Below are positions 1 through 64,000 of a stretch of DNA of 64,000 nucleotides, piece by piece. Position numbers and translations under genes: made by a program. This DNA is from Thermoplasmata archaeon (GTDB taxonomy: Archaea > Thermoplasmatota > Thermoplasmata > Lutacidiplasmatales > UBA184): assembly GCA_021817605.1 (NCBI GenBank), contig JAKAUN010000002.1, positions 3,676 to 67,675 on the forward strand. The letters are read 5' to 3'. The number at the start of each line of letters is the position of its first letter. The first letter of the stretch is position 1. The notes beneath the pieces are model-generated. The model saw only the letters and a list, made by a program, of their open reading frames with translations. It made no database searches and was not told the origin of the DNA.

Positions 1-1606
1 CTTCGACCCCGTCGGACGTGCCGACGAACTGGATGTGGATGTCGTAGCGGGAGATGTCCTCTCCCGTGTACTTCTTGATGAGCGCGCTCACGTTCTGCAC
101 GGCCTCCTTGGCGATCTCCCCGAGCTTGCCGGTCGCGACCACGACCCCGCCGTCCCGGGTCTGGGCCGGGGTCACCTCCGCGACGATCGGGAGGACGATG
201 CCCGAGAACTCCGCCATGCCTGTTTGGGCGTTGATCGCGGCGAGGCCGTTCACCACGCCCACCGCGGCACCCTCGGTGGAGAACATCCGGTACTCCTTGC
301 GCCGCTCGATGTAGCGGTCGGCGATCTGCTGCTCGAGCGAGCGGCTGGCGCGCTTCGCCTTGACCACGTGCTCCGCACGGACGATCGGCGAGCCCTCGGC
401 GAGAGCGATGTCACCGGCGACGCGGACCAGGCCGCCGAGCTCGCGGAGGCGTAGCGTGAGCTGCCCCGAGCGGCCGGACCGCCGCTGGGCCTCGCGGATG
501 ACCTCGACGACCGCGGGCTTGTCGAACTGGCCGATCTTCTTGTCCTTGGCAATCTCCTGGGCGATGAACCGCACGAGCTTGAGCCGGTTCTCCGGCACGT
601 CCGGCATCGTCGTCTTGACGTAGAGCTCGTAGCCGTAGCCACGGATGCGGGAGCGCAGCGCGGGATGCATCGACTGGACCGAGTCGACGTTGCCCGCGGC
701 GACCAGGACGAAGTCGGCGGGGACCGGCTCGGTCTTCACCATCGCGCCGGCGGAGCGCTCCGACTGTCCGACGATAGGGAACTTGCGCTCCTGCAGCGCG
801 GTGAGCAACGAGTGCTGGCTCTCGATCTTGAGAAGGTTGATCTCGTCGACGAACAGCACCCCGCCGTTCGCCTTGTGGATCGCCCCGACCTCGACCCGCT
901 CGTGGGGCGGGGTCTCGAGCCCGCCGGACTGGAAGGGGTCGTGCTTCACGTCACCCAGGAGCGCGCCGGCATGGGCGCCGGTGGCATCGACAAACGGCGG
1001 CCTCTCGTCCGAGGTATGCGAGACGAGCAGTTTCGCCACCCCGCTCGCGGAATCCGGCCGCCCACCGGAAAAGCGGGCGAGCGCGTAGATGAAGACCACG
1101 ATGAGCACGCCGAGGAGCAGGGCGGTGAGGTCCCGGGTCGTCCATACGATGTAGAGGACCACGGCGAAGATCGCGAGGGAGATCGCGACGAAGACGAAGG
1201 TGCGGGTCTCCTTCTTCTGGGCCGCTTCGACCTTCTGGGCCGCGACGATCTCCTTGCCTTTGCCCGACGGAACGACCCGTATCTTCGGCTCGTTCGGGTC
1301 CTCGTTGTTGGGGTAGGCCAGGATGTCCTGGAGCGGCTCGTGGGGAAGGAAGTCGACCATCGCCCGGGCGAGCATGCTCTTGCCGGTCCCGGGCTCGCCG
1401 ATGAGGATCATGTGGCGCTTCTGCGTCGCCGCCTTGCGCGCCACCTCGACGGCATCGTCCTGCCCGATCACCTGGTCGAGCAGGCGCGGCGGGACCTCGA
1501 CGTCGGCGGTCGTCTGGTAGGGAAGGGTCTTTGCCCAGGAGTCGAGGTCGGCCGCTGGCGCGGGCTCCCCGACCTGCCCCGACGGTGTATCCGCGCCTTC
1601 TGCCAT
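1..1606 (-). CDS. lonB: Archaeal-type Lon protease LonB, membrane-anchored AAA+ protease. N-terminal ~535 codons are in the window and the C-terminus runs off the window start
   Basis: Minus-strand translation from ATG at 1604-1606 gives [33 protein letters not shown]...[25 protein letters not shown], with the Walker A motif GEPGTGKS. A hydrophobic two-helix insertion follows ([19 protein letters not shown]...[14 protein letters not shown]), which is diagnostic of archaeal LonB. Further on come LFVDEINLL and Lon protease-domain motifs ([13 protein letters not shown]). There is no stop in the window, so the ORF is missing from the track. Confidence 0.9.
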
Positions 1607-1801
1607 GGTGGCGTCTCGCCCCTTCGTCCCGAAGGACCGTTGCGCCAGTCAAAGAAGGCGGGAGTCGCTATAAATGCTCTCGGTGGCCGGAGCGCCACCC
1701 CAGGGTCCCGGCGCGGCCAAAGGCGCGTCGGGAGCCGTGCGACGCCCGCTACCGGCCCGTTGTTATCTACCGAGCGCGGCTCGGTCGCGAGAGCACCGCC
1801 G

Positions 1802-2695
1802 ATGACGCTCCGTCTGGAGGGCCGGCCCGTCACCGAGGCGATCGACAGGGAGACCCGTTCGATCCTCGCCTCCCTCGGCATGGGAGCCCCACCTCCGCTC
1901 CTCGTCAGCGTGCACCGGGGGGTCGACAGCCCGTTCCGTTTCTACCTAAAGCGCCAGGCGAAGGCCGCCCAGGCGCTCGGAATCGGCTTTCGGGACGACA
2001 CCCTCGCCCCCGGCAACGGGACGGACGAGCTCGCGGCGCGCCTGCGATCGCTCGACCGCGACCCTTCGGTCCACGGCGTGATCGTGGAGCACCCGCTGCC
2101 CGCCCCCTTCGACTTCTTCCGGGCACTCGAGGAGCTTCGTCCCGAGAAGGACATCGACGGCGTCGGCGCGCGGAACTTGGGCAGGCTCCTCGCCCAGCGG
2201 CCGCTCCATGTTCCCGCCGTCGCCCGCGCCGCCCTCGCCATCGCGCGCCACTACCGCCTCCCGCTCGAGGGGCAACCGACGGCGGTCGTGGGCCGCTCCC
2301 CGACCGTCGGGCTCCCTCTCGCGGTCCTCTTGGCCTCGCGGCCCCCGGGCGGCAACGCGAGCGTCCGGCTGCTCCACTCGCAGAGCCGGGACCTCGTCGA
2401 GGGCCTTGCGGGCACCCGGACCATCTTCTCCTGCGCGGGGCGCCCCGGGCTCCTCGACCGTCGCCTGGTGCCCGAGGGGGCGCACGTGGTCGACGTGGGC
2501 CTCTCCAGCGTGCCGGACCCCGGGCGACCGGGCGGCGCTCGGGCGGTCGGCGATGCCGACCCGGACTCCCTGGACGGCTGGGCGGCCTCGCTCACTCCCG
2601 TGCCAGGAGGGGTCGGACCGGTGACCGTCGCCGAGCTGATGGCGAACACCGCGCGAGCCTGGCAGGTTCAGCTTAAGGGAACGGGCGACGCATGA
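1802..2695 (+). CDS. folD: Bifunctional methylenetetrahydrofolate dehydrogenase/cyclohydrolase
   Basis: This is the C-terminal 297 codons of the read-through ORF 665..2695: MTLRLEGRPVTEAIDRETRSILASLGMGAPPPLLVSVHRGVDSPFRFYLKRQAKAAQALGIGF...VHGVIVEHPLP...GGVGPVTVAELMANT. These are FolD family hallmarks. Confidence 0.88.
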   Translation: MTLRLEGRPVTEAIDRETRSILASLGMGAPPPLLVSVHRGVDSPFRFYLKRQAKAAQALGIGFRDDTLAPGNGTDELAARLRSLDRDPSVHGVIVEHPLPAPFDFFRALEELRPEKDIDGVGARNLGRLLAQRPLHVPAVARAALAIARHYRLPLEGQPTAVVGRSPTVGLPLAVLLASRPPGGNASVRLLHSQSRDLVEGLAGTRTIFSCAGRPGLLDRRLVPEGAHVVDVGLSSVPDPGRPGGARAVGDADPDSLDGWAASLTPVPGGVGPVTVAELMANTARAWQVQLKGTGDA

Positions 2696-2870
2696 GCCCG
2701 CCCCGGCCCGCCCGACGCGCTCGCTCCGCTCGGCCGCCCCCTCCCCTGCACTGCCGCGACTGCCCGATGTGGTACGGGGCGGAGGACGGGGGCTGGGGAC
2801 CCTGTTCGATCAAACACCGGCGCGGAGACCCCCGCTACCTCACCTTCGGGGGCCACCCGTGCGACGAGGG

Positions 2871-4010
2871 TTACGTGCCGCCCGAGCCGACGCCCAGCTG
2901 GGATCTGGCCGCCTCGTTGAGCGGCGAGCGCTCGACCTCGAGCGCGTCGGCGGTGGGGTACTCCTCGACCTCGAAGGCAGGCCAGGGGAGCCGAGCCGCC
3001 ACGCGGCGCAGGCGGGCCGGGGCGAGCTCGACGCGGCGGCGAGCCAGGTCGAGGCGGTAGCTCCCCGTCGGAAGCTTCGAGCGACGCGCCACCCGTGTCG
3101 CCCAACGGCCCAGCTCGCCGACCGGCCCCGCCTCGACCACGCCGAGGACGATCGTGCCGTCCTCGGTGGTCTCGGCAAAGGTCGGGGCCGTCCGTTCGGC
3201 CCTCCGCAGCAGTCGCCGGCGGAGCTGCACGCCGTCCTTGAACCGGGAGGAGCAGTAGTGGACCGGGAGCCCCGGGGGAGCCTCCCGCACGAGACGCTCC
3301 GCCACGGAGCGGCTTCCCCGGACCCCCCAGCCGTTGCGGGCATCGGTGCGGTAGCCGCGGTCGAGCAGCAAGGCCTCGTTGGTCTCGGAGAACTCGAGCT
3401 CGTTGAGGTTGACGAAATCGACCCCGATCTCCCGCAGGGTCCGCAGAAGACGGCGCAGCTCGGCCTCCTTCTCGGGGAGGACGGGGATCTCCACCCCCCG
3501 GCGGATCCCCCAGCGTGGCGCCTCCTCGAGGACCTTGCGGTAGGCGCCTCCCGACGACGCGAGCGGCCCCCAGAGGTAGTGGGGAACGTGGAGGCGGAAC
3601 TCGTCCAGACCCGCGGCGGCGAGCCGCCTAAGCTTCTCGGCGTTGGGCTCGTGCGTGTAGAGATGGATGTGGTGGTCCGGCCCGAACTCGCGCTTGAGCA
3701 GGCGCACGTAGTGCTCCACGCGATCGACGACCCCAAGCGGGTCCCCTCCCGTGATGCCGGTGCCCGCGGCGCCGATCGCCCGGGCCTCCTCGAGGAGGTC
3801 GGAGTCGCTGCGGACCCGCCGTTCGTTGGCGTAGACGACGTCAATCTGGTTGCGTGAGGGGGAAACCGGGCAGTAAAAGCAGCGGAACCTGCAGAGCCCC
3901 GTGACGAAGAGCACCATCTTACGCCCCTCGCCGCACTGCGTGCACGCCGGCGAGAGCGCCCCCCGGTGGCTCGACGCCATCGGCAGAAGCGCAAGGCCCG
4001 TGGTCTCCAT
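2871..4010 (-). CDS. Radical SAM protein, PFL-activating-enzyme-related uncharacterised archaeal family
   Basis: CxxxCxxC motif in GLCRFRCFYCPVS, preceded by a Cys-containing N-terminus (CTQCGEG). The start could be M1 (4010), M11 or M32 (MVLFVTGLC..., 3917). Confidence 0.75.
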   Translation of the reverse strand: METTGLALLPMASSHRGALSPACTQCGEGRKMVLFVTGLCRFRCFYCPVSPSRNQIDVVYANERRVRSDSDLLEEARAIGAAGTGITGGDPLGVVDRVEHYVRLLKREFGPDHHIHLYTHEPNAEKLRRLAAAGLDEFRLHVPHYLWGPLASSGGAYRKVLEEAPRWGIRRGVEIPVLPEKEAELRRLLRTLREIGVDFVNLNELEFSETNEALLLDRGYRTDARNGWGVRGSRSVAERLVREAPPGLPVHYCSSRFKDGVQLRRRLLRRAERTAPTFAETTEDGTIVLGVVEAGPVGELGRWATRVARRSKLPTGSYRLDLARRRVELAPARLRRVAARLPWPAFEVEEYPTADALEVERSPLNEAARSQLGVGSGGT

Positions 4011-4195
4011 GGGAGGGAAGCGAGCGGCGCGCCCGCTCTAAGGATTTCCGCCCGCTCGGCGGCTCCTCCGGAGGCGGCGTCGGGCCCGGTCCGGTTGCGT
4101 CGGGCCACCTGGTGGGGTCAGGGCGAGAGCTAGGCGCAGGCTCAAATGCCCCACCTGATTCGCCGCCACCACTTCGGGGGCCGCTAGCGATGGAG

Positions 4196-4954
4196 ATGCA
4201 ACCGGGCCAGATGGCGTACGACCGTGCGAGCACCGTGTTCTCGCCGGACGGGCGGCTCTTCCAGGTCGAGTACGCCCTCCAGGCGATCCAGATGGGAGGC
4301 ACGGCGGTCGCCGTGACCTACGACACGGGGATCGTCTTCGTCGCCTACCGCAACCTGCCGGTGAGCACGCTCGCCGAGGCCAGGTCGATCGAGAAGAGCT
4401 TCGCCGTCGACAGCGGCCTCGGCTGCGTCACCGCCGGCCTCATCGCCGACTCGCGGGTCTTGGTCGAGTTCCTCCGCGTCGAGGCCCAGCGCCATCGCCT
4501 CACCTACGGTGAGACGATCCCCTACAGCCTTCTCGGCCATTCTCTCGGGACCCTTCTCCAGCAGTACACGCAGTTCGGAGGGACCCGGCCGTTCGCCGTG
4601 TCGCTCCTCCTCGGAGGCTTCACGGGCAGGGCCCCGGGCCTCATCGAGCTCGACCCGAGCGGCGCGACGATCGGCTGGAGGGCATATGCCATCGGCCGCA
4701 ACCGCCGCGCGGTCGCCGACTTCCTCGAGGAGAAGATGCCCGAGCGGCCGAACGAGGAGGCGGCCTTCAAGCTCGCCGTCCAGGCGGTCGCCGAGGGGTC
4801 GCCCACGCCGTTCCAGCCCGAATCTCTGGACGCTGCGATCCTCGAACCCGACTCGGAGCTCCGTCGCCTGCCGACGGCCGATATCGCCCGCCGAGTCCAG
4901 GGGCTGCCGTTCATCGGCGCCCCGGAGCGCAAGGGAGCCGCCCGCGGGGCGTGA
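4196..4954 (+). CDS. psmA: Proteasome subunit alpha
   Basis: [40 protein letters not shown]... is a near-identical N-terminal signature to Thermoplasma PsmA ([27 protein letters not shown]). The track ORF 4112..4954 contains upstream in-frame Met codons, and the start was chosen by homology. Confidence 0.95.
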   Translation: [252 protein letters not shown]

Positions 4955-5511
4955 CGTCCCGACGCGCTCCGGTGGCTGCTCCTCGCCTCGCTTTCGGCAA
5001 GGACGACGCGCGCGCGCTCGTCGCCTACAACGAGGCCGTCTTCGAGAGGTACGCCCGTCGGCTCGCGCGCCTTCCCCGGGACGCGGCGACGCGCCGACGG
5101 GAGATAGGGCACCAGAGCCTCTTCGACACCCTCGTCCACATCCTCAACGTCCACGAGGTCTGGCTCGTCTACATCGTGCCGGGCCGGCAGCGCGAGCTGC
5201 CCGGGCTCTTCCGCCAGAGCTACCGGCGCCCGAAGGATCTCGCCGGCCTTCGCAGCTACGCGCGGCAGGTCTGGGAAGGGGCCCGTTCGACCGTCGAGGG
5301 GCTCACCGAACGCACGCTCGGAGAGCGGGTGAAGGCGCCGTGGATGCCCGGCCGCTACACCGTCCGCGACGCGCTCCTCCAGACCACGCTCGAGCAGGCG
5401 CACCACCTGGGGGAGGTCATCGCGGCGCTCTGGCAGGACGACATCGAACCTCCCGAGATGACCTGGATCGACACGCGCCGCTCGGCGGCCCGCACGCGGC
5501 GCCGCCCTTGA
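4951..5511 (+). CDS. DinB/YfiT-like (DinB_2 superfamily) metal-dependent hydrolase-like protein
   Basis: 186 aa, with a four-helix-bundle-like pattern and a QAHHLGEV motif. ATGA overlap with the psmA stop suggests co-transcription. Confidence 0.55.
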   Translation: MTSRRAPVAAPRLAFGKDDARALVAYNEAVFERYARRLARLPRDAATRRREIGHQSLFDTLVHILNVHEVWLVYIVPGRQRELPGLFRQSYRRPKDLAGLRSYARQVWEGARSTVEGLTERTLGERVKAPWMPGRYTVRDALLQTTLEQAHHLGEVIAALWQDDIEPPEMTWIDTRRSAARTRRRP

Positions 5512-5545
5512 CGGCCGGCGCCCCTTCCTGACGAGGCGTCGGGGG

Positions 5546-7273
5546 CTACGGCGCGTCGGCACGGCCGGCAGCGCGGGACGCGCCGTCGAACTCCTCGTGG
5601 AGACGCATGCGACGGCGGGTCCTGTGGTAGCTCACCGCGAAGCGATGCGCCTCGTCGCGCACCGCGCGAAGGAGGAGCATCGGCGGGGAGTTCGGGTTCG
5701 GGCGGATCGGATCGCGTCGGTCAGGCAGGTAGACCTCCTCCTCGCGCTTGGCCAGCCCGATCGCCGGAAGTCGGTCGGCGAGCCCCAGCGCCGCGAGCGA
5801 GGAGAGGGCCGCAGAGAGCTGGCCGGCCCCGCCGTCCACCACCAGGAGGTCGGGGAGACGTTCCTCCTCGGCCAGGCGGCGGAGGTAGCGGCGTCGGACG
5901 ACCTCGGCGATCATGGCAAAGTCGTTGGTCCCGGCGACCGAGCGGATGCGGAAGCGGCGGTACTCCGAGCGCTTGGCCACCCCGCGCTCGAAGACGACCA
6001 GCGAGCCGACGGCCTCGGAGCCCTGGAAGAGCGAGATGTCGGTCCCCTCGATGTGGGTGGGCAGGGTCGGCAGTTCGAGCAGGCTCTGGAGGGCGGCGAG
6101 GACCTCGCGCGGGGCCGGCCGGGCGACGACCTGGTCGACGGTCGCGCGCGCGAGACGCTCGGCGAGGCGGGCGAGCGACGCGTAGCGGCCCGTCGGGCGG
6201 AACTGTACCTCGACCCCCCGCGCGCCGAGAAGCTCGTCGATCGTCACGTCGATCCCCGCGGGCCGCGGCCCCGAGAGGTAGATCCTCCCGGGCAGCTCGA
6301 TCCGGCCGCCGTAGAACTGCGTGAGGAACTGCCGCCAGAGCTCCCCCGGTTCGGGGATGTCGTCCGCCGGCACCGCCATGAGGTGCGGCTCGGTCGCGCG
6401 GACCTCGCCGTCCTCCACGTGGAGAAGGCCGACCGCGACCCGGAGCGTGGACGGCTCGTTGGGATAGGCTAGGGCGAGGACGTCGACCCGTCCGGAGCCG
6501 GGACCGACGACCGACTGGCGCTCGCGCAGCGCCCCGAGGCCGGCGAGGGCGTCCCGGAGGAGACCCGCGCGCTCGAACTCCTCGCGACGGGCGGCCGAGC
6601 GCATCTCGGACTCCACCTCCTGGCGGAGGCCGGCGGTCTCGCCGCGGAGGACCTCGGTCGCCCGGTCGATCTGGGCACGGTAGCCCTTCGGGTCGATCGC
6701 GCCGATACACGGCGCGCTGCAGACCCCGAGGTGGTAGTAGAGGCACGCCGCCTTGGGGAGGCGCACGCACCGCCGCAGCCGGAACAGGTCCCCGAGCAGG
6801 CGCTCGACGCCGCGCGCCTCGCGCACGCTCGTATACGGCCCGAAGAGGACGAGCCCGCGGCGACGGCGCGGGCGGCGGACGAGCACGATCCTCGGGAACT
6901 CCTCCTCGAGGGTGACGGCGAGGTACGGGTAGCTGCGATCGTCCTTGAGGAGGGCGTTGTACGCCGGCTGGTACTGGCGCACCAGGCTCGCCTCGAGCAG
7001 GAGCGCCTCGCGCTCGCTCGCGGTCGGGACGAACTCGACGCTCGCGCTCTTGGCGAGGATCGTCCCGTCCTTCTCGACGCGCGCGCGGAGGTGGTCGAGG
7101 ACCCTCCGCCGAAGGTTGCGCGACTTGCCGACGTAGACGACCTCGCCGGTCGGCGAGCGGAACAGGTAGACTCCCGGCGAATTCGGGCCGGCCTTGAACC
7201 CCTCCTGCTGGACGGCCGCGAGCTCGCTCGCCCGCACGAAGCCGGCGGCCTCGGTCGCCCCGGGCTCGCTCAT
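5546..7273 (-). CDS. uvrC: Excinuclease ABC subunit C
   Basis: Internal Met at codon 342 of track ORF 5546..8296: [62 protein letters not shown], a GIY-YIG domain. The UvrBC-interacting and RNase H-like/HhH C-terminal regions follow. The ATG at 7271-7273 overlaps the uvrA stop (ATGA). Confidence 0.9.
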   Translation of the reverse strand: MSEPGATEAAGFVRASELAAVQQEGFKAGPNSPGVYLFRSPTGEVVYVGKSRNLRRRVLDHLRARVEKDGTILAKSASVEFVPTASEREALLLEASLVRQYQPAYNALLKDDRSYPYLAVTLEEEFPRIVLVRRPRRRRGLVLFGPYTSVREARGVERLLGDLFRLRRCVRLPKAACLYYHLGVCSAPCIGAIDPKGYRAQIDRATEVLRGETAGLRQEVESEMRSAARREEFERAGLLRDALAGLGALRERQSVVGPGSGRVDVLALAYPNEPSTLRVAVGLLHVEDGEVRATEPHLMAVPADDIPEPGELWRQFLTQFYGGRIELPGRIYLSGPRPAGIDVTIDELLGARGVEVQFRPTGRYASLARLAERLARATVDQVVARPAPREVLAALQSLLELPTLPTHIEGTDISLFQGSEAVGSLVVFERGVAKRSEYRRFRIRSVAGTNDFAMIAEVVRRRYLRRLAEEERLPDLLVVDGGAGQLSAALSSLAALGLADRLPAIGLAKREEEVYLPDRRDPIRPNPNSPPMLLLRAVRDEAHRFAVSYHRTRRRMRLHEEFDGASRAAGRADAP

Positions 7274-10128
7274 GGGGCGCGAGCGCGCGCCCGGGGCGCC
7301 GGGCCGTGGCCCACAAGCCCGCTCAGGAACCGACCGGTGTGCGAGCGGCTCTCGCGGGCGACCTCCTCGGGGGTCCCCGAGGCGACGACGTGGCCGCCGC
7401 CCGGCCCGCCCTCCGGACCGAGGTCGATGAGCCAGTCGGCGCTCTTGAGCACGTCCAGATGGTGCTCGATGACGACCACGGTGTTGCCCCCCGCGCGCAG
7501 GCGCAGGAGGACCGAGAGCAACCGCTCGACGTCGGCGAAGTGAAGGCCCGTCGTCGGCTCGTCCAGAAGGTAGAGGGTCCGGCCCGTCGGCGGCTTGGCG
7601 AGCTCGAAGGCGATCTTGATCCGCTGGGCCTCCCCGCCCGAGAGGGTGGTCGCGCTCTGGCCGAGCCGGACGTAGCCAAGGCCGACCTCGCTCAGCAGCT
7701 TGAGCCGCGAGGCGATGCGCCGGTGGTTGGCGAAGAACGCGAGCGCCTCGTCCACGGTCATGTCGAGGACGTCGGCGATCGTCTTCTCCTTGAACGTCAC
7801 CTCGAGGGTCTCGGAGTTGAACCTCTTGCCGTGGCACTCCTCGCAGACGACGTAGACGTCGGGAAGGAAGTGCATCTCGTAGCGCAGCACCCCGTCCCCG
7901 TCGCACGCCTCGCAGCGTCCGCCGGCGACGTTGAAGCTGAACCGCCCCGGCGCGAAGCCACGGGCCTTCGCCTCGGGGAGGCTCGCGAAGAGCTCGCGGA
8001 CCGGGGTCATCACTCCGGTGTACGTCGCCGGGTTCGATCGCGGGGTCCGGCCGATAGGCGACTGGTCGATGAACAGGACCCGGTCGATCGTCTCGATCCC
8101 TTCGATGAACTCGTGCTGTCCGGGACGCTCCCGCCCCAGACCGAGGTGGCGGCGGACCGCCTTGTAGAGGATCTCCTCGAGGACCGTGGACTTCCCGCTT
8201 CCCGAGACCCCCGAAAGGGCCACGAGGAGGCCGAGCGGGATGCGGACGTCCTCTCCCTTGAGGTTGTGCTCCGTGGGGCCGTGGATCGTCAGCCACCGGC
8301 CGGTCGGCCGCGCCCGGGTCGCGGGGACGAGGATCGACCTCCGTCCCGAGAGGAACTCGGCGGTGAGCGAGCGCGGGGTGCCTCCGACCGACTCGGGCGG
8401 GCCGGCGTAGAGGAGCTCGCCGCCGTGGACGCCGGCTCCCGGTCCCAGGTCGAGCAACCAGTCGGCCTCGCGCATCGTCATCTCGTCATGCTCGACGACC
8501 AGCAGGGTGTTGCCCAGATCGCGCAGCGTCTTGAGGGTCGAGAGCAGGCGCGCGTGATCGCGGGGATGGAGCCCGATCGACGGCTCGTCCAGGATGTAGA
8601 GGACACCGACGAGCCCCGAGCCGATCTGCGTCGCGAGCGCGATGCGCTCCGCCTCGCCTCCCGAGAGCGAGCCGGAGGCACGGTCGAGCGAGAGGTAGTT
8701 GAGCCCGACGTTCTCGAGGAAGGAGAGGCGGGAGCGGATCTCCTTGACGACCGGTCCCACGATCTTGAGGTCCCTCTCGGCCAGCCGAAGGTCGCGGAAC
8801 AGCTCGATGGCGTCGCTGACGGTCATCGAGGCGATCTCGGCGACCGACCGACCCTCGACCGTCACGGCGAGGCTCGCCGGTTTTAGACGACGACCGGCGC
8901 ACGAGCGGCAGGTGACGAAGGAGAGGAAGCCGAGGTAGTACTCCTTCGCCCCCTCGCTCTTGGTCGTGCGCCACCGCCTCTCGACCGCCGCGACCAGGCC
9001 TTCCTTGCGCCAGCCGCCGACCCACCAGTGCTCGGGCCCCCGGGCGGAGGGGACGGCGGCGCGCTCGGAGCCGTACATGAGCGCCTTCCACCCCTTCTCG
9101 GAGAGCTCGCGGATCGGACGACGGGAGTCGGAACCGAACTCCCGCGAGAACCTCGCGAGCGACTCGGAGGCCGGCGTGAGCCCCCAGACGGCGATCGCGC
9201 GTCCGATCGGCTTGTCCTTGTCCGGGACGATCCGGTCCGGGTCGCCGTGGAGCGTGGCGCCGATGCCGAGGCATTCCGGGCAGGCGCCGATGGGGTTGTT
9301 GAACGAGAACATCCGCGGCGTGAGCTCCTCGATGGAGAAGCCGCAGGTCGGGCAGGCCCGGCGGCTCGAGAAGGTCGTGCGCTCCCCGCCCGCCCGGCGG
9401 ACGACGAGGAGCCCGTCGCCGAGCTCGCGTGCGAGCGCGACGGACTCGGAAAGCCGGCTCTCCTCCTCGGGGCCGACCTCGAGGCTGTCGACGAGCACCT
9501 CGATCGTGTGCTTCTTGTTCTTGCCCAGTCGGATCTCCGGGCCGGGGAGGCGGACCTCGACACCATCGATGACGAAGCGCCGGTAGCCCTGGGCCCTCAG
9601 CTTGGCGAGGAGCTCGCGATGCTCGCCTTTCATCGCCCGGACGACCGGGGCGATGAGGTCGACCTTCTCGCCGCGGGCGGTGCGGGAGATCGCCTCGACG
9701 ATCCGGTCGATCGACTGGGGAGCGATCTCCTCTCCGTCGTTCGGGCAGTGCGGTACTCCGACCCGGGCGAAGAGGAGCCTCAGGTAGTCGTAGATCTCGG
9801 TGACGGTCCCGACCGTCGAGCGGGGATTGCGGCTGCCGGCACGCTGCTCGATCGCGATCGCCGGCGAGAGCCCCTCGATCGAGTCGACCTCGGGCTTGTC
9901 CATCTGGCCCAGGAACTGGCGGGCGTAGGCCGAGAGGCTCTCGATGTAGCGGCGCTGCCCCTCGGCGTAGAGGGTGTCGAAGGCCAGCGACGACTTTCCC
10001 GAGCCGCTCACTCCGGTGACGACGACGAACTTGCCTCGGGGGATGTCGACGGAGATGTTCTTGAGGTTGTGCTGGCGTGCGCCGCGGACCCGGATCCCGT
10101 CAAGGTCGGCGGCCATGGACGTTCTCAC
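7270..10128 (-). CDS. uvrA: Excinuclease ABC subunit A
   Basis: 952 aa. [50 protein letters not shown]..., two ABC ATPase modules (second Walker [10 protein letters not shown]), zinc-finger Cys motifs and an LSGGEAQR signature. Confidence 0.95.
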
Positions 10129-10847
10129 GCGGCCAGCAGCTTGCCGACCGTCTCCACGAGGCGGTCGAGCACGTAGCCCTGGACCTTGCGTCCGAGCTCG
10201 GCGCTCGCGGGCCGGCTGTCACCGATGACGCTCTCGGGCCAATCCTCCTCGCGGGGGGAGCCCGGGACGAACGGGCTGTGGCGGTACTCCCCGACCGGAC
10301 GCGCGTCGCCGACGGTCTCGGGGGCGAGGGCGAGGACGCGAGAGGTCTCGAGCAAGCCCCCGTGACCGTCGGTCGGAGGGCTCTCCTTGCCTCGAAGCTC
10401 GTAGACGAAGTCGTAGTCGGAAAGGACGACCACCCGCGTCCCCGGGTGCTCCCGCATCGTGGACTCCCCGGCCTCGCGCAGCGCGGCCATGTGGCCTCGC
10501 TCGGCGTGGCCCGAGAGGACGAGGAGCCGGCGGGCACCGGAACGGGCGAGTTCGCCGAGTACGGCGCTCACGTAGCTCCCGAGCTCCCCGAGGCGCAGCG
10601 AGACGGTCCCGGGGAAGCGGCGGGCCCCAGGCGCGGAGCCGTAGGCGACGCTCGGCGCGACAAGCGCGTCGATCCGCTCGGCGAGGGCGTCGGCGGTCGC
10701 CTCGGCCTGGATCTGGTCCGCGCCGAGGGGCAGGTGCGGCCCGTGGGCCTCGAGGGCACCGACGGGCAGGATCACCACCGGGTTGGACGCGAGCCGTCGC
10801 TCGAACGTCCGCGAGTCCATCCCGAGGAGTTTTCGGGCTCCGACCAC
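10125..10847 (-). CDS. Creatininase-family amidohydrolase, possibly the ArfB-type formamide hydrolase of archaeal pterin/riboflavin biosynthesis
   Basis: [19 protein letters not shown] motif and ~240 aa size are characteristic of the creatininase fold. Its stop overlaps the uvrA start by 4 nt. Confidence 0.75.
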
Positions 10848-10868
10848 GAGCGTTCGAGCGGGGGGCGC

Positions 10869-10876
10869 TATTTAAC
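10869..10876 (-). promoter_or_regulatory. Candidate archaeal TATA box (TTAAATAG on the minus strand) ~25-30 nt upstream of the creatininase-uvrA-uvrC operon start
   Basis: An AT-rich octamer in otherwise ~75% GC intergenic DNA, at the canonical -26/-30 distance for a leaderless archaeal mRNA. Confidence 0.35.
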
Positions 10877-11156
10877 GCGGGGCGAGAGGTAGGGAAACGG
10901 TCTCCCGCGTCGTGGCGCGGGGGGACCTTTTGGGCGAGCGCCGCGTTGCGTTCGGCTTCGCTCCCCGTCGGGGCGCGAGGCGCTCCCGGGACCCCTCGGG
11001 GCGGTCCGGAGCCTCGGGCGGACTCCCCCGCACCCTGACGGCGGCCCGGAGGCCGTGAACCCCCGGGACGGGGAGGCGAGGCGGCACCGGCCCCGACAGC
11101 CACGAGCTCCTGTCGCCGTCGCCCCGTGCTCCCCGGCGAGGGAGGGCGGAGAGCCG

Positions 11157-13607
11157 CTAAGGAGGCGTGGCCACGGGCCCGGAGCCTTCGGGAGCCGCGG
11201 GTGACGGGCTCCCACCGGTCCGTGGTCGGGACCGACCGCCGGTGGCCCGTTTGCCCGACGGGGCCTTGCGGGGGGCCTTCTTCGTCGAACCTGCGGCGCG
11301 GGAGGTCTTGCTCCGCTTCTCCTGGGCGGGCTCCTTCTTGCGGGACGGGCACTCCGGGTTGATGCACAGGGTCCAGGGGGGCCGACCGGCCTCGATGGCG
11401 GTGACGACCGGCGCCTTGCAGACCGGGCAGGGCGGCTGGTCCTTGAGGAGCTTGCCGCGCTGGGGAAGCGGATAGGTGACGCGGCACTCCGGATAGCCCG
11501 AGCAGCCGACGAACCGCTTGCCGGCGAACGAGTAGCGGATCTGCAACGGATGCCCCGAGCTCGGGCAGGTGCCGATGCGGAACGCCTTCTGGTTCTCGGC
11601 GCACTCCGGATTGATGCAGTAGAGCTCGGGCCGCTGGCCGCGGAAGGTGATCTTCACCCGCGGGACCTGGCAGGCCGCGCAGAGGAACTCCGGCGCGGGC
11701 TCGACGAATCCGGCCGGCGGCAGCGAATAGCTCACGGTGCAGGAGGCCGGGTTGTTCGAGCACTGCACCCAGCGCGACCCGCGCGGGCTCCTTCCCAGGC
11801 GGAGAGCGCCGCCGCAGCGAGCGCACGGTCCGACGAAGTGCTGCGCGTCCAGCGCGCCGGTGAGGGTCGCCCGTACCCCCTCGGAGTTCTTCGCGAGGAG
11901 CTCGTAGGCATCCCGAAGCATCTCGCGGGAGTCGGCAAGCACGTCCGACTTCGCCTTCTTCGTCTCGGCGACCAGCTCCATCTCCTCCTCGAGGCGGTGG
12001 GTCATCTCCGGCCGGGTGATGAGAGGCGCATGGGCACGGAGCGCCTCGGTGACCGCGATCCCCGTCGACGTCGGCTCGAGCTGGCGCGCGCTCACGTAGT
12101 GGCGGTCGAAGAGCTTCTGCAGGACGTCGTGACGGGTGCTCTTCGTCCCGAGCCCGAGGCGCTCCATCTCCTGGATGAGGGAGCCCTGCGTGTAGCGACG
12201 CGGAGGCTTGGTCTGCTCCTCCCGTAGTTCGACCGCGTCCAGCACCACCGTCTCGCCGACGGCGAGGGCAGGCATCGGGCTCTCGTCCGGCTGGGAATAC
12301 GGGTAGATCCGGTACCAGCCGGGGTCGGTAAGGCGATGGCCCTTCCCCTCGAACCGCTCCCCGCGTACGTCGACCGCCACGGTGCGGCTCCAGCCCAGAG
12401 CGTCCGGGCCCAGCGTCGCGAGGAACCGCCGCACGACGAGCTCGTAGAGCTGGGCGGCCTCCGGCTTGAGCTTCTTCGGGTCGATGGCCGCGGTCGGGTA
12501 GATCGGAGGGTGGTCGGTCGTCTCCGTCCTACCCCGCGTGGCCCTAAACGTCGGCTGGGAGAGGACGAGTTCGGCGGCGGAGGCGAACGGGGTCTCCTTG
12601 AACTTCTCGGCGAGCGTCCTGAGCCCGAGGCCGCGCGGGTAGACGGTGTTGTCCGTCCTCGGGTAGCTGATGATCCCCTGGGTGTAGAGGTCCTCGGCGA
12701 TCCGCATCACCCGCGCCGCCCCGAGACCGAGACGGGTCGCCTCCGCGACGAAGAGGGTCGTGGAGAACGGCACCGGCGGCCGACGTCGGGTCTCCTCCTC
12801 GGAGAACTCTCGGACGCTCCCGTCCCTTGCGTCCCGGACGCGGGCGAAGACCGCTTCGGCCTCCTCCTTCTTCTCCCAGATGCCGTGGGCGTGGTGGAGG
12901 GTGAACGCCTCCTCGCCTTTCGAGGCGCGGGCGACCAGCTCCCAGTAGGGGGTCGGCTCGAACTCCTTGATCGACTGGTCGCGTTCCACGAGCAGCGCGA
13001 GGGTCGGGGTCTGCACCCGTCCCACGGAAAGGAACCCTCGGCCCTGCGTGCCGGCGGTGAGGGAGAGGTAGCGGGTGAGCAGCGCTCCCCAGACGAGATC
13101 GATCTCCTGCCGGGACTCCGCCGCCTCGGCGAGAGCTCGGTCGACCTCGACCAGCTGGGTGAAGCTCCGCTCGATCTCGTCGCGCGTGAGCGCGCTGTAG
13201 CGCGCGCGCTTCACGTCGATCCCGGGGTGGATCTCCTGGAGGAGGGTGAGCGCCTCGAGGCCGATGAGCTCGCCCTCGCGGTCGAAGTCGGTCGCGATGA
13301 TGACCCGATCGAACTCTCGCACGATCTCCTGGAGCGCCCCGACGATCGCCGGCTCGGTCACCCGCTTCTCGGGGGCGGCGTCCAAAAGCCGGGGGAGGCC
13401 CGCGAGGCTCCACTGGGAGTGCTCTTCGGGGTAGTCGAGCTCGACGATATGCCCGCGAAGCCCGACCACGGCGTAGGGCCCCTCGCTCCGCTGGAACCGG
13501 AACACCGGGGTCCCGCGCACGCGCGCGCGCTCCATCCGGCCGTCGGAGAGGACGATGGCGATCCGCAGGGCCGTGCTGAACTTCTCGGTGACGACGAGGG
13601 TGCGCAT
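11157..13607 (-). CDS. topA: DNA topoisomerase I (type IA) with C-terminal zinc-ribbon repeats
   Basis: 816 aa. Toprim N-terminus (VVTEKFSTALRIA, IIATDFDREGELIG), catalytic-Tyr region (GIISYPRTDNTVYP), and several C-terminal CxxC...CxxC zinc ribbons. Confidence 0.9.
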   Translation of the reverse strand: MRTLVVTEKFSTALRIAIVLSDGRMERARVRGTPVFRFQRSEGPYAVVGLRGHIVELDYPEEHSQWSLAGLPRLLDAAPEKRVTEPAIVGALQEIVREFDRVIIATDFDREGELIGLEALTLLQEIHPGIDVKRARYSALTRDEIERSFTQLVEVDRALAEAAESRQEIDLVWGALLTRYLSLTAGTQGRGFLSVGRVQTPTLALLVERDQSIKEFEPTPYWELVARASKGEEAFTLHHAHGIWEKKEEAEAVFARVRDARDGSVREFSEEETRRRPPVPFSTTLFVAEATRLGLGAARVMRIAEDLYTQGIISYPRTDNTVYPRGLGLRTLAEKFKETPFASAAELVLSQPTFRATRGRTETTDHPPIYPTAAIDPKKLKPEAAQLYELVVRRFLATLGPDALGWSRTVAVDVRGERFEGKGHRLTDPGWYRIYPYSQPDESPMPALAVGETVVLDAVELREEQTKPPRRYTQGSLIQEMERLGLGTKSTRHDVLQKLFDRHYVSARQLEPTSTGIAVTEALRAHAPLITRPEMTHRLEEEMELVAETKKAKSDVLADSREMLRDAYELLAKNSEGVRATLTGALDAQHFVGPCARCGGALRLGRSPRGSRWVQCSNNPASCTVSYSLPPAGFVEPAPEFLCAACQVPRVKITFRGQRPELYCINPECAENQKAFRIGTCPSSGHPLQIRYSFAGKRFVGCSGYPECRVTYPLPQRGKLLKDQPPCPVCKAPVVTAIEAGRPPWTLCINPECPSRKKEPAQEKRSKTSRAAGSTKKAPRKAPSGKRATGGRSRPRTGGSPSPAAPEGSGPVATPP

Positions 13608-13767
13608 CGGGGGACGTAGAGAGGAGGAAGGGGTTAGATAAGGTATCAGGCGACCCGATGCCCTGCCGGCGGCCCGAACGCGGGCGCGCGCGTTCGTCCT
13701 TGGGCGACGGGGCTCGGAGCCCCCTCGCCGTTGTGGCCACGACGCCGGGCCGGTCGGGTTGGCACGC

Positions 13768-13774
13768 TTTATAC
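13768..13774 (+). promoter_or_regulatory. TATA box (TTTATAC) centred ~28 nt upstream of tRNA-Phe
   Basis: Canonical archaeal promoter spacing; the flanking sequence is GC-rich. Confidence 0.5.
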
Positions 13775-13798
13775 TGGGCTCGTGGTCGGGGCCACCGC

Positions 13799-13872
13799 GC
13801 CGCGGTAACTCAGTTTGGGAGAGTGCAAGACTGAAGATCTTGAAGCCGCCGGTTCAAGCCCGGCCCGCGGCA
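13799..13872 (+). tRNA. tRNA-Phe (anticodon GAA), CCA not encoded
   Basis: Acceptor stem GCCGCGG/CCGCGGC with discriminator A. D-arm ACUC-AGUUUGGGA-GAGU, anticodon arm CAAGA-CUGAAGA-UCUUG (U33 followed by GAA), 5-nt variable loop, T-arm GCCGG-UUCAAGC-CCGGC. Confidence 0.9.
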
Positions 13873-13911
13873 TCCCCTTCGGCCCGGTAGCTCGCGAGAT
13901 CCCCTGAGAGA

Positions 13912-13937
13912 GGCCGACCGGAGACGGCCGGTCGGCC
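13912..13937. repeat. Perfect 10-bp GC-rich inverted repeat (GGCCGACCGG-agacgg-CCGGTCGGCC) between tRNA-Phe and the convergent DUF35 gene
   Basis: Read directly from the sequence. It is a possible bidirectional terminator-like hairpin, though no oligo-T tract follows. Confidence 0.4.
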
Positions 13938-13953
13938 GGGGCGATCGGCCTGG

Positions 13954-14487
13954 CTACCGGTGCGTTTGGTCGGGAACGAACCAGACGTCCGTGATGCGGT
14001 ACTTCGGGCGGTCGGTGAACCGCGCGACGACGGGCATCCCGACGTAGATCTCCGGCTCGGTGCAGTCCTTGAGGCGGCCGAGAAGGAGGCTGCCGACCTT
14101 GTCGAACTCCACCAGGGCGAGGTTGTACGGCGTCTCGGAAAGGAACGCCTCGCTCCCGAAGTGGCAGGTGGTCCAGGAGTGGACCCGGCCGCTCTTGGGC
14201 AGCTCGAACCAGTCGGTCGGCTCCCCGCATACCATGCAGTTCGACCGCGGCGTGGCGTAGCGGAAGCCGCAGCTCCCCGACGTACAGCGCGAGCCGAGCA
14301 GCTTGCCCTCGGCCAGGCCGAGGAAGAACGGCGAGTCCTCGGCGTAGCTGTGGATGTACTCGATGGCGTAGGGATCGCGGATGACCAGGTTCTCGGAGCC
14401 CTGGGCGTCGCGGAAGATCGCCGAGCCGCTTCGTCCGAGCTCGGACTGGACGTCGCGGAACTTGTCGAAGGCGAGAGGTCGGGGCAT
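13954..14487 (-). CDS. DUF35 OB-fold/zinc-ribbon protein, the thiolase-associated scaffold subunit
   Basis: C-terminal 177 codons of read-through ORF 13954..15948: MPRPLAFDKFRD...CTSGSCGFRYATPRSNCMVCGEP..., a rubredoxin-like Zn ribbon followed by an OB fold. The ATG lies 3 nt after the thiolase stop. Confidence 0.8.
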   Translation of the reverse strand: MPRPLAFDKFRDVQSELGRSGSAIFRDAQGSENLVIRDPYAIEYIHSYAEDSPFFLGLAEGKLLGSRCTSGSCGFRYATPRSNCMVCGEPTDWFELPKSGRVHSWTTCHFGSEAFLSETPYNLALVEFDKVGSLLLGRLKDCTEPEIYVGMPVVARFTDRPKYRITDVWFVPDQTHR

Positions 14488-14489
14488 GG

Positions 14490-15911
14490 TCAGAACCCCC
14501 GCTCGAGGATCGAGACGGTCACCGACGAGCCGGTACCGGCGTGGCTGTGGATGGCTCCGCGCTTGGCCCCGGCGATCTGGAGCGTGCCGTCGCCGAAGTG
14601 CTTGTCCACCGTCCCTTGCAGCTGCCAGAGCGCGAAGACGGCCTGCATGAGCCCCGTGGCGCCGACCGGGTGCCCGCAGGCGATGAGCCCGCCGGAAGGG
14701 TTCACGGGGATCGTCCCGGCCTTGGGCACCTCGAGCCCGTAGTCGAGCCCCTTGAGGAACGGCGCTCCGGAGAGGGTGAAGTCGTAGCCTTCGCCGTAAC
14801 GGCAGAGCCCGAGGTCCTCGTAGGTCTGGATCTCGCTCGAGGCGTAGGCGTCGTGCAGCTCGACAAAGTCGAGCTCCTTGATCGGGTTGACGATCCCCGC
14901 CATCCGGTAGGCCTCGAGGCCCGCCGCGCGCCCCGCGCGGAAGGAATGCACACCGGGATAGGAGAGCCCGGCATAGTCGTTCTCGGTCTCGTGGGGGAAC
15001 CGCGGCACCTTGCCGAACGGTCGGTCGGCGAGACGCATCGTGTCGGTGCCGCAGCCGACCCCCGTGACCCGGACCGGGTGATCGGTGAACTCGCGGGCCC
15101 GCGACTCGTCGCAGAGGACCGCGACCGCGGCCCCGTCCGACATCGTGCAGATCTGCTCGCGGGTGAGCGGATAGCTGATCATCTCCGAGGCGAGGACGTC
15201 CTCGACGGTGAGCCGCTTCGGATACTGGGCGTAGGGGTTGTACAGGGCGTTGAGGTGGTTCTTCACCGAGACCCAGCTCATGATCCGCTGGCCCTCGGCG
15301 ATCGCGCGGCGCTGCGCCTCGCGCTCGTCGGTGATCCCGGCGAACTTGCCCCGGCGCAGGTACTCGTAGATGTGCCGGACGACCATGAGCGCGTAGTAGC
15401 CGGTGTAGAAGCCGCCGAGGGGGAAGTCGAAGTTCGTGTCGGAGGCGAGGGCGATGAACTCGTTGCCCTTCCAGGTCGCCACCCGGCTCATCGTCTCGTA
15501 GCCGGCAGCGAGGCAGACGTCCATCCGTCCGCTCGCCACGGCCTCGTAGGCGGCCTGGAAGCACTCGCCGCCGGTCGCTCCGCCCCACTCGATACGGACC
15601 GAACCCTTCGGGTTGAGCCCGAGGTAGTCCTGGACCATGCTCGCCGCCTTGAGCTGCCGGGAGAAATGGTCGGAGAAGTAGGAGATCCGCGAGCCGTCGA
15701 TCCGGTCCCTCGTCAGGTTCGGGGTGTCCTTGAGGGCGTAGTCGTAGGCTTTCTTCACCATCAGGCGGAAGTCCATCCCCGGATGGGCCTTGGCGAACTT
15801 CGTCACCCCGCCCGTAACGAGGTAGACCTTCCTCCCGGTCGACGCATGGGGACTTTCCGGATCGCGCCGCGACTCGGGGCGACGCTCCGGCGATGACGCT
15901 GTGGCGGACAT
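14490..15911 (-). CDS. Thiolase-superfamily protein, SCP-x/archaeal acetyl-CoA C-acetyltransferase type
   Basis: 473 aa; VYLVTGGVTKFAK...GGECFQAAYEAVASG...GHPVGATGLMQAVFALWQL are thiolase hallmarks. The N-terminal ~30 aa before VYLV may not be translated. Confidence 0.85.
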   Translation of the reverse strand: MSATASSPERRPESRRDPESPHASTGRKVYLVTGGVTKFAKAHPGMDFRLMVKKAYDYALKDTPNLTRDRIDGSRISYFSDHFSRQLKAASMVQDYLGLNPKGSVRIEWGGATGGECFQAAYEAVASGRMDVCLAAGYETMSRVATWKGNEFIALASDTNFDFPLGGFYTGYYALMVVRHIYEYLRRGKFAGITDEREAQRRAIAEGQRIMSWVSVKNHLNALYNPYAQYPKRLTVEDVLASEMISYPLTREQICTMSDGAAVAVLCDESRAREFTDHPVRVTGVGCGTDTMRLADRPFGKVPRFPHETENDYAGLSYPGVHSFRAGRAAGLEAYRMAGIVNPIKELDFVELHDAYASSEIQTYEDLGLCRYGEGYDFTLSGAPFLKGLDYGLEVPKAGTIPVNPSGGLIACGHPVGATGLMQAVFALWQLQGTVDKHFGDGTLQIAGAKRGAIHSHAGTGSSVTVSILERGF

Positions 15912-16013
15912 CTTGACGCTCCGGCGCGCGCAGACGGGTCCCCTTCATAACATGCGCACGGCGCGCTCCCGGCCGGGGCGAGACGTTTTGCCGCGGGGGC
16001 GCTGCCCTCGGCG

Positions 16014-17039
16014 ATGCCCGAGCGTTCCCCGAAACGCGACCTCCTTTCGCTCGCAGATGTCGCGGACGAGCTGCCGGCGCTCCTCGAGCATGCGACGCGG
16101 CTCAAGGCCGAGCGCGCGGGGGGCCGAGCGCGCGCGACCCTGCCGGGGAGGAACCTCGCCATGATCTTCGAAAAGCCGTCGACGCGCACCCGCGCCTCCT
16201 TCGAGGTCGCGATCGGGGACCTGGGAGGCCACGCGCTCTACCTCTCGGCGAACGACCTCCAGCTGGGGCGCGGCGAGACGATTTCCGACACGGCGCGCGT
16301 GCTCTCCCGCTACGTCGACGCGATCACCTACCGCGCCTTCCGCCACGAGAACATGGTGGAGCTCGCCCGTTCGGCGAGCGTCCCGGTCATCAACGCCCTC
16401 GACGACCTCGAGCATCCCTGCCAGATCGTCGCCGATCTCATGACGCTCCGCGAGAGGTGGGACGGAGGTTTCCGTGGCCGTCGCCTCGCCTGGATCGGCG
16501 ACGGCAACAACGTCTGCCACTCGCTGTTGCTCGGGGCGGCGGCGGTCGGGCTCGACCTGGCCGCGGCCATCCCCGAGGACTACCGCCCGCGACCCGAGCT
16601 CTTGAGCGCCGCCCGCACGCTCTCCGACAGGACCGGCGCGACGATCAGCCTCGTCGCCGATCCCCGCGAGGCAGCCCGCGGCGCGGATGCGCTCTACACC
16701 GACGTCTGGGTCTCGATGGGAGACGAGAGCGAGAAGGAAGCGCGCGAGCGCGCCTTTCGCGGCTACCAGATCAACGCCGAGCTGCTCGGTCTTGCCCGAC
16801 CCGAGGCGTTCGTGCTCCACGACCTCCCCGCCCATCGGGGGCAGGAGATCACCGACGAGGTGCTGGACGGGCCCCGTTCCGCCGCGTGGGACCAGGCCGA
16901 GAACCGTCTCCACGCCCAGAAAGCGATCCTCGAGACGCTCCTTCTCCCCAGGTCGGCCCAGGTCTCCCCCCGAGGGTCCGACCCCGGCCCGGCCACCCCG
17001 TCCCGCCGACGGGGCGGGACCGAGCGGGCAGCGCGCTAG
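16014..17039 (+). CDS. argF: Ornithine carbamoyltransferase
   Basis: STRTR carbamoyl-phosphate motif, HPCQ, and a DLP-containing C-domain. A ~25-aa C-terminal tail extends beyond the usual end. Confidence 0.9.
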   Translation: MPERSPKRDLLSLADVADELPALLEHATRLKAERAGGRARATLPGRNLAMIFEKPSTRTRASFEVAIGDLGGHALYLSANDLQLGRGETISDTARVLSRYVDAITYRAFRHENMVELARSASVPVINALDDLEHPCQIVADLMTLRERWDGGFRGRRLAWIGDGNNVCHSLLLGAAAVGLDLAAAIPEDYRPRPELLSAARTLSDRTGATISLVADPREAARGADALYTDVWVSMGDESEKEARERAFRGYQINAELLGLARPEAFVLHDLPAHRGQEITDEVLDGPRSAAWDQAENRLHAQKAILETLLLPRSAQVSPRGSDPGPATPSRRRGGTERAAR

Positions 17040-17048
17040 CCCGGCGGT

Positions 17049-17498
17049 CTATTCCGACGCGGCTCCCGCTTCCGCGCGCAGGCGGACCTTGAGAAGACGC
17101 TCGAGCTTGCGCACGAGCTCGTCCGGCGGGTGGATGCCCCCGGTCTCGACCTTGAGGACGACCGACTTCTTCTCGTTGAGACGCTTGCCGAGCTCCTCGG
17201 GGGTCCAGCCGAGGCCCTCGCGTGCCAGGCGGACCCGGCGGCCCCAGTCGGGGGCGAGCTCGAGCTCGCCGATCTCCGTGTAGAGGTCCCGCTCCTCGAG
17301 CCGACGCGGTCCGGCCGAGGCGCGCGTCGCCCCGACGGCCGGGCGGGGGCCGGAGCTCGTCGCCGCCGCGGCCGTCGCGGGGGGCGGATCGAGCGGGGTC
17401 CCGAACTTGGCGCACTCGGCGCAGAGCGAGAGCACCGAGCGCTCGATGCGCACCCGGCTCGTCGCCTCGACCTCTTTGCCGCACATCTCGCAGAGCAT
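17049..17498 (-). CDS. mbf1: Multiprotein-bridging factor 1 family transcription cofactor (N-terminal Zn ribbon plus C-terminal XRE HTH)
   Basis: MLCEMCGKEVEATSRVRIERSVLSLCAECAKFG zinc ribbon and a C-terminal HTH (GWTPEELGKRLNEKKSVVLKVETG). Confidence 0.8.
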   Translation of the reverse strand: MLCEMCGKEVEATSRVRIERSVLSLCAECAKFGTPLDPPPATAAAATSSGPRPAVGATRASAGPRRLEERDLYTEIGELELAPDWGRRVRLAREGLGWTPEELGKRLNEKKSVVLKVETGGIHPPDELVRKLERLLKVRLRAEAGAASE

Positions 17499-17987
17499 CT
17501 ACGGAACCTCCCCGCGCCGACGGGAGCGGCGCCGCTCCTCGGTCCTCCGTCGCCCCTCCTCGAACATGGCGCGCTCCTCCTCCGTGAGGGGGTGAAGCGG
17601 CGGAACCGCGGTCGGGCGGCCGTCCCGGTCGACCGCCACCATCGTGACGAACGCGTCGCCGACCTTGCGGACCGGCCCACCCTCGACCGCGCGCGAGGAG
17701 ATGCGCACCACCACTTCCATCGAGGTCCGGCCGGCGAACGTGAGCTCGCCGGAGAAGTCGACGACCTCGCCGACGTGCACCGGAGCGAGGAAATCGACAC
17801 GGTCGAAGGACGCCGTCACGCACGTCCGCTGGGCATGGCGGCTCGCCGCGACGTAGGCGACCCGGTCGACCTCGGCGAGGATCACCCCGCCGAAGACGTT
17901 CCCCATGAAGTTCGCGTCGCTCGGGACCATGAGACGAACGACCGACGCGCGGCTGGCGGCTACGGTTCCCGCGGACGGTTCGCTCAA
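17499..17987 (-). CDS. Acyl-CoA thioesterase, hotdog fold (YciA-like)
   Basis: VVRLMVPSDANFMGNVFGGVILAEVD..., cf. E. coli YciA LVLRTLAMPADTNANGDIFGG. Start is TTG at 17987 or the internal ATG. Confidence 0.8.
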   Translation of the reverse strand: MSEPSAGTVAASRASVVRLMVPSDANFMGNVFGGVILAEVDRVAYVAASRHAQRTCVTASFDRVDFLAPVHVGEVVDFSGELTFAGRTSMEVVVRISSRAVEGGPVRKVGDAFVTMVAVDRDGRPTAVPPLHPLTEEERAMFEEGRRRTEERRRSRRRGEVP

Positions 17988-18346
17988 CGACCCAGATCAC
18001 CCCGGCTTCGGGCAGGGCTCCTCAACGGTCCCCCGCTAAAATTGTTTCCGCGGGACCGGGGGCTTCCCGAACGGACCGCCACGACGACGGCCTCGGAGCG
18101 GCGCGGCCTGGGCGTGGGACGGACACCGCCGGCCCACTCCGAGCCCGAGGGCGAACGCGAGAAGCCCCCGAGCCCGCGCCGGGGCCCCCCGGCGGGAACC
18201 GCCGGAGGACGGGTCGGCCGTCCGGCCGGAATCCGACCCCGTGCCGCGACGGGGCGGGAGAGGGCTCGGGACGTGGGCGCTCTTCTCCGCGCCCGAGCCG
18301 CCGGTCCGAGAGACCGCCGCGCTCCCGGTGAGCCTCCTGGTGACTG

Positions 18347-21300
18347 CTAGGGCACTTCCTTGCGGTCTGCGCACGCCGCGTCCGTGGGACGGTCCTCGTC
18401 TCCCGCGGTCTGCCCCCCAAGAGCAGCTCCCGACCGGGAGGCGCCCGCCGCGGCCAGGAGCAACGTCGTCGCGAGAGCGGCTGCCGCGGGGAGCGCGAGC
18501 CCGGCACCGCCCACCGGCCCGCCGACCGACAACGCGGACGGAAGGCGGGGGAGCGCGGGGGGGTTCATGGTGACGTTGACGAGCTGCCTCGGAGACGGCG
18601 CGTGGAGCACCGCAATCGTTCCGCTGGCAGGGGTCGGGGCCTGCGTGTTCGCGACCCCCACGGTGTAGGTGTAGTTGCCTATCGGCAAGAGGAAACGGAT
18701 GACGCCCTTGCCGGCGAGCTTCGAAAGGGTCGTGGGGAAGGTGAGCGCCGGGGTCGAGCCGGTCGCGATCGTGACCGTCCAGGTCGCCCCAGCCTGTAGG
18801 CCCTTCTCGCGGAAGACGATCGCCTCGGTCAGTAGGCGGAACTTCACCACCTTGGTGAGGGCATGCTTGGGAACGTGGAACCCACCCTTGGCCGGCAGGA
18901 CCTTGTACTCCGCTCCCGGGCCGGCGATCGCGAAGTGGAAGGCGGCGCCGGTCGGTAGGGAGAACGATATCGAGGTGCCGGTCGATGTCTTCGACTGGCC
19001 GGCGGGTCCGCCGTGGGGGAACGCGGGGGTGAGATCAACTCCCCAGGTCGACCCCGCGTACTTCTGGAACTTCGCTAGCGAGCTCTGGTTGAAGGTGACC
19101 GTCTGGAGGTGCCCGAAGATGACCGTCCACGTGGCGACCCCCGACAGCGAGTAGGTCGGGGTCCCGTAGGTCTGGTTGGGCGACCCCGGACCCGCGATCC
19201 TGGCGACCCCCCATCCTGCGGGCCCACTGATGTTGTAGACGAGGGCGCCTGCCGCCTCCGAGAACGAGACCGAACCTGTCGACCCGGTCCCGGTCGTCAC
19301 CGTGGTGTCGCTCCTCACGATCCCGAGAACATCCACCGACCAGAGCGCCCCGGCCGGGAGGTGGAGCTCCCGGAAGCGCAAGGTGTGCCCGAGCGACGCC
19401 GTGAAGACGATGGGGATGTTCACGGGGCTCCCGCTGATCGAGAACTGCCCGCCGTAGAGGCTCGCGGCGAACCCCGGCACGAAGGGGATGGTGAAGTTGT
19501 AGCTGATGTTTTGGGCGTCCATGACCATCGCGTCGGGAGCCGGGGCGGTCGCCGTCACCGTGCCCGGAGGCGTGCCGAAAGCATGGCCGATCGAGAGCGA
19601 CCAATTCGTCCCGTTCGGGAGACCGGTCTCCGTGAACGTGGCGAGTTCGCCGGCTAGCAGGCTCGAGTTCGTCACCGCGTAGGCCTTCGACCAGTAGACG
19701 CTGGTCCCCGCGAACACGTTCTCTTGGAGGGTGATCGTGGTGAGCCCGTTGAAGCAGTCCGTCGCCTCGATGGACGCCGTCGGCACGACACTGGCGGCGC
19801 AGCTAGCCGCCGACTGGCTCGCGCCGTTGGACCCGGACGTGCTGGTCCCGATCAGCACGTTGTGGGCTGCCATCTGCGCCGTCCCGATGAGGAAGATCCC
19901 CGGCGCCCCGCTCGCCGCGTTGTTGACCACGTTCGCATCCACGGTGGTGATTCCCGTGCCTTGCGGCTCGGTCACGATGCCGTAGGCGAGGCTGTCGGTC
20001 ACGGTGTTGCCGTCGATCGTCGCCGGGGCGCCCGCGATGCCCGCGTAGCTCGAGGTGTACATCGCATACAAGATTCCGACCGAGCTCGAGCCCACGTGGT
20101 TCGCCTCGATGTTGCACGTCAAAGCCCCCGGAGCACATCCGGCCCAGATCGCCGACGATTGGGTCTGGGTGAAGTAGGAGCCGCCGGTCTCGAAGGAGAA
20201 GCCGCGGACGGTGTTGCCTGAGACGGTCACCGAGCTACCCCAGACGATGATCCCGCCCTCGGAGGCCGCCGTATCGGCTGCCCCTGGGCCGAGAACCGTG
20301 TTGCCGATCACCGAGAAGGTCCCGGTGGGCTCGACCGACGTTGCGGGGAAGATGTCGCCCGCCTCGATCCCCACCGGGCCGCCGGGGCCGGCCCCGCCGG
20401 CTCCGAGCGTGACCGTCGAGGATTCGATCGTGGCGCTCGTCAGGGCGGGGGCCACGATGATCCCGTTGACAGCGCCCGTTCCGAGCGTCGTCGCGTCCTT
20501 CACCGTGACCCCGTTCGCTTGGACCCCGATCGAGTTGCCGTCGCTCGGGTAGCCCGTCGTGTTGATCGTGAAACTCGCCCCGTTGAGCGTGCTGTCGGCC
20601 CAGTAGTCCGTAACGTTGCCCGCAAAGCTCGAGCGCAACGTGGCGACCGTGCCGGCTACCGACACCAGGCTGGCGTTCGTCGGGATCCCGCTCGAGCTCA
20701 GCACGAGCTGGCCGGGAGCCGCGTGGACGAACACGAGCACCGGCTCGACCACCGCCGAGCCGCTGACGGAGCCAACACCCGGGGTGATCAGCGTGTTCTC
20801 GTACCACCCGCCAATCGCTCCGATGCCGTAGGAGAACGATCCGTTCTGGAGATCGCCGACGATCGACGCCGGCGCGGGAACGTTGGCCGTGGTGCCGTTC
20901 ATCGTCACGGACCAGTCGAGGCCCGGGGTAAGGCCGCTCTCGGACCACGTAACATGCTCCCCACCCCGCTGGAACGAAGTCGCCGGGTAGGTCGGGAAGG
21001 TCGCCGTCCAGTCCGGCGCGTTCGTCTGAGCGAAGATGTTGGCGTTCAGCGTGACCTCGGTCGCGGGGTTGAAGCAATCGGTGGCCTCGACCGACGCGGT
21101 CGGGATCGTCGAAGCGACGCAGCTCGCCTGACCTTGGAGCGCCCCGTTGGTGCCGGTGGTGTTCGTCCCCAGGAAGACGTTCCCGGTCAGCGAGAAGGTC
21201 CCTCCAATGAGATAGGCGCCTGGGGCGCCGCTGGGAGCACTGGCGAACGTGTTGGACTCGACCAGGGAGACTCCCGCGGCCCCGGTGGGCTCAAGGACCA

Positions 21301-22240
21301 TCCCGTAGGCGAGGCTGTTGGTGATGGTGTTGTGCAGGACCACTACGGCCGATTGAGCGATGCTCCCAAAACCGGAGGTCATGAGGGCGTAGACGATGCC
21401 GATGCCGTTCGTGTTGAGGGTGTTGGAGTTGATGTCGCACGCAGGCGCGCCTACGGCGCAGCCGGCGAGGATCCCCACGGACTGGGTGTCCTGGAACCAT
21501 GAGGAGTAGGTATTCGCACCGGAGGTCGTGGTCGTGTCCAGGGAGAATCCGCTCACCGTGCTGTTGGTGATCGCGACGGAGTTTCCGTAGACGACGATCC
21601 CGGTCTCGCCGGCGGTGCCTCCCGCACCAGGACCGACGACCGTGACCGCGTTCACGACGAAGGTGCCCGTGGGCTCGACCGCCGTGGCCGGGAATACGTT
21701 GCCGAGCTGAATCCCCAGAGCCGTCGTGCTTCCGGCGGCGAGCGTCACCGTCGAGCTTTCGATCGTCGCCGAGGAGGTGACGAGCGAAGGCGCCGCAAGG
21801 ATCCCGTCCGTGCTGCCGCTCGAGATCGTCACGAAATTCTGCACCGTGATGCCGTTCGCCTCGAGGCTGAGAGCCGCGAGGTCGGTGGGATACGCCGTCG
21901 CGTTGACCACGCACCCGGAGCCGTCCAGCATACTGTTGGCAAACGAATCAGAAAGGTTGCCCGAGAAGCCCTCGAGCACCGTCACCACCGAACCGTTGAC
22001 GGAGACCGCTGTCGGGTCGCTCGAGACCCCTCCGGCAGAGATGGTGACCGTCCCGAGACTACCGGCGGAGGGGCAGGCGGCCAAGGTGGAGAAGGCAGGC
22101 CCTCCCGGCGCCGATCCGACGGAGGACCCGAGGAAGGGGCCCGCGCCGGCAATCGTGGGGGCAAGGGCGAACCCCACCACCGCGAGGAGGCCGACCAGGG
22201 CCGCCCGGACCACCACGCGTCGAGGGGCGCTCATAGCCAC
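18347..22240 (-). CDS. Large secreted surface protein, an S-layer/cell-envelope glycoprotein candidate: signal peptide, two tandem ~440-aa beta-helix-like modules, C-terminal domains and a C-terminal transmembrane anchor
   Basis: 1297 aa. N-terminal Sec signal MAMSAPRRVVVRAALVGLLAVVGFALAPTIAGAG. Composition is T/S/G/A/N/V-rich with GNTV/NTVT-like beta-helix rung motifs. About 20 N-x-S/T sequons. Conserved Cys pairs C261/C268, C374/C389 are repeated as C702/C709, C814/C829. C-terminal hydrophobic helix LALPAAAALATTLLLAAAGA followed by a charged tail. Confidence 0.8.
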   Translation of the reverse strand: MAMSAPRRVVVRAALVGLLAVVGFALAPTIAGAGPFLGSSVGSAPGGPAFSTLAACPSAGSLGTVTISAGGVSSDPTAVSVNGSVVTVLEGFSGNLSDSFANSMLDGSGCVVNATAYPTDLAALSLEANGITVQNFVTISSGSTDGILAAPSLVTSSATIESSTVTLAAGSTTALGIQLGNVFPATAVEPTGTFVVNAVTVVGPGAGGTAGETGIVVYGNSVAITNSTVSGFSLDTTTTSGANTYSSWFQDTQSVGILAGCAVGAPACDINSNTLNTNGIGIVYALMTSGFGSIAQSAVVVLHNTITNSLAYGMVLEPTGAAGVSLVESNTFASAPSGAPGAYLIGGTFSLTGNVFLGTNTTGTNGALQGQASCVASTIPTASVEATDCFNPATEVTLNANIFAQTNAPDWTATFPTYPATSFQRGGEHVTWSESGLTPGLDWSVTMNGTTANVPAPASIVGDLQNGSFSYGIGAIGGWYENTLITPGVGSVSGSAVVEPVLVFVHAAPGQLVLSSSGIPTNASLVSVAGTVATLRSSFAGNVTDYWADSTLNGASFTINTTGYPSDGNSIGVQANGVTVKDATTLGTGAVNGIIVAPALTSATIESSTVTLGAGGAGPGGPVGIEAGDIFPATSVEPTGTFSVIGNTVLGPGAADTAASEGGIIVWGSSVTVSGNTVRGFSFETGGSYFTQTQSSAIWAGCAPGALTCNIEANHVGSSSVGILYAMYTSSYAGIAGAPATIDGNTVTDSLAYGIVTEPQGTGITTVDANVVNNAASGAPGIFLIGTAQMAAHNVLIGTSTSGSNGASQSAASCAASVVPTASIEATDCFNGLTTITLQENVFAGTSVYWSKAYAVTNSSLLAGELATFTETGLPNGTNWSLSIGHAFGTPPGTVTATAPAPDAMVMDAQNISYNFTIPFVPGFAASLYGGQFSISGSPVNIPIVFTASLGHTLRFRELHLPAGALWSVDVLGIVRSDTTVTTGTGSTGSVSFSEAAGALVYNISGPAGWGVARIAGPGSPNQTYGTPTYSLSGVATWTVIFGHLQTVTFNQSSLAKFQKYAGSTWGVDLTPAFPHGGPAGQSKTSTGTSISFSLPTGAAFHFAIAGPGAEYKVLPAKGGFHVPKHALTKVVKFRLLTEAIVFREKGLQAGATWTVTIATGSTPALTFPTTLSKLAGKGVIRFLLPIGNYTYTVGVANTQAPTPASGTIAVLHAPSPRQLVNVTMNPPALPRLPSALSVGGPVGGAGLALPAAAALATTLLLAAAGASRSGAALGGQTAGDEDRPTDAACADRKEVP
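19406..22000 (-). repeat. Intragenic tandem duplication, two ~1.3-kb modules (aa 81-500 and 526-945 of the surface protein)
   Basis: Collinear matches with offset 440-450 aa: GNLSDSF/GNVTDYW; ESSTVTLAAG/ESSTVTLGAG; TVSGFSLDT/TVRGFSFET; AGCAVGAPACDI/AGCAPGALTCNI; SLAYGMVLEP/SLAYGIVTEP; SCVASTIPTASVEATDCFN/SCAASVVPTASIEATDCFN; ESGLTPGLDWSVTMNG/ETGLPNGTNWSLSIG. Confidence 0.7.
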
Positions 22241-22417
22241 CCCTCGCTTAGGTCGACCCGTTCGAACCGCGCAGAACCGCTTCGGGATTCGGGAGCAAAC
22301 ACCATCTCCGCTACCTTACCTTAGATTTGAGAGGGTCAGCTGAATAAATACCAGTTGCCCCCCGGGCCAAGGACCGGCGGTCGGCGTCCGCTTTTCGGCC
22401 CTCGGGAAGCAACAACG

Positions 22418-22427
22418 CCTAAATAGG
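22418..22427 (+). promoter_or_regulatory. Candidate TATA box (CCTAAATAGG) ~35-40 nt upstream of the tuf start
   Basis: AT-rich element in the GC-rich divergent intergenic region. A second TATA-like AATAAATA at 22344-22351 could serve the divergent surface-protein gene on the minus strand, with an ~80-100 nt leader. Confidence 0.4.
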
Positions 22428-22460
22428 GGTGATTTGTCGGCGCGCCCGGAGCGCAAATCC

Positions 22461-23738
22461 ATGGCACAGAAGCCCCACCTCAACATCGTGTTCATTGGCC
22501 ACGTCGACCACGGGAAGTCCACGACCGTCGGCCGGCTGCTCCTGGATACCGGCTACATCCGCCAGGAGGAGATCGACAAGTTCCGCGCCGAGGCCGAGGC
22601 GAAGGGCAAGGCGACGTTCGAGTTCGCCTGGGTGATGGACGAGCTCAAGGAGGAGCGCGAGCGCGGTGTGACGATCGACATCGCCCACCGACGGTTTGAC
22701 ACCCAGAAGTACTACTTCACCATCATCGACGCCCCCGGCCACCGCGATTTCGTCAAGAACATGATCACGGGGACGAGCCAGGCCGATGCGGCGGTCCTCG
22801 TCTGCTCCGCGGCCGAAGGGATCCAGGAGCAGACCCGCGAGCACATCTTCCTCTCCCGTACGCTCGGGGTAGCCCAGCTCATCTGCGCCGTCAACAAGAT
22901 GGACCGCCAGGAGGTCGCCTACTCCGAGGCGAAGTACGAGACGATCAAGGAAGAGCTCACCAAGCTGCTCAAGAACGTCGGCTTCAAGGTCGACCAGCAG
23001 GTGACGTTCGTCCCGATCTCGGCGTTCAAGGACGACAACATCAACAAGGCGAGCCCCAACATGTCCTGGTTCAAGGGCCCGACCCTGCTCCAGGCGCTCG
23101 ACGCGCTCAAGGTCCCCGAGAAGCCTACCGATAAGCCTCTCCGCCTCCCCGTCCAGGACGTCTACACGATCACCGGGATCGGAACGGTCCCCGTGGGCCG
23201 GGTCGAGACCGGGAAGCTCAAGCTCGGCGACAAGATCACCTTCATGCCCAGCGGCAAGACCGGCGAGGTGAAGACCATCGAGATGCACCACGAGGCGGTC
23301 CCCGAGGCGATCCCGGGCGACAACATCGGCTTCAACGTCCGCGGGATCGACAAGAACGACATCCGCCGCGGGGACGTCGCCGGGCCGGCCTCCAACGCCC
23401 CGACGGTCGTGGAGAGCTTCATCGCCAACATCCAGGTGCTCAACCACCCGAGCGTGATCACGGTGGGCTACACACCGGTGTTCCACTGCCACACGGCGCA
23501 GGTCGCCTGCGAATTCACCGAGCTCCAGAAGCGACTCGACCCGAAGACCGGGCAGGTCGCCGAGGAGAACCCCCAGACCTTGAAGACGGGGGACGCGGCG
23601 GTGGTGAAGATCACCCCGAAGCGCCCGCTGGTCCTCGAGAAGTACAAGGAGTTCCCCCAGCTCGGCCGTTTCGCCGTGCGCGACATGGGCCAGACCGTCG
23701 CCGCCGGCGTCGTCGTCGACGTCAAGAAGCGCGCCTAG
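22461..23738 (+). CDS. tuf: Translation elongation factor 1-alpha (aEF-1A)
   Basis: [27 protein letters not shown]...[20 protein letters not shown]...NKMD. The track ORF starts 9 codons upstream at 22434. Confidence 0.97.
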
Positions 23739-23781
23739 GCCCCGGGCACACGCACCGGGGCTTGGGAGGGGGAGGGCGTCG

Positions 23782-24093
23782 GTGGTGCAGAGGGCTCGGA
23801 TCTCGCTCAGCGGGATCGACGCCGGCAAGGTCGACTCGATCTGCAAGCAGATCCGGGAGATCTCCCAGAAGACCGGTGTCGCGATCGCGGGGCCGATCCC
23901 CCTTCCGACCAAGAAGCTCAAGGTCCCCGTGCGCAAGGGCCCGGACGGTGGCGGCACGAGCACCATCGACCACTGGGAGATGCGCATCCACAAGCGCCTC
24001 ATCGACATCGACGCGGACGAGCGGGCGCTTCGCCAGGTGATGCGCATCCAGGTTCCCGACGGCGTCAACATCGAGATCGTCCTCACGGGGTAG
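23782..24093 (+). CDS. rps10: 30S ribosomal protein S10 (uS10)
   Basis: GTG start. [101 protein letters not shown]. Conserved tuf-rps10 pairing. Confidence 0.95.
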
Positions 24094-24097
24094 GGGC

Positions 24098-24724
24098 GTG
24101 CTCGCCCCCGGGGCCGGTCGCTTTCTTCTGCCGGTCGCCCTGCTCCTTTTCCTCGACCTCGTTCTCCTCCTCCTCGGAACCCCGCCTCTCGGAGCGGCGG
24201 GCTTCGGGCTCGCGGCGGTCCTTGTCGGTCTTTTCGGCTTCTTCGCCGTCTTCTTCCGCGATCCCGAGCGGAGGGTCGGGGAGGGGATCGTTTCCGCCGC
24301 GGACGGCCGCATTCGGGCCGTCGAGCGGCTCGGGGAGCGCTGGCTCGTCTCGGTGTTCATGAACGTCACCGACGTTCACGTGAATCGCCTCCCCTTCGAT
24401 GCGACGGTCGAGGCGATCGACGCTCTGGGCGAGGGGTTCCGCCCCGCCTACCGCCACGACGCGGAGGCGAACGTTAAGCGTCGCTACCGGCTCGCCACGT
24501 CGCTCGGCACGGTGGAGGTCGTCCAGATCACCGGGATCCTGGCGCGTCGCCTGGTCCCGTTCGTCCGGGTCGGGGACTCCGTGGCGAAGGGAGCGCGGCT
24601 CGGCATGATCGTGCTCGGCTCGCGGGTGGACGTGCTGCTGCCGGCGGAGAGGACCGAGCCGACGGTCCGTGTCGGGGACCGGGTCGTCGCGGGGGTCACC
24701 ACGATCGCGAGGGTCCGGCCGTGA
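24098..24724 (+). CDS. asd: Archaeal-type phosphatidylserine (archaetidylserine) decarboxylase proenzyme
   Basis: N-terminal TM segment, FFRDPERRV...IVSAADGRI motif, and an LGS self-cleavage-type motif (MIVLGSRVD) near the C-terminus. ~208 aa, the small PSD type. Confidence 0.75.
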   Translation: MLAPGAGRFLLPVALLLFLDLVLLLLGTPPLGAAGFGLAAVLVGLFGFFAVFFRDPERRVGEGIVSAADGRIRAVERLGERWLVSVFMNVTDVHVNRLPFDATVEAIDALGEGFRPAYRHDAEANVKRRYRLATSLGTVEVVQITGILARRLVPFVRVGDSVAKGARLGMIVLGSRVDVLLPAERTEPTVRVGDRVVAGVTTIARVRP

Positions 24725-25464
24725 CGGACCGCTGGCGTGTCGGCGCGAACCTCGCCACCCTCGGCAACGGCCTTCTCGGAGTCGGCGCGGTCCTCTACAC
24801 GGTCGCGGGCAACAAGCTCTGGGCGATGCTCCTCATCACCCTCGCCATCGGGCTCGACGGACTGGACGGGCTGCTCTCCCGCCGGAGCGGCTCTGCGCCC
24901 GGGGCGTTCGGGCGCATCGCCGACTCGGCGGCGGACGCCGTCTCCTTCGGGGTCGCTCCCGCCGTCCTGGTCGCTGTGCACACCTCGGAGGTCGGCCTCT
25001 GGGCCCCGTACGCGACGCTGACGCTCCTCGCGGCCCTCGTCTACCTCGGCGCCGCCGTCGCGCGGTTGGCCTACTTCACCGCCCGAGCCCACGCGCTCCC
25101 GCACTTCCTCGGCATCCCGAGCCCCCAGGCGGCCCTCGCGGTGATCGTGACGGGGCTGTTCCTCGACACGCCGGCGCTCGCCCGGGTGGACCCGGCCGTC
25201 ACGGTCGCCGTCGTGCTCGCCATCGCCGTCCTCATGCTCGTGCCCGTGCCCTATCCGAAGATCCGGCGCGGGAGCCCGCTGCGCTGGCCGATGGCGACGA
25301 CCGCCGCCTTCGGGGCCCTCGCGCTCGTCCCCCTCCAGTTCCGCCTCGGCCGAGGGAGCCCGCTCTACGACCTCGCCTCCGCGGGGGCCTGGGGGCTCCT
25401 GGTCGGGGTGGCCGCCTATTACCTCGTGGGACCGTTCACGCTGGGTCGGCGAAAGGAGGGCTAG
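24721..25464 (+). CDS. pssA: CDP-alcohol phosphatidyltransferase, probable archaetidylserine synthase
   Basis: Multi-TM. DGLDGLLSRRSGSAPGAFGRIADSAADAV matches the D-x2-DG-x2-AR...G-x3-D-x3-D motif. ATGA overlap with the upstream decarboxylase. Confidence 0.75.
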   Translation: MTDRWRVGANLATLGNGLLGVGAVLYTVAGNKLWAMLLITLAIGLDGLDGLLSRRSGSAPGAFGRIADSAADAVSFGVAPAVLVAVHTSEVGLWAPYATLTLLAALVYLGAAVARLAYFTARAHALPHFLGIPSPQAALAVIVTGLFLDTPALARVDPAVTVAVVLAIAVLMLVPVPYPKIRRGSPLRWPMATTAAFGALALVPLQFRLGRGSPLYDLASAGAWGLLVGVAAYYLVGPFTLGRRKEG

Positions 25465-25467
25465 CAG

Positions 25468-25929
25468 GTGCGGTCGGCACGCTCGTTCCATCGGGCCCGG
25501 CTCAGCGGCCGGGAGGCGCTGCTCTTCGAGGCCGGCATCAAGCTCGGCGGGATCTTCCACCAGTACCTGGGGATCCCGGTGAGCCGCCGGACCTCCCGAG
25601 CGCTCTCCCGCTCGGTCGAGGCGGCGGTCGGCCTCCAGCCGTTCGTCACCCGCGTGCGCGTGACGATCGACCCCTCCCGCGGCGGTCGGCTCGGGCGGCC
25701 GCCGTTCGACTACCGTTACCTGACCGCGGAGATGCTCAGCGCCAAGGTCGAGCTCTCGGACGGCCCCTGGAAGGTCGTCGCGCGCCTCGGCTACCGGGCC
25801 GATCTCCGCTACCCGCTCATGCGCGTCGAGCGGCTCAGTGTCCTCGAGCGCGACCGGCCTAGCGCCGGTCGGCGATCGGCACGTAGGGAAGGTCGGTCGG
25901 GCCGACGTACTTCGCCGTCGGCCGGATGA
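25468..25929 (+). CDS. Small protein resembling the archaeal dihydroneopterin aldolase MptD family (PF04038-like); assignment tentative
   Basis: N-terminal LFEAGIKLGGIFHQYLGIPVS motif recalled from the MptD family. The R-rich C-terminal tail overlaps the convergent citrate synthase 3' end by ~70 nt, so the true stop may be earlier. Confidence 0.45.
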   Translation: MRSARSFHRARLSGREALLFEAGIKLGGIFHQYLGIPVSRRTSRALSRSVEAAVGLQPFVTRVRVTIDPSRGGRLGRPPFDYRYLTAEMLSAKVELSDGPWKVVARLGYRADLRYPLMRVERLSVLERDRPSAGRRSARREGRSGRRTSPSAG

Positions 25930-26983
25930 GGCGGAGGTCCTCGTACTCCTCGAGGACGTGGGCGGTCCACCCCACGACGCGGCTCGCCGCGAAGATCGGG
26001 GTGAACAGGTCGTGGGGGATGCCGAGGAGCGTGTACATCGACCCCGAATAGAGGTCGACATTGGGGTAGAGGCCTTTTTCCCGGTGGACGACCGCCTCGA
26101 CCTGGCGCAACAGCTCGTAGTAACGGAGCTCGTTCTTCGCCTCCCCGACCCGCCGCGACCACTCCCTCAGGATCGTGGCACGGGGGTCCTCCACCTTGTA
26201 GACGCGGTGGCCGAAACCCATGATCCGCTCGTGGCGGGAGAGCTTGCCCGTGACGACCTCCTCGGCGCGCTCGGGGTTCCCGATCTCCGCGAGCAGTTCC
26301 ATGACCCTCTCGTTCGCGCCCCCATGGAGCGGCCCCTTGAGGGTCCCGACGGCGCTGGTGATCGAGCTGTAGAGGTCCGAGAGGGTCGACGCGGTCACGC
26401 GCGCGGAGAAGGTCGATGCGTTGAGCTCGTGGTCGGCGTGGAGGATGAGCGCCACGTCCAGCGCCCGTGCCTCGAGCTCGGTGGGCTCGCGGTCGAGCAG
26501 GGCGTAGAGGAGGTAAGCGGCGGCGGAGAGGCCGGGGCGGGCTTCGGGCGGTTTCCCTCCGTTGCGCCGCCGGTGGAAGCGGCCGAGGATGGTGGGGAGG
26601 GCGGCGGTCAGCCGCTGGGCCCCGCCGATCGACGTCGGTCCCGGTCGGGTCTCCTCCGGCTCGACCAGGGCGAGGGCGCTTACGGCCGTCCTCAGGATGT
26701 CCATCGGATGGGCGGAGAGCGGCAGCTCGTCGATCTCCCGGGCGAGCGCCGGCGGGAGCTCGCGCAACGGGACGAGACGGGAGGTGAGCTCGTCCAGCTG
26801 GGACGCCGTAGGTAGGCGGCCGTACCAGAGGAGGTAGGCGACCTCCTCGAAGGTCGAACGCTCCGCGAGTTCGCGGATGTCGTAGCCTCGGTAGATGAGA
26901 CGTCCTTTCTGGCCGTCGATGAAACAGATCCGCGACTCGAGCGCGACCACGTCCTCCAAGCCCCGCTGGATCTCCGCCGCCAC
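25859..26983 (-). CDS. gltA: Citrate synthase
   Basis: 374 aa. GYDIRELAE..., LILHADHELNASTF, GPLHGGANE and MGFGHRVYK motifs. Confidence 0.95.
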   Translation of the reverse strand: MAAEIQRGLEDVVALESRICFIDGQKGRLIYRGYDIRELAERSTFEEVAYLLWYGRLPTASQLDELTSRLVPLRELPPALAREIDELPLSAHPMDILRTAVSALALVEPEETRPGPTSIGGAQRLTAALPTILGRFHRRRNGGKPPEARPGLSAAAYLLYALLDREPTELEARALDVALILHADHELNASTFSARVTASTLSDLYSSITSAVGTLKGPLHGGANERVMELLAEIGNPERAEEVVTGKLSRHERIMGFGHRVYKVEDPRATILREWSRRVGEAKNELRYYELLRQVEAVVHREKGLYPNVDLYSGSMYTLLGIPHDLFTPIFAASRVVGWTAHVLEEYEDLRLIRPTAKYVGPTDLPYVPIADRR

Positions 26984-27023
26984 GTTCCTCTACCCCTGCG
27001 CCCCGGCGTGAGGGGCGGGGGAG

Positions 27024-28412
27024 TTAATGGGGTTTCGCGGCCGGCGGCGGCTCCGGGCCCTGCGGCACGACGGCCGCGGACGAGGCGGCCGGACGTCGCC
27101 GCTCGTAGGCCAGGCTCGCCGCCGCCCAGATCGGCAAGGAGGCGAGCAGGAGCCCTCCCGAGACGAAGAAGACGAGACGGAAACTGCCGACGAGGGCGAG
27201 GGCCCAGGAGAGCGCCGCGCCGGCGACCGCCGCGGCGCCTCCGAAGGCGCTGTTGAGCCCGAGCAGGCTCCCCGGGTCGCGTCGCTGGAGCCCACGGAAC
27301 AGCATGAGGGAGCTGCCCGTCGTGTAGACGGCGATCGCACCGCCCAGGAGCGCGTAAACGAGCACGTTGGCGAGCAGGGCGTCCCGCCGGCCGAAGGCGA
27401 GCAGGGCGAAGCCGCCGGTGACCAGGTAGCCGAGCCCGCGGACGTAGGTCGCCCGCCGGACGAGGCGGTCGGCGCCGATGCGGTTGGCGAGCGGTCCCGT
27501 GACCGGGAAGACGAGCGTCTGGGTGAAGTTGTTGGTGAGGTTCACGAGGAAGATCGACGCGGGGACCAGCCCCGAGACGACGAGGAACGGCGTGTAGGAG
27601 ATGTTGAAGAGGTTGGCCGCGAGGGTGAAGAGGAACGAGCTGATCATGATGAGCGGGAGCTCGTGGTGGAGCTCCTCGCGTCCCCAGTGCGTCAGGCGGC
27701 CCAGCGGCCGAGGCCGGAGGTGCGGGCGTCGGGGGAAGAACGGGACGGCGTTCTGCAGCGGTCCGATGGGACGGATCCGGGAGAAGAGGCTCTCGGTGTG
27801 CCGGGCGACCTGGCGGGTCGTGAGCGAGCGGGAGGCCTCCGTGATCCCGAACCCGAGGGCGAAGGCGCTCGTGAGGGCGAGGGCCGAGAGGACGTAGAGC
27901 AACTCCCCGAGCGCGCCGTTCCCCAGGGTCCAGAAATACCCGATCAGGAGGCCGACGATCGAACCGACCATGCTCATCTCCTGGAAGGAGGCAAAAGCGA
28001 CGGCCCGCTCTCCCTCCGGGAACTTCTCCAGGATGAGGAGGTTCGAGGCGCTCGCCCCGGCCGGAGCGAGCACGCCGACGACCCCGTAGGCGACCAGCAG
28101 CTCGGTAAAGGAGCCCACGTGGGCGAGGAGGAGGTAGATCCCCGCGTAACCGGCGTAGTTGATGACGAGGAACAGGCGCCGCCGGGGGTAGACGTCCGAG
28201 AAGTGCCCCCAGAGCACCGAGGAGAGGGTGACGGACGCGTTGAACAGCGTCGCGGCCACCGCGACATCCGTCCACGAGCCGTGAAGCGGGAAGAGGATGA
28301 GGAGCGGGAGCGCGACCCCGAAGCCGGCGGTCGCGGAGTTGATCGGAACGAATCCCAGCAGCCAGGGCCGGGCGACCAGGCGGCCGGACCAGGTCCGAAA
28401 CGGGGCGACCAT
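27024..28412 (-). CDS. MFS transporter
   Basis: 462 aa, ~12 predicted TM helices with an MFS-like repeat pattern. Confidence 0.8.
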   Translation of the reverse strand: MVAPFRTWSGRLVARPWLLGFVPINSATAGFGVALPLLILFPLHGSWTDVAVAATLFNASVTLSSVLWGHFSDVYPRRRLFLVINYAGYAGIYLLLAHVGSFTELLVAYGVVGVLAPAGASASNLLILEKFPEGERAVAFASFQEMSMVGSIVGLLIGYFWTLGNGALGELLYVLSALALTSAFALGFGITEASRSLTTRQVARHTESLFSRIRPIGPLQNAVPFFPRRPHLRPRPLGRLTHWGREELHHELPLIMISSFLFTLAANLFNISYTPFLVVSGLVPASIFLVNLTNNFTQTLVFPVTGPLANRIGADRLVRRATYVRGLGYLVTGGFALLAFGRRDALLANVLVYALLGGAIAVYTTGSSLMLFRGLQRRDPGSLLGLNSAFGGAAAVAGAALSWALALVGSFRLVFFVSGGLLLASLPIWAAASLAYERRRPAASSAAVVPQGPEPPPAAKPH

Positions 28413-28499
28413 CGCTATGGCACGCCCCTAGACGACCCCCCTTTAAGGACGGTAGATTCCACGGGCGGTCCCGGTGGCGCCCTCACGCGCCGGCGGGAA

Positions 28500-28526
28500 A
28501 AGCGTGCTTTTCGACACGCTTATTAG
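28500..28526. promoter_or_regulatory. Perfect inverted repeat AAGCGTG-N8-CACGCTT abutting a TATA-like TTATTAG ~40 nt upstream of the RAM-domain gene
   Basis: Read from the sequence. The geometry is that of an operator overlapping a promoter. Confidence 0.4.
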
Positions 28527-28565
28527 CAAGGCACCTTCTCGCGCCCTCCGGCGGGTGCGCGACGG

Positions 28566-28799
28566 GTGGCGGTAGGATTCGTCCTCATCAGCACGGCCCC
28601 GGCCAAGGAGCACGAGGTTTACACCGAGCTCCTGCGCGTGAAGGGGATCGTGGAGCTTCATCCCCTCTTCGGGGAGTACGACCTCATCGCCAAGGTCGAG
28701 GCCGAGGATTTCAACGCCTTGGGCCAGCTCGTGGTCGACAAGATCCGCTCGGTGAGCGGAGTTATCGACACGAAGACTCTGACAGGTATCAAATTCTGA
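28566..28799 (+). CDS. Stand-alone Lrp/AsnC C-terminal (RAM) ligand-binding domain protein
   Basis: 77 aa, GTG start. VLISTAPAKEHEVYTELLRVKGIVELHPLFGEYDLIAKVEAEDFNALGQLVVDKIRSVSGVIDTKTL, the typical RAM fold sequence. Confidence 0.7.
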   Translation: MAVGFVLISTAPAKEHEVYTELLRVKGIVELHPLFGEYDLIAKVEAEDFNALGQLVVDKIRSVSGVIDTKTLTGIKF

Positions 28800-28800
28800 G

Positions 28801-29148
28801 GTGCAACGAACGATGTTTGATTGGGTGGGTACGTCGGCTCTGAATGTCGGTGCGTGGCAGTTCCTGGAGATCCTTCTCCTGGTCTTCTCGCTCTTCCTCA
28901 TCCTGGCGGGGGTCTTCACTGCCTACTTTGGGAGCGGGAAGAGCCGGACGGTCGGAGTGAGCCTCCTGGTCGCGGGTCTCGTGGTCGGGATCCTCTCGGG
29001 GTACTTCTACCACACCGGCCTGCTCAACGGCAGCTCGAGCGGCCACCTGGGCGACCTCATCTGGGAGGCGTTCCTCGTGATCGTCGCGGCGGTCATCGGC
29101 GCCCTCATCGCGGTCGGGATCTTCCTGGTCGCGATCATGAAGTCGTAG
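28801..29148 (+). CDS. Small membrane protein, 3 predicted TM helices
   Basis: 115 aa hydrophobic ORF that starts 1 nt after the RAM stop. Confidence 0.45.
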   Translation: MQRTMFDWVGTSALNVGAWQFLEILLLVFSLFLILAGVFTAYFGSGKSRTVGVSLLVAGLVVGILSGYFYHTGLLNGSSSGHLGDLIWEAFLVIVAAVIGALIAVGIFLVAIMKS

Positions 29149-29167
29149 TCCCGAGCTCCCGCGCGCC

Positions 29168-29989
29168 GTGCCGCGTCGCCACGGCGGGGTTTCCCGCCGG
29201 CGCCTCCCGCTCGTCACCCTGACGAGCGACGTGGGAGCGGAGTACGCCGCGCAGATGCGGGCCGTGCTCCTTGCCACCGTCCCCCCGGAGCGGGTCGTGG
29301 AGCTCACCCACGAGCTCCGCCCTCACGGGATCCTCGAGGCGGCGTTCCTCCTTCGGGCGATGGCGTCGGGGTTCCCGGCAGGGACGATCCATCTGGTCGT
29401 GGTCGACCCCGGTGTCGGGGGCCGAAGGGTCCCTCTGGTCGTGGAGTGTCGGGACGGCTCGCTCCTGGTCGGACCGGACAACGGGGTCCTCATGCCTCTC
29501 GCCGAGGAGCTGGGGCTCGCCCGGGCGTTCCGGATCGAGCGCTCCCGCTCCTGGCTGCCGACCCGGGTCGGCACGACCTTTGACGGCCGGGACCTCTTCG
29601 CCCCGGTCGCGGCGCGGCTCGCCCGAGGCCTGGCCCCGGAGCGGGCCGGCGCACCCACCGTGCCGGTGCCCTTCGCGATGCCCTCGCCCGAGCGGCGCTC
29701 CGGAGGAGCCCGGGGAGCCATCCTGCACTCCGACCACTTTGGCAACCTCATCACCAACGTGCCGACCGCCTGGATCCCGGCCGGGACGGTCGGTCTCCGC
29801 CTCCGCTTTGGGAGGTCGTCGCGCCGGCTCCCCTGGGTGACGAGCTACGAGGCCGGGGGAGCCGACAGGCTCGTGGCGCTGGGCTCGAGCTTCGGGACGG
29901 TCGAGCTCGCGGTCGCCGAGGGGTCGGCGGCCCGACGGCTCCGCCTCGCCGTGGGAGTGGGGGTCGAGCTCGCCTGGCGGGCCGGCTAA
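29168..29989 (+). CDS. S-adenosyl-L-methionine hydroxide adenosyltransferase (DUF62, SalL/fluorinase superfamily)
   Basis: LVTLTSDVGAEYAAQMRAVLL...VELTHELRPHGILEAAFLL...FPAGTIHLVVVDPGVGGRR are DUF62 hallmark motifs. Confidence 0.75.
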   Translation: MPRRHGGVSRRRLPLVTLTSDVGAEYAAQMRAVLLATVPPERVVELTHELRPHGILEAAFLLRAMASGFPAGTIHLVVVDPGVGGRRVPLVVECRDGSLLVGPDNGVLMPLAEELGLARAFRIERSRSWLPTRVGTTFDGRDLFAPVAARLARGLAPERAGAPTVPVPFAMPSPERRSGGARGAILHSDHFGNLITNVPTAWIPAGTVGLRLRFGRSSRRLPWVTSYEAGGADRLVALGSSFGTVELAVAEGSAARRLRLAVGVGVELAWRAG

Positions 29990-30046
29990 TGCGTAAATAG
30001 CGCCCGTCGTAGCAGTACACGGGTTCCGACGAGTCGGCCCTCTCCG

Positions 30047-31192
30047 ATGCCGAAACGCGACTACTACCAGGTCCTGGGTCTCCCACGGACCGCGAGCACG
30101 GAGGAGATCAAGACCGCCTATCGACGCCTGGCACGCCAGCACCACCCGGATGTCTCCAAGGAGAACACGAAGGTCGCCGAGGAGAAGTTCAAGGAGCTCT
30201 CGGAGGCCTACGAGGTCCTCGCCGACGAGCAGAAGCGTCACCGCTACGACCAGCTTGGCTTCGAGGGGGTCGCCTCCGACTTCGGTCCGACGGGGTTCAC
30301 ATGGCAGAACTTCACCCACGTCCAGGACCTCGAGGACCTTCTCGGCGCCTCGCCCCTCTTCGCCCAGTTCTTCGGAGGGTTCGGTGGCGCCTTCGGCGGG
30401 TTCACCCGCGCCGAGCGCAACCGCGGCGCGGACGTGGAGCTCACGGTCCGCCTTCCGCTCCTCGCGGCCGTCCGGGGTGCCCACCCGACGGTCGAGGTGC
30501 CCCGCACGAGCCCCTGCCCGGCCTGCCGGGGGACCGGCGCCAAGGACGGCACGGCCCTCGAGACCTGCCCGGAATGCCAGGGGCAGGGCCAGGTCCGACG
30601 CGTCCGCAGCCAGGGCTACACGCAGCTCATCACGATCGGCGAGTGTCCGCGCTGCCACGGCGCCGGCCGTCGCATCCTCGAACGCTGCCCGGAGTGCCAG
30701 GGCCGAGGACGCACCTCCACGGTCGAGAAGATCGAGCTCGCCGTTCCGGCGGGGGTCGAGGACGGCGCCGTGCTGCGGATCCCCGGCCACGGAGAGGCGG
30801 GGCGGCCGGGCGGCCGCTCGGGGGACCTCTACGTGCAGGTCGTCTTCGAGCCGTCCCCGATCCGTCGCGACGGCCAGGAGGCCCACGCCGAGATCGCCGT
30901 CCCGCTCGCCGTCGCGCTGCTCGGAGGGGAGGTGAGCGTGCCGACCCTCGAGGGCCACGCCGAGCTCAAGATCCCTGCCGGCACGCAACCCGAGACCCAG
31001 TTCCGCCTGCGCGGGCACGGCTTCCCGCCGCTGAGGGGAAGCTCCCGCGGCGACCTCCTCGTCACCGCCCACGTCGAGCTCCCCCGGAGCCTCTCGGCCC
31101 ACGAGCGCGAGCTCCTCAAGGAGGCGCTCGGCGAGACGTCCCGCCCGACGGCGAGCCGCCGGGAGCCGTTCTTCCGGCGACGCGGAACGTGA
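30047..31192 (+). CDS. dnaJ: Chaperone DnaJ (type I Hsp40)
   Basis: J-domain with HPD ([14 protein letters not shown]), G/F-rich linker, four CxxCxGxG repeats ([32 protein letters not shown]), and a C-terminal substrate-binding domain. Confidence 0.95.
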
Positions 31193-31971
31193 CGCCCCCG
31201 AAGAGCGACCTGGCCGGCGAGACCTACTTCAGCGAGCGACCGCGCTCGCGCTCGATCCGGCGGGAGCTGCGCTTCCTCTACCGGGGGGAGATGCTCTCCT
31301 TCACCGTGGACACGGGCGTCTTCTCCGCCCGGGGGCTCGATCCGGGGACAGCGTTGCTCATCGAGCATCTTGCGGTCGCCCCCGAGGCGCGGGTGCTCGA
31401 GGTGGGCTGTGGCTGGGGCGCGGTCGGCGTCGCGGTGGCGAAGGCCGCCTCCCGCGGCACGGTCGTGCTCACGGAGGTGAACCGGCGAGCGGCCCGCCTC
31501 GCCGTGGAGAACCTCGCCCGCAACCGGCTCACCAACGCCGAGGTGCGCGTGGGAAGCCTGTTCGAGCCGGTCGCCGACGCCTCCTTCGACCTGATCCTGT
31601 CGAACCCGCCCTACCGGGCCGGCCGCGAGCTCGTCCTGCGCTTCCTCGAAGAGGTCCCCGCACACCTGCGGCCGGGAGGGCGCCTCCTCCTCGTCGGGAA
31701 AGGCTCCCAGGGGATACGGTTCTACCAATCCTGGCTCGAGGAGCACTTCCAAGGCGGGGTCCGTGTCCTCGGCAGGAAGTCCGGCTACCGCGTCCTCGAG
31801 GCGCTCCCGCTCCGGAGCCCCCCCGCGGAGACGCCCCGGGCGGTCCCGAGAGCCGAAGGTGTTAAGAACCGAGCCCGGCTCGGTGAGCTCTCCCGAGGAC
31901 GCCGGCCCGGTCGGCGAGGGTGGAACGCCGAGCCGGACGTGCGGACCCAGGGATCCAGAACAGGGGAGTGA
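31189..31971 (+). CDS. Class I SAM-dependent methyltransferase with MTS small domain (RsmC-like) and NPPY motif
   Basis: GTG start overlapping the dnaJ stop (GTGA). [23 protein letters not shown]...[13 protein letters not shown]...[10 protein letters not shown]. Confidence 0.75.
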
Positions 31972-32711
31972 GTCCCGCGCCGAAGGAGACCAAGGACCCG
32001 GAGAAAGCAGCCGCCGCGCCGCCGGCCGACGAGGCCGCCGCGCCGGCGGAGAAGCCGGGGAAGAAGGAGCGCTCTCCGAAGGGCAAGGACTCCAAGGAAG
32101 GGAAGGAGGGCAAGGAGGCCAAGGGCAAGGGCCGTTCGGGACCCCCCTCCAAGGTGGCGAAGATCGTCTCCGACAACCCGAACTTCCGCTACATCGTGCG
32201 CGTGGCGGACACGGACCTTGACGGAACCCGGGCGGTCGGCCTGGCGCTCACGAGGGTCCGAGGGGTCGGGCTTCGGCTCGCCGAAACGAGCTGTCGGCTC
32301 GCCCGGGTGAACCCGGTCGAGCTCATCGGCAACCTCCCCGAACCGTCGGTCGAGGCGCTCGAGACCGCCCTCCGCACCCTGCCCACTGCCGTCCCGGCCT
32401 GGATGGTCAACCACCACACCGAGCCGGTCCTCGGCGATACGATCCACTACATCGGGACCGACGTGGAGACCCGACGTCGGGACGACGTGAACATGATGAA
32501 GATGATCCGCAGCTACCGCGGCGTGCGCCACGAGCGCGGCCAGAAGGTCCGCGGCCAGCGCACGCGCTCGAACGGACGGACGGGGATGGCCGCCGGCGTC
32601 CTCAAGAAGGCAGCCAAGGAGGCCGCAGCGGCCGGCTCGAAGGAGGCCGCCCCTGCGGCGGCCCCCGCAGCCGCTGCCGCACCGGCCCCCGCTGCCGTGA
32701 AGAAGGAGTGA
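31968..32711 (+). CDS. rps13: 30S ribosomal protein S13 (uS13) with low-complexity N- and C-terminal extensions
   Basis: Core FRYIVRVADTDLDGTRAVGLALTRVRGVGLRLAETSC...IRSYRGVRHERGQKVRGQRTRSNGRTG. GTG at 31968 overlaps the methyltransferase stop. N-terminal K/E/A-rich ~60 aa and C-terminal A/K-rich ~40 aa. Confidence 0.85.
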   Translation: MSPAPKETKDPEKAAAAPPADEAAAPAEKPGKKERSPKGKDSKEGKEGKEAKGKGRSGPPSKVAKIVSDNPNFRYIVRVADTDLDGTRAVGLALTRVRGVGLRLAETSCRLARVNPVELIGNLPEPSVEALETALRTLPTAVPAWMVNHHTEPVLGDTIHYIGTDVETRRRDDVNMMKMIRSYRGVRHERGQKVRGQRTRSNGRTGMAAGVLKKAAKEAAAAGSKEAAPAAAPAAAAAPAPAAVKKE

Positions 32712-32721
32712 ACCCACGGCG

Positions 32722-33318
32722 ATGGGCGACCCGAAGTTCCTTAGGCGCCGCTACGACACCCCGAAGCACCCGTGGGAAGGTAGCCGCATGGAGGAGGAGC
32801 GCAAGCTCCTCGAGCGCTACGGCCTCAAGAACAAGCGCGAGCTGTGGAAGGCCCAGTCGATCCTGCGCGGCTTCCGTCGTCAGGCCCGCGAGCTCCAGGC
32901 ACGCCTGAGGGCGCGCGAGGAGCAGGCGACGCGCGAGACCGCCCAGCTCTTGGCCCGGCTCAGCCGGCTTGGCGTGCTCTCGGTCGCCTCCCCGAGCCTG
33001 GACGACGTCCTCGCTCTTACGACGGAGGACATCCTGCGCCGACGGCTCGAGTGGATCGTCTTCTCCCGCGGGCTGGCCCCCACGCCCCGCGGCGCCCGGC
33101 AGTGGATCGTCCACGGCCACTTCGCGGTCGGCGATCACCGGGTGACCCGACCGGGCTATCTCCTGCCTTCCGGGGACGAGAGCCGACTTGCCTTCAGCCC
33201 GACGAGCCCGTATGCCGACGACGGGCACGCGATGCGCGTGGCGCTTCGGGAGCGGCAGGAGCGCCGGGAGGCCGGCGCCCAGGCCCCGGCCCCCGCGCCC
33301 GAGGGGGAGGCGTCGTAG
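32722..33318 (+). CDS. rps4: 30S ribosomal protein S4 (uS4)
   Basis: MGDPKFLRRRYDTPKHPWEGSRMEEERKLLERYGLKNKRELWKAQSILRGFR...IVHGHFAVGDHRVTRPGY. Confidence 0.92.
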   Translation: MGDPKFLRRRYDTPKHPWEGSRMEEERKLLERYGLKNKRELWKAQSILRGFRRQARELQARLRAREEQATRETAQLLARLSRLGVLSVASPSLDDVLALTTEDILRRRLEWIVFSRGLAPTPRGARQWIVHGHFAVGDHRVTRPGYLLPSGDESRLAFSPTSPYADDGHAMRVALRERQERREAGAQAPAPAPEGEAS

Positions 33319-33702
33319 ATGGTCAAGATCGGGATCGCCCACATCTTCGCCAGCTACAACAACATCCACATCACCGTCACCGACATCACCGGCGCCGAGA
33401 CGCTCGCCAAGGCGACCGGAGGCATGGTCGTCAAGGCCGCCCGGGACGAGTCGAGCCCCTACGCCGCGATGAAGGCCGCCGACCAGGTCGCCGCGGTCCT
33501 CAAGGAGAAGGGCTACGACACCCTGCACGTCCGGGTCCGCGCCCCCGGCGGCAACCGCTCGCGCTCGCCGGGGCCCGGCGCCCAGGCGGCGATCCGCGCG
33601 CTCGCCCGCGCGGGAGTCAAGATCCAGCGCATCGAGGACGTCACCCCGGTCCCGCACGACGGGACCAAGCCGAAGGGCGGGCGACGCGGTCGTCGGGTGT
33701 AA
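33319..33702 (+). CDS. rps11: 30S ribosomal protein S11 (uS11)
   Basis: [75 protein letters not shown]. Confidence 0.95.
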
Positions 33703-33707
33703 CCACC

Positions 33708-34553
33708 ATGCCGGTCCGTGTCGAGGAGCTCACTCCCCGCTCGACCTCCCTCGAGCTCGAGGGAGTCTCCGCCTCCCAGGTCAACGCCATCCGCCGCACG
33801 CTCCTCTCCGACGTGCCGAAGCTCGCGATCGAGGACGTCGAGTTCCACCTGGGACCTATCCGCGACGAGGCGACCGGCAAGGACTACGACTCCTCGACCA
33901 GCATGTTCGACGAGGCGGTCGCCCTGCGCCTCGGCCTTCTGCCGATCCCGACCGACCTCTCCCAGTTCCGCCGTCGCTCCGAGTGCACCTGCGAGGGGGC
34001 CGGCTGCCCGAACTGCCAGGTGATGTACTCGATCGACCGCAAGGGCCCGTGCACCGTCTACGCCAAGGATGTCGTCCCGCTCGGGGACGCCTCGCTGGCC
34101 ATCCTCGAGCCGAACGTCCCGATCGTCCGTCTCGGGGCGCGGCAGGCGCTGCTCGCCTACGCGACCGCGATCGTCGGGACGGCCCGCGAGCATGCGAAGT
34201 GGCAGGCCGCCCACGGGGTCGGGGTCTTCCCGAGGCCGCACGTCAACATCTCTCGCAAGGAGGGCTGCTCGGACGCCTGCCTCAAGCGCGCCGCCGCCTC
34301 CTGTCCGGTCAACATCCTCGAGTTCTCCGGCGGCAAGCTCTCGGTCACGGACGAGGTGAAGTGCATCGACTGCGACGCGTGCGAGAAGAGCTGCGAGCAC
34401 GGCTCCATCCGCGTGGAGCCGGACGAGGAGCGGTTCTTCCTCCGGTTCGAGACCGACGGCTCGCTCACCGCCCGCGAGGCGCTGCGCTTCGCCCTCAAGG
34501 ACCTCAAGCGCCGCTTCGAGGACCTTCGGGAGTCGCTCCAGTCGATCCCGTAG
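33708..34553 (+). CDS. rpoD: DNA-directed RNA polymerase subunit D (Rpo3) with Fe-S-type Cys cluster domain
   Basis: Internal ATG of read-through ORF 32844..34553: MPVRVEELTPRSTSLELEGVSASQVNAIRRTLLSDVPKLAIEDVEF... plus Cys clusters (CTCEGAGCPNC; CLKRAAASCP; CIDCDACEKSCEHG). Conserved rps13-rps4-rps11-rpoD order. Confidence 0.85.
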   Translation: MPVRVEELTPRSTSLELEGVSASQVNAIRRTLLSDVPKLAIEDVEFHLGPIRDEATGKDYDSSTSMFDEAVALRLGLLPIPTDLSQFRRRSECTCEGAGCPNCQVMYSIDRKGPCTVYAKDVVPLGDASLAILEPNVPIVRLGARQALLAYATAIVGTAREHAKWQAAHGVGVFPRPHVNISRKEGCSDACLKRAAASCPVNILEFSGGKLSVTDEVKCIDCDACEKSCEHGSIRVEPDEERFFLRFETDGSLTAREALRFALKDLKRRFEDLRESLQSIP

Positions 34554-35613
34554 CGCGCCCGGCGCTCGTCCAGTCGTAGCGAAGGATCGCGGCGATCCCG
34601 CCGAACCCGCGCAGCGTCGCCCCCGGGGTGTCGACGCTCCGCACGACGAAGAGGCGGGCGCGCGAGCCACGAGAACGCTCGAGGAGGGCCACGACCTCGG
34701 GCTCGACGAGGAGCTCCTCGGAGACGAGGAGCGTCTCGACGGCCCCGGCAGCGATCGCCTCGCCGACCTCGGCCCTGCCGACCGCGGCCCGCACCCCGGT
34801 TCCGACCGCGCGGACAAGACGCTCGACCGTCGCGGCCTCCTCTGCTGCGACGCTCGTACGCAGCTGCTCGCTCGCCCGGCCCGAGCGCAGGATCTCGTCG
34901 ACTCCCGCACGCCCGCTCTCGCTCGCGGGGTAGACCTTCACGCGACGGGCGAGCGCCGGGGCGCTCTCCGTGAGGCGGCGAAGGAGGCTCTCCTTGAAGA
35001 ACCCCGGACCGGCGAGGACGACCGCCTGGGCCTCGGCCGCTTCCCGCTCGAGGACGAGGCGGACCTCCTCGAGGTAGCTCGCCCGATCCTTCTCGGCGAT
35101 CCCGGGTTCGAAGCGCTTGCCGGCGAGGGTGCGACGGATGTCCGCGACCGGCTCGATCGCGCGCCCCCTCAGACGGACGAGCGACGAATCGCCCCAGTCG
35201 ACCGCCGCGACCAAGAGGGTCGGCTCGCCGCTCCGGGCGAGACCCTCGTCCAGGAGCGCGCGGTCCCCCGCGGTGAGCCCGGCCTTGACGACCGTGATGT
35301 CGTCGCCCTCGCCGAGGTCGAGGGTGTGGTGACGTCCGATGTCGAACGGCCCCTCGACGATCGGGCCGGTGATGCGCACGTGCTTGCTGAACCCGTGGAA
35401 CTCGACCTGCTCGGCGCGCACGGCCAGGAAGATCCGTCGCCGGGTCCGCTGCGCCCCGGGGACCTCCTCGGGGGCCTCCGGGTCGCGTCGGGTGGTGGAC
35501 GCACCGACGAGCTCGCCCGGGCGGACCAGACGGGCGAGACGCCAGAGGTCGCTCGGCGTCTCGAGACGCAGCCGGTAAAGCCCGGTCTTCGGGTCGCTCG
35601 AGATGAGGCGCAC
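34504..35613 (-). CDS. pelA: Pelota (Dom34) mRNA surveillance/ribosome rescue factor
   Basis: GTG start at codon 79 of track ORF 34504..35847: VRLISSDPKTGLYRLRLETPSDLWRLARLVRPGELVGASTTRRD... is the Pelota N-domain signature, followed by central and eRF1-like C-domains. Confidence 0.85.
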   Translation of the reverse strand: MRLISSDPKTGLYRLRLETPSDLWRLARLVRPGELVGASTTRRDPEAPEEVPGAQRTRRRIFLAVRAEQVEFHGFSKHVRITGPIVEGPFDIGRHHTLDLGEGDDITVVKAGLTAGDRALLDEGLARSGEPTLLVAAVDWGDSSLVRLRGRAIEPVADIRRTLAGKRFEPGIAEKDRASYLEEVRLVLEREAAEAQAVVLAGPGFFKESLLRRLTESAPALARRVKVYPASESGRAGVDEILRSGRASEQLRTSVAAEEAATVERLVRAVGTGVRAAVGRAEVGEAIAAGAVETLLVSEELLVEPEVVALLERSRGSRARLFVVRSVDTPGATLRGFGGIAAILRYDWTSAGRATGSTGATPEGPRSGA

Positions 35614-35747
35614 GGTCGTTCCCGGTAGCGTCGGACGGGCCGAGGCTACAAGCACGTTTCGTCCGTCCCACGCGCTTGCACAACGCCGTGCATCCTCCGT
35701 CGCCTTCGATAGTCTTATCGAGGGAGCGAAGGGTCGGGGGCCCGGCG

Positions 35748-37078
35748 TGGCGCAGCCGAGCGAGGGAGGTTTCGCCGGGGTCCTCCACCGGGAATCGTTC
35801 CCTGCCTTCCTCGCCGCCGGGGCGGCGCAGTTCGCCGGCCCGTCCACGGCCTTCGTCGTGCTGATCTTCTCGGTGGCGGTCGCCTACCCGCGCGCCGACT
35901 CCTCCTTTGTCGCCGTCGCGCTCGCCCTCATGGGACTCTCTTCGGCCCTGCCGACGCTCGCCGGGGCGTTCTTCGCCGGACCGCTGGCGGACCGGCACGA
36001 CCGGCATTTGCTCATGCGCACGGCGAACCTCGTCTCCCTCGTCGCCACCGCGCTGCTGGCGGTCGATCTGTTCTTCGCTCCCTCGAAAAAGGTCGCGCTG
36101 CCGCTGTTGCCGGGCTTCTACCTCCCCCTCTGGCTGCTCCTTCTCTATCCCGTCTGGGCAGGGCTCATCACGACGGCGACCCTCTTCCGACCCGCCTACA
36201 ATACCTCCGTCCCCAAGTTCGTCTCGACCGCCGAGCTCGGCAGGGCCAACGGCCTCATCTACGCCATCGCCGCCGCGGTGAGCGCCGGCGGCACGCTCCT
36301 GGTCGGGGTCGTCCTCACGCTCGGCGGCAGCGTGCTCGCGCTCTCGATACCGTTCGTGCTCTTCCTTGCCACGCAGGTCGCGCTCCTCCTCGTGACCACG
36401 GACCTCAAGGTCCGTCGGGAGGGTACCCCGCCGAAGATCCTCCGCTTCGCGGCCGAGGGGCTCTCCTACCTCGTCCGACGCCGCGACCTCTTCGAGGTGA
36501 CGATCGCGGCGTTGTTCGTCAACCTCCTGGCTGCGGTCGCCTTCGTCGAGCTCGGCCTCTTCGTGCGGGACTCGCTCGGACTGCTCTCGGGGATATGGTA
36601 CGGCGCCATGATCTCGGCGTCGACCGCGGGAGCGGCGTGCGGCCTGCTCGCGATCTCCCGTATCCCCTTCGAAAAGCACGCCGGCCTCTGGCTCATCGTG
36701 CTGGTCCTGGCGATGGGAGGCGCCCTGTCCGCGCTCTCGTTCGTCCGGAACATCTGGCTCGCCCTGCCGATCATCTTCGTCTACGGCCTGATGCCGGGGA
36801 TGATCCAGACCGTGTTCCTCTCCGCGGTCCAGGCGACGGTGCCGGACGAGGTGATGGGACGGGTCTTCGCCGCGGACGAGGTCGGCAGCTACATGCTCGT
36901 GCCGGTCGGCCAGAGCCTCGGCGGCCTCCTCGCCGTCGAGGTCGGGGTGGAGGGGGCCTACCTGTTCGCCGGCGGGTCGATGGTGGCTCTCGGCGTCGTC
37001 ATGCTCGGAACGTTCGGTTCGCTCCGGGGCCTCAGGATCCGCGTGGACGAGCCGGGGGCCGGGCCGACGGCGAGCTAA
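35748..37078 (+). CDS. MFS transporter; start uncertain, placed near GTG 35748
   Basis: Track ORF 35603..37078. The hydrophobic 12-TM body begins after FRESFPAFLAAGAAQFAG. The upstream 48 codons overlap the divergent pelota start and look non-coding. Confidence 0.7.
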
Positions 37079-38043
37079 CGCGCCGGCGCGCGCGACGCCC
37101 TCGAAGGTCCAAAGGGGATGCAGGCGGTGTTGTACCAGTCGCGACTCGGGCCGAGGGAACGCGCGAAACCGAGCCGCTGGTAGAGGGCGACGGCCGGCTG
37201 GTTGCCCTCCGTGACGTTGAGGTAGATCCGCTTCGCCGCCGGTGCCGCTCGGAGCCTCCGGAGGCTCTCAAGGAGCGTCCGGCGGCCGAGCCCCTGGCCT
37301 TGGTGCCCCGGGTCGACCGCGACATCGGCCAGGAGGACCCCGTCGGGCCGACGGACCGCCAGGACCTGGGCGACGGGCTTCCCCTCGATCTCGAGGACGA
37401 CCGAGCCGTCCGGGTCGAGCTCGCCGAAGCGCCCGTCCAGGATGTCGCGGACCTCCCGCAGCGCGTCCGAGGCCTCGTCCGCTTCCTGAAGGAAGAGGTA
37501 GCGGTCGAAGCGGTCGTGGTAGGCGCGGCGGTGGACCTCGGCAAGGCTCGCGAGGTCCGAGGCGACCACCCCCCTCACCCTACCGGGACCTTCCGACGTT
37601 TCCCGAGGGAGGTCCCGGGCGACGGGCAGTTGCATCTCGCTGCGACCGTAGGGGGCGAACCCGAGCCCGGTCATCAGCCGCTCTTCCTCCGCCGGGGCCA
37701 CCCCGGCGAGCGGCCCCGGAGCGAAGACGAGCCGACCCACCTCACCGATCACCGCGGCGAGGGCCGAAGCATACGCTTCCGCCGAGGCAGTGCCGGCGTT
37801 CAGGTAGAAGAGGTCCAGGTTCGTTCCCATCGCCGTCGCTGCCGACCACGCGGCCAGGCCCACCGGACGGCCGTCGAGCCGAAGGAGCCGGGCCACGAGG
37901 CGGCCGGCCCTACGGTCCGCTTCGAGCGACGCGTGCCAGGCGCTGGCATCGACCGCCGGACCCGCACGCGCCTCGACCGCCCGGAGCAACCACCGGCTCG
38001 CCACCTCGGGCGCGTCGTCCAACCCCGCGAGCTCGATCTTCAC
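37075..38043 (-). CDS. GNAT-family N-acetyltransferase, two-lobed
   Basis: GTG at codon 46 of track ORF 37075..38178. C-terminal motif A (VAVDPGHQGQGLGRRTLLESL...LNVTEGNQPAVALYQRLGF). Confidence 0.7.
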   Translation of the reverse strand: MKIELAGLDDAPEVASRWLLRAVEARAGPAVDASAWHASLEADRRAGRLVARLLRLDGRPVGLAAWSAATAMGTNLDLFYLNAGTASAEAYASALAAVIGEVGRLVFAPGPLAGVAPAEEERLMTGLGFAPYGRSEMQLPVARDLPRETSEGPGRVRGVVASDLASLAEVHRRAYHDRFDRYLFLQEADEASDALREVRDILDGRFGELDPDGSVVLEIEGKPVAQVLAVRRPDGVLLADVAVDPGHQGQGLGRRTLLESLRRLRAAPAAKRIYLNVTEGNQPAVALYQRLGFARSLGPSRDWYNTACIPFGPSRASRAPAR

Positions 38044-38272
38044 GGTGCCTCCTGTCCGCGCCGGTACAAAGGCCCTCCTTGGGAGGAGGACGACCCCCGG
38101 GTGCGGCCGCCCGAGGGACGGACACTCGCCTCGCCGAGCTCCTCGGTCGCGCTCGTCGCGATGCTTGCGGGGGAGCACGGGGGATCGAAACCGCGAGAGG
38201 AGCTTACGGTCCGTTCGGGTCGCGCCGGGTCAGGTGGCCCGCTCAAGCAGCCACACCGCGGCCGGGGCCAAC

Positions 38273-38279
38273 CTATATA
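38273..38279 (+). promoter_or_regulatory. Strong TATA box (CTATATA) in a locally AT-rich segment, ~60 nt upstream of the RHH gene ATG
   Basis: AACCTATATAGG stands out against ~70% GC flanks. The predicted TSS near 38300 gives a ~35-nt leader carrying the palindrome. Confidence 0.5.
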
Positions 38280-38301
38280 GGCGACCTCAGATATGTCAAT
38301 C

Positions 38302-38330
38302 GTCAGACAAAGAACCATATCTTGTCTGAC
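38302..38330. promoter_or_regulatory. Palindromic operator candidate GTCAGACAA-N11-TTGTCTGAC between the TATA box and the RHH start codon
   Basis: 9-bp arms with one extra A in the left arm; the spacer is AGAACCATATC. Additional CAATC direct repeats lie at 38297-38301 and 38331-38335. Confidence 0.45.
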
Positions 38331-38334
38331 AATC

Positions 38335-38700
38335 ATGTCCGACACGTCCGAGCGGGTCACCGTCCGCATCCCACAAGAGCTGCTGGAGAAGCTCAAGCAG
38401 ATTCAGCTATCCAAGGGGACGGCGACGATCTCCGACACGATACGGGAGGGGCTCGAGCAGTACATCGAGCTCAACCTGCCCCCCCAGCACATCCGCAAGG
38501 TCGTGGTCGAGCTCTCCCGCCAGGACAACAGCCGGCTCGAGGAGTTCGTCCGGGAAGGCAACTCCGTCAGCGTCGACGACGCCGTCCGCTCGGCCGTGCG
38601 GGAGTACATCCGCAGCCGGATCGATCAGCTGGCTCCGGCGTCCCGCTCCCCGCGCCGCGAGGGCGATACCGTCGCCGCCGCCGGCTCTCCGCCGGCGTGA
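38335..38700 (+). CDS. Tandem ribbon-helix-helix (CopG/Arc-like) DNA-binding protein
   Basis: MSDTSERVTVRIPQELLEKLKQIQLSKGTATISDTIREGLEQYIE forms a first beta-alpha-alpha unit. HIRKVVVELSRQDNSRLEEFVREGNSVSVDDAVRSAVREYIRS forms a second. The second ATG of track ORF 38293..38700 was chosen because the first 14 codons cover the operator palindrome. Confidence 0.7.
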   Translation: MSDTSERVTVRIPQELLEKLKQIQLSKGTATISDTIREGLEQYIELNLPPQHIRKVVVELSRQDNSRLEEFVREGNSVSVDDAVRSAVREYIRSRIDQLAPASRSPRREGDTVAAAGSPPA

Positions 38701-38714
38701 TAGGTCCCCTGTCC

Positions 38715-39740
38715 ATGTTCGACGGTCCGACGGCGGACGCCCTCCACGGCCTCTCGCTCGCCCCGTCGATCGCGGTCGTCGGGCTCGGAGGCGCCGGTTC
38801 GGAGGCGGTCGACGACCTCGTCAACCTCGGCCTGCCGGGGGCGCGCTCGCTCGCGGTGAACACCGACGCCCGCCACCTCAGCCACGTCCGGGCCGAGGAG
38901 CGGATCCTTCTCGGCCAGCGAGAGCTCGGCGGACGCGGGAGCGGCGGCGACCGTGCGGCGGTCCTTCGTGCCGCCGAGGACAGCCGCGAGGAGATCCTCC
39001 GAAGGCTCTCACGGTTCGAGCTCGTCTTCCTTCTCGCCGGCCTCGGAGGCGGAACCGGGAGCGCCCTGCTCCCGTTCCTCGTCAAGGAGCTCAGGAAGAC
39101 CGAGGCGCTCCCCGTGCCGGTCGTCTTCCTGCCGTTCCGCGTGGAGCTCGAGGCGAACCCCGGCCGTCGGCAGAACGTCGAGGAGACGATCGCCGAGCTC
39201 GAAGGACTCGGGGGCCTCCTCCTCGTCCTCGCCAACGAGAAGCTCCGCCGGTTCGAGTCGCTGCCGGTCCACCGCGTCTTCGGCGTGCGCAACGCCTACC
39301 TCCACGCCCTGATCGCCAACCTGGTCGACATCGTCGACCATCCCTCGCAACTCAACGTCGATCTCGCGAGCGTGAAGAGCCACCTTCGTCAGTCGGGGCT
39401 CTCGACCCTGATCATCGGCGAGGAGCACATCTCCGAGCCGGCCCGGCTCGTGCAGCGCGCCCTCTCCGATTCGCTCCTTGATTTCGAGCTCCCCTACCGG
39501 CCGAGCGCGCTCGTCCACCTGGAAGGGGGAACGAACCTCACGCTCCGCGTCCTGGACGAGGTGCTCCACACCGTTCGGGAGCACCTCGGCGAGCCGGCCC
39601 GCCTCACCTTCGGGGCGAGGATCCGCCCGGAACCGTGCGAGGTCGTCCGACTGACCGCTGTCCTCGGCGGGCTCAAGCCCCGCACCGTCCACGAGGCCGT
39701 CGCCCGGCTTCCCCCGTCGGCTCCGCTCGCCGCCCGCTAG
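38715..39740 (+). CDS. Short divergent FtsZ/tubulin-family GTPase, 341 aa. T7-loop Asp is replaced by Ser and there is no C-terminal linker/tail
   Basis: Internal ATG of read-through ORF 37242..39740, 14 nt after the RHH stop. IAVVGLGGAGSEAVDDL (G1 box), AVNTDARHL, ELVFLLAGLGGGTGSALLP (the tubulin signature GGGTGSG-like), VVFLPFRVE...ANEKL, QLNVDLASVKS (cf. FtsZ NVDFADV). Confidence 0.8.
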   Translation: MFDGPTADALHGLSLAPSIAVVGLGGAGSEAVDDLVNLGLPGARSLAVNTDARHLSHVRAEERILLGQRELGGRGSGGDRAAVLRAAEDSREEILRRLSRFELVFLLAGLGGGTGSALLPFLVKELRKTEALPVPVVFLPFRVELEANPGRRQNVEETIAELEGLGGLLLVLANEKLRRFESLPVHRVFGVRNAYLHALIANLVDIVDHPSQLNVDLASVKSHLRQSGLSTLIIGEEHISEPARLVQRALSDSLLDFELPYRPSALVHLEGGTNLTLRVLDEVLHTVREHLGEPARLTFGARIRPEPCEVVRLTAVLGGLKPRTVHEAVARLPPSAPLAAR

Positions 39741-40375
39741 CCTTCGGGCCGCGCCCGAGCCTCCCGGGACCGAGCCCGGGCTTCCCGGACGTCGAGCTCG
39801 TGGTGAAAGATGTCCAGCACCTGGCTGGTCCGCAGCACCCTCGGGCCGACCGACAGCCGGGGGACCCCGCTCCGTTCGAGGACCGCGCGCTCCTCGACTG
39901 TCGGGTCGTGGGGGTCGGAGACGACCGCCGCGACCTCCGGGCCGGCCGGGAGCCCCTCCGCGAGCGGGTTTCCGTCCTCGGAAAGCCAGAGAGCGCCCGA
40001 CCGGGAGAGAAAGCTCCCGAGGTAGGCGAGGGGGTCGACCGGTCCCACGGAGAGACCCGGCGAGGACTCGAAGTCACGCTCGACGTTCGCGGCACGCACG
40101 AGGGCGTTCTTGAGCAGAGCGGCGGTCGACCGCTCGTCCGGATTGAGATAGCGGAGGCGGGCCCCGACAAGCTCCACCCGGCGGGAGGCCGGGGGAGGCT
40201 CGGCGGCGAAGAGGATCGCGACCTCGGTGTCGCGGCGAAGGGTGTTCGACAGGGTGAAGGCGGTCGAGACCGCGCGGGCGACCTCGTCCATCCGTCCCGC
40301 GCCGCCCGCGAGGTCGTTGAGAGTGAACTCCCCCCGGACCGGAACCTTGTGGGCGAGCAGGAGGAAGCGGCGCAT
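39737..40375 (-). CDS. trmY: tRNA (pseudouridine54-N1)-methyltransferase TrmY (SPOUT, DUF358)
   Basis: Met at codon 113 of track ORF 39737..40711: MRRFLLLAHKVPVRGEFTLNDLAGGAGRMDEVARAVSTAFTLSNTLRRDTEVAILF. Upstream codons are R/P-rich noise. Confidence 0.8.
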   Translation of the reverse strand: MRRFLLLAHKVPVRGEFTLNDLAGGAGRMDEVARAVSTAFTLSNTLRRDTEVAILFAAEPPPASRRVELVGARLRYLNPDERSTAALLKNALVRAANVERDFESSPGLSVGPVDPLAYLGSFLSRSGALWLSEDGNPLAEGLPAGPEVAAVVSDPHDPTVEERAVLERSGVPRLSVGPRVLRTSQVLDIFHHELDVREARARSREARARPEG

Positions 40376-40428
40376 CGCCCGCCAGCGGGGCGCCGGGCCG
40401 CTATAACTTTGGGCGGACGGAGAGTCGT

Positions 40429-41091
40429 CTACCCGACCCCGCCCGCGCGACGGCCACGCGGGGCGGCGGGAGGCTCCGGCGCGGGGCTCTGGCGTCGCTC
40501 GAGCCAGATCTCGTCGCCGAGCTCGTGGTAGACGGCGTGGTCGGCCATGCCGGTCCCCCGCTCCCCGTGGGGGAGACGGAAGCCCGAGGCCCGGTTGAGG
40601 TTCGGCGAGTAGACGACATCGGCCTCGCCGGCGGCAGCCATCGCCGCGGACTCCTCCCGAGCCAGCTCGAAGATGCGCTCCTTGCGGAACATCCAGTAGT
40701 GGATGCGCCACTCGCGCCCGTCGTAGAGGGTGGTCTCGTCCCGCTCGGTCTCGAGGATCCCGGTGTCCTCCAGCATGTAGAACGTGTCGCGGTCGTCCGG
40801 CTCTAGGACGTTGTCGATGATACGCTCGTTGAAGCCAAAGAAGTTGAGGACGTGGGCAGCGATCGAGCGGGCATCCTCGGCACGCATCCCGTCGTGCCCG
40901 ACGGAGCGGCGGATCGCCTTGGCGAGCGAGTCGAAATCGACCGGCCCGCTCGCGTCGACCAACGTCGCGTCGGTCGGCAGACCCATCCGGGTCTGCGAGA
41001 TGTCCTCCGCGGTCCTCAACGGGACCGGGTTCCTAAGAGTATAATGCGCCGTGCCCTCCGCCCGCGAAGGGCGCCCCCCCGTGCCCGTCAC
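40429..41091 (-). CDS. Hypothetical protein; start may be Met36 at 40986
   Basis: Balanced composition (..NFFGFNERIIDNVLEPDDRDTFYMLEDTGILETERDETTLYDGREWRIHYWMFRKERIFELA..). No family recognised. Confidence 0.4.
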   Translation of the reverse strand: MTGTGGRPSRAEGTAHYTLRNPVPLRTAEDISQTRMGLPTDATLVDASGPVDFDSLAKAIRRSVGHDGMRAEDARSIAAHVLNFFGFNERIIDNVLEPDDRDTFYMLEDTGILETERDETTLYDGREWRIHYWMFRKERIFELAREESAAMAAAGEADVVYSPNLNRASGFRLPHGERGTGMADHAVYHELGDEIWLERRQSPAPEPPAAPRGRRAGGVG

Positions 41092-41189
41092 GAACGAATC
41101 TATCCTCTGGTTCGCTATTTATATCTTGGCTGAGCCCCAAGGACCGAAAGGAACGACCCCATCCCGCGCGGGCGGCCGTCCGAGGCTCT

Positions 41190-41771
41190 TCAGAGCACGA
41201 CCCGACGGCCCCGTCCGACGCGCTGAAGCGCCTCGACCCCCGGACGCCACTCCTCCTCCTCGATCCGGAACTCGACCTCCGCGAGCTGGGAGAGCTCCTT
41301 CGGGAACGGCAGGAGAGACTTCGCGAGGTAGACGTGGGCGTACGGCGAGCCGGACGGGGCGCTCCAGCCCTTGCCCGTGTCCACCACGCCGCGGAACTCG
41401 TAGTACTCGGGCGCCGGCAAGAACCAGACCACGCTGTCGTCGGTCGCTCTCAGTCCCGAGGGCGGACGAGGAAGGAGCTGGAGCCCGAGGTGGTGGGCGA
41501 CCTGAGCGGGGAGCGTGAAGAGCAGCCGTTCGCCCGGGCGCGCGGTGGCGATGAGACGGTTGCGGACCGTCTCCACCGCGAGGGCCTCCCGAGCGGGGTA
41601 GGTCGCGATCACCCGCGCGATCCCCGACCCCCGGCTGAGGAAGGAGATCGAGCGGCTTGCGGGCCGACCACCCGCCCCGACCGGGTCGTAGCGGAGGAGC
41701 GCGGCGACCTCGGTGGGAAGCTGCATGGTGAGCCACGTCGGGTGCGTCGCGCGCAGGACGACGTACTCCAT
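41190..41771 (-). CDS. Hypothetical protein with two putative swapped-hairpin (AbrB/MraZ-like) motifs
   Basis: WLTMQLPTEVAALLRYDP and RLLFTLPAQVAHHLGLQLL resemble the xvxIPxxVRxxLGL beta-hairpin motifs. The competing overlapping ORFs are R-rich artefacts. Confidence 0.4.
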   Translation of the reverse strand: MEYVVLRATHPTWLTMQLPTEVAALLRYDPVGAGGRPASRSISFLSRGSGIARVIATYPAREALAVETVRNRLIATARPGERLLFTLPAQVAHHLGLQLLPRPPSGLRATDDSVVWFLPAPEYYEFRGVVDTGKGWSAPSGSPYAHVYLAKSLLPFPKELSQLAEVEFRIEEEEWRPGVEALQRVGRGRRVVL

Positions 41772-41850
41772 CGCCGGTAGCCACCGCGCCAGGCTATAAG
41801 AAATCTGTCAGAAGGACGGCCTATCGGCGGAACGTGCAGGGGCGGACGGT

Positions 41851-43173
41851 CTACTCCGCGGGAGGGGCGAGGTCGTACTCGCCGCCCTCGGGCGGAAGGG
41901 CCGTGTCGAGCCACGGCCGCAAGGCGCCTTCGGGTTCCCTGCGTCCCGCCGACCCGAGATGGCGGACGAAAGGCCGCGCTCCGATCGGGGAGAGAAGGGT
42001 GGTCGCGACGCCCACTCCCGCGACCACGGTGAACAGCTCGGGGGAGAAGATCCCCCGCACCTCGAGGATGACGGCCATGGCGAGCTCGACCGCTCCCCGG
42101 CTTGCGACCAGGAAGCCGGCGCCGAGCGCCTCGGACGGCGACCAGCCGAACAGGCGGGTCACCATCGCTCCGACGGCGACCTTGGAGAGAAGGGCGAACA
42201 GGCAGAGGGCCGCGAACGAGAATAGGACGAGAGGGGAGGAGACCAGGCTCCTCAGGTTCATGTCGAAGCCGACCAGCGCGAAGAACAGGGGGATGAAGAA
42301 CCCCCAGGTTATCGTATCGAAGACGCGGGCGATCTGGCGGTGCTCGTGGGGCCCGGCGCTCTCGGGGGTGATGAGCAGCCCGGCGTAGAAGGCGCCGACC
42401 AGGAAGGTGAGGCCGAGGGCCTGGGAGTAGAGCGCCGCCCCGAGACCGCTCACCATGAGGATGGCAAAGCCGGCCTCCCGCGAGCGCCAGCTGCCCCGGA
42501 ACCGGGCGACCCAGCGGTCCCAGATGCGCAGGTGACGGAGGCTCCGCAGCCCGTTGTGGACGGCCAGAATGGACGTGAGGAACACCCCCACGGTGAGCAC
42601 CGCGACCGCCACGGCGGTCGTGGTAGAGCCGTGCGCGCCCCAGACGCTCAGGAGGATCGAGAAGGTCGTCACCGCCGCAAGCTCGTTGAGGAGCGAGCTG
42701 TTGAGCAGGGTCGTCCCGAACTTGCTTCCGAGCAGGCCGAACTCCCGCAGCATGATCCCAAGGACGGGGAGCGCCGTGATCGAGATGGTCAGCGCGACGA
42801 AGAGGTCGGTCGTGGTGGAGAACGCCGGATAGAGCAGGTGGACGACCTCGGCCCCGGCAAGGAACGGGGCGACGAACATGGTGATCCCCAACGCCGCCGC
42901 GGGGACGCCGGTCGCGTAGACCTGCTCGGGCGTGACGGCGAGGCCGGCGGTCATCAGGATGAAGAACGTCGCCAGGAACTGCAGTCCCGTGAGCTCCGTG
43001 TTGAGGCTCAGGAAGCCGAGGGGCGCGCCGAGGAGCGTCGGGCCGAAGACGACCCCGACCGCGAGCTGGCCGACCAGCGCGGCCTGCCCGAGCCGGCTCA
43101 TGAGCTCGCCCACGAGCACCGAGCAGGCGACCAGCAGGAACAGCGCGACGATGAACAGCGTCGTGGGGTCCAT
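41851..43173 (-). CDS. Monovalent cation:proton antiporter (CPA2/Kef-NapA type)
   Basis: Met at codon 87 of track ORF 41851..43431: MDPTTLFIVALFLLVACSVLVGELMSRLGQAALVGQLAVGVVFGP... with 12-13 TM helices. Confidence 0.85.
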   Translation of the reverse strand: MDPTTLFIVALFLLVACSVLVGELMSRLGQAALVGQLAVGVVFGPTLLGAPLGFLSLNTELTGLQFLATFFILMTAGLAVTPEQVYATGVPAAALGITMFVAPFLAGAEVVHLLYPAFSTTTDLFVALTISITALPVLGIMLREFGLLGSKFGTTLLNSSLLNELAAVTTFSILLSVWGAHGSTTTAVAVAVLTVGVFLTSILAVHNGLRSLRHLRIWDRWVARFRGSWRSREAGFAILMVSGLGAALYSQALGLTFLVGAFYAGLLITPESAGPHEHRQIARVFDTITWGFFIPLFFALVGFDMNLRSLVSSPLVLFSFAALCLFALLSKVAVGAMVTRLFGWSPSEALGAGFLVASRGAVELAMAVILEVRGIFSPELFTVVAGVGVATTLLSPIGARPFVRHLGSAGRREPEGALRPWLDTALPPEGGEYDLAPPAE

Positions 43174-43444
43174 GCGATCGACCTCCTGTTGTACCAGCTG
43201 ACGGCGAAACGCCCCGGCTCGTCGTCCGCCACCCCCCACGGGACATTCCGGCGGTCGACGGGGTCCGGGCCAGCGCCTTCTTGTGCAGGCGAACCTGCCA
43301 CCCCTTTTATGGGGCGCCTTCCAGGGGGCGGACCGCTGCTTAAGCCGCCGGCGCCCTGCGGACGGGGTGACCTCGCCTTCCGCGCCCCGGCCGCGACGCA
43401 GCAAAGAGACTTCGCCCCCCGGCTCGGCCATCGACGAACGGAGG

Positions 43445-43831
43445 ATGCGCGCGCTCGCCGAGCCGCTGGATGTGCGGTGGAGGTCCCGCGAGCCCTACCC
43501 CCTTCTCGAGGTGCGCAACCCGCTCCGCGGGACGCGCTATCTCGTACTGCTGCCGGCCTACCCCGACCGGGAGAGCGCCCTGTGCACGTGCACCGATTTC
43601 GCCCGGCGGGGCCTGGGAGACTGCAAGCACATCGAGTCCGCGTGGCGTTGGCTCGGCTCCCGTTCCGAGACCGACGACCCGCTCCCCGCCGTGGAGGAGC
43701 GGCCGGCGCCTCCCGCTGTGTGGGAAGAGGTGGATCGCCGCCTTCGTGGTGATCCCCCTCTCGAGCTACGGGACATTCGCGCGCTAGGCGCTCCGGGAAG
43801 GGTGCTCTTCGAGCGGAGAAGCGAGGGCTGA
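43445..43831 (+). CDS. SWIM zinc-finger domain protein
   Basis: YLVLLPAYPDRESALCTCTDFARRGLGDCKHIESAWRW matches C-x-C-xn-C-x-H. Confidence 0.6.
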   Translation: MRALAEPLDVRWRSREPYPLLEVRNPLRGTRYLVLLPAYPDRESALCTCTDFARRGLGDCKHIESAWRWLGSRSETDDPLPAVEERPAPPAVWEEVDRRLRGDPPLELRDIRALGAPGRVLFERRSEG

Positions 43832-44202
43832 GGGCCGTCCACGGCCCAGCGGCTGCGCCCCGTCCCCGGAACGCTCGCTCCGGGGCGTTGTTGAACCGGC
43901 ACGCCGTTCCGCTCGTTCGGGGTCATCGTGCCCGGGAACCCGCAGACGATCGCACCCGCGGAGCGCCCGCTTCTGAACGCGATCCCGGTGGAAGGGTACG
44001 AGGGGGGAACCCGGCAGCGAACCGGACTTCCCGTCACGCTCCTCCGGCCCTCGGCCCTTCTGACCGCTACGGCGGAGGACTCTCGGGAACGGAGCCCGCC
44101 TGGAGGAAAGGTCCCCCAAGGCAGGGACGGGACCGCTGGCGAAAGCGGGTCGGGAGAAGGCGGAAGGAAGAGGTTCGCCCTGAGACGACCGACCGAGGGG
44201 CC

Positions 44203-45912
44203 CTAGGTCGACATCCCCGGCGCGCTCTTGAGCGCCCGGATCTTGTAGTACTCGGGGTCGACGATGACCTCGCCGTTGACGCCCATCGTCTCGATCGTCT
44301 TCAGCTTGAGGCCGCCCTGCGACTTCGCCCGCTGCCAGTCGGGGATCGGGATCGAGAACTTCTTCTCGACCTCGGTCCGGTAGATCGGCCCGGAGTTGTA
44401 CGAGCAGAACGGGATGACCCGCCCGTCCGGGACCGCGTAGTGGATGTCGCAGCGCATCAGCCGCTGGATGTCGTAGTCGTAGGCGTCCTGGAAGTGCATG
44501 TTGCCGATGTAGAGCGTCCTCCAGGTGAACTTCGCGACGGCCTCCTTGTTGCCCTCGGTGAAGATCGAGGCGATCAGCCGCACGCAGTTCTTCTCCGTCA
44601 CGCCCTCCGGCGCCTTGGTGAAGTCGAAGTACTTCGCGACGTCGTGGAGGAGCCGCGCCCCGGCGACCACCGTCCGCACGCGCGAGAACCGCGCGTCGCG
44701 GTACTTCTCGATCATCCCCTCGACGTTCTCGAAGAAGCCGTCGACGTCCATGAACCGCGGCAGCGGGGTGATCTTCTCCCCGTCCTTGGAGACGAAGGCG
44801 AAGGTCGCGCAGCCGCAGCCCGGGTGCGTCGTGAGGGTCATCTTCTCCTCGCCGTGGATGATCGAGGCGAGCTCGGAGATCGGCGCGACCGACGGCACGG
44901 GGAAGAAGTCGGACTTGTCGAAGGGCCCGTCGGTGCAGAGGATGCGGACGAGGTCGGACTGGGTGAACCGCATCTGGAAGCGGTCCTTGTCGGGGATGCG
45001 GGCGGTCAGGGCGACCGGCTGGAAGTTGACGCCGCGCACGACGTCAAGGTTGTCGATCGCGAACTTGACCGTCGGCCAGATCTCCTTCTCGTTGAACCCG
45101 CCGACCAGCGTCGGGACGAGCACGACGGAGAGAGGCTTGTCCGGCTTACCCGCGGCGAGCTCGGAGGCCGGCGAGTGGGTCTCGCGGGCCGCCTGGATCG
45201 CCTTCTGCTTCACCTTGAACAGCGGCACACCACGGACCTTGCGGTAGATCTCGTCGTCCAGACCGTCGAACTGCAGGTAGAGGGTGTGCAGGCCCGCGTC
45301 CCGGGAGGCCTGGGCGAAGCCGGGCTCGTTGGCCACGCGGATCCCGTTGGTCGCGACCTGGATCTGCTTGAAGCCGAGGTCGCGGGACATCGACACCGCG
45401 TCTAGGAACAGCGGAGAGAGGGTCGGCTCGCCTCCGGAGAACTGGACCGCGACGGTGCCGACCGGCTTCTGCTCGCGCAGGGTCTTCAGCATGAAGTAGA
45501 TCTGCTCGCGGGTGGGCTCGAAGACGTAGCCTGCGGCGTTCGCGTTCGCGAAGCAGACAGGGCACTTGAGATTGCAGCGGTTGGTCAGGTCCACCAGGGC
45601 GAGCCCGGTGTGCGACTTGTGGTGGCTGCACATCCCGCAGGTGGTGGGGCAGCCGCGGAACTTGTCGTAGTAGGGGTTCTCGTAGCCGACCCCGTCGTGG
45701 GCATAGACCTCCATCCGCAGGTAGAAGTCCACGTCGTTGGAGATGATGTCCCAGAAGTAGCCGTGGGCTCGGCAGGTCTTCTCCATGATGACCCGGCCGT
45801 CTTTCTCGCGGACGATGGCGGGAATGACCTTGATGCACTCCGGGCAGACCGAGGCGGTCTTCCGGGGGAGGCCCCGCGGGGCCTGGAACTCCTTCATCAC
45901 TCGTGCCGGCAT
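44203..45912 (-). CDS. Radical SAM enzyme resembling tetraether lipid synthase Tes (GDGT/MAS synthase); family assignment tentative
   Basis: 569 aa. N-terminal rubredoxin-like Cys ligands (CPECIK...CRAHG; GCPTTCGMCSHH). CNLKCPVCFANA is a CxxxCxxC radical SAM motif. Further Cys clusters (GCGCATF; CVRL; CDIHY; FCSYNSG) and a long C-terminal domain. Confidence 0.6.
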   Translation of the reverse strand: MPARVMKEFQAPRGLPRKTASVCPECIKVIPAIVREKDGRVIMEKTCRAHGYFWDIISNDVDFYLRMEVYAHDGVGYENPYYDKFRGCPTTCGMCSHHKSHTGLALVDLTNRCNLKCPVCFANANAAGYVFEPTREQIYFMLKTLREQKPVGTVAVQFSGGEPTLSPLFLDAVSMSRDLGFKQIQVATNGIRVANEPGFAQASRDAGLHTLYLQFDGLDDEIYRKVRGVPLFKVKQKAIQAARETHSPASELAAGKPDKPLSVVLVPTLVGGFNEKEIWPTVKFAIDNLDVVRGVNFQPVALTARIPDKDRFQMRFTQSDLVRILCTDGPFDKSDFFPVPSVAPISELASIIHGEEKMTLTTHPGCGCATFAFVSKDGEKITPLPRFMDVDGFFENVEGMIEKYRDARFSRVRTVVAGARLLHDVAKYFDFTKAPEGVTEKNCVRLIASIFTEGNKEAVAKFTWRTLYIGNMHFQDAYDYDIQRLMRCDIHYAVPDGRVIPFCSYNSGPIYRTEVEKKFSIPIPDWQRAKSQGGLKLKTIETMGVNGEVIVDPEYYKIRALKSAPGMST

Positions 45913-45999
45913 ACTTCGGTTCCTCCGTTTCCTGGTCCCTCGTTCCCGACTGGACCAAGAAGCTCACCCATCCCGCCCTACATAATCCATGTGTAGTTC

Positions 46000-46023
46000 G
46001 GACAGCGACAAATTCGGCTGTCC
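46000..46023. promoter_or_regulatory. Perfect inverted repeat GGACAGC-N10-GCTGTCC in the locally AT-richer divergent region upstream of the Tes-like gene
   Basis: Read directly. ~90-110 nt upstream of the 45912 start and ~140 nt upstream of ORF 46160. Confidence 0.35.
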
Positions 46024-46159
46024 ATGACGTGTATTCGCATGGTAGAAAGCGCTACAACTCTCGTCAGCCGGCCCGTCTTCGCTCCTCGCACGCCGCTGGC
46101 CTGCGTGCCGGTCCCGACGAGAGGTTAAGCGAGCCGACGGCTGGACCGGGGAACCTACC

Positions 46160-46744
46160 ATGGCTCCTTCGCGCACCTCCCGTCGGTCGAGCCGCCGCGG
46201 CGGCCGCTCCCGGAAAGCTGGGACCACGCGACGGGTCCGAAAGCCGCCCGTGCCGAAGTTCGTGGGGCGGGACCCTTCCCCTGTGCTGGACCGCTACCCC
46301 CCGCGGGCGCCGCACGAGGGGCGGCCGACGCCCACAGCCGCCTCCGTCGCGACACCGTCGCCGGCACCGAGCGGCCGGGTAGCCCCTCCGGCCCGCGCCG
46401 CGGCCCCCCCTGCCCCCGCCCAAGGGCCGCCGGCCGGCCTCATCCGGCTCGACCGGCCGTTCGACCTCGACGAGTTCTCCCGGCTCCTCGGGGAGACCTC
46501 GATCCGGCTGAAGGTGCCTCGGGAGAACCTCCTGGAGGTGCTCGGGCGCGTTTTGGAGTTCATGGGCTTCGGGATCTACGTCTACGCGATCTCGGTGCGT
46601 CCTGCGCCCGCCGCTCTCCTCAAGGAGTTCGAGGTGGAGCTCCAGCGCGTGGACTACTCTGCCGAGCGGAGCCGCTGGGAGCCGTTCGTGGAGAGGGGGA
46701 GCGCGTCGTCGCCCCCCGGTTCGAGCTCGGGGAGCCCTCCGTAG
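46160..46744 (+). CDS. Hypothetical protein: basic/Pro-rich disordered N-terminus plus ~90-aa globular C-terminal domain
   Basis: C-terminal LIRLDRPFDLDEFSRLLGETSIRLKVPRENLLEVLGRVLEFMGFGIYVYAISV looks structured. Start uncertain. Confidence 0.35.
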   Translation: MAPSRTSRRSSRRGGRSRKAGTTRRVRKPPVPKFVGRDPSPVLDRYPPRAPHEGRPTPTAASVATPSPAPSGRVAPPARAAAPPAPAQGPPAGLIRLDRPFDLDEFSRLLGETSIRLKVPRENLLEVLGRVLEFMGFGIYVYAISVRPAPAALLKEFEVELQRVDYSAERSRWEPFVERGSASSPPGSSSGSPP

Positions 46745-47118
46745 CCGGCGCTCCCTTCCGCGGACCTACCTCCTGCTCGCCCTTCGGAGCCGGCCGCAGC
46801 CGCTCGTCGGGGTGTTCATCTACTGGAAAGGGCTCGCCGAAGCCGAGAGGACCATGACGGCCGCTGGAGGATCCGACCGCTGGGAAGCCGAGCTCAAGGC
46901 GCTCCGGAGCGAGCTCAACGCCCTTCGGCAGGAACAGAGGGAGATGGCCGAGGCGATCAACCAGCTGCTGACGACCTTCCGGGGACTCGCGGCACATCTC
47001 GGGATCGCGACCGAGCCGTATGGCGGCCGCGGGACCCGCGCGTCGGAGCGCGACCTGCCCGGCTTCGGCTGAGCGGCTCGGACCTACGGGTTCCAAGACG
47101 GCCGTTGCCGATCGACGC

Positions 47119-48141
47119 TCAGCCCGGGGTCGGCTGGCGAACGACGGCCTTGCGCCCGTAGCGCCAGGACCCCTCGATGGCGTAGAGGCGCCGCAGCCTC
47201 GTGTCGACCCGGCCGCCTAGCCGGATCTCACCCGGCTCCGTATCGGTGAGGGCCACCGTGGCTCGGAGACCGTCGGCGAGCGCGACGAGCGCCACCCCGT
47301 AGGGCCCGACAGCGGCGACCTGCTCGTCGAACTCGGTAGGCTGGCCTCCGGGGCCGATCCAGGTGAGCGCGACGACCTCGAGCCCGTCTCGGGGGAGCGA
47401 CTCCGCGGTGAGCGTGTCCGCCCGGCCGCAGCGGCGGCAGCGACCCCGGGAAGGGAAGCTGAGTGTCGAGCAGGAGCGGCATCTCTCGCCGGAGAACCTC
47501 CAGCGGCTGGCGACGGCCTCGAGGTAGCTCGCCCGCGGGACGTAGGCGCCCTCGGAGACGGCCGCCGACGGGAACGCCGGCGGTCCCTGGGGGGGCGGAG
47601 GACGTCCCACGGCAGGGCTAGCCGCCCAGTCGCCCACCCAAGCTTTCGCCGCGGCTGCGTCGGCCCGTTGGGCGATCGGGACGAGCGCGGCGAGCTCCTG
47701 CCCCGGGAGGGGAGCTGTCCCCGCGGGGAGAAGGCTCGCCGTCGAGGAAGGGAGCTCGTCGACCAGGAGGGCAAAGGCCCCCTCGCCCGGGGGCGGGACG
47801 GCCGACGCGGGGGAGCCCGAGGCCTCCTCCACGGCACCGACCAGCAGTTCCGGTCCGGCTCCGTGGGAGGCACGTTCGAGGGCGTCGGCAAGGGGGGAGG
47901 CGGTCGGGTCGGGCGCGGGAACCACCGTCACGCTCTCGCCGAGGATCCCGGCAAGCAGCTCCGGAGGGAGGGCCCGTGCGGCGCCGACTTCCCGGATCGT
48001 CCAGGCGGGTGGCCTCGAGGTGCTGCCGGCTAGTAGCCGCTCAAGCGCCGTCGCCACCAGCGTGAAGGCGTCCTCGTCCCAGGAGCGGACGCGGCGCCGG
48101 CCGTCGGTGCGGGTGGGGAGGTAGGCGGCGGCCCGCAGCAC
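47119..48141 (-). CDS. DUF35 OB-fold/zinc-ribbon protein with ~200-aa low-complexity N-terminal extension
   Basis: C-terminal CRSCSTLSFPSRGRCRRCG zinc ribbon plus OB fold. The N-terminus AAAYLPTRTDGRRRVRSWDEDAFTLVATALERLL recalls the start of HMG-CoA synthase, but the rest is an A/P/S-rich linker. Confidence 0.7.
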   Translation of the reverse strand: MLRAAAYLPTRTDGRRRVRSWDEDAFTLVATALERLLAGSTSRPPAWTIREVGAARALPPELLAGILGESVTVVPAPDPTASPLADALERASHGAGPELLVGAVEEASGSPASAVPPPGEGAFALLVDELPSSTASLLPAGTAPLPGQELAALVPIAQRADAAAAKAWVGDWAASPAVGRPPPPQGPPAFPSAAVSEGAYVPRASYLEAVASRWRFSGERCRSCSTLSFPSRGRCRRCGRADTLTAESLPRDGLEVVALTWIGPGGQPTEFDEQVAAVGPYGVALVALADGLRATVALTDTEPGEIRLGGRVDTRLRRLYAIEGSWRYGRKAVVRQPTPG

Positions 48142-48157
48142 CCCGCGCGTCGTCCTC

Positions 48158-49321
48158 TCACCCCACCGAGTAGATCGTCACGGCGCAGGTCGCCCCGGCC
48201 CCGCCGACATTGTGCGTGAGCGCGCTTCGGGCCCCCGGGACCTGGCGGGGGCCGGCGCTCCCGCGGAGCTGGTGGAAGACCTCGTAGGCCTGAGAGACGC
48301 CCGTCGCTCCGATCGGATGGCCCTTGGCCTTGAGCCCCCCGTCGGGGTTGACAGGGATCCGGCCGTCGCGGCGCGTCGCCCCCGAGAGGGTGAGGGCTCC
48401 GGCCTCCCCACGGCCGGCGAAGCCGAGGTCCTCGAGGGCGAGGAGCTCGGCGATCGTGAAGCAGTCATGGACCTCGAGGAAGGAGATCGACCCACGCTCG
48501 GCCCCGGCGGAGCGGAAGGCGGTCTCGGCGGCCCGTCGGCTCGCCTCGAAGCCGGTGAGCTCGGCCCGCTCCTGCACGGCGAGGCGGTCGGAGGCCGCCC
48601 CGATCCCGTCGACGTAGACCGGCGTGTCGGTGTACCGTTTCGCCGTTTCGGTCGAGGCGAGGAGGACGGCGGCGGCCCCGTCGCTCACCGGACAGCAGTC
48701 GTAGAGCCCGAGCGGATCGGCGACCCGGGGGCTGCGCAGGGCCTGTTCGCGCTCGATGCGCTTCTGGAAGTGCGCGTTCGGGTTGAGCGCGCCGTTCTCG
48801 TGGTTCTTGACCGCGACCTCGGCGAGGGCCTCGCGCCCGAGCCGGTAGCGGTCGAGATAGGCCGAGGCGAGAAGCCCGTAGACCCCGGCGAAGGTGAGCC
48901 CGGCCTGGCGCTCCCACTCGGTGTCGCCCGAGACACCGAGCCAGAAGCGGCGGCGGGCGTTGGAGACGTCGGTCATCTTCTCGAGGCCCGCGACGAGGAC
49001 GAGGTCGGCCGACCCCGAGGCGATGGCGTGGACCGCCTCGTGAAGCGCAAAGCCGCCGGACGCGCAGGCGTTCTCGACCCGGACGCAGGCCAGCCCGGGG
49101 ACGCCGAGCTCCTCGGCGAGCAGGGCGGAGGAGTTGCCGATCTGCCAGCCGCCGAAGCCCAGCGACGCGAGGTAGCTGCGGTCCACCGCCGACGGCTCGA
49201 AAGCGCGGTCGACGCTGCCGAGCGCCTGGCGCACCGCGCTCCCCAGAAGGGCCCGGGGTCCCTCGGGAAGGACGCCGAACCGGGTGTGCCCCGCCCCGAC
49301 GATCGCCGCGCGATGCACCAC
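48158..49321 (-). CDS. Archaeal acetyl-CoA C-acetyltransferase (thiolase)
   Basis: 387 aa. AAIVGAGHTRFG, NACASGGFALHEA (Cys active site), GHPIGATGVSQ, NVGGAGATCAVTI. Confidence 0.9.
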   Translation of the reverse strand: MVHRAAIVGAGHTRFGVLPEGPRALLGSAVRQALGSVDRAFEPSAVDRSYLASLGFGGWQIGNSSALLAEELGVPGLACVRVENACASGGFALHEAVHAIASGSADLVLVAGLEKMTDVSNARRRFWLGVSGDTEWERQAGLTFAGVYGLLASAYLDRYRLGREALAEVAVKNHENGALNPNAHFQKRIEREQALRSPRVADPLGLYDCCPVSDGAAAVLLASTETAKRYTDTPVYVDGIGAASDRLAVQERAELTGFEASRRAAETAFRSAGAERGSISFLEVHDCFTIAELLALEDLGFAGRGEAGALTLSGATRRDGRIPVNPDGGLKAKGHPIGATGVSQAYEVFHQLRGSAGPRQVPGARSALTHNVGGAGATCAVTIYSVG

Positions 49322-49387
49322 GTCTTCCCCGTTGCACGAACCGTCTTAACGCCTCAGTCGCTGCGCCGGCCGGGCAGCGGGGCCAGG

Positions 49388-49963
49388 GTGGGCGACGATC
49401 GTCCGTTGGTCGTGGGAGTCACGGGAGCGAGCGGAGCCCCGATCGCCGTGCGGGTCCTCGAGGCCCTGCAAGGGGCCGGCGTGCCGGTCGCCCTCGTCCT
49501 CTCGGAGGCCGGGCGGGCGGTCCTCCGGGCCGAGACCGACCTCGAGCCGCTCGCCGTCGAGCACCTCGCGGGCGTCACCTACCGCGACGACGACATCGCC
49601 GCCCCGATCGCCAGCGGCTCGCGCGCCACCCGAGGGATGGTCGTGGTTCCCTGCTCGGCGTCGACCGCGGCGAAGATCGCCGTCGGGCTCGCCGACACCC
49701 TGCTGACCCGGACCGCCTTCGTCCACCTCAAGGAGCGACGGCCGCTCGTCCTGGTTCCCCGCGAGACGCCGATGCCCAGTGTCCTCCTGAGGCACCTCGC
49801 CGCGCTCAGCGAGATGGGGGCCGTCGTCCTGCCGGTGAGTCCCCCTTACTACCTGCGGCCGAGGTCGCTCGCGGACCTCACCGACTACATGGCCGGCAAG
49901 GTCCTCGACCACGTCGGAGTGCCGCACCAGCTCTACCGTGGCTGGCGCGAGCCCGAGGAGTAG
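49388..49963 (+). CDS. ubiX: Flavin prenyltransferase UbiX-like (prenyl-FMN synthase)
   Basis: GTG start. PLVVGVTGASGAPIAVRVLEAL...VALVLSEAGRAVL...MVVVPCSASTAAKIAVGLADTLLTR. Confidence 0.85.
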   Translation: MGDDRPLVVGVTGASGAPIAVRVLEALQGAGVPVALVLSEAGRAVLRAETDLEPLAVEHLAGVTYRDDDIAAPIASGSRATRGMVVVPCSASTAAKIAVGLADTLLTRTAFVHLKERRPLVLVPRETPMPSVLLRHLAALSEMGAVVLPVSPPYYLRPRSLADLTDYMAGKVLDHVGVPHQLYRGWREPEE

Positions 49964-49965
49964 GG

Positions 49966-50562
49966 ATGAGCGCACGGGTCCCCTCGCGCTCGAAAAGCCC
50001 GGCCGACCCGCTCGGTCGCTACGCGCCCGCGCCGTTCGTCGCGGCCAGCGCGGTGCTCGTCCTGCTCATCGTCTTCACCCCGGTCCTTTTGTCGACGGGG
50101 CCGAGCCCTCTGCTCACGCAGGGGGAGCTCACCATCGACCGCGTCGCGGGCCAGAACTGGACGAAGTTCTGGGTCATGCCGCTCGACCCGCACGCGGTCC
50201 TCTACCGGTCGATCACGCTCGCCGTCGGCACGGGATTCAGCTGGAACGGCACCTGCCCGACCTCTCCGCTCTCCTGGAGCACCACCTCCGACACGCAGAC
50301 CCACGCCCTCAGCGTAAACACGACCGCGGACCCGGTCGTGGTGAACGCGACCGCGGTCTACGCGATGGGCGCCGGACGCACGGTCTACGCCGGGGAGTAC
50401 GCCTTCGATGTGGTGAACCCCGGCGGCCCGAGCCCGACGATGCTCATGGTGCCGTGCACCTCCGCGACCCCGGGAGCCACCGTTCCGGAGCCCTCGGTCG
50501 CGGTGACCAACGCTTCGATCACCTTCGGCCTCGTCAACTACGGCAGCGGAGGGGTCCCGTGA
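49966..50562 (+). CDS. Signal-anchored secreted/membrane protein with N-x-S/T sequons
   Basis: N-terminal TM (FVAASAVLVLLIVFTPVLL) then a T/S-rich ectodomain (NWT, NGT, NTT, NAT, NAS). Confidence 0.5.
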   Translation: MSARVPSRSKSPADPLGRYAPAPFVAASAVLVLLIVFTPVLLSTGPSPLLTQGELTIDRVAGQNWTKFWVMPLDPHAVLYRSITLAVGTGFSWNGTCPTSPLSWSTTSDTQTHALSVNTTADPVVVNATAVYAMGAGRTVYAGEYAFDVVNPGGPSPTMLMVPCTSATPGATVPEPSVAVTNASITFGLVNYGSGGVP

Positions 50563-50930
50563 GGCCGGGGAGGGCCGTTCTCGTCGTCTGGAGCGTCGTC
50601 GTGGGGGTCCTCGTGATCCTCGAGGTCGCGGAGGTGACCCGGGTGTTCACGGTCCCCATCGCCCGCGCCGTCGCCGACCCGCTCGTGCTGCTCGTCTCCC
50701 TTCTGTTCACGACGGTCATCGCGGTGGTCGGGGCGATCTTCGTCGGGATCTCGATGTCGGCGCGCCTGCTCAATCCCCGGGGATTCACCCCCTTCGAGGA
50801 AGAGATGCTCCGGATGCGCGCCGACCTCCTCGAAGTCAAGCGGTCGGTCGAGGAGGTCCTCCGGCGGGAGGGGGCCTCGCCGCCGACGGCTCCGCCGCGC
50901 GACCCGCCGAGGCCAGGAGACCGCCGGTGA
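50559..50930 (+). CDS. Small 2-TM membrane protein
   Basis: GTG overlapping the previous stop (GTGA). Two hydrophobic helices and a charged C-terminus. Confidence 0.45.
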   Translation: MRPGRAVLVVWSVVVGVLVILEVAEVTRVFTVPIARAVADPLVLLVSLLFTTVIAVVGAIFVGISMSARLLNPRGFTPFEEEMLRMRADLLEVKRSVEEVLRREGASPPTAPPRDPPRPGDRR

Positions 50931-51490
50931 AGGTCCCCGTCATCGACAACGGCGGGCAGTGGACGCATCGGGAGTACCGGGTCCTCCGCGACCTGGGCTC
51001 GGAGAGCCGGATCGTCCCGAACACGACCCCGCTCGAAGAGCTCGACGCGGACGGCATCGTCCTCTCGGGAGGCGCGCTCAGCCTGGAGGGCTCCGAGGCA
51101 CCTCTCGGGCGGGTCGACGAGTGGATCGACCGGGCCACCGTGCCGGTCCTGGCGATCTGCCTCGGTCACGAGTTCCTCGGCCGCCACTTCGGCGGGACGG
51201 TCGCTGGCGGCGGCGCGGAGTTCGGCTCGGTCGAGCTGACCGTCGACCGCCCGGACCACCCGCTCTTTCTCGGCCTACCGAACCGTCTCACCGTCTGGGC
51301 GAGCCACAACGACCAGGTCGTCCGGGCGCCTCCGGGCTGGTCGATCCTCGCGCACTCGGCCGCCTGCCCGATCGAGGCGATGGCCAGCCCCGACCGGCCC
51401 CTCTGGGGGCTGCAGTTCCACCCGGAGGTCGAGCACACCCAGGGCGGCAAGGAGATCTTCCGCCACTTCCTCGAGGCCTGTCGCCGCTGA
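50927..51490 (+). CDS. guaAA: GMP synthase glutamine amidotransferase subunit A
   Basis: GTG overlapping the previous stop. VPVIDNGGQWTHREYRVLRDLG...VLAICLGHEFLG...GLQFHPEVEHT, a class I GATase triad context. Confidence 0.9.
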   Translation: MKVPVIDNGGQWTHREYRVLRDLGSESRIVPNTTPLEELDADGIVLSGGALSLEGSEAPLGRVDEWIDRATVPVLAICLGHEFLGRHFGGTVAGGGAEFGSVELTVDRPDHPLFLGLPNRLTVWASHNDQVVRAPPGWSILAHSAACPIEAMASPDRPLWGLQFHPEVEHTQGGKEIFRHFLEACRR

Positions 51491-51545
51491 CCGGCCACGG
51501 TGCCCTCTCGCTATGTAGGGCTCACCGCTCGGGCCTGCAGGTCGG

Positions 51546-53111
51546 ATGGCGCGGATCCGAAGAGGCTCCACAGTCCGGGAGGCGGACCTCCTTTCGCGAG
51601 CCAAGGCGCTGAGGTCGAGCGTCGAGCCGCTGCTCCCGCGGCTCACCGCCGAGTGCCCGACCGAGCGGTTCGACCGTCTTCGGCAGGAGCTCGAGGAGGT
51701 CCGGGCCGCACGCGAGGACGACAAGCGGCTCACGCGTCTCTCCCGCTGGGGGGATCCTCTCGCCCGGGCCTACGCCGGCCTGCTCAAGTTCGCCCTCGAA
51801 CCGACGGCGCCCGCGGTGGTCGCCTTCGAGATCCCGGGTGGCGAGGTCTCCTTCGCGCCGCTCGCCCGCACCGACCGGGAGGCAGAGGTCGCGGTGCAAC
51901 AGTCGGACGACCCGGGACGCCTGCTCCTCGGCTACCTCACCTGGGGGAAACGCGGCTTTCACTTCTTCGCGACCCGCAAGACGCTCTGGTGCACGGGACG
52001 CTCGCCGACCCCTCCTGAGGAGTTCCTCGCGGAACGGATCGCCGAGCAGCCGTACCGCCTCATCGAGAACGCTGCGGAACGACGGTTCGACTGCCCGCAC
52101 CTTTCCAGCGGAGAGCCTCGACCCTACCTCGAGGTCGGCTGGGTCGGCGCGGACCGGCGGTTCCGGGTCTGCCGCCGCTGCGCGAAGGAGGGCCGTCAGC
52201 TGCTCTCGAGCCTGTCGGAAGGGGCGCTCGGGCCGGACCCCGTCGCGGAGTTCCCCGTCGCGGCCTCGCTCAACGTCCGCTGCTCCGGCGGGCAGGCGTG
52301 CGTGCACGCCGTCCTCCCGGAGCTGCCCCGCCCGCTCCGCCAGAGCTACGAGCGAGGGCGCCTTTCGGACGCGCAGCTGATCGACGAGTACCTCCTCGAG
52401 CTCAGGCCGCGTCTCGAGCGGGTGAGCCGGCCGACGTTCGTTGCCGGCGGGGTCTGCTACGGCTCCGATCTCTCGGGCTTTCTCCAGGCACTAGATCCCA
52501 CCCCGGCCGAACGGGCCGCGCTCGAGACGGTCCTCGGCGGACGCCCCGGGCTCTTTGAGGTGGACGAGCCGTCCGCGAGCCGGGCGCTCGAGAAGCTCTG
52601 GGCGTCGCACGCGGAGGAGATCGTCTCGGCGATCGTCCACGACCCGAAGGAGGCCCGACGGCTCGTCGACCAAGCCCGCGGCGCCCCGGGGCGCGTCGCG
52701 GAGATCCTCAAGCGCGCCCAGCGCCAGAGCGAGACCCGGGAGCTTCTGGGGACCTTGCCACAGTACGCTTCGCTCGCCCCCGAGGCCGCGTGGGCGGACC
52801 GGATCGCCCGCGTCCATCGCACCGGAGGGGATGCGGCCGCCGAGCGCGCCGTCACCGAGTCGCTCCCCCGCGAGGGCAAGACCCGCGGGCTCGCCTACGG
52901 GATGCTCCTCGCCATCGGGCGGACCGGCCCGCATGCCTGGCAGTTCTCCCCGACGGAGAAGGAGTTCGGCCAGTCGCTCGAGCCGCGGGCCCGTGCGCTC
53001 CTCGGCTCGACGCCGGAGGGCTACCACGAGGCGCTCGGCGCCCTCCTTACCGCCGCCGGCGTCGCGGGGTGGGGAACTCTGGCGGCTCCCAACGTTCCGC
53101 GCGAAGGGTAG
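51546..53111 (+). CDS. Conserved hypothetical cytoplasmic protein, 521 aa, with central Cys-rich segment
   Basis: Protein-like composition throughout. Cys cluster FDCPHLSSGE...RVCRRCAKEG...VRCSGGQACVHA. No family recognised. Confidence 0.55.
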   Translation: MARIRRGSTVREADLLSRAKALRSSVEPLLPRLTAECPTERFDRLRQELEEVRAAREDDKRLTRLSRWGDPLARAYAGLLKFALEPTAPAVVAFEIPGGEVSFAPLARTDREAEVAVQQSDDPGRLLLGYLTWGKRGFHFFATRKTLWCTGRSPTPPEEFLAERIAEQPYRLIENAAERRFDCPHLSSGEPRPYLEVGWVGADRRFRVCRRCAKEGRQLLSSLSEGALGPDPVAEFPVAASLNVRCSGGQACVHAVLPELPRPLRQSYERGRLSDAQLIDEYLLELRPRLERVSRPTFVAGGVCYGSDLSGFLQALDPTPAERAALETVLGGRPGLFEVDEPSASRALEKLWASHAEEIVSAIVHDPKEARRLVDQARGAPGRVAEILKRAQRQSETRELLGTLPQYASLAPEAAWADRIARVHRTGGDAAAERAVTESLPREGKTRGLAYGMLLAIGRTGPHAWQFSPTEKEFGQSLEPRARALLGSTPEGYHEALGALLTAAGVAGWGTLAAPNVPREG

Positions 53112-53194
53112 GCAGAAATAGAGCCGATCGCCTATTCGACGCCGTCTGCCGTCCGGGGACCCGGGTCGGGCCGGTAGCGGCAGGCGCTAGGACG

Positions 53195-53596
53195 GTGCGC
53201 GCTGCGGAGTCGGGAGGCCCCAGTGCGGTCGTCGCGGCGGGAGACGAGGAGACTCGCATCCTGCTGCGGGGCCTGCTTCGGCTCCATCACGTGCGGGTCG
53301 AAGGAGAGGCGCGCAACGCTTCCGTGGCTCTCGAGCTGCTTCGGCGCGTCCGTCCGTCGCTGCTCGTGCTCGACGTCGATCTTGCCGACGGCGGCTTCGA
53401 GAAGCTCTTGGCCGGCGCCCGCGCGCAGCTTCCCGGCCTCAGGATCGTCCTGGTCGCCCCGTCCTCCCGTCCCCCGCCGGCCCTGCCCGACGGCCCCGCG
53501 CCGGACGTGACGCTCCTGCGCCCGTTCCGCATTCGGGCCTTCGCCGAGGCGATCGCCCCGTCGGCCGGCGGCGCCCCGCCCGGCCCTCCTCCCTAG
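53195..53596 (+). CDS. Stand-alone response-regulator receiver (CheY-like) domain protein
   Basis: AVVAAGDEETRILLRGLLRLHHVRVEGEARNASVALELLRRVRPSLLVLDVDLADGGFEKLLAGARAQLPGLRIVLVAP follows the receiver pattern with a phospho-acceptor Asp in LLVLDVDL. GTG start chosen. Confidence 0.55.
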   Translation: MRAAESGGPSAVVAAGDEETRILLRGLLRLHHVRVEGEARNASVALELLRRVRPSLLVLDVDLADGGFEKLLAGARAQLPGLRIVLVAPSSRPPPALPDGPAPDVTLLRPFRIRAFAEAIAPSAGGAPPGPPP

Positions 53597-54360
53597 AGCT
53601 TGCGGAACCGGGCGAGAGCGGCGTCCTCCTCGAAGTGGAGGGTCGGCGCGAGGACGACCACGCAGTGCATCGGCGGGCCAAAGTCGCGGCCGACCAGGCG
53701 CGCGAAGGTCCCGACGTAGCCTCGTGCCTCCGGGCGGCCGACCCGGGCGGCCACGGCGAGCTCCTCGTCGTCGCCGACGACCTTCCCGTCGGGATCGCGC
53801 TCGCGCAGGAGCGCGAGCGCCCTGCCCGCCAGGAGGAACTCTCCGCGCTCGGGGGCGAGGTCGAGCAGGAGGAGGGTGTGCAGCCCCGCGCGACGGTTCT
53901 CGGCGATCCGCTCGAGAGGCGAGGTCGGGGAGAACCTCGGATCCGGTAGAGGCAGCGAGACCGGCCGGCCGAACCGGTAATGCATGAGCCCGAGGAAACC
54001 GGCCGCCGCGGAGAGGATCGAGGCGTTCGGAAGGTAGCTCCAGGTGTGGCCGGCGCGCTCGGCCGCGAGCCGCAGCGCGACATGCGTGGTCGCCGCGAAC
54101 GGGTCGCCGACCGCGAGGAGCGCCACGGAGGCCGAGCGCCCGAGAGCGGCGAGCACCGGTGCCTCCCCCTCGAGCGCCCCCCGCGCGAGAGTGACGATCG
54201 GCCGTCCGAGCTCCTGCGACAGGCGGTCCATCGACCCCGGGGCGGCGACCGCGGTGTACTCCTCGGCGAAGACCTCCGAGCGGGAAAGGACCTCGAGGGC
54301 CCGGCGCGAGAGCCCGCGCTCGTCATCCAGGCCCAGCCCGACGAACCAGAGCTCGGACAC
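53593..54360 (-). CDS. dphB: Diphthine synthase
   Basis: MSELWFVGLGLDDERGLSRRALEVLSRSEVFAEEYTAV..., tetrapyrrole-methylase fold. Confidence 0.85.
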   Translation of the reverse strand: MSELWFVGLGLDDERGLSRRALEVLSRSEVFAEEYTAVAAPGSMDRLSQELGRPIVTLARGALEGEAPVLAALGRSASVALLAVGDPFAATTHVALRLAAERAGHTWSYLPNASILSAAAGFLGLMHYRFGRPVSLPLPDPRFSPTSPLERIAENRRAGLHTLLLLDLAPERGEFLLAGRALALLRERDPDGKVVGDDEELAVAARVGRPEARGYVGTFARLVGRDFGPPMHCVVVLAPTLHFEEDAALARFRKL

Positions 54361-54377
54361 GGCCGCTCGGCCCCTCG

Positions 54378-55181
54378 CTAGGCCCGCACGGCCATCACCG
54401 GGCAGGGAGCCGCCCTAAAGAGCGCCTCGAGGAAACGCCGCGTCAGCAGCCGCCCGCCGGCGAACTCCTCCTCGCCGACGATCACCAGCCCGTAGCGCTC
54501 CGCCGCGGCGGCCTGGAGCATGAGCTCGGGGAGGCGGCGGCGTCGGCCGAGCATCGCGGAGGGGAGCGGGCTGACGCGCCTCATGATCGGCACCCCTCGC
54601 GCGGTCCAGTCCTCGCCCGGGGCGGCCGCGGCCCGTCCGGCCGACGCTCCGACCGCGAGCGCGATCACCTGGACCCCGCCGGCCTTGACCGAGAGCTCCT
54701 CGGCGAGGGCGAGCGCCCGCGGCGGGGGGCTCTCGCGGAACGTGGGCAAAAGGATGCGCGGGAGAGCGTCGGTCGCCAGGGCGAGGCGGTTGACGACCAG
54801 CACGTTGGCGCGGGCGTGCTGGAGCAGCGCGCTCGCCGTCCGGCCGACGAACGGGTTGCGGCTGCGCCGGTCGCCTCGCAGCGTGAAGAGGATGGCATCG
54901 ACCCCGTGGGCCTCGGCGCTCTCGAGGATCTCCCCCGCGACGTCGGAGGCCGCGCGCACCTCGGGCTCGACGCGGATGTCGAGGACGGCGCCGGCCTCGT
55001 GCGCGGGGACGACCAGGTTGACGGACGCCCGCCACTCGCGCGTCACCTCCGGGAGGGTCGTGGTCGGGATGACGTGGAGCACGCGCACCTCGCCGTCCGG
55101 CTCCAGCAGCCGGGAAGCGAAGCGGACGAGCGGCTCGACCTCGGCTGCGACCTGGACGGGGACGAGGATCTTGCGGTACAC
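54378..55181 (-). CDS. Tandem universal stress protein (UspA) domain protein
   Basis: Two USP-like halves (MYRKILVPVQVAAE...ANVLVV and LPRILLPTFRESPP...CPVMAV). Confidence 0.8.
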   Translation of the reverse strand: MYRKILVPVQVAAEVEPLVRFASRLLEPDGEVRVLHVIPTTTLPEVTREWRASVNLVVPAHEAGAVLDIRVEPEVRAASDVAGEILESAEAHGVDAILFTLRGDRRSRNPFVGRTASALLQHARANVLVVNRLALATDALPRILLPTFRESPPPRALALAEELSVKAGGVQVIALAVGASAGRAAAAPGEDWTARGVPIMRRVSPLPSAMLGRRRRLPELMLQAAAAERYGLVIVGEEEFAGGRLLTRRFLEALFRAAPCPVMAVRA

Positions 55182-55182
55182 G

Positions 55183-55845
55183 CTAGCACTTCCCTACGAG
55201 GCTCAGCAGAGCCATGTCGAGCTCAAGAACGTTCACGAAGGACTCGCCGAGGTAGGGAAGGGGTGGGGAGCTAATGTGGGCGTTCACCAGCGCGAGGACC
55301 TCCGCGACGGAGAGGTTGTTCTCCTGGGCGACCCGGGGGACCTGGACGAGGACGGCCTCGGGGACGAGGTCGGGGTCGACGGAGGAGGCGGACGGAGCGG
55401 CGTACCAGAAGGGGACGGTCGCATTGACCGAGAGGTTGCCGTAGAGACGCATGTAGTCGATCGTCTCGTTGAGCAGGCGGCCAAGAGCCGGGTCGCTCGG
55501 CCCGGGAGGGACCGCGGCGCCGAGAGTGGTGTTGTAGTCGGTGAGCGACGGACGGGCCCAGAACAGCGACGGGCCGAGCGTGCCGGCCGAGAGGTTCTGC
55601 GCGATGTCGACCGAGCCGACCACGGTCCCGTTCGGGCAGCGCAGCAGCGAGCCGCCGGCGCTCCCCGGGACCAGGAGCTCCGCCACGGCGCTCACCGCCA
55701 GCGGGTAGACGACGCCGGAGAGGAGGAGGGCGAGGACGAGGAAGATCCCGGCGGCCCGTGCGTGGGTCCTCAGCCGGTGCTCGGTCGGGACCGCCGGCTC
55801 GGTGGGCGGGCCGAGAGGCGCCGGCGGGCCCCGCGGGGCGCTCAC
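55183..55845 (-). CDS. kdpC: K+-transporting ATPase subunit C
   Basis: GTG overlapping the kdpB stop (GTGA). After a Pro-rich 25-aa N-terminus: AAGIFLVLALLLSGVVYPLAVSAVAELLVPGSAGGSLLRCPNGTVVGSVDIAQNLS is the KdpC signature. Confidence 0.8.
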   Translation of the reverse strand: MSAPRGPPAPLGPPTEPAVPTEHRLRTHARAAGIFLVLALLLSGVVYPLAVSAVAELLVPGSAGGSLLRCPNGTVVGSVDIAQNLSAGTLGPSLFWARPSLTDYNTTLGAAVPPGPSDPALGRLLNETIDYMRLYGNLSVNATVPFWYAAPSASSVDPDLVPEAVLVQVPRVAQENNLSVAEVLALVNAHISSPPLPYLGESFVNVLELDMALLSLVGKC

Positions 55846-57977
55846 GGGCCTCCGAGGGGAAGGTGGCGGACGACGAGCCGGGCGACCGTGGCGAACGCGG
55901 GCTCGCGGACGAGCCAGGCGAGGAAGTGGTAGCAGAGCCAGATCCCCACGAACGCGCTCACGAGGCCTCCCAGGCCGTAGCTCACCAGGTTGCGCCGCAA
56001 CAGGTCGATCGCGCTCCGAGGCCGGAACGGCACGCCGGCGAGCGCGAGGGGGATGAGCAGGGGGATGATGAGCGCGTTGAAGACGAGGGCCGCGAGCACC
56101 GCGAGGTACGGGTTGGAGAAGCCGAGCAGGTTGAGCAGCGCGATCCCCGGTAGCGCGACGGCCCCTCCGCCCAGGAAGATCGCCGGGATGATGGCGAAGT
56201 ACTTCGCCACGTCGTTCGTGATCGAGAACGTGGTCAGCGCCCCGCGCGTGATGAGCAGCTGCTTGCCGATCGAGACGACCTCGATGATCTTGGTGGGGTC
56301 GTTGTCGAGGTCGACCATGTTGCCGGCCTCCTTCGCCGCGCTGGTCCCCGAGTTCATGCACAGGCCCACGTCCGCCCGTGCGAGCGCGGGGGCGTCGTTG
56401 GTCCCGTCGCCGGTCATCGCCACGAGCCTCCCGGCGCTCTTCTCCCGCTGGATGAGCTCGAGCTTGCTCTCGGGCTTCGCCTCGGCGACGAACTCGTCGA
56501 CGCCGCTCTCCTCGGCGATCGCCGCCGCGGTGAGACGGTTGTCGCCGGTGCACATGATCGTCCGGATCCCCATCGTGCTGAGCTCGTGGATCCGGTCGCG
56601 GATGCCCGGCTTCACCACGTCCTTGAGGATGACGAGGCCGACCACGCGCTTGTTGACGGCGATCGCCAGAGGGGTCATCCCCTTGCGCGCGGCCTCCGCG
56701 GCGGCAGAACGGGTCGGGGCCGGGAGAGGCGCCCCGTAGGCCTCGATCGAGCTGAGCGCCCCCTTGAAGACCTCCGTGCCGTCGGCGAGCGTGAGCCCGC
56801 TCATGCGCCGCTCGGCGGTGAACGGCATCACCTTGTAGGAGCCCGGCTCCAGGCGACGCGAAGGAGCGCTGCGCCGGGCCGCGAGGCGCACGATCGAGCG
56901 GCCCTCGGGGGTCTCGTCCAGGGTCGAGGAGAGCAGCGCGGCCTCGAGCAGCTCGGACGCCGGCACGTCGGGGGCCTGCACGAACTGCACGGCGAGACGG
57001 CTCCCCACCGTGATCGTCCCGGTCTTGTCGAGGATGAGCACGTCCAGATCGCCGGAGGCCTCAACCGCCTTACCGGATTTGGCGATGACGTTCGCCCGCG
57101 CCACACGGTTGACCCCCGAGATGCCGATCGCCGGGAGGAGCGCTCCGATGGTCGTCGGCATGAGGCAGACGAACAGGGCGATGATCGTCGCGAGGTCGAC
57201 CGTGACCTCGCCGGAGAAGTTGGCGAGGTAGACGAAGCTCAGGACGACCACGAAGAGCGTGACCGTGAACGCCGCGAGGAGGACCGAGAGCGCGATCTCG
57301 CTGGGCGTCGGCTCGCGTCCGAGCCCTTCGACCAGGCGGATGAGCCTATCGAGGAACGATTCGCCGCGCGCGGCGCTCACCCGCACGCGGACGGTCCCCT
57401 GCAACACCCGGGTCCCGCCGAGGACGCTCGTCTTGTCGCCTCCGCTCTCGCGGGTGACCGCCTCGGACTCGCCGGTCATCATCGACTCGTCGATGAGCGC
57501 CACGCCCTCGATGACGTCACCGTCCATCGGGATCGGTTCGCCGGGGGCGACCTCGACCGTGTCCCCGACATGCAGCACGTCCGAGGGGACCCAGCGGAGC
57601 GCGCCGTCCGGCAGGACCTGGCGGGCGCGGATCCCGCTGCGGATCGCCCGCAGGCTCTCGGCCTGCGCGCGACCCTGCGCCTCGGCGATCGCTTCGGCGA
57701 GGTTGGCGAACCAGACCGTCAGGAACAGGATGATCGCGACGGCGACGTAGTAGCCGGCCTGGTAGCTTGCCGCGATGTCCGGGAACGCCCGCGGGTAGAG
57801 GGTGACCAGGCTCACGAAGAGGAAGAGGACGAAGACGCAGAACATGAGCGGGTGGCGCATCTGGCGGCGCAGCCCGAAGTGCTTGACCGAGTCGACCAGG
57901 ACCCGACGGACCGAGGTATGCGGCCTACGCCGCACCGAGACGCGGGCGCCGGGTTCGACGGGATCGGGGGCGGCCAC
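55842..57977 (-). CDS. kdpB: K+-transporting P-type ATPase subunit B
   Basis: DKTGTIT phosphorylation motif, GDGTNDAPALA and TGES motifs. Confidence 0.95.
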   Translation of the reverse strand: MAAPDPVEPGARVSVRRRPHTSVRRVLVDSVKHFGLRRQMRHPLMFCVFVLFLFVSLVTLYPRAFPDIAASYQAGYYVAVAIILFLTVWFANLAEAIAEAQGRAQAESLRAIRSGIRARQVLPDGALRWVPSDVLHVGDTVEVAPGEPIPMDGDVIEGVALIDESMMTGESEAVTRESGGDKTSVLGGTRVLQGTVRVRVSAARGESFLDRLIRLVEGLGREPTPSEIALSVLLAAFTVTLFVVVLSFVYLANFSGEVTVDLATIIALFVCLMPTTIGALLPAIGISGVNRVARANVIAKSGKAVEASGDLDVLILDKTGTITVGSRLAVQFVQAPDVPASELLEAALLSSTLDETPEGRSIVRLAARRSAPSRRLEPGSYKVMPFTAERRMSGLTLADGTEVFKGALSSIEAYGAPLPAPTRSAAAEAARKGMTPLAIAVNKRVVGLVILKDVVKPGIRDRIHELSTMGIRTIMCTGDNRLTAAAIAEESGVDEFVAEAKPESKLELIQREKSAGRLVAMTGDGTNDAPALARADVGLCMNSGTSAAKEAGNMVDLDNDPTKIIEVVSIGKQLLITRGALTTFSITNDVAKYFAIIPAIFLGGGAVALPGIALLNLLGFSNPYLAVLAALVFNALIIPLLIPLALAGVPFRPRSAIDLLRRNLVSYGLGGLVSAFVGIWLCYHFLAWLVREPAFATVARLVVRHLPLGGP

Positions 57978-57980
57978 GGA

Positions 57981-59693
57981 CTAGCCGACCCCCACGATCT
58001 GGGCGAGAGGCCCCAGCGCCATCACCGGCAGGAATACCAGCGCCGTGACGACCACGACGAAGAGCGCCAGGTAGACCGCGAAGGTGCCCGTGGCGGTGTT
58101 GAGCGTCCCGGGGCCCTGCGGCAGCGTCGCCTCTCCGGCGAAGTAGCCGCCCACGCGAAGCATCACGTAGATCGGGACGAACCGACCGAGGAGCATCACG
58201 AGGCCGCCGACCACGTTGAAGTAGGGGGTCGTGTCGTTGAAGGCGTTGGACGAGAGCGCCGAGCCGTTGTTCGCCGACTCGCTCGCGAACTCGTAGAGGA
58301 CCGAGCTGAAGGTGTGCGCCGTCACTCCTATCGATGCCCCGCCCACGGAGACCCAGCCGCCCACGACGGCGATGGAGAACGGGACCAGGATGAGCGCCGG
58401 GTGCAGGATGAGGGCGAGGGCCGCCCAGCGCACCTGGCTCGTCCCGATCTTCTTGCCCAGGTACTCGGGGGTCCTCCCGACCATGAGGCCGCCGACGTAG
58501 ATCGCCAGCACCGTGAACACGAGCAGCATGGCAAACCCGGTCCCGTCGCCCCCGGGGGTCGCCTGGGTGAACATGCCGAAGAGCAGGACGAGCTGGGCGA
58601 TCGGGGAGATCGCCCCGATCTGCATCGAGTTCGCGCCGACGTTGTTGTAGACGCTCACCACCTGGAAGAACGCCGTCTCCGGAAGGCTCCAGCGTGTCTC
58701 CTGGCCGACCGGATAGCCGTTGGTCGACGGACCGAGGCCGGGGATGCCCCCGAGGAGGGGGTTGGCGGCGGCCTGGTAGGCGACGAAGAGGCCCACCGCG
58801 ATCGCGACGATCAGCACGATGACGGCCACGAAGGGCCACGCTTCGGCGCGTCGGCGCACCATCGTCCCGAAGGCGAACGGCGTGGAGAACGGCACGAGGA
58901 GCATCAGGAACGTCCCGAGCAGCAGGCTCGCCGAGGACGGGTTGGCAAGCGGGCTCGCTGCGTTCGCGGTGTAGTAGCCCCCTCCGTTCGTCCCGAGGAG
59001 GCTGATCGCCTGGAACGAGGCGACCGGGCCGAGGTAGATCGTCTGGGTCCCTCCGGTGAGCGGGTGGGCCCTCACCGCTGCGACAAGCGTCTCGGGCACC
59101 CCAAGAGCGACAAAGACGAGCGCCCCGAGCACCGCGACCGGAAGGAGGATGCGCGTGATCGAGCGGGTGAGGTCGACGTAGAAGTTGCCGAGACGCCCGT
59201 CCTTGCGGACGAAACCCCGGATCATCGCGGCGGCGACGGAGAGGCCGGTCGCCGCCGAGAGGAAGAGCGCGAGCTGCCAGGCGATCATCGCGGAGCCAAG
59301 GCTCAGCTGCGACTCGTTGACGAAGTGGGTGAAGTCGGTGTTGGTCGTGAAGCTCGCCGCGGAGTGGAAGGCGAGGTCCCACGGCATCCCGGGCGCGCCG
59401 GTCGGGTCGAGCGGGAGCGCGTGCTGGAGGAGGAAGAACAGGAAGAGGAAGGCGAACGTCCCCCCGTTGACGAACAGGACGGCGACCATGTACTCGCCGG
59501 CGCGCATCGGCCGACGCGGCGAGGTGCCGAGGAGCCGGTAGACCGCCCGCTCGAGCGGGAGGAGGAGGCTGTCGCCCGCCACGGGCCGCTCGAGGTAGAC
59601 CTTCCCGACGTAGCGGCCGAACCAGGGAGCGACGGCGAGCACGACCCCCAGAAGGACGAGGACGTCCCAGAGCGACTGGAGGGCGAAGGCCAT
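57981..59693 (-). CDS. kdpA: K+-transporting ATPase subunit A
   Basis: 570 aa, multi-TM. MAFALQSLWDVLVLLGVVLAVAPWFGRYVGKVY is a KdpA-type N-terminus. Confidence 0.95.
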   Translation of the reverse strand: MAFALQSLWDVLVLLGVVLAVAPWFGRYVGKVYLERPVAGDSLLLPLERAVYRLLGTSPRRPMRAGEYMVAVLFVNGGTFAFLFLFFLLQHALPLDPTGAPGMPWDLAFHSAASFTTNTDFTHFVNESQLSLGSAMIAWQLALFLSAATGLSVAAAMIRGFVRKDGRLGNFYVDLTRSITRILLPVAVLGALVFVALGVPETLVAAVRAHPLTGGTQTIYLGPVASFQAISLLGTNGGGYYTANAASPLANPSSASLLLGTFLMLLVPFSTPFAFGTMVRRRAEAWPFVAVIVLIVAIAVGLFVAYQAAANPLLGGIPGLGPSTNGYPVGQETRWSLPETAFFQVVSVYNNVGANSMQIGAISPIAQLVLLFGMFTQATPGGDGTGFAMLLVFTVLAIYVGGLMVGRTPEYLGKKIGTSQVRWAALALILHPALILVPFSIAVVGGWVSVGGASIGVTAHTFSSVLYEFASESANNGSALSSNAFNDTTPYFNVVGGLVMLLGRFVPIYVMLRVGGYFAGEATLPQGPGTLNTATGTFAVYLALFVVVVTALVFLPVMALGPLAQIVGVG

Positions 59694-59702
59694 GGGCTCC
59701 GC

Positions 59703-59816
59703 TCAGAACCGCTCGGGGTGGATCATCACTCGGACGAGATAGGTGACCAACCCCGCCGCAAGAACGCTCAGGACCAAGAGTCCAAGGTTCGTCTCTACCC
59801 ACGCCAACGGACCCAT
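59703..59816 (-). CDS. kdpF: K+-transporting ATPase subunit F, small hydrophobic peptide
   Basis: A 37-codon ORF not in the track: MGPLAWVETNLGLLVLSVLAAGLVTYLVRVMIHPERF, directly upstream of kdpA. Cf. E. coli KdpF MSAGVITGVLLVFLLLGYLVYALINAEAF. Confidence 0.6.
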   Translation of the reverse strand: MGPLAWVETNLGLLVLSVLAAGLVTYLVRVMIHPERF

Positions 59817-59850
59817 CGCGTGCCCGGGCAGGGTCGAGCCGGCCTTCCGT

Positions 59851-59857
59851 ATTTAGC
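59851..59857 (-). promoter_or_regulatory. Candidate TATA-like element (TATTTAG / CTAAATA) ~35 nt upstream of kdpF
   Basis: Only AT-rich heptamer in the 80-nt GC-rich intergenic region. Confidence 0.3.
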
Positions 59858-59898
59858 GTGCCGGACCGAAGGGCAACGGCTCCCCCCGGCGGGCCGCC

Positions 59899-61590
59899 CT
59901 ACGCCGCGTCGGGGGACGGGGGATCCTCCCGCCGCTGTCGCGCCTCGGCGGAGAGGCGGCGGACGATCCGTTTCATCGCCTTCTCCCGTCGCGCCTCGGC
60001 GACCTGGTAGGAGACGTCCCGGGTCTCTCGCGTGAGAAGGACCGTCACCTTCCCCTCCGAGCTCCTCCCGGTCCTCCCGCGGCGCTGGATCGCGCGGATC
60101 TCGCTCGGGACCGACTCGAAGAAGACCACGCGGTCGACATCCGGCACGTCCAGTCCCTCCTCCGCCACGCTGCTCGCCACGAGGATGGGGAACGCCCCCT
60201 GGCGGAAGCCGGCCAGCACGCGGCCCTGCTCCTTCTGGTCCATCCCCGGGTCGTCCTGGTCGCGGGTCGACTGGCCGACGAACCGCCCGACCGTCCAGCC
60301 TTCGCCTTCGAGCCTCTGCTGGATCGTGCGGATCGTGTCACGGTACTGCGCGAAGACGAGCAGCCGGCCTCTCCCCTCTCCCGGCGTTCCGAGCGTCTCC
60401 CGGGCCAGCTCGGCGAGGGCGTCGAGCTTCGGATGGGACGGCTCTCGGCCGGAGGAAAGGAACTCCGTGGCGATCCGCTTCGCCTCGAGGACCCCGGGAA
60501 GCTTGAGGAAGGCGAGGTCGCCGCGGCTCGGCTTCTCCTTCGCTCCGACGCGCTTGAGGTACTGCACGAGCGGCTCTATCCCCTGGGTCTCGAGCCGCTC
60601 GAGCGCGTGGTGGAGGTGAAGGAGAACGAGCTGGTGGAACAGGGGGCCGAAGCGCCGCACCATCGGGCCGGGACGGGCGAAGATCTCGGCCCGGAGGGCG
60701 ATGAGGTCCTTCACCGAGATCGAGGCGATCGGCTTCTTGCGCAGATAGCCCATCTTCTGCAGCTTGCGCGCGGTGGCCCCCGCGGCCTCCCTAAGGCCGT
60801 CGCGGATCGCCTCGGCGGTCGGGGAGAGCTCGACCCAGCGGTACTCGACCTCCACCGGCTGGACGTGCTCGCGCACCCCCTCGTCCTCGCGGGCGCGCGC
60901 CTCGATCCGTCGGACGCCGAGCGCGCCGACCACCGCCTCGATCCGCTCGTCCTTTCCCCCGGGCGACGCGGTGAGCCCGAGCACGCGGCCGTCCGCGGGC
61001 CGGTCGGTGAGATACTGCCGCGCGATGGGGACGTAGGCGTACTTCCCCACCGCGTGGTGGGCCTCGTCGAAGACCAGCAGCTCGACCTCCCCGAGCGTGT
61101 AACGTCCCGCGGCCAGGTCGTTCGCCACGATCTCGGGCGTCGCGAAGACGAGGTCGGCCGGCTCCCACGCCCCTTCGCGGATCGGCCGCTTGACCGTCCC
61201 CGTGAAACGGGCCGTGGTGAGAGGCGCGAGCAGGCGGGCGAACGACTCGGCGTGCTGCTGCACCAGCGGGCGCGTCGGCGCGAGGACGAGGACCTTTCCC
61301 GGCGAGCGGCGAAGGACCTCGGCCGCCACGAGCGCGGCGATGACGGTCTTGCCGAGCCCGGTGGGAAGGACGACCAGAAGGTCCTCCGAGAGGCCGACGC
61401 GGGCGAGGTCGAGCTGGAACGGAAGGGCGCGCGCGGCCCCGTCGGCGAGGAGGGGGTGGCGGACGAACCCGTCCTTCACCTCCCAGATCGTGGGAAGCGC
61501 CGGCAGGTCCCGGCGGAGCGTGCGCCGGGCACGTGCGAGGGGCGCCGGGGTTTCGCCCTCGAAGTCGTTGAGGGTACGCTGGAGGCCCAC
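59899..61590 (-). CDS. Hef/FANCM-family SF2 helicase, helicase core only; no ERCC4 nuclease domain in this ORF
   Basis: GTG start. LVVLPTGLGKTVIA (motif I), LLVFDEAHHAVG (motif II), GLTASPG (motif III), an inserted domain, VASSVAEEGLDVPDVDRVVFFE and QRRGRTGR (motif VI). Confidence 0.8.
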   Translation of the reverse strand: MGLQRTLNDFEGETPAPLARARRTLRRDLPALPTIWEVKDGFVRHPLLADGAARALPFQLDLARVGLSEDLLVVLPTGLGKTVIAALVAAEVLRRSPGKVLVLAPTRPLVQQHAESFARLLAPLTTARFTGTVKRPIREGAWEPADLVFATPEIVANDLAAGRYTLGEVELLVFDEAHHAVGKYAYVPIARQYLTDRPADGRVLGLTASPGGKDERIEAVVGALGVRRIEARAREDEGVREHVQPVEVEYRWVELSPTAEAIRDGLREAAGATARKLQKMGYLRKKPIASISVKDLIALRAEIFARPGPMVRRFGPLFHQLVLLHLHHALERLETQGIEPLVQYLKRVGAKEKPSRGDLAFLKLPGVLEAKRIATEFLSSGREPSHPKLDALAELARETLGTPGEGRGRLLVFAQYRDTIRTIQQRLEGEGWTVGRFVGQSTRDQDDPGMDQKEQGRVLAGFRQGAFPILVASSVAEEGLDVPDVDRVVFFESVPSEIRAIQRRGRTGRSSEGKVTVLLTRETRDVSYQVAEARREKAMKRIVRRLSAEARQRREDPPSPDAA

Positions 61591-61609
61591 GGCCGCCCCG
61601 GGCTCGGGC

Positions 61610-62944
61610 CTAGCCCGCCCCGCCGGCGGGCGTCACGCCCGGGGCCGGTCGGGAGGCAGGCGTCGCGGCCGTGATCGTGCCGAGGCCTCCGAGGTACGGC
61701 CGCAGCACCTCGGGAACCGTCACCGAGCCGTCGGGCTGCTGGTACTGCTCGAGGAGCACGGCGAGGGCTCTCGAGGTGGCGACGGCCGTCGAGTTGAGCG
61801 TGTGCGGGACGAGCTTACCGGGCTTACCGGCCTTTCCGCAGCGGATCCCCAGCCTCCGGGCCTGGTAATCGGTGCAGTTCGAGCAGCTCACCACCTCCCG
61901 GTAGGCCTGCTGACGGGGGAACCAGGCCTCGATGTCGTACTTCTTCGCGGGGACGCTGCCGAGATCGCCGGTGCAGACGTTGACGACGCGGTAGGGGACC
62001 TTCAGGCGACGGAAGACCTCCTCGGCGTTGGCACGCAGCTCCTCGTGGAGGCGGGGAGAGTCGCCGGGGAGGCAGAAGACGAACTGCTCGACCTTCTCGA
62101 ACTGGTGGACCCGGAAGATCCCCTTCTGGTCGACCCCGTGGCCGCCGATCTCTTTTCGGAAGTTGGTGCTCACCCCCGCGAGGCGGAGGGGGAGCTCGGA
62201 CTCCTCCAGGATCTCGCCCATGTGCAGGGCGGCGAGCGGGTGCTCGCTGGTGGCGATGAGGTAGAGGTCCTCCTGGTCGATCTTGTACATCACGTTCTCG
62301 AAGTCCGCAAGGTCCGTCACGCCCTCGTACGGTTCGCGTCGGAGCATGTAGGGAGGCAGCACCGGCGTGAACCCGCGGTCCGCCAGGAGGTCGAGGGCGA
62401 AGTGCTGGAGCGCGAGGTCGAGCAGCACGATCGGTCCCTTGAGGTAGTAGAACCCTGCGCCGCTCGCGCGGCGGGCGCGCTCGAAGTCAGCGAGGCCGAG
62501 GGTCTCGAGCAGCTCTCCGTGGGCGCGCAGCCCCTCGGCGGCGCGCATCGGCTCGCCCCAGCTCGCGACGACGACGTTCTCCCGGTCGTCGACGCCGTAG
62601 GGGACCGAGTCGTCCAGGAGGTTGGGGACCCGGCGGAGCAGCGTGTCGCGGGTGCGCCGAAGCTCCTCCTCCCCGGTCTCGATCTCCTTGAGACGGGCCG
62701 CGAGCTGCCGGGCCTCCGTCTCGAGCTCGGAGCTCGCCTCCCCCTTCGCCCGCGCCGCGGAGACCTTGCGGCCGAGCTCGTTGCGCTGCTGGCGGACCAT
62801 GTCGGCCTCACGACGGGCCTTGCGCCAGGCCTCGTCGCGCTCGCGGACCGAGGCCAGGAGAGTGAGGAGCTCGGGCCGCCGTCGCCGAGCGAGGTTCGCC
62901 TCGACCTGCTCCGGCCGGTCCCTCAGGAGCTCGATGTCGATCAT
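61610..62944 (-). CDS. serS: Seryl-tRNA synthetase
   Basis: Met25 of track ORF 61610..63016: MIDIELLRDRPEQVEANLARRRR... N-terminal coiled coil plus class II motifs (FRKEIGGHGVDQKGIFRVHQFEKVEQF; TGDLGSVPAKKYDIEAWFP). Confidence 0.95.
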   Translation of the reverse strand: MIDIELLRDRPEQVEANLARRRRPELLTLLASVRERDEAWRKARREADMVRQQRNELGRKVSAARAKGEASSELETEARQLAARLKEIETGEEELRRTRDTLLRRVPNLLDDSVPYGVDDRENVVVASWGEPMRAAEGLRAHGELLETLGLADFERARRASGAGFYYLKGPIVLLDLALQHFALDLLADRGFTPVLPPYMLRREPYEGVTDLADFENVMYKIDQEDLYLIATSEHPLAALHMGEILEESELPLRLAGVSTNFRKEIGGHGVDQKGIFRVHQFEKVEQFVFCLPGDSPRLHEELRANAEEVFRRLKVPYRVVNVCTGDLGSVPAKKYDIEAWFPRQQAYREVVSCSNCTDYQARRLGIRCGKAGKPGKLVPHTLNSTAVATSRALAVLLEQYQQPDGSVTVPEVLRPYLGGLGTITAATPASRPAPGVTPAGGAG

Positions 62945-63067
62945 CGTCCCCGGGGAGGAGCCCCCCTCGAAAGTCTTTGTCCCTGCGTCCCGAGGCCGCC
63001 GGGGAGGGCCCGGCAACCCCTATGTAGGTTCGTCGGGGGTCGCCCGACCGGAGCTTCGGAGCGGTCC

Positions 63068-64000
63068 ATGGAGACGGAATACGGCCTGTTTGTAGGCGGC
63101 AAGTGGACCACACCCGCGCATGCGGGTCGGTTCCAGACGACCAACCCGGCGACCCGCGAGACGGTCGCCTCCTTCGTGTCGGCGACGGCCGACGAGGTCG
63201 CGCGCGCTACCTCGGAGGCGGCGAAGGCGTTCTCCGCTTGGCGCGATACCCCGGCCCCGAAACGGGGCGAGATCCTGCTCAACGCTGCGTCGATCATGAA
63301 GCGGCGCAAGGCCGAGCTCGGACGCATCGTCACCCGGGAGATGGGCAAGGTCATCGCCGAGGGTCTCGGGGACGTCCAGGAGTCGATCGACTTCATCGAG
63401 TACATGGCCGGGGAGGGCCGTCGGCTCTTCGGGGAGACCGTACCCTCCGAGCTACGCTCGAAGTTCTGCCTGACCGTACGCCAGCCGAAGGGGGTCGTCG
63501 CGTGCATCACCCCGTGGAACTTCCCGACGGCGATCCCCAACTGGAAGATCGCCGCCGCCCTCATCACGGGCAACACGATCGTCTTCAAGCCGGCGTCCAA
63601 CACGGCGCAGTGCGCCGCCGAGGTCGTCAAGGTCTACGAGGAGGCCGGCGTCCCGCCCGGCGTGCTCAACCTCGTCACCGGCTCGGGCGCGGTCGTCGGG
63701 CACGCCCTGGTGAGCGACCCGAGGGTCCGGACCGTCTCCTTCACCGGCGGGGTGGAGGCGGGACGCGACGTCTACGTCCGCGGGGCCGCGGGGCTCAAGA
63801 TGGTCCATCTCGAGCTCGGAGGGAAGAACCCGGTGATCCTCATGGAGGATGCCGACCTCAAGCTCGCGCTCGACGGGGTCCTCTTCGGGGCGTTCGGCAC
63901 CGCGGGTCAGCGCTGCACGGCGACCAGCCGGCTCATCGTCCACGAGAAGGTCTACGACGCGTTCCTCGGGATGCTCACCGAGCGCCTCGGCTCGTTCACG
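63068..64000 (+). CDS. NAD(P)-dependent aldehyde dehydrogenase family protein, 5' part; continues past window end
   Basis: METEYGLFVGGKWTTPAHAGRFQTTNPATRETVASFVSATADEVARA...ITPWNFP...FTGGVEAGRDV...ELGGKNPVILMEDADL...GQRCTATSRLIV, with catalytic Cys and Glu motifs. No stop in the window, so it is absent from the track. Confidence 0.85.
   Translation, partial: METEYGLFVGGKWTTPAHAGRFQTTNPATRETVASFVSATADEVARATSEAAKAFSAWRDTPAPKRGEILLNAASIMKRRKAELGRIVTREMGKVIAEGLGDVQESIDFIEYMAGEGRRLFGETVPSELRSKFCLTVRQPKGVVACITPWNFPTAIPNWKIAAALITGNTIVFKPASNTAQCAAEVVKVYEEAGVPPGVLNLVTGSGAVVGHALVSDPRVRTVSFTGGVEAGRDVYVRGAAGLKMVHLELGGKNPVILMEDADLKLALDGVLFGAFGTAGQRCTATSRLIVHEKVYDAFLGMLTERLGSFT

Follow-up and report, generated by a model that had tools for sequence, protein, structure and literature searches.

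A rare gene for a probable accessory surface protein with two tandem beta-helix heads in an uncultured, high-GC Thermoplasmata archaeon

Of all genes in the window (the whole 64-kb stretch of DNA that we analysed), the largest encodes a protein built around two tandem copies of a beta-helix module. We conclude that this protein, from an uncultured Thermoplasmata archaeon with high-GC DNA, probably belongs to the cell surface as a lineage-specific accessory and not to the core of the envelope, and a role in binding or processing glycans would be the best reading of its function. The source is assigned to the Thermoplasmata because the nearest EF-1alpha sequences and all genomes that carry homologues belong to MAGs labelled "Thermoplasmata archaeon".

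The gene and its upstream region

An open reading frame occupies 18347..22240 on the minus strand, and its codon-position composition (GC3 0.88, GC2 0.58) is that of coding DNA and resembles the values of other genes in the window. Spurious long ORFs are common in DNA of 70% GC, and many long overlapping ORFs are present here on both strands, but the notion that this one is no real gene is refuted and retains practically no probability: the codon-position GC is that of a gene, homologues in other MAGs are 39-44% identical across 86-97% of its length, the same protein sequence is called on three independent contigs, and the AF2 fold is confident. The original prediction described a 1297-aa protein, the largest in the window. 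The ORF listing of the 64 kb bears out the size rank and the ORF is real, but the predicted GTG start at 22240 adds two codons; translation probably begins at the ATG at 22234, because a Shine-Dalgarno-like sequence lies 4-11 nt upstream and the identical database twin (P0001) is 1295 aa long. The features of the gene are as follows, with residues numbered as in the ORF.

18347..22234, minus strand: coding sequence from the ATG, 1295 aa plus stop
22142..22234, minus strand: predicted Sec-type signal peptide (residues 3-33), by inspection, predicted cut after A-G-A
22061..22141, minus strand: Gly/Ser/Pro/Ala low-complexity linker (residues 34-60), 30% identity among homologues; pLDDT <50 for model residues 1-19
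20978..22060, minus strand: beta-helix head A (residues 61-421), right-handed parallel beta-helix
21437-21460 and 21074-21121, minus strand: conserved head A Cys pairs 261/268 and 374/389
20723..20971, minus strand: beta-sandwich 1 (residues 424-506), GLPxGTxW-type motif, invariant sequon N466; E 1e-31
19664..20719, minus strand: beta-helix head B (residues 508-859), duplicate of head A; E 7e-143
20114-20137 and 19754-19801, minus strand: head B Cys pairs 702/709 and 814/829
19397..19660, minus strand: beta-sandwich 2 (residues 861-948), invariant sequon N911; E 5e-27
18557..19390, minus strand: three more beta-sandwich domains, more diverged, that form the stalk (residues 951-1228)
18437..18505, minus strand: Ala/Leu-rich, weakly hydrophobic segment (residues 1246-1268), possible membrane anchor, not conserved
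18350..18436, minus strand: 29-residue tail (residues 1269-1297), mostly acidic, with a single Cys, not conserved
22238-22245: Shine-Dalgarno-like GAGGGGTG in the leader
22235..22315, minus strand: presumed 5' leader of ~60-80 nt, its transcription start placed from the TATA position
22321-22328: second AT-rich box, upstream of the gene
22341..22351, minus strand: TATA-like element TATTTATT / TATTTATTCA, ~105 nt upstream of the ATG, candidate promoter

The gene is divergent to tuf, and the TATA-like element and long leader that had been described for it are all present. AT-rich octamer clusters (at least 7 of 8 positions A or T) number only 13 in the 64 kb, 12 of them intergenic, and the TATA-like element is one of the 13; before other genes in the window such boxes lie mostly 14-30 nt, and occasionally up to 67 nt, from the start. 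The leader RNA folds no better than shuffled sequences (z = +1.65) and matches no family in an Rfam scan of the window, in which the sole match was a tRNA. A scan for sigma-70 promoters and intrinsic terminators, with models unsuited to archaea, returned nothing.

Two tandem beta-helix heads on a stalk

A module of ~445 aa is duplicated in tandem, with ORF residues ~64-505 and ~510-955 sharing 43% identity (E 1e-90). The recurring motifs that had suggested beta-helix rungs are real and mainly reflect this duplication, with rung periodicity as an additional contribution, and the beta-helix architecture itself is confirmed by the predicted structure (AF2) and its structural neighbours. Each head is a right-handed, three-stranded parallel beta-helix like those of PbH1/CASH pectin-lyase-fold proteins (PF13229; NosD, PF05048), and the neighbours include the AlgE4 A-module (2pyg), NosD (7o0y), K5 lyase (2x3h) and PL6 lyases, at identities of 18% or less. 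The target scores 20.2 bits against Pfam Beta_helix (PF13229), below the cut-off of 25.9, and matches no other Pfam family; searches of PDB sequences with module and domain profiles gave no meaningful match up to E 1. Three homologues do exceed the thresholds of the Beta_helix and NosD models: P0005 (72.3 bits for PF13229, its highest-scoring stretch lying within its module A), P0012 (44.7 bits) and P0094 (43.2 bits). Membership of the target in Beta_helix is therefore only transitive. The heads differ from known PbH1/CASH proteins in having their own motifs (YSSWFEDTQSVGIFAGC, NTVTDSLAYG, SGAPG and GSNGAxQGxDxC...TASVEASDC) and two putative disulfide loops each, and from NosD in having neither a copper-related motif nor a nos context at the locus. 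No paralogue of the head or sandwich domains occurs elsewhere in the window.

The four conserved Cys pairs of the original prediction were recovered, two per module at equivalent positions, in both of our alignments (A1 and A2), while C56, C110 and C1290 are not conserved. The 12 aligned modules all retain the Cys-paired loops, and a set of polar residues (E, Q, S, N, D) does not vary among them. Two positions are always Glu and another is nearly always Asp, conserved loops lie on successive rungs, and no position is an invariant Lys, Arg or His.

Structure comparison gives the stalk a CnaB/transthyretin-like fold, similar to that of the prealbumin-fold stalks of Gram-positive pilins and MSCRAMMs but with no sequence relation to them; named fold relatives are the B. 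anthracis TIE protein 6fwv, GBS52 (3phs), the SdrD B domains (4jdz) and the carboxypeptidase-D-type domain 5aq0. The stalk domain is distinguished from CnaB by its own signature, GGE-x5-E-x-GLP-x-GT-x-W ... QNGS, and the absence of a conserved Lys from the domain alignment makes a CnaB-type isopeptide bond impossible. No Pfam or NCBIfam model covers the domain (~80 aa), and NCBIfam returned neither a sorting signal nor a family for the proteins that contain it. More than 4,700 other proteins (cluster representatives) contain it together with different heads, among them propellers of the YncE and NHL types and FG-GAP, phosphoesterase and ice-binding domains; a word-indexed protein search with an 85-aa profile of the domain gave only 4 short matches. 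Uncultured soil Thermoplasmata have a large modular set of predicted exported proteins in which varied heads sit on a common stalk domain, and both the stalk domain and the double-head module merit profile models for annotation.

Export, sequons and the C-terminal segment

The Sec signal peptide assigned earlier is convincing by inspection: the N-terminus (MSAPRRVVVRAALVGLLAVVGFALAPTIAGA/GP, with the slash at the predicted cut) combines a basic n-region with an h-region of 15 residues (Kyte-Doolittle up to 2.47) and has A-G-A before the cut, and the cleavage-site region is conserved among homologues as GFALAPAxAG. Tat export was considered, as the n-region contains an RR pair (SAPRRVVV), and Sec was preferred because the h-region is strongly hydrophobic and the RR is not conserved in homologues. 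The composition (A 13.6, G 13.0, T 12.0, S 10.4 and V 9.1%, with only 14 Lys in the whole protein) agrees with a T/S/G/V-rich description, but at 4.7% Asn the protein had been called N-rich with some overstatement. We counted 20 N-x-S/T sequons, the number predicted, which is a modest excess over the 13.4 +/- 3.2 expected from 20,000 shuffles (P = 0.03); all five homologues have the same trend, and N466, N542 and N911 are sequons in 6/6 sequences.

The C-terminal helix and charged tail without a PGF motif were also borne out in outline, since the segment is present and the target contains neither PGF nor a match to an NCBIfam sorting signal (up to E 1), but the segment is weakly hydrophobic and followed by only one Arg. 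Its Kyte-Doolittle value is 1.87-2.0, and its Hessa-type sum, from a simple version with approximate scale values, is a marginal +1.7 kcal/mol, compared with a sum below 0 for 80 of 161 proteins examined. Where an archaeosortase substrate (PGF-CTERM, PEF-CTERM and similar) would carry its signature motif, TM helix and terminal basic cluster, the C-terminus reads ...GAGLALPAAAALATTLLLAAAGASRSG... and continues for 24 more, mostly acidic residues. If the segment before it crosses the membrane, the 29-residue tail would lie in the cytoplasm; given the marginal helix and the single basic residue after it, the target could instead be released. Most relatives stop directly after the last sandwich domain, without an anchor, and the region downstream of P0002 contains just an unrelated small gene and no lost anchor. 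Of 153 stalk-domain proteins examined, 94 have a strong C-terminal TM segment, followed in 92 by at least two K/R, as in a type I anchor. A sorting signal not described before may operate at the C-terminus in the stalk-domain superfamily, consisting of (F/L)LG(L/M)P-x2-3-(E/D)GY followed by a TM helix and an Arg cluster; the target would keep only a faint trace of it. Neither AglB/STT3 nor an archaeosortase was found among the ~50 window ORFs scanned with Pfam.

Distribution and competing roles

The beta-helix module is present in 9 of 185,579 GTDB species representatives and ~20 of 1.84 billion cluster representatives, and 241 million records of JGI metagenomes contain it at a single locus. 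In six tuf loci of the nearest relatives, whose EF-1alpha is 91-92% identical, gene order is conserved on both sides of tuf, and the slot between 4HBT/HTH and tuf is occupied there by a methyltransferase, a glyoxalase or nothing, never by the beta-helix gene, an absence that applies to the syntenic tuf slot only, as the gene may sit elsewhere in those genomes. The slot in the window contains no remnant of the relatives' methyltransferase or glyoxalase. Conservation of this order without the gene indicates that its adjacency to tuf is an accident of insertion. Among homologues, the distal heads are 48-51% identical and the stalk 31%, while the C-terminus is unconserved, a pattern more in keeping with a head directed at a ligand or substrate than with a protein that forms a lattice.

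We propose that the preprotein would be exported by Sec and lose its signal peptide, and that an acidic ectodomain of ~120 kDa (pI ~4.6, 23% Ser+Thr) would fold outside the cell, probably N-glycosylated at least at the three invariant sequons. Each of the two tandem, right-handed CASH/PbH1-type heads would be stabilised by two disulfide-stapled loops and capped by a small beta-sandwich, with three more CnaB/transthyretin-like sandwiches holding the heads off the membrane; the weak Ala/Leu helix would be the probable tether in this genome, and in most relatives the protein would be released. The heads, as the conserved functional part, may bind an extracellular polysaccharide or other glycan and possibly cleave or modify it, which could help the cells to attach or to acquire nutrients in soil or peat. 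By adhering to glycans or depolymerising them, proteins of the double-head family may take part in the carbon turnover of soil and peat. The "adhesin-like proteins" of Methanobacteriales, with PbH1 repeats, are surface adhesins that carry a beta-helix head on a stalk. PfbA of Streptococcus pneumoniae (3zpp, 4mr0) is likewise a beta-helix head on a stalk. The protein described here differs from these stalked adhesins in its two tandem heads, in its stalk domain and in its weak TM segment, or, in most homologues, no anchor, in place of LPXTG or pseudomurein binding.

The original prediction of an envelope glycoprotein candidate is reasonable, because the protein is predicted to be exported, has a beta-helix fold, conserved Cys pairs and sequons, and may have a C-terminal tether. 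Its extension to an S-layer or sole surface layer is not supported, given the rarity of the gene, its absence from the relatives' slot and the mostly missing anchor; a rare accessory adhesin absent from relatives had been named as the outcome that would speak against it, and the counts and the six tuf loci largely describe such a gene. We consider it improbable that anchored, beta-helix-headed subunits pack into the only surface layer as a principal envelope glycoprotein. A large, acidic, Ser/Thr-rich, predicted exported protein with sequons and a possible anchor would be suited to that role, and a TATA-like box with a leader unusually long relative to other window genes would suit an abundant structural protein. 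Also in its favour, no S-layer gene has been identified in cultured Thermoplasmatales, even in Picrophilus with its visible S-layer (PMC10354927; PMC5744192). For uncultured soil Thermoplasmata the cell surface is practically uncharted. A rare add-on gene that is missing from relatives at this spot is, however, unlikely to encode the main surface layer; moreover, conservation is highest in the exposed heads and lowest in the part next to the membrane, and the protein belongs to a large set of stalked paralogues that bear various heads. An archaeal S-layer protein, such as Sulfolobus SlaA/SlaB (8qox), Haloferax csg or Methanothermus SlgA, would be expected to be encoded by a core gene of relatives with the same envelope type, which the species counts and the six tuf loci do not show. 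The gene ranks only 35 of 42 in codon adaptation index relative to tuf and S10, although the index also places the ribosomal proteins S4 and S13 low (26 and 30); because it fails to separate ribosomal proteins we dropped it as evidence, leaving the leader and TATA box as the only expression-related features that still favour an S-layer. There is similarly little chance that the protein and its few relatives form an S-layer-like envelope glycoprotein of a narrow soil or peat lineage of Thermoplasmata; it would then be the first surface-layer protein to be identified in the class, with double beta-helix heads on a stalk.

A stronger competitor to an accessory surface protein, though still unlikely, is a polysaccharide-active enzyme that the cell releases, in which both beta-helix modules are catalytic (a glycoside hydrolase, or epimerase- or lyase-like) and the C-terminal segment is no functional anchor. 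The invariant Glu residues, the nearly invariant Asp and the conserved loops on successive rungs would suit an active site, and the marginal hydrophobic segment of the target and the anchorless homologues would suit release. Neither the catalytic motifs nor the family match of carbohydrate-active beta-helix enzymes (GH28, PL1/PL6/PL9, AlgE/AlgG) was found, however: the sequence matches no CAZyme-type Pfam family or solved enzyme, and contains no recognisable GH28 Asp triad, AlgE YG(F/I)DPH(D/E) or, with Lys, Arg and His all variable, PL Lys/Arg base. The fold is equally common to non-enzymatic adhesins and NosD.

The fold search also returned many tailspike matches, which raised the idea of a provirus. 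A provirus or tailspike origin was rejected, as the neighbouring genes are all housekeeping genes in conserved synteny.

Gene model, predicted export and domain architecture

The beta-helix gene, ORF 18347..22240 on the reverse strand, is the largest gene of the window and is transcribed divergently from its neighbor tuf, the EF-1alpha gene, as the original prediction stated. The window is 70% GC and crowded with long spurious ORFs, yet we give almost no credence to the idea that this ORF is one of them, since its GC3 (0.88) and GC2 (0.58) match the codon-position composition of real genes and an identical protein, P0001 (1295 aa), was called on three independent contigs. The NCBI contig measures 198 kb, and the source soils are those of samples ERZ27233565 and SRR13205815. 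Translation likely starts at an ATG (22234) that lies two codons downstream of the GTG chosen previously; a Shine-Dalgarno-like motif, GAGGGGTG, lies 4-11 nt upstream of this ATG. The predicted TATA-like element was also seen, and its position would give the long leader: a TATTTATT box is located ~105 nt upstream of the ATG, and AT-rich clusters of this kind number only 13 in 64 kb, 12 of them intergenic. In other window genes the distance from AT-rich box to start is mostly 14-30 nt and in occasional cases reaches 67 nt. TATA-like boxes stand 21-27 nt ahead of several start codons (e.g. 10868, 13634, 41115 and 41795), indicating mostly leaderless mRNAs in the window, a pattern to which the beta-helix gene, with a leader of ~60-100 nt and a Shine-Dalgarno-like motif, is an exception.

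At the N-terminus (MSAPRRVVVRAALVGLLAVVGFALAPTIAGA, then GP) we recognized by inspection a basic n-region, an h-region of strong hydrophobicity (Kyte-Doolittle up to 2.47) and an A-x-A site, with cleavage predicted near residue 33, and the h/c-region is kept as GFALAPAxAG across homologues, in agreement with the proposed Sec signal peptide. The n-region also contains a twin arginine (SAPRRVVV, window 22213-22227, reverse strand) with partial resemblance to a Tat motif; this RR is not kept in most homologues, and the h-region of the protein is very hydrophobic. The protein is rich in A, G, T, S and V, so that the composition described earlier holds for T, S, G and V; with 4.7% Asn it is not Asn-rich. 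The count of about 20 N-x-S/T sequons was confirmed (20, compared with 13.4 +/- 3.2 in shuffles, P = 0.03); a 1.3- to 1.6-fold excess was found in all five full-length homologues, and N466, N542 and N911 are sequons in 6/6 sequences. The four Cys pairs (261/268, 374/389, 702/709 and 814/829) proved conserved in homologue alignments, two per module at equivalent positions, and C56, C110 and C1290 are not conserved.

An alignment of 452 positions pairs residues ~64-505 with ~510-955 (43% identity, E 1e-90) and identifies a tandem duplication; the recurring rung motifs noted earlier are real but mainly a product of it. Each of the two modules consists of a beta-helix head and its beta-sandwich, and HMMs built from 12 modules of six homologues gave the map below.

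Domain map of the protein (residues, ORF numbering)
61-421, beta-helix A
424-506, sandwich 1
508-859, beta-helix B
861-948, sandwich 2
up to ~1228, three weaker sandwich copies (the stalk)
1246-1268, hydrophobic segment
to 1297, C-terminal tail

The predicted beta-helix architecture is borne out by fold. By profile, membership in the superfamily is reached only transitively, via homologues: the Pfam Beta_helix model is sub-threshold in the protein itself (20.2 vs 25.9 bits) and above threshold in homologues P0005 (inside module A), P0012 and P0094. The protein would work like other stalked beta-helix surface proteins such as PfbA-type adhesins, phage tailspike-like depolymerases and the PbH1-repeat "adhesin-like proteins" of methanogens.

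Rare heads on a widespread stalk domain

Word-indexed searching across 5.8 billion proteins returned nine relatives; apart from the twin P0001, five of these are full-length. Nine genome matches, all in "Thermoplasmata archaeon" MAGs, were found among 185,579 GTDB species, and JGI metagenomes (241 million records) yielded one locus. When the module profile was run in full with HMMER against 1.84 billion cluster representatives, it gave 4,729 matches; nearly all of the best 150 were matched through profile positions 369-450 alone, which correspond to the ~80-aa sandwich domain, and the beta-helix part was matched in only ~20 of those 150. The sandwich domain, with signature GGE..E.GLP.GT.W...QNGS, is present in more than 4,700 of the cluster representatives, in up to 44 copies per protein among the matches listed, and no Pfam or NCBIfam model covered it in profile scans of the protein and its relatives.

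Sandwich-domain copies in the window
20723-20971, reverse strand
19397-19660, reverse strand
18557-19390, reverse strand (the three stalk copies)

The domain is also present at loci L003, L008, L010, L012 and L019. In other MAG loci and in profile matches it is joined to other heads, including YncE-type and NHL beta-propellers, FG-GAP, ice-binding and phosphoesterase domains, which points to a modular surface repertoire in these archaea, in which different heads are carried on a common stalk; the protein studied here is one member of it. In a close relative (L019, 69-2777), two "Ice_binding" (PF11999) proteins lie ~7 kb from tuf, and one of them carries three copies of the same stalk domain.

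The C-terminal anchor proposed originally exists as a hydrophobic segment, but a weak one (Kyte-Doolittle 1.9-2.0; +1.7 kcal/mol by a simple sum of approximate Hessa-type values). The charged tail described with it is 24 residues long and mostly acidic, and only one Arg follows the segment. A strong C-terminal TM helix was seen in 94 of 153 proteins examined, and in 92 of the 94 it is followed by at least two Lys/Arg, the type I anchor pattern. In most members of the beta-helix subfamily the chain ends precisely with the final strand of the last sandwich (...VTFSG, ...ITFS), namely in P0002, P0003, P0021, P0041, P0062, P0075, P0117 and P0124. No lost anchor was found in the 800 bp downstream of P0002, which lies inside an 809-kb contig, and the next gene begins 77 bp after P0003. 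Hydrophobic C-termini occur in the subfamily only in P0001, P0005, P0009 and P0012, indicating that anchoring is variable and dispensable in the family; that of the protein studied here is the weakest of the four by Kyte-Doolittle, with P0005 worse on the Hessa-type sum.

As predicted, the C-terminus has no PGF motif, and the protein failed a test for PGF-CTERM substrates. Among stalk-domain proteins from outside the window (P0011-P0151), 26 of the 94 anchored ones carry (F/L)LG(L/M)P-x2-3-(E/D/T)GY just ahead of the TM helix, which an Arg/Lys cluster follows, for example TFLGLPGYEGY-LLVGGVVVALVIALVVI-LRLRRPR and GFLGLSGYDGY, where ~0.004 per protein is expected by chance. None of the NCBIfam sorting-signal models recognizes the motif-bearing proteins, and the motif may represent a new kind of archaeal signal for sorting or processing at the C-terminus. 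A faint counterpart is present at window 18485-18520 (reverse strand). We regard the very widespread, unnamed stalk domain and this strongly enriched juxtamembrane motif as the more interesting by-products of the analysis.

A variable slot next to tuf

Neither tuf nor any window neighbor was found within 10 kb at any of the eight other homologue loci. The nearest EF-1alpha sequences are 88-92% identical, all named ones being from Thermoplasmata MAGs (at 91-92%, GCA_030038605.1, GCA_022750115.1, GCA_027377325.1, GCA_027342885.1 and GCA_027377365.1). At the six tuf loci of closest relatives that we read (L017-L022), gene order is that of the window: UvrA, creatininase, topoisomerase I, OB/thiolase, OTCase, HTH and the thioesterase gene 4HBT on one side, and tuf, S10, PS decarboxylase, CDP-alcohol phosphatidyltransferase, DHNA, citrate synthase, MFS, SAM_HAT and DnaJ on the other. 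Between 4HBT/HTH and tuf, the relatives have a small methyltransferase (full or truncated), a glyoxalase or nothing, and this genome has the 3.9-kb beta-helix gene (window 17988-22460). The beta-helix HMM had no match in the three relatives' tuf loci scanned. These conserved flanks and variable contents indicate that the gene was inserted into a housekeeping block, at a slot that varies. Judged from gene order, its position next to tuf is not meaningful. Rare and, at the level of the tuf slot in six loci, absent from relatives, the gene largely resembles the accessory adhesin that the original prediction had set against its own proposal.

Between its stop codon and the TATA-like box of 4HBT (18036-18047) are ~290 nt of very GC-rich DNA without a convincing gene (window 18060-18346), in which neither an Rfam match nor a remnant of the relatives' slot genes was found.

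Constraint, proposed function and other window features

Across the six full-length proteins, heads A and B have mean pairwise identities of 51% and 48%, respectively, and sandwiches 1 and 2 of 46% and 44%; the value falls to 31% in the stalk and is essentially nil at the C-terminus. The identity between A and B modules is about the same whether they come from one protein or from two (48-51%), except in the closest homologue, P0002 (L003, 10001-13834), whose own modules are 64% identical to each other and 47-60% identical to any orthologous module, which suggests gene conversion or re-duplication in that lineage. Two Glu, a Gln-Ser pair, several Asn and the Cys pairs are among the positions invariant in 12/12 modules, and one Asp is nearly invariant (conserved residues include E154, Q218, S219, E282 and D353, module numbering); no Lys, Arg or His is among the invariant positions. 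According to the DSSP string of the model, invariant residues lie mostly in post-strand loops of consecutive rungs, as well as in a long disulfide-stapled loop of low pLDDT. Such a pattern is that of a disposable spacer bearing a head with a specific site for a ligand or substrate, rather than of a lattice protein with a drifting exposed face.

Together, these data lead us to favor, with reasonable confidence, a two-headed, glycan-directed surface protein. It would be exported by Sec with cleavage of its signal peptide, its ectodomain would be disulfide-stabilized and probably N-glycosylated, and its two CASH-type heads, presented at the tip of a sandwich stalk with at most a weak membrane tether, would bind an extracellular glycan and may process it. 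That the protein is instead a released enzyme with a non-functional C-terminal segment, a reading that shares glycan processing with the one we favor, seems unlikely. No known catalytic motif was recognized, Pfam and PDB sequence searches gave no enzyme-family match, and the protein failed for every specific enzyme family tested. It also failed as a CnaB isopeptide domain. If the heads are enzymatic, a glycoside hydrolase would be a better fit than a lyase, since carboxylates are among the invariant residues and basic ones are not.

In the literature no S-layer gene is known from Thermoplasmatales, and only Picrophilus shows a lattice (PMC10354927, PMC5744192), making the S-layer role originally proposed reasonable a priori. 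The exported beta-helix glycoprotein candidate survives from that proposal; a role as S-layer or principal envelope protein is now improbable, because the gene failed as an S-layer core gene and is absent from the slot flanking tuf in six relatives' loci, and because conservation resides in the heads rather than following the drift of an exposed face, leaving the stalk at 31% and the C-terminus near zero.

Elsewhere in the window, a 521-aa ORF rich in Arg, Glu and Ala has gene-like GC3 (0.89) and a Cys cluster (CPH...C..C), and matched no Pfam family. A thiolase gene paired with one for OB_ChsH2_C (DUF35-like) occurs at two separate places within 35 kb, which is notable; this pairing is the archaeal acetoacetyl-CoA thiolase/HMG-CoA synthase scaffold arrangement.

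Other features of the window
13799-13872, forward strand, tRNA-Phe (GAA), the only RNA gene detected
13954-15911, reverse strand, thiolase and OB_ChsH2_C pair
47119-49321, reverse strand, thiolase and OB_ChsH2_C pair
51546-53111, forward strand, 521-aa ORF

Follow-up and report, generated by a model that had tools for sequence, protein, structure and literature searches.

The promoter of a cell-division operon in a Thermoplasmata archaeon carries a palindrome that, judged by its conservation and its position, is very probably a DNA operator of the cdrS promoter. The operon lies in a 64-kb stretch of genomic DNA, referred to here as the window, and appears to be a Thermoplasmata version of the known cdrS–ftsZ2 operon, a cell-division module. 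Its first gene encodes a tandem ribbon-helix-helix (RHH) protein, and we consider it probable that this protein binds the operator and represses its own operon. The features of the locus are collected in table 1.

Table 1. Coordinates of the features of the cdrS–ftsZ locus in the window.
Feature	Coordinates	Strand	Remarks
GNAT acetyltransferase gene	37078–38046	minus	neighbour of the RHH–FtsZ pair
TATA box CCTATATAG	38272–38280	+	conserved; clade consensus TTCATATAC or TCTATATAC
Conserved upstream block GATATGTCAATC	38290–38301	+	conserved by majority-base frequency
Predicted transcription start zone	38300–38309	+	predicted; most likely G38302, preceded by a pyrimidine
Left operator arm GTCAGACAA	38302–38310	+	self-symmetric core GTCAGAC at 38302–38308
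Spacer between the arms	38311–38321	+	11 nt; fixed length, variable sequence
Right operator arm TTGTCTGAC	38322–38330	+	core GTCTGAC at 38324–38330
Tandem RHH gene, CdrS-like (121 aa)	38335–38700	+	Pfam RHH_1 and CdrS matches
FtsZ homologue gene	38715–39740	+	Pfam Tubulin (E 2e-27) and FtsZ_C

The locus had originally been predicted to be an operon of an RHH and an FtsZ-like gene, and this was borne out by Pfam matches to RHH_1 in the first product and to Tubulin and FtsZ_C in the second, the two genes lying on the same strand with a gap of 14 nt. Where an orthologous locus extends far enough to reveal the order, the FtsZ gene follows the RHH gene in essentially every case. The FtsZ of the window is 32% identical to the FtsZ encoded after cdrS in Methanosphaerula palustris, and a generic ftsZ model matches it with a score below the cut-off of that model. 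No second RHH gene was seen beside the operon in the window. The window, which has a base composition of about 70% G+C, also holds a Pelota/eRF1-like gene and a tRNA-Phe gene preceded by TTTATA.

On its profile matches and alignments, the 121-aa protein consists of two CdrS-like RHH units in tandem. Pfam RHH_1 matches aa 7–45 above the cut-off (E 1.1e-7), while the second half of the protein gave weak matches to RHH_1 and RHH_8 and a match to the CdrS model (E 7.5e-5). The NCBIfam CdrS model, which was built from haloarchaea, matches aa 56–97 with 22.7 bits against a cut-off of 100; the same model scores the short CdrS of Methanoculleus at 58.8 bits against this cut-off. BLASTP against the Methanoculleus CdrS aligned aa 6–45 and aa 55–100 (E 6e-5 and 5e-4). 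Predicted secondary structure has the helix-helix pattern twice, at the low confidence of an AlphaFold2 model (31-sequence alignment) whose pLDDT of 49 is too poor to confirm a tandem RHH fold in three dimensions. A search of representative proteins returned many of 97–135 aa with two matched stretches, which indicates that the single-chain, tandem form of CdrS is widespread. The tandem RHH and short CdrS families have the beta-strand R-[VI]-T-[VI]-R-[IL]-P in common, and it is the beta-strand of RHH proteins that reads the DNA major groove.

Conservation of the palindrome was assessed in 80 loci obtained from a protein scan of one genome per species, together with the window (81 loci), all of them chosen by the protein and not by the motif. 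The pattern GTCNGAC-N15-GTCNGAC was present in 81 of 81 loci, with a core-to-core distance of exactly 22 bp in every one, so that the palindrome of the original prediction proved to be conserved throughout its orthologous loci. Majority-base frequencies (n = 79–81 protein-anchored loci) reach 0.99 in both arms, the left being exact in 72 and the right in 74 of 79 orthologues. In the adjacent gene, four-fold sites of invariant codons score 0.59 and first and second codon positions 0.95–0.97, so that constraint on the arms exceeds that on the positions that determine amino acids. Judged by these frequencies, very strong purifying selection acts on the palindrome, whose conservation goes far beyond what chance would give. 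The value falls to 0.67 in the inner 9 nt of the spacer, where most orthologues, unlike the window, have AGGGGT. Between the end of the right core and the second ATG (38335) there are 4 nt in 75 of the 81 loci; in the remaining six the distance is 3 or 5 nt. Conservation of the central base is about 97% in each core, and the divergent orthologue L080 has both central bases swapped, so that one change compensates the other. Across the 64 kb, GTCWGAC occurs in only two places, the two cores themselves, against 6.2 ± 2.5 in shuffled sequences. No second operator site was found in the window, and the fetched loci have one pair each.

The three strings on which the prediction had been built, CTATATAGG at 38273–38281 and the two arms at the positions given in table 1, are all in place and each is unique in the window. 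The first of them was said to sit in an AT-rich island, and the 60-nt piece that begins at 38274 does have the highest A+T content of all such pieces (62% versus about 30% overall); with 80-nt pieces, the same stretch was again the most AT-rich of the window. The further claim that the TATA match is the best in 64 kb had to be given up, since longer A/T runs are present, such as TATTTATAT at 41116 and AATAAATA at 22343. Despite these runs, the TATA box is real as judged by its conservation and placement. Counted from the first base of the left core, it spans positions −30 to −22, and its majority-base frequency is 0.855 compared with 0.46 in the next 8 nt (79 protein-anchored loci).

The centre of the TATA box lies about 25 nt before 38302. 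Elsewhere in the window, the start codons of leaderless genes have an A/T box centred 21–32 nt upstream, and the box of tRNA-Phe is 28 nt upstream of its 5' end. From these distances we predict that transcription starts at 38300–38309, on the left arm. In 145 of 145 sequences the base at −1 is a pyrimidine (C or T), and that at 0 is invariably G; the start itself would fall at about 38302. The operon would then have an unusual leader, of 33 nt and almost wholly made up of operator. The original prediction had described a classic RHH autorepressor geometry in which the palindrome lies between the transcription start and the second ATG. A conserved operator-type palindrome next to a TATA box and before 38335 is what we found, but it overlaps the predicted start rather than lying downstream of it.

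Immediately before the left arm, the block GATATGTCAATC has a majority-base frequency of 0.90 over positions −13 to −1. It is missing from the most divergent orthologues, L075 and L080, both of which keep the palindrome. The block may serve as an initiator, as a melting region or as an additional half-site, and the GTCAATC within it agrees with GTCAGAC at five of seven positions. It was rejected as a second TATA box or an in-phase third operator on account of its 7-bp phase offset and its absence from the same two orthologues. CAATC direct repeats had also been noted on either side of the palindrome. Both copies exist, at 38297 and 38330, but the right-hand one is not conserved and is gggc, ggac or gagc in orthologues; on this comparison the repeat is coincidental. 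Scans for sigma-70 promoters and intrinsic terminators gave no matches, as expected for an archaeon.

When metagenomes were scanned for the exact 9-N11-9 pattern, 120 contigs were retrieved, and in 103 of them the pattern stands directly upstream of a cdrS-type gene. The 121-aa gene follows the pattern by 4–5 nt in 86 contigs, and in another 11 the locus of the 121-aa gene is cut by the contig end. Six contigs come from a different lineage, in which a short CdrS of 59 aa is followed by FtsZ. The remaining 17 represent unrelated low-GC or bacterial contexts; these, like one viral contig with the exact palindrome, lack neighbouring RHH and FtsZ genes and were set aside as unrelated hairpins or chance matches.

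The lineage with the short CdrS is Methanomicrobiales. A further homologue search with a mixed profile again listed members of this order only, and the other lineages described below were reached through the search of representative proteins. We compared the cdrS leaders of eight lineages of this order (Methanosphaerula, Methanoregulaceae, Methanocalculus, Methanolinea, Methanofollis, Methanocorpusculum-like, Methanoculleus-like and the contig L209), each of which contains three to six copies of GTCWGAC(AA). The copies are arranged as inverted pairs 22 bp apart, as an everted pair 22 bp apart, as an abutting palindrome (CAGACAATTGTCTG) or as plain direct repeats (e.g. GTCAGACAAatGTCAGACAAac in the Methanolinea leader), and the Methanocorpusculum-like contig has six sites in steps of 11 bp. 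Exact multiples of 11 bp separate 50 of the 54 core pairs, a figure reached by none of 1000 random placements. A Methanosarcinales-like cdrS–ftsZ locus has cores at −94, −72 and −17. Another tandem-RHH lineage carries GTCGGAC-N15-GTCCGAC before its RHH gene, which is followed by GNAT and HerA-like genes and not by ftsZ. In one haloarchaeal cdrL–cdrS contig (L212), the intergenic region contains the variant repeat GTAAGAC/GTCTTAC, as seen at this single locus. By these comparisons, at least three euryarchaeal orders have the motif in common, with the same phasing of 22 or 11 bp.

Could the conserved region instead be coding, with translation from the first ATG at 38293 giving a 135-aa form of the regulator? 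The frame from this ATG is open in 40 of the 81 loci, the window included. The protein has 370 close homologues, the named ones all from Thermoplasmata metagenome-assembled genomes, and their annotated length is either 121 or 135 aa; among the 120 homologues listed, 37 have the 135-aa annotation, which starts at the equivalent upstream ATG. In the other 41 loci, however, the equivalent ATG is followed by an in-frame stop (33 loci), out of frame (6) or absent (2). This establishes ATG 38335 as the start codon, in agreement with the original prediction that 38293 is not, and it is also at 38335 that conservation of the protein begins. The extra peptide of the 135-aa form, M-S-[IF]-V-R-Q-xxxx-C-L-T-x-M, is constant only at the codons that spell the arms (VRQ is GTCAGACAA and CLT is TGTCTGAC) and varies between them. 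ATG 38293 is moreover only 16 nt from the centre of the TATA box, too near for a leaderless start. A coding role for the region can therefore be given next to no credence.

A second possibility is that the palindrome acts mainly in RNA, as a hairpin at the very 5' end of the cdrS–ftsZ mRNA, reaching to within 4 nt of the AUG, that controls stability or translation initiation. The predicted transcription start places both arms within the transcript, and the 44-nt leader folds into a stem of 9–11 bp (−13.7 kcal/mol, z-score −3.7 against shuffles). Such a hairpin would also predict the conserved central bases and the compensated swap in L080, which amounts to A-U becoming U-A; three further orthologues (L002, L005 and L021) have a G.U change, and many orthologues carry the Shine-Dalgarno-like AGGGGT in the loop. 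Against this, six of the nine stem pairs never vary among 47 distinct sequences, and the one variable internal pair has four uncompensated changes versus one compensated. No covariation signal was detected in these 47 sequences, the score being matched by 87 of 500 shuffles, and an Rfam search with the element found no family near its gathering score. A loop of constant length, as seen in 81 of 81 loci, is unusual among hairpins, and identical arm sequences across distant classes speak for sequence-specific recognition rather than structure alone. Outside the clade, direct, inverted and everted repeats share the 11-bp lattice, and the direct repeats of Methanomicrobiales and of the Methanosarcinales-like locus cannot pair. 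These arrangements are the decisive point in favour of a DNA operator, of the kind bound by a dimeric RHH protein, and we regard a primarily RNA-level function as unlikely.

As a DNA operator, the palindrome could work as follows. The TATA box would direct transcription to start at about 38302. The two cores, 22 bp or about two helical turns apart, lie on the same face of the DNA, and with their AA/TT flanks they form a 9-N11-9 palindrome. This would cover the site of initiation as well as the entire 33-nt leader, stopping 4 nt short of the start codon. The most likely binder would be the first product of the operon, in which the tandem RHH chain may act as a single-chain pseudo-dimer, one on each arm; such an arrangement would be in keeping with two asymmetric 9-mers that are inverted and keep a constant distance. 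Bound there, the protein would block polymerase recruitment or promoter escape and so exert negative feedback on both the regulator and FtsZ. It is the position of the operator over the predicted start site that suggests repression. Two observations support autoregulation: the operator stays with the RHH gene from lineage to lineage, including one without a neighbouring ftsZ, and the beta-strand is shared.

The operator might alternatively be bound by a different transcription factor encoded elsewhere. In Haloferax, the cdrS promoter is not among the 18 listed CdrS ChIP-seq sites (PMC8406309), and in Halobacterium a separate protein, CdrL, was shown to bind upstream of cdrS–ftsZ2 (PMC7439475). 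The haloarchaeal cdrL–cdrS contig, moreover, has a repeat different from the one found here. CdrL is, however, reported to be restricted to Halobacteria (PMC7439475), and the operon of the window has no second RHH gene at its side. The motif also accompanies the RHH gene in Thermoplasmata, Methanomicrobiales, the Methanosarcinales-like contig and the lineage without an adjacent ftsZ, and the residues of the RHH beta-strand are identical in lineages that have the motif. Self-symmetric 7-bp cores phased by helical turns are, in addition, typical of RHH dimer arrays. We find a separate binder improbable and prefer the RHH protein of the operon itself. Both the binder and the direction of control could still differ from this autorepression model, given the CdrL binding in Halobacterium and the description of CdrS as an activator of ftsZ2 in Halobacterium salinarum (PMC7439475). 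The CdrS ChIP-seq sites of Haloferax volcanii lie mostly upstream of promoters, consistent with activation (PMC8406309), and CdrS has been suggested to act on its own expression in a feedback loop (PMC12699388).

Within the searchable literature, the operator sequence, the shared 22-bp and 11-bp phasing and the tandem form of the regulator appear to be new. Searches for the operator sequence together with the 11-bp lattice of methanogens, and for a CdrS operator or EMSA, returned nothing relevant in that literature, which likewise describes no operator at the promoter of cdrS itself. To our knowledge, CdrS is the only known transcription factor linked to FtsZ-based archaeal division, and the predicted operator offers a concrete 29-bp site. 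The results also provide a start-codon correction for the gene family: about one-third of the listed database entries are 14 codons too long, and many methanogen entries have false N-terminal extensions that are translated operator repeats.

A wider reading, which we put forward only tentatively, is that the GTC-W-GAC lattice is an ancestral 'CdrS box' that arose before the split of Thermoplasmata, Methanomicrobia, Methanosarcinia and Halobacteria and is related to the aCcr1-box in its logic and half-site shape. It would involve a drift to GTAAGAC in halophiles. If true, the CdrS box would define a single ancient, autoregulatory RHH switch of archaeal cell division, and with the motif in hand, sequence alone would suffice to read the division regulon in uncultured archaea.

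Among known systems, the closest is the cdrS–ftsZ2 pair, a conserved operon with an RHH regulator whose synteny is reported as widespread in Euryarchaeota (PMC7439475, PMC8406309). As in Halobacteria, a small RHH gene is found here immediately upstream of ftsZ on the same strand. The Haloferax cdrS mRNA is drawn with a 5' UTR (PMC8406309), and a leader is predicted here too; in Halobacterium, an RHH protein binds upstream of cdrS–ftsZ2 (PMC7439475), which resembles the operator proposed here. The systems differ in that halobacterial CdrS has about 60 aa whereas the regulator of the window is a 121-aa tandem, in that Halobacteria have a cdrL gene and this locus has none, and in the site itself, which is GTCAGAC-N15-GTCTGAC here but the variant GTAAGAC in the one haloarchaeal contig.

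The aCcr1 regulator of Sulfolobales is, like the protein described here, a small RHH protein, and it regulates the cell cycle (PMC9976878). Its aCcr1-box keeps equivalent positions at cdvA promoters across the order, as the operator does in our loci, and it was proposed to block formation of the pre-initiation complex, a mechanism like the one proposed above; repression was deduced for aCcr1 at cdvA by the same reasoning, from a site lying over the start (PMC9976878). The box sequences differ, A(T/G)G(A)TA(G)A(T/G)TACN (GTA-N-TAC) for aCcr1 versus GTC-W-GAC here, and the target of aCcr1 is cdvA, of the ESCRT-type division system, with the regulator encoded outside the operon that it represses (PMC9976878), whereas here it is part of the ftsZ operon. 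We rejected identity with aCcr1 and its box on the sequence of the core and on the score of the 121-aa protein with the aCcr1_fam model (23.5 bits, cut-off 60).

CopG, Arc, Mnt, MetJ and omega are bacterial or plasmid RHH autorepressors. Their operators consist of short repeated subsites, direct or inverted, which place dimers on one face of the DNA, as we propose here, and overlap their own promoter, as the palindrome is predicted to do. A single chain with two RHH repeats is known from TraY, to which the 121-aa protein is comparable. In contrast to the bacterial systems, the promoter here is archaeal, with a TATA box and no −10 and −35 elements, the sites are separated by two helical turns and leave the middle slot unoccupied, and the product of the regulated operon is a cytoskeletal division protein, not a plasmid or phage function. 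What the locus has in common with RHH autoregulatory operators is an RHH regulator encoded next to the site and subsites phased by whole helical turns.

The regulator encoded at 38335-38700 is a 121-aa chain in which two CdrS-like RHH units are arranged in tandem. Proteins of 97-135 aa in which two stretches matched were also frequent among the best 150 representatives of the CdrS profile search. The papers that we read contained no description of a single-chain CdrS. In the window, the divergent neighbour of the operon is a GNAT gene (37078-38046). We further noticed that in another tandem-RHH lineage (L213, 1291-2787) the regulator is followed by a GNAT acetyltransferase and then by a HerA-like ATPase, ftsZ not being the next gene. 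A GNAT gene beside the tandem-RHH regulator may be a recurring association.

We then examined the region in front of the start codon. In window genes with a visible A/T box, the centre of the box lies 21-32 nt 5' of the start codon, a placement which suggests that the mRNAs of this organism are mostly leaderless. The 33-nt cdrS leader would therefore be an exception. The operator spacer of most orthologues carries AGGGGT (for example L003, an orthologous locus, 2477-2488), located 15-19 nt 5' of the ATG and resembling a Shine-Dalgarno sequence; the window spacer (38311-38321) has AACCATATC in its place. The block upstream of the left core is out of helical phase because it is offset from that core by 7 bp.

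Coordinates of boxes, operator-associated features and extended database entries
Feature	Location	Remark
Window positions noted for genes with a visible A/T box	41116-41124, 41091; also 10847, 13607, 28813, 41771	
Block upstream of left core	window 38290-38301	7 bp offset from left core
Extended entries	P0005-P0105	135 aa
Extended entries	P0154-P0240	Methanomicrobiales, 70-98 aa
cdrL-cdrS intergenic region	L212, about 680-860	haloarchaeal contig

Translation of the operator repeats has produced false N-terminal extensions in many database proteins of the CdrS-like family, with examples such as MSIVRQ...CLT, MSDKQQTNVRQ... and MSDVRQLSVRQ....

Across the whole 64-kb window GTCWGAC occurs only twice, both copies being in the operator, compared with 6.2 +/- 2.5 copies in shuffled sequences; the motif may be mildly avoided elsewhere in the window. 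Separately, the exact 29-nt operator palindrome, with conserved flanks, was common to low-GC contigs, which fell into two groups (L135/L138/L195 and L085/L154). Neither an RHH nor an FtsZ gene was present in the contexts of these palindromes, which look like unrelated conserved bacterial hairpins.

Finally, in the haloarchaeal contig L212 the gene upstream of cdrS encodes CdrL, an RHH protein with CdrL_M and a double zinc ribbon. The intergenic region between the two genes contains GTAAGAC/GTCTTAC repeats, among them the perfect palindrome GTAAGACGGCCGTCTTAC; in halophiles the box may take the form of these repeats.

What the first reader, a model, noticed from the sequence alone, without database searches (positions are those of the whole stretch)
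38715..39740. FtsZ-like protein has a T7-loop Asp-to-Ser substitution and lacks the C-terminal linker and tail
Alignment by eye is collinear with the FtsZ GTPase and C-terminal domains. VVGLGGAGSEAV matches VIGVGGGGNNAV, NTDARHL matches NTDAQAL, GLGGGTGSALLP matches GMGGGTGTGAAP, and ANEKL matches NDKL. The synergy-loop motif reads QLNVDLASVKS where FtsZ has NVDFADV, so the second Asp (E. coli D212, needed to activate GTP hydrolysis in the neighbouring subunit) is Ser. The protein ends right after the C-terminal domain, so there is no conserved C-terminal peptide for membrane-anchor partners. These traits fit a GTP-binding, slowly hydrolysing or capping FtsZ paralog rather than a division FtsZ.
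Basis: partly seen in the sequence, partly recalled or inferred. Interest (0 to 1): 0.6.

Follow-up and report, generated by a model that had tools for sequence, protein, structure and literature searches.

The report
Divergent archaeal FtsZ2 with altered GTPase site
An abundant group of uncultured soil and peat archaea (Thermoplasmata) carries, in the usual place of the cell-constriction gene ftsZ2, a well-conserved FtsZ protein whose GTP-hydrolysis site has been rewritten on both sides of the subunit interface, so it probably builds unusually stable filaments.

Summary
The ORF at 38715..39740 (+) is real and encodes a 341-aa protein with the full FtsZ fold. The T7 substitution is confirmed. 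HMMER places NVDLAS on M. jannaschii NVDFAD, so Ser219 replaces E. coli D212. It is not an error. The identical protein occurs in at least six independent assemblies. All 120 closest homologs and 77/77 related loci have Ser/Thr there. The codon AGC is two changes from GAY, and dN/dS is 0.15-0.36.

- T1 Asn to Glu.
- Last Gly of the GGGTG[ST]G signature to Ala (Gly in 93/93 other FtsZ representatives).
- T3 Pro to Arg and Gly to Val.

The "no tail" claim is only partly right. There is an 18-26-aa tail without the SepF-binding GID motif, but it ends in a semi-conserved P-hydrophobic-hydrophobic-[A/V]-[H/R] peptide.

It is not an accessory paralog by position. It follows a tandem ribbon-helix-helix regulator, as in the archaeal cdrS-ftsZ2 operon, and scores best against an FtsZ2 profile.

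Best reading: a fast-evolved FtsZ2 ortholog that is probably hydrolysis-impaired. I could not determine whether a canonical FtsZ1 partner exists in these genomes.

The parts
38274..38279 (+). TATA-box-like hexamer (TATATA) upstream of the RHH gene
   Evidence: An AT hexamer in a 70% GC region. It is conserved in the orthologous upstream regions of L007, L008 and L009. Promoter function is inferred.
38302..38330 (+). Perfect 9-bp inverted repeat GTCAGACAA-N11-TTGTCTGAC between the TATA box and the RHH start. Candidate operator for the RHH protein.
   Evidence: The arms are invariant and the spacer sequence is variable in window/L007/L008/L009. The pattern GTCAGACAR-N(5-20)-YTGTCTGAC was found in 59 loci, always with an 11-nt spacer. 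Binding is not tested.
38335..38700 (+). Tandem ribbon-helix-helix protein (121 aa), CdrS-like, first gene of the operon
   Evidence: Pfam RHH_1 at 1.7e-07 (residues 21-59 of the 135-aa ORF). There are weak NCBIfam hits to aCcr1 and to haloarchaeal CdrS (E 1e-4, below cut-off) over the second half. The gene is called from 38335 in independent assemblies, and the longer ORF is interrupted in L009. It is 80-84% identical in L007-L009. It is present upstream in 61/64 loci. It aligns end to end (36-47% identity) with the RHH genes preceding FtsZ2-type genes P0137, P0149, P0491 and P0504.
38715..39740 (+). FtsZ-family gene (341 aa plus stop): divergent FtsZ2-type protein
   Evidence: Pfam Tubulin plus FtsZ_C. 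TIGR00065 scores 190 bits against a cut-off of 295. AlphaFold pLDDT 85, pTM 0.84. Foldseek top hits are M. jannaschii and S. aureus FtsZ, TM up to 0.92. dN/dS 0.15-0.36.
38781..38807 (+). T1 loop GLGGAGSEA (residues 23-31). Glu30 replaces the Asn found in 89/93 other FtsZ representatives (E. coli N24).
   Evidence: Identical in 77/77 loci.
38931..38963 (+). T3 loop region GRGSGGDRAAV (residues 73-83). Arg80 replaces Pro (E. coli P74) and Val83 replaces Gly (E. coli G77).
   Evidence: Both are 100% fixed in the clade. In the others, P is 87% and G is 92%.
39045..39065 (+). Tubulin signature motif reads GGGTGSA (residues 111-117). The last Gly (E. coli G111) is Ala.
   Evidence: Gly in 93/93 other representatives and Ala in 100% of the clade. 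GGGTGSA in 77/77 loci.
39144..39167 (+). T5 loop ELEANPGR (residues 144-151) with a 3-residue insertion relative to E. coli E138-R142 and M. jannaschii
   Evidence: Gap in the HMMER alignment to 1FSZ. Residue numbering.
39354..39371 (+). T7/H8 motif NVDLAS (residues 214-219). Ser219 (AGC, 39369-39371) replaces the catalytic Asp (E. coli D212, M. jannaschii D238).
39684..39737 (+). C-terminal tail (residues 324-341), predicted disordered from residue 331. No GID motif. Terminal pentapeptide PLAAR at 39723-39737.
   Evidence: pLDDT below 50 for residues 331-341. Tail statistics and terminal-peptide frequencies.
39737..40375 (-). Convergent neighbour TrmY-like SPOUT tRNA methyltransferase, overlapping the FtsZ stop codon by 4 nt. 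Context only, not part of the system.
   Evidence: Pfam Methyltrn_RNA_2 at 2.9e-30. NCBIfam TrmY scores 138 bits, below its cut-off of 183. Gene limits. Conserved in L007 and L009.

Best explanation
What it is. This is the FtsZ2-type gene of a GC-rich, uncultured Thermoplasmata lineage. It is most likely co-transcribed with a CdrS-like tandem ribbon-helix-helix regulator from a promoter carrying a conserved palindromic operator. The protein keeps the complete FtsZ fold and most nucleotide-contacting residues. It has evolved fast and fixed changes on both halves of the composite GTPase site.
- In trans: the water-activating Asp of the T7/H8 motif is Ser.
- In cis: T1 Asn to Glu, the last Gly of GGGTG[ST]G to Ala, T3 Pro to Arg and Gly to Val, and a 3-residue T5 insertion.

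Inferred mechanism. The protein still assembles head-to-tail like FtsZ. It cannot efficiently trigger hydrolysis of the nucleotide in the subunit below it. The interfaces it forms are therefore long-lived, and it builds slow-turnover filaments. These could be homopolymers or co-polymers with an FtsZ1 encoded elsewhere. It would act as a stable scaffold in division or constriction rather than a treadmilling polymer. Loss of the GID motif implies that canonical SepF tethering is lost or changed. The conserved terminal P-hydrophobic-hydrophobic-[A/V]-[H/R] peptide is the candidate replacement docking site.

Shown: sequence features, their conservation, purifying selection, fold and synteny.
Inferred: operon transcription, reduced GTPase, filament stability, role in division and partner binding.
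For: Fold and sequence:
- Fold and family.
- Ser at the D212 position, by two alignment methods.
- Clade-wide fixation: 120/120 homologs and 77/77 loci for T1, T4 and T7.
- Uniqueness among 93 other representatives (G111 in 93/93, N24 in 89/93, D212 in 88/93).
- Independent assemblies.
- Purifying selection and an AGC codon in all orthologs.

FtsZ2 identity:
- RHH upstream in 61/64 loci.
- An orthologous tandem RHH sits upstream of canonical FtsZ2-type genes (LDNNRL, NLDFAD) in other Thermoplasmata and euryarchaeal MAGs.
- Literature: ftsZ2 context usually holds an RHH_1/ParD-like gene (PMC9871819; PMC8178401), and cdrS-ftsZ2 is a conserved co-transcribed unit (PMC7439475).
- Profile scores are about 250 bits for FtsZ2, against 219 for FtsZ1 and 200 for bacterial FtsZ.

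Functional inference:
- E. coli D209/D212 mutations severely impair GTPase activity and function (10.1101/677963).
- H. volcanii FtsZ2.D231A fails to complement (10.1101/2020.06.04.133736). The supplement figure titles call the T7 mutants dominant-inhibitory.
- NxDxx[D/E] and GGGTG[T/S]G are the conserved hydrolysis and binding motifs (PMC12583498).
- The GID motif mediates SepF binding (PMC8178401; PMC12583498).
Against: - No biochemical data exist. A Ser hydroxyl, the retained Asp216 (E. coli D209), or the new Glu30/Arg80 could sustain some hydrolysis.
- The pocket changes (G to A, N to E) might weaken or abolish GTP binding, which would argue against GTP-driven assembly at all.
- Phylogenetic placement is weak. 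The clade sits on a very long branch, about 30-35% identical to FtsZ1, FtsZ2 and bacterial FtsZ alike. It has ANE instead of the FtsZ2 DNN triplet. The FtsZ2 profile advantage is only 30-40 bits, against about 90-100 for bona fide FtsZ2.
- Presence of FtsZ1, SepF, PRC-barrel or ESCRT genes in these genomes was not determined. None is in the 64-kb window. No second FtsZ lies within 10 kb in the 80 metagenome loci or in the other fetched clade loci.
Confidence: 0.6

Rival explanations
1. Non-catalytic partner or cap of a canonical FtsZ (beta-tubulin-like logic). The protein does not work alone. It co-assembles with an FtsZ1 encoded elsewhere. Wherever its T7 face sits on an FtsZ1-bound GTP, that GTP is not hydrolysed, so it stabilises or caps FtsZ1 filaments and tunes ring turnover. 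This is essentially the first reader's reading.
For: - The T7 Asp is lost while the fold is kept.
- Thermoplasmata surveyed so far have at least one FtsZ1 (Liao et al. supplement Table S3).
- FtsZ1 and FtsZ2 co-localise in H. volcanii, and T7 mutants co-localise with the other wild-type FtsZ.
- Odinarchaeal FtsZ1 and FtsZ2 co-sediment.
- From my own knowledge: beta-tubulin has Lys where alpha-tubulin has the catalytic Glu254, which leaves the N-site GTP unhydrolysed.
Against: - No FtsZ1 was found in the window or any fetched locus, and its presence in these genomes is untested.
- The cis pocket (T1, T3, T4, T5) is remodelled as well as T7. A pure cap on a canonical partner does not require that. 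Co-evolution of a homotypic interface or abandonment of hydrolysis fits it better.
Confidence: 0.25
2. Decaying or repurposed FtsZ. As in other Thermoplasmata that have lost SepF, PRC-barrel proteins or FtsZ altogether, division may have shifted to ESCRT-III/Vps4. This FtsZ2 would then be a relaxed remnant or have a non-division role, possibly as a nucleotide-independent pseudo-GTPase scaffold.
For: - Several Thermoplasmata encode FtsZ without SepF/PRC or lack all three, and carry a minimal ESCRT system (PMC11188069).
- The GID motif, the N-tail motif and three near-invariant active-site residues are lost.
- PGAP calls the protein 'hypothetical' because it fails the FtsZ model cut-off.
Against: - Purifying selection is strong (dN/dS 0.15-0.36).
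- 79% mean column identity across 28 clade members, with long invariant stretches that include the altered motifs themselves.
- The regulator gene, operator and gene order are conserved in dozens of loci.
- So this is not a pseudogene, and the new residues are themselves under constraint.
Confidence: 0.1
3. Sequencing or assembly artefact, or a strain-specific mutation at the Ser codon.
Against: - The identical protein occurs in 6 independent assemblies.
- Ser/Thr is present in 120/120 homologs and 77/77 loci.
- The AGC codon differs from GAY at two positions and is shared by orthologs that are only 72-77% identical.
Confidence: 0.01

Closest known systems
Archaeal FtsZ2 (e.g. Haloferax volcanii HVO_0581, Halobacterium VNG0192G) in the cdrS-ftsZ2 operon
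   Same: - Two-domain FtsZ fold.
- Lies immediately downstream of a small ribbon-helix-helix regulator gene.
- Scores best against an FtsZ2-type profile.
- Short N-tail.
   Different: - T7 Asp to Ser, whereas HvFtsZ2 D231 is required for function.
- Signature reads GGGTGSA.
- T1 Asn to Glu.
- T6-H6 triplet is ANE, not DNN.
- No GID/LGIDVIR C-terminal motif, and the tail is about 20 aa against a mean spacer of 37 aa.
- The regulator is a tandem RHH of 121 aa, only weakly similar to haloarchaeal CdrS.
- About 32-35% identity to canonical FtsZ2-type proteins.
Engineered T7 mutants: E. coli FtsZ D212A/G/N and H. volcanii FtsZ1.D250A / FtsZ2.D231A
   Same: The same catalytic position is non-acidic. 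The expected consequence is loss of trans-activation of GTP hydrolysis and hyper-stable interfaces.
   Different: Those are laboratory mutations that are non-functional or dominant-negative. Here the substitution is natural, fixed across a clade under purifying selection, and accompanied by pocket changes that may compensate.
Beta-tubulin (Lys at the position of the alpha-tubulin catalytic Glu254)
   Same: A natural member of the superfamily whose T7 motif reads N-x-D-x-x-(non-acidic). The nucleotide it covers is therefore not hydrolysed. This is the conceptual model for a non-catalytic subunit. This comparison rests on my own knowledge.
   Different: Tubulin C-terminal domain rather than FtsZ_C. 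Tubulin forms an obligate heterodimer with a known partner. No partner is identified here, and the cis pocket is also altered.
Methanocaldococcus jannaschii FtsZ1 (PDB 1FSZ, 1W5A, 2VAP)
   Same: Closest solved structure by sequence (E 2e-45, 35% identity) and by fold (Foldseek E 3e-29). Tail length is similar, about 21 aa.
   Different: MjFtsZ1 has canonical GGAGNN, GGGTGTG and NVDFAD motifs and an H0 N-terminal helix.
Other RHH-linked degenerate FtsZ (cluster representative P0149), and the 'deep-branching' FtsZ pair of Thermoplasma acidophilum noted by Liao et al.
   Same: P0149 also follows an orthologous tandem RHH. It is short (326 aa), has a short tail, and has a T7 deviation (N207 to Q). 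This shows that FtsZ2-type genes have diverged more than once in this part of the archaeal tree.
   Different: P0149 keeps both Asp residues, the signature Gly and the T1 Asn. The T. acidophilum sequences were not examined here.

Membership tests
FtsZ family (tubulin/FtsZ superfamily) | Tubulin/FtsZ GTPase domain followed by the FtsZ C-terminal domain; FtsZ three-dimensional fold | tested here: met
   PF00091 at 1.8e-27 and PF12327 at 1e-10. AlphaFold pLDDT 85. Foldseek to FtsZ structures with probability 1.00 and TM up to 0.92.
FtsZ family (tubulin/FtsZ superfamily) | Tubulin signature GTP-binding motif GGGTG[ST]G | tested here: not met
   Reads GGGTGSA. The last Gly is Ala in 100% of the clade and Gly in 93/93 other representatives.
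FtsZ family (tubulin/FtsZ superfamily) | T7/H8 hydrolysis motif NxDxx[D/E] | tested here: not met
   Reads NVDLAS. Ser/Thr in 120/120 homologs and 77/77 loci.
FtsZ family (tubulin/FtsZ superfamily) | Score above the curated cut-off of the NCBIfam equivalog model TIGR00065 (ftsZ) | tested here: not met
   190.4 bits against a cut-off of 295.2. NCBI annotates clade members as 'hypothetical protein'.
FtsZ family (tubulin/FtsZ superfamily) | GTP-dependent head-to-tail polymerisation with polymerisation-activated GTPase | not testable with these tools
   Needs purified protein.
Archaeal FtsZ2 | Gene immediately downstream of a cdrS-like RHH (ParD/CopG-like) gene | tested here: met
   The RHH gene ends 14 nt upstream. 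It is present in 61/64 loci. It is orthologous to the RHH genes upstream of canonical FtsZ2-type genes. Literature.
Archaeal FtsZ2 | Groups with FtsZ2 in phylogeny or profile comparison | tested here: inconclusive
   The FtsZ2 profile scores about 250 bits, against 219 for FtsZ1 and 200 for bacterial FtsZ. However, the NJ tree shows an isolated long branch, and identity to every group is 30-35%.
Archaeal FtsZ2 | T6-H6 triplet DNN (HvFtsZ2 184-186) | tested here: not met
   Reads ANE (LANEKL). FtsZ2-type representatives have [DE]N[ND], and FtsZ1 and bacterial FtsZ have PN[DE].
Archaeal FtsZ2 | C-terminal GID-centred motif (LGIDVIR) that binds SepF | tested here: not met
   The clade tails show no GID motif. 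A loose G[ILVM][DEP] pattern matches 8 of 115 tails, but it is not a conserved motif. The terminal P-[VLI]-[FLVA]-[AV]-[HRDG] may be a remnant of the second half of the motif (compare GIPILQR and GIPLIQ in other FtsZ2-type proteins).
Archaeal FtsZ2 | N-terminal amphipathic approximately 9-aa motif (MQDIVEEAL-like) | tested here: not met
   The N-tail is 17 aa (MFDGPTADALHGLSLAPS). The clade consensus is only x-W-A-x-L-A-x-x-P.
CetZ | Closer to CetZ/tubulin than to FtsZ; no FtsZ_C domain recognised by Pfam | tested here: not met
   CetZ structures match only residues 19-141, at E 4e-8 to 8e-8. FtsZ structures match full length at 2e-45. FtsZ_C is present.
FtsZ-like families FtsZl-1/2 (Tubulin_2, PF13809) | Tubulin_2 domain, no FtsZ_C, large extensions | tested here: not met
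   Pfam reports only PF00091 and PF12327. The family is described in PMC9871819.

The most novel reading that the evidence does not exclude
The composite GTPase site has been re-engineered rather than merely broken. The trans-acting T7 Asp was given up while new charged residues were fixed in the cis pocket: Glu30 in T1 and Arg80 in T3, next to a signature Gly to Ala change. The nucleotide would then be one of three things:
- a permanent structural cofactor, like the N-site GTP of alpha-tubulin, in a non-dynamic FtsZ2 filament;
- hydrolysed by a cis mechanism uncoupled from polymerisation;
- bound with altered specificity.

If the lineage also lacks SepF or FtsZ1, this would be a natural FtsZ-based division system that works without polymerisation-activated GTP hydrolysis and without the universal archaeal anchor.
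Probability: 0.15. Interest if true: 0.8.

Novelty: new variant of a known kind. Interest (0 to 1): 0.55.

Why it matters
The T7 acidic residue and the GGGTG[ST]G glycines are treated as near-universal in FtsZ and tubulin. Engineered T7 mutants of both bacterial FtsZ and archaeal FtsZ2 are non-functional. Here an abundant environmental clade keeps such an "impossible" FtsZ2 under purifying selection, in its normal operon. I found it in 80 JGI metagenome contigs and 3 GTDB species genomes; the window protein itself occurs in 6 ENA/Logan assemblies.

This is a natural experiment on a long-running question: does FtsZ-driven constriction need GTP hydrolysis and treadmilling, or can a static FtsZ scaffold suffice in wall-less or S-layer archaea?

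It also gives concrete, cheap biochemical tests (S219D, A117G and E30N back-mutations). It flags a protein family that NCBI's pipeline currently labels "hypothetical". The conserved operator plus tandem RHH is a tractable handle on archaeal cell-cycle regulation outside haloarchaea.

Tried and rejected
1. Assembly or sequencing error: rejected.

2. Finding the partner FtsZ:
- I searched with P0267, a GC-rich FtsZ representative. It is a rare singleton with no link to these MAGs.
- I searched with P0137. This recovered the canonical RHH-linked FtsZ2-type family of other Thermoplasmata lineages (lower GC, different accession series), not a second FtsZ of this lineage.
- GC-rich hits P0491 and P0504 have their own RHH-ftsZ2 operon in a different context, so they are orthologs from other lineages.
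- NCBI accession numbers proved useless for assigning proteins to MAGs. Two MAGs with different locus-tag prefixes have interleaved numbers.
- tblastn found no second FtsZ in the window, in the fetched clade loci or in 80 metagenome loci totalling 800 kb.
- The genome-contig scan returned only 3 clade loci because the patterns came from a single sequence.

3. Intermediate relatives that would date the D to S change: none exist. The clade is one 50%-identity cluster, then identity drops to 35% or less. The apparent 41% intermediate P0129 is a frameshifted clade member.

4. NJ phylogeny could not place the clade because of its long branch.

5. SepF, PRC-barrel and ESCRT genes: no Pfam hits among about 45 window genes.

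6. Literature on the structural role of the T1 Asn (E. coli N24): nothing usable found. Its role is stated only as 'pocket residue'.

7. CetZ, TubZ and Tubulin_2 identities: rejected.
Full report
**1. The observation**

Pfam finds the Tubulin/FtsZ GTPase domain (residues 18-179, E 1.8e-27) and FtsZ_C (234-321, E 1e-10). The NCBIfam equivalog model for FtsZ matches end to end but scores 190 bits against a cut-off of 295.

HMMER alignments to M. jannaschii FtsZ1 structures (E 2e-45) align 'qlnvdlasvks' with 'linvdfadvka'. A MAFFT alignment with E. coli FtsZ gives N207=N214, D209=D216 and D212=S219. The Ser codon is AGC at 39369-39371. So the T7 claim is correct as stated.

**2. It is not an error and not chance**

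- The identical 341-aa protein is called on contigs from three ENA assemblies and three Logan run assemblies.
- The 120 closest database proteins are 68-100% identical and are named Thermoplasmata archaeon where a name exists. Nearly all are 332-346 aa. All carry NVDL[AS][ST][LV]K.
- So do 77 of 77 loci recovered from GTDB genomes and JGI metagenomes in which the gene could be parsed.
- Orthologs that are 72-77% identical all use AGC, which is two substitutions from GAY. dN/dS is 0.15-0.36.
- Among 93 other FtsZ cluster representatives, the position is Asp in 88, His in 2, Asn in 2 and Ser in 1.

**3.

Comparing 115 clade members with those 93 representatives shows further clade-fixed replacements at positions that are otherwise near-invariant.

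| Element | E. coli residue | Residue here | Other representatives |
|---|---|---|---|
| T1 loop | N24 | Glu30 | Asn in 89/93, never Glu |
| Signature GGGTG[ST]G, last Gly | G111 | Ala117 | Gly in 93/93 |
| After signature | A112 | Leu | Ala in 76/93 |
| T3 loop | P74 | Arg80 | Pro in 81/93 |
| T3 loop | G77 | Val83 | Gly in 86/93 |
| Preceding T3 | T65 | Leu | Thr in 81/93 |
| Before T5 | T132 | Phe | Thr in 81/93 |

There is also a three-residue insertion in T5. GLGGAGSEA and GGGTGSA are identical in 77/77 loci. None of the few other representatives with T7 deviations shares these pocket changes.

Both halves of the composite active site are therefore altered: the pocket in cis and T7 in trans. 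The altered residues are themselves invariant within the clade. Residues that contact ribose and base are retained (E144, R151, N174, F189, N193), so nucleotide binding is plausible but not assured.

**4. The tails**

AlphaFold (87-sequence alignment, pLDDT 85, pTM 0.84) gives a canonical FtsZ fold. Residues 1-14 and 331-341 are disordered. Foldseek returns only FtsZ structures at the top. S. aureus FtsZ gives TM 0.92 and rmsd 2.0 Å, and M. jannaschii FtsZ1 gives the best E-value.

After the core there are 18-26 residues, with a median of 22. This is no shorter than M. jannaschii FtsZ1, and it falls within the FtsZ1 range reported by Liao et al..

The archaeal N-tail motif and the C-terminal GID / LGID[FV][VI][ER] motif are both missing. 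The C-terminal motif is the one that binds SepF.

The extreme C-terminus is nevertheless semi-conserved. Its pattern is P-[VLI]-[FLVA]-[AV]-[HRDG], with examples PVFVH, PLLAD, PLVAR and here PLAAR. It resembles the second half of variants such as GIPILQR and GIPLIQ in other FtsZ2-type proteins. 'No tail and no conserved peptide' is thus only partly right.

**5. What it is**

A full scan of 1.8 billion cluster representatives shows that the clade is a single 50%-identity cluster plus fragments. The next relatives are 35% identical or less. The apparent intermediate P0129 is a frameshifted member of the clade. An NJ tree gives an isolated long branch.

Synteny resolves the identity:
- Fourteen nucleotides upstream ends a 121-aa tandem ribbon-helix-helix protein (38335..38700). 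It has a Pfam RHH_1 hit and weak aCcr1 and CdrS hits.
- It is 80-84% identical in related MAGs and present in 61/64 loci.
- It aligns over its whole length (36-47% identity) with the 104-105-aa RHH genes that immediately precede canonical FtsZ2-type genes. Those genes have T6-H6 LDNNRL and T7 NLDFAD. They come from other Thermoplasmata and euryarchaeal MAGs (P0137, P0491, P0504), and the same RHH precedes another degenerate FtsZ (P0149).

An RHH/ParD-like gene next to ftsZ2 is the known hallmark of archaeal ftsZ2 (PMC9871819; PMC8178401). In haloarchaea cdrS-ftsZ2 is a co-transcribed unit required for division (PMC7439475).

Home-made profiles agree. The clade scores about 250 bits against FtsZ2-type, 219 against archaeal FtsZ1 and 200 against bacterial FtsZ. 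However, canonical FtsZ2 proteins score about 440.

I conclude that this is the positional, and probably true, ortholog of FtsZ2 that has evolved very fast. It is not an added paralog. Failure of the DNN triplet, GID and N-tail tests is recorded in the membership table.

**6. Regulation (noticed while checking the operon)**

Upstream of the RHH gene lie a TATA-like hexamer (38274-38279) and a perfect inverted repeat GTCAGACAA-N11-TTGTCTGAC (38302-38330). These are conserved while the surrounding sequence is not. The repeat occurs in 59 loci, always with an 11-nt spacer. It is a strong candidate for an autoregulatory operator.

**7. Mechanism**

Established knowledge:
- The T7/H8 acidic residue of the upper subunit activates hydrolysis of the GTP bound to the lower one.
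- E. coli D209/D212 mutants lose GTPase activity and function (10.1101/677963).
- H. volcanii FtsZ1.D250A and FtsZ2.D231A fail to complement. The supplement figure titles describe them as dominant-inhibitory T7 mutants. The same paper notes that bacterial T7 mutants form hyper-stable filaments.

Inference: this protein cannot efficiently activate hydrolysis in trans, so the interfaces it makes are long-lived. Because the cis pocket has co-changed, I favour a self-consistent, slow-turnover polymer that acts as a stable division or constriction scaffold (confidence about 0.6 for the whole statement).

A beta-tubulin-like non-catalytic partner or cap of an FtsZ1 is the main rival (0.25). A repurposed remnant in a lineage shifting to ESCRT is a minor one (0.1). 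Some Thermoplasmata lack SepF/PRC or FtsZ altogether (PMC11188069).

Loss of GID predicts loss or change of SepF tethering. The conserved terminal peptide is the candidate new docking site.

**8. What remains open**

I could not establish whether these genomes also encode FtsZ1, SepF, PRC-barrel proteins or ESCRT.
- None is in the 64-kb window, which is an ordinary archaeal housekeeping region. It encodes aEF-1alpha, S10, S13/S4/S11, an eRF1-family protein, DnaJ, topoisomerase, UvrA, a proteasome alpha subunit, Kdp and SerRS.
- No second FtsZ lies within 10 kb in the 80 metagenome loci or in the other fetched clade loci.
- Thermoplasmata surveyed by Liao et al. have at least one FtsZ1, so a partner is likely but unproven.

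**9. Verdict**

This is a new variant of a known kind, currently annotated as a hypothetical protein, with a clear experimental path. Interest 0.55.

Noticed in passing
window 38274-38330 (also L007, L008, L009 and 59 metagenome loci): Conserved TATA-like box and a perfect 9-bp inverted repeat GTCAGACAA-N11-TTGTCTGAC just upstream of the RHH gene. The spacer length is invariant (11 nt) while the spacer sequence varies. Likely an operator for the tandem RHH regulator.
   Followed up: partly
window 38335-38700: The upstream regulator is a tandem RHH. It has an N-terminal RHH_1 and a second, CdrS-like RHH around residues 54-100 of the 121-aa protein, so it could fold as a single-chain pseudo-dimer. 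The same 104-121-aa architecture precedes FtsZ2-type genes in several other archaeal lineages (L019, L021, L023, L026). It is longer than haloarchaeal CdrS, whose NCBIfam model is 61 positions long.
   Followed up: partly
proteins P0125, P0126, P0127 (representative search): Proteins of 744-840 aa contain two complete FtsZ cores in tandem and were among the best non-clade hits. In P0127 the first core lacks a recognisable NxDxxD motif, so it may be a covalently fused FtsZ pair with one degenerate T7.
   Followed up: no
L021 671-1651 (protein P0149): A second, independent degenerate RHH-linked FtsZ. It is 326 aa, its T7 reads QLDFPD (E. coli N207 to Gln), and it has an 18-aa tail without GID. 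Its RHH is 72-78% identical to those next to canonical FtsZ2-type genes, but the FtsZ itself is only 47-49% identical.
   Followed up: partly
proteins P0164, P0168, P0237, P0215, P0268, P0147: Sporadic natural deviations in the T7 motif among FtsZ cluster representatives: D212 to S, H, H, N and N respectively, and D209 to S in P0147. None has the pocket changes seen in this clade.
   Followed up: no
window 39737-39740: The FtsZ gene and the convergent TrmY-like SPOUT methyltransferase gene (39737..40375, minus strand) overlap by 4 nt at their stop codons. In other lineages a convergent SpoU-type methylase occupies the same position after FtsZ2-type genes (L016, L019). An HMPTM-type radical SAM gene recurs a few genes further on (window 44203-45912 and L016).
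   Followed up: partly
window 18347-22240 (minus strand): Very long ORF (1297 aa) with only a weak beta-helix Pfam hit and atypically low first-position GC. Possibly a surface or S-layer-type protein.
   Followed up: no
window 40429-41091 and 41190-41771 (minus strand): A DUF6015 protein and a 193-aa protein with no Pfam match. Both are conserved (66-86% identity) next to the operon in related MAGs. Function unknown.
   Followed up: no
database annotation: NCBI's pipeline names clade members 'hypothetical protein' because they fall below the FtsZ model cut-off, whereas JGI calls them 'cell division protein FtsZ'. Surveys that count FtsZ by annotation would miss this family.
   Followed up: yes
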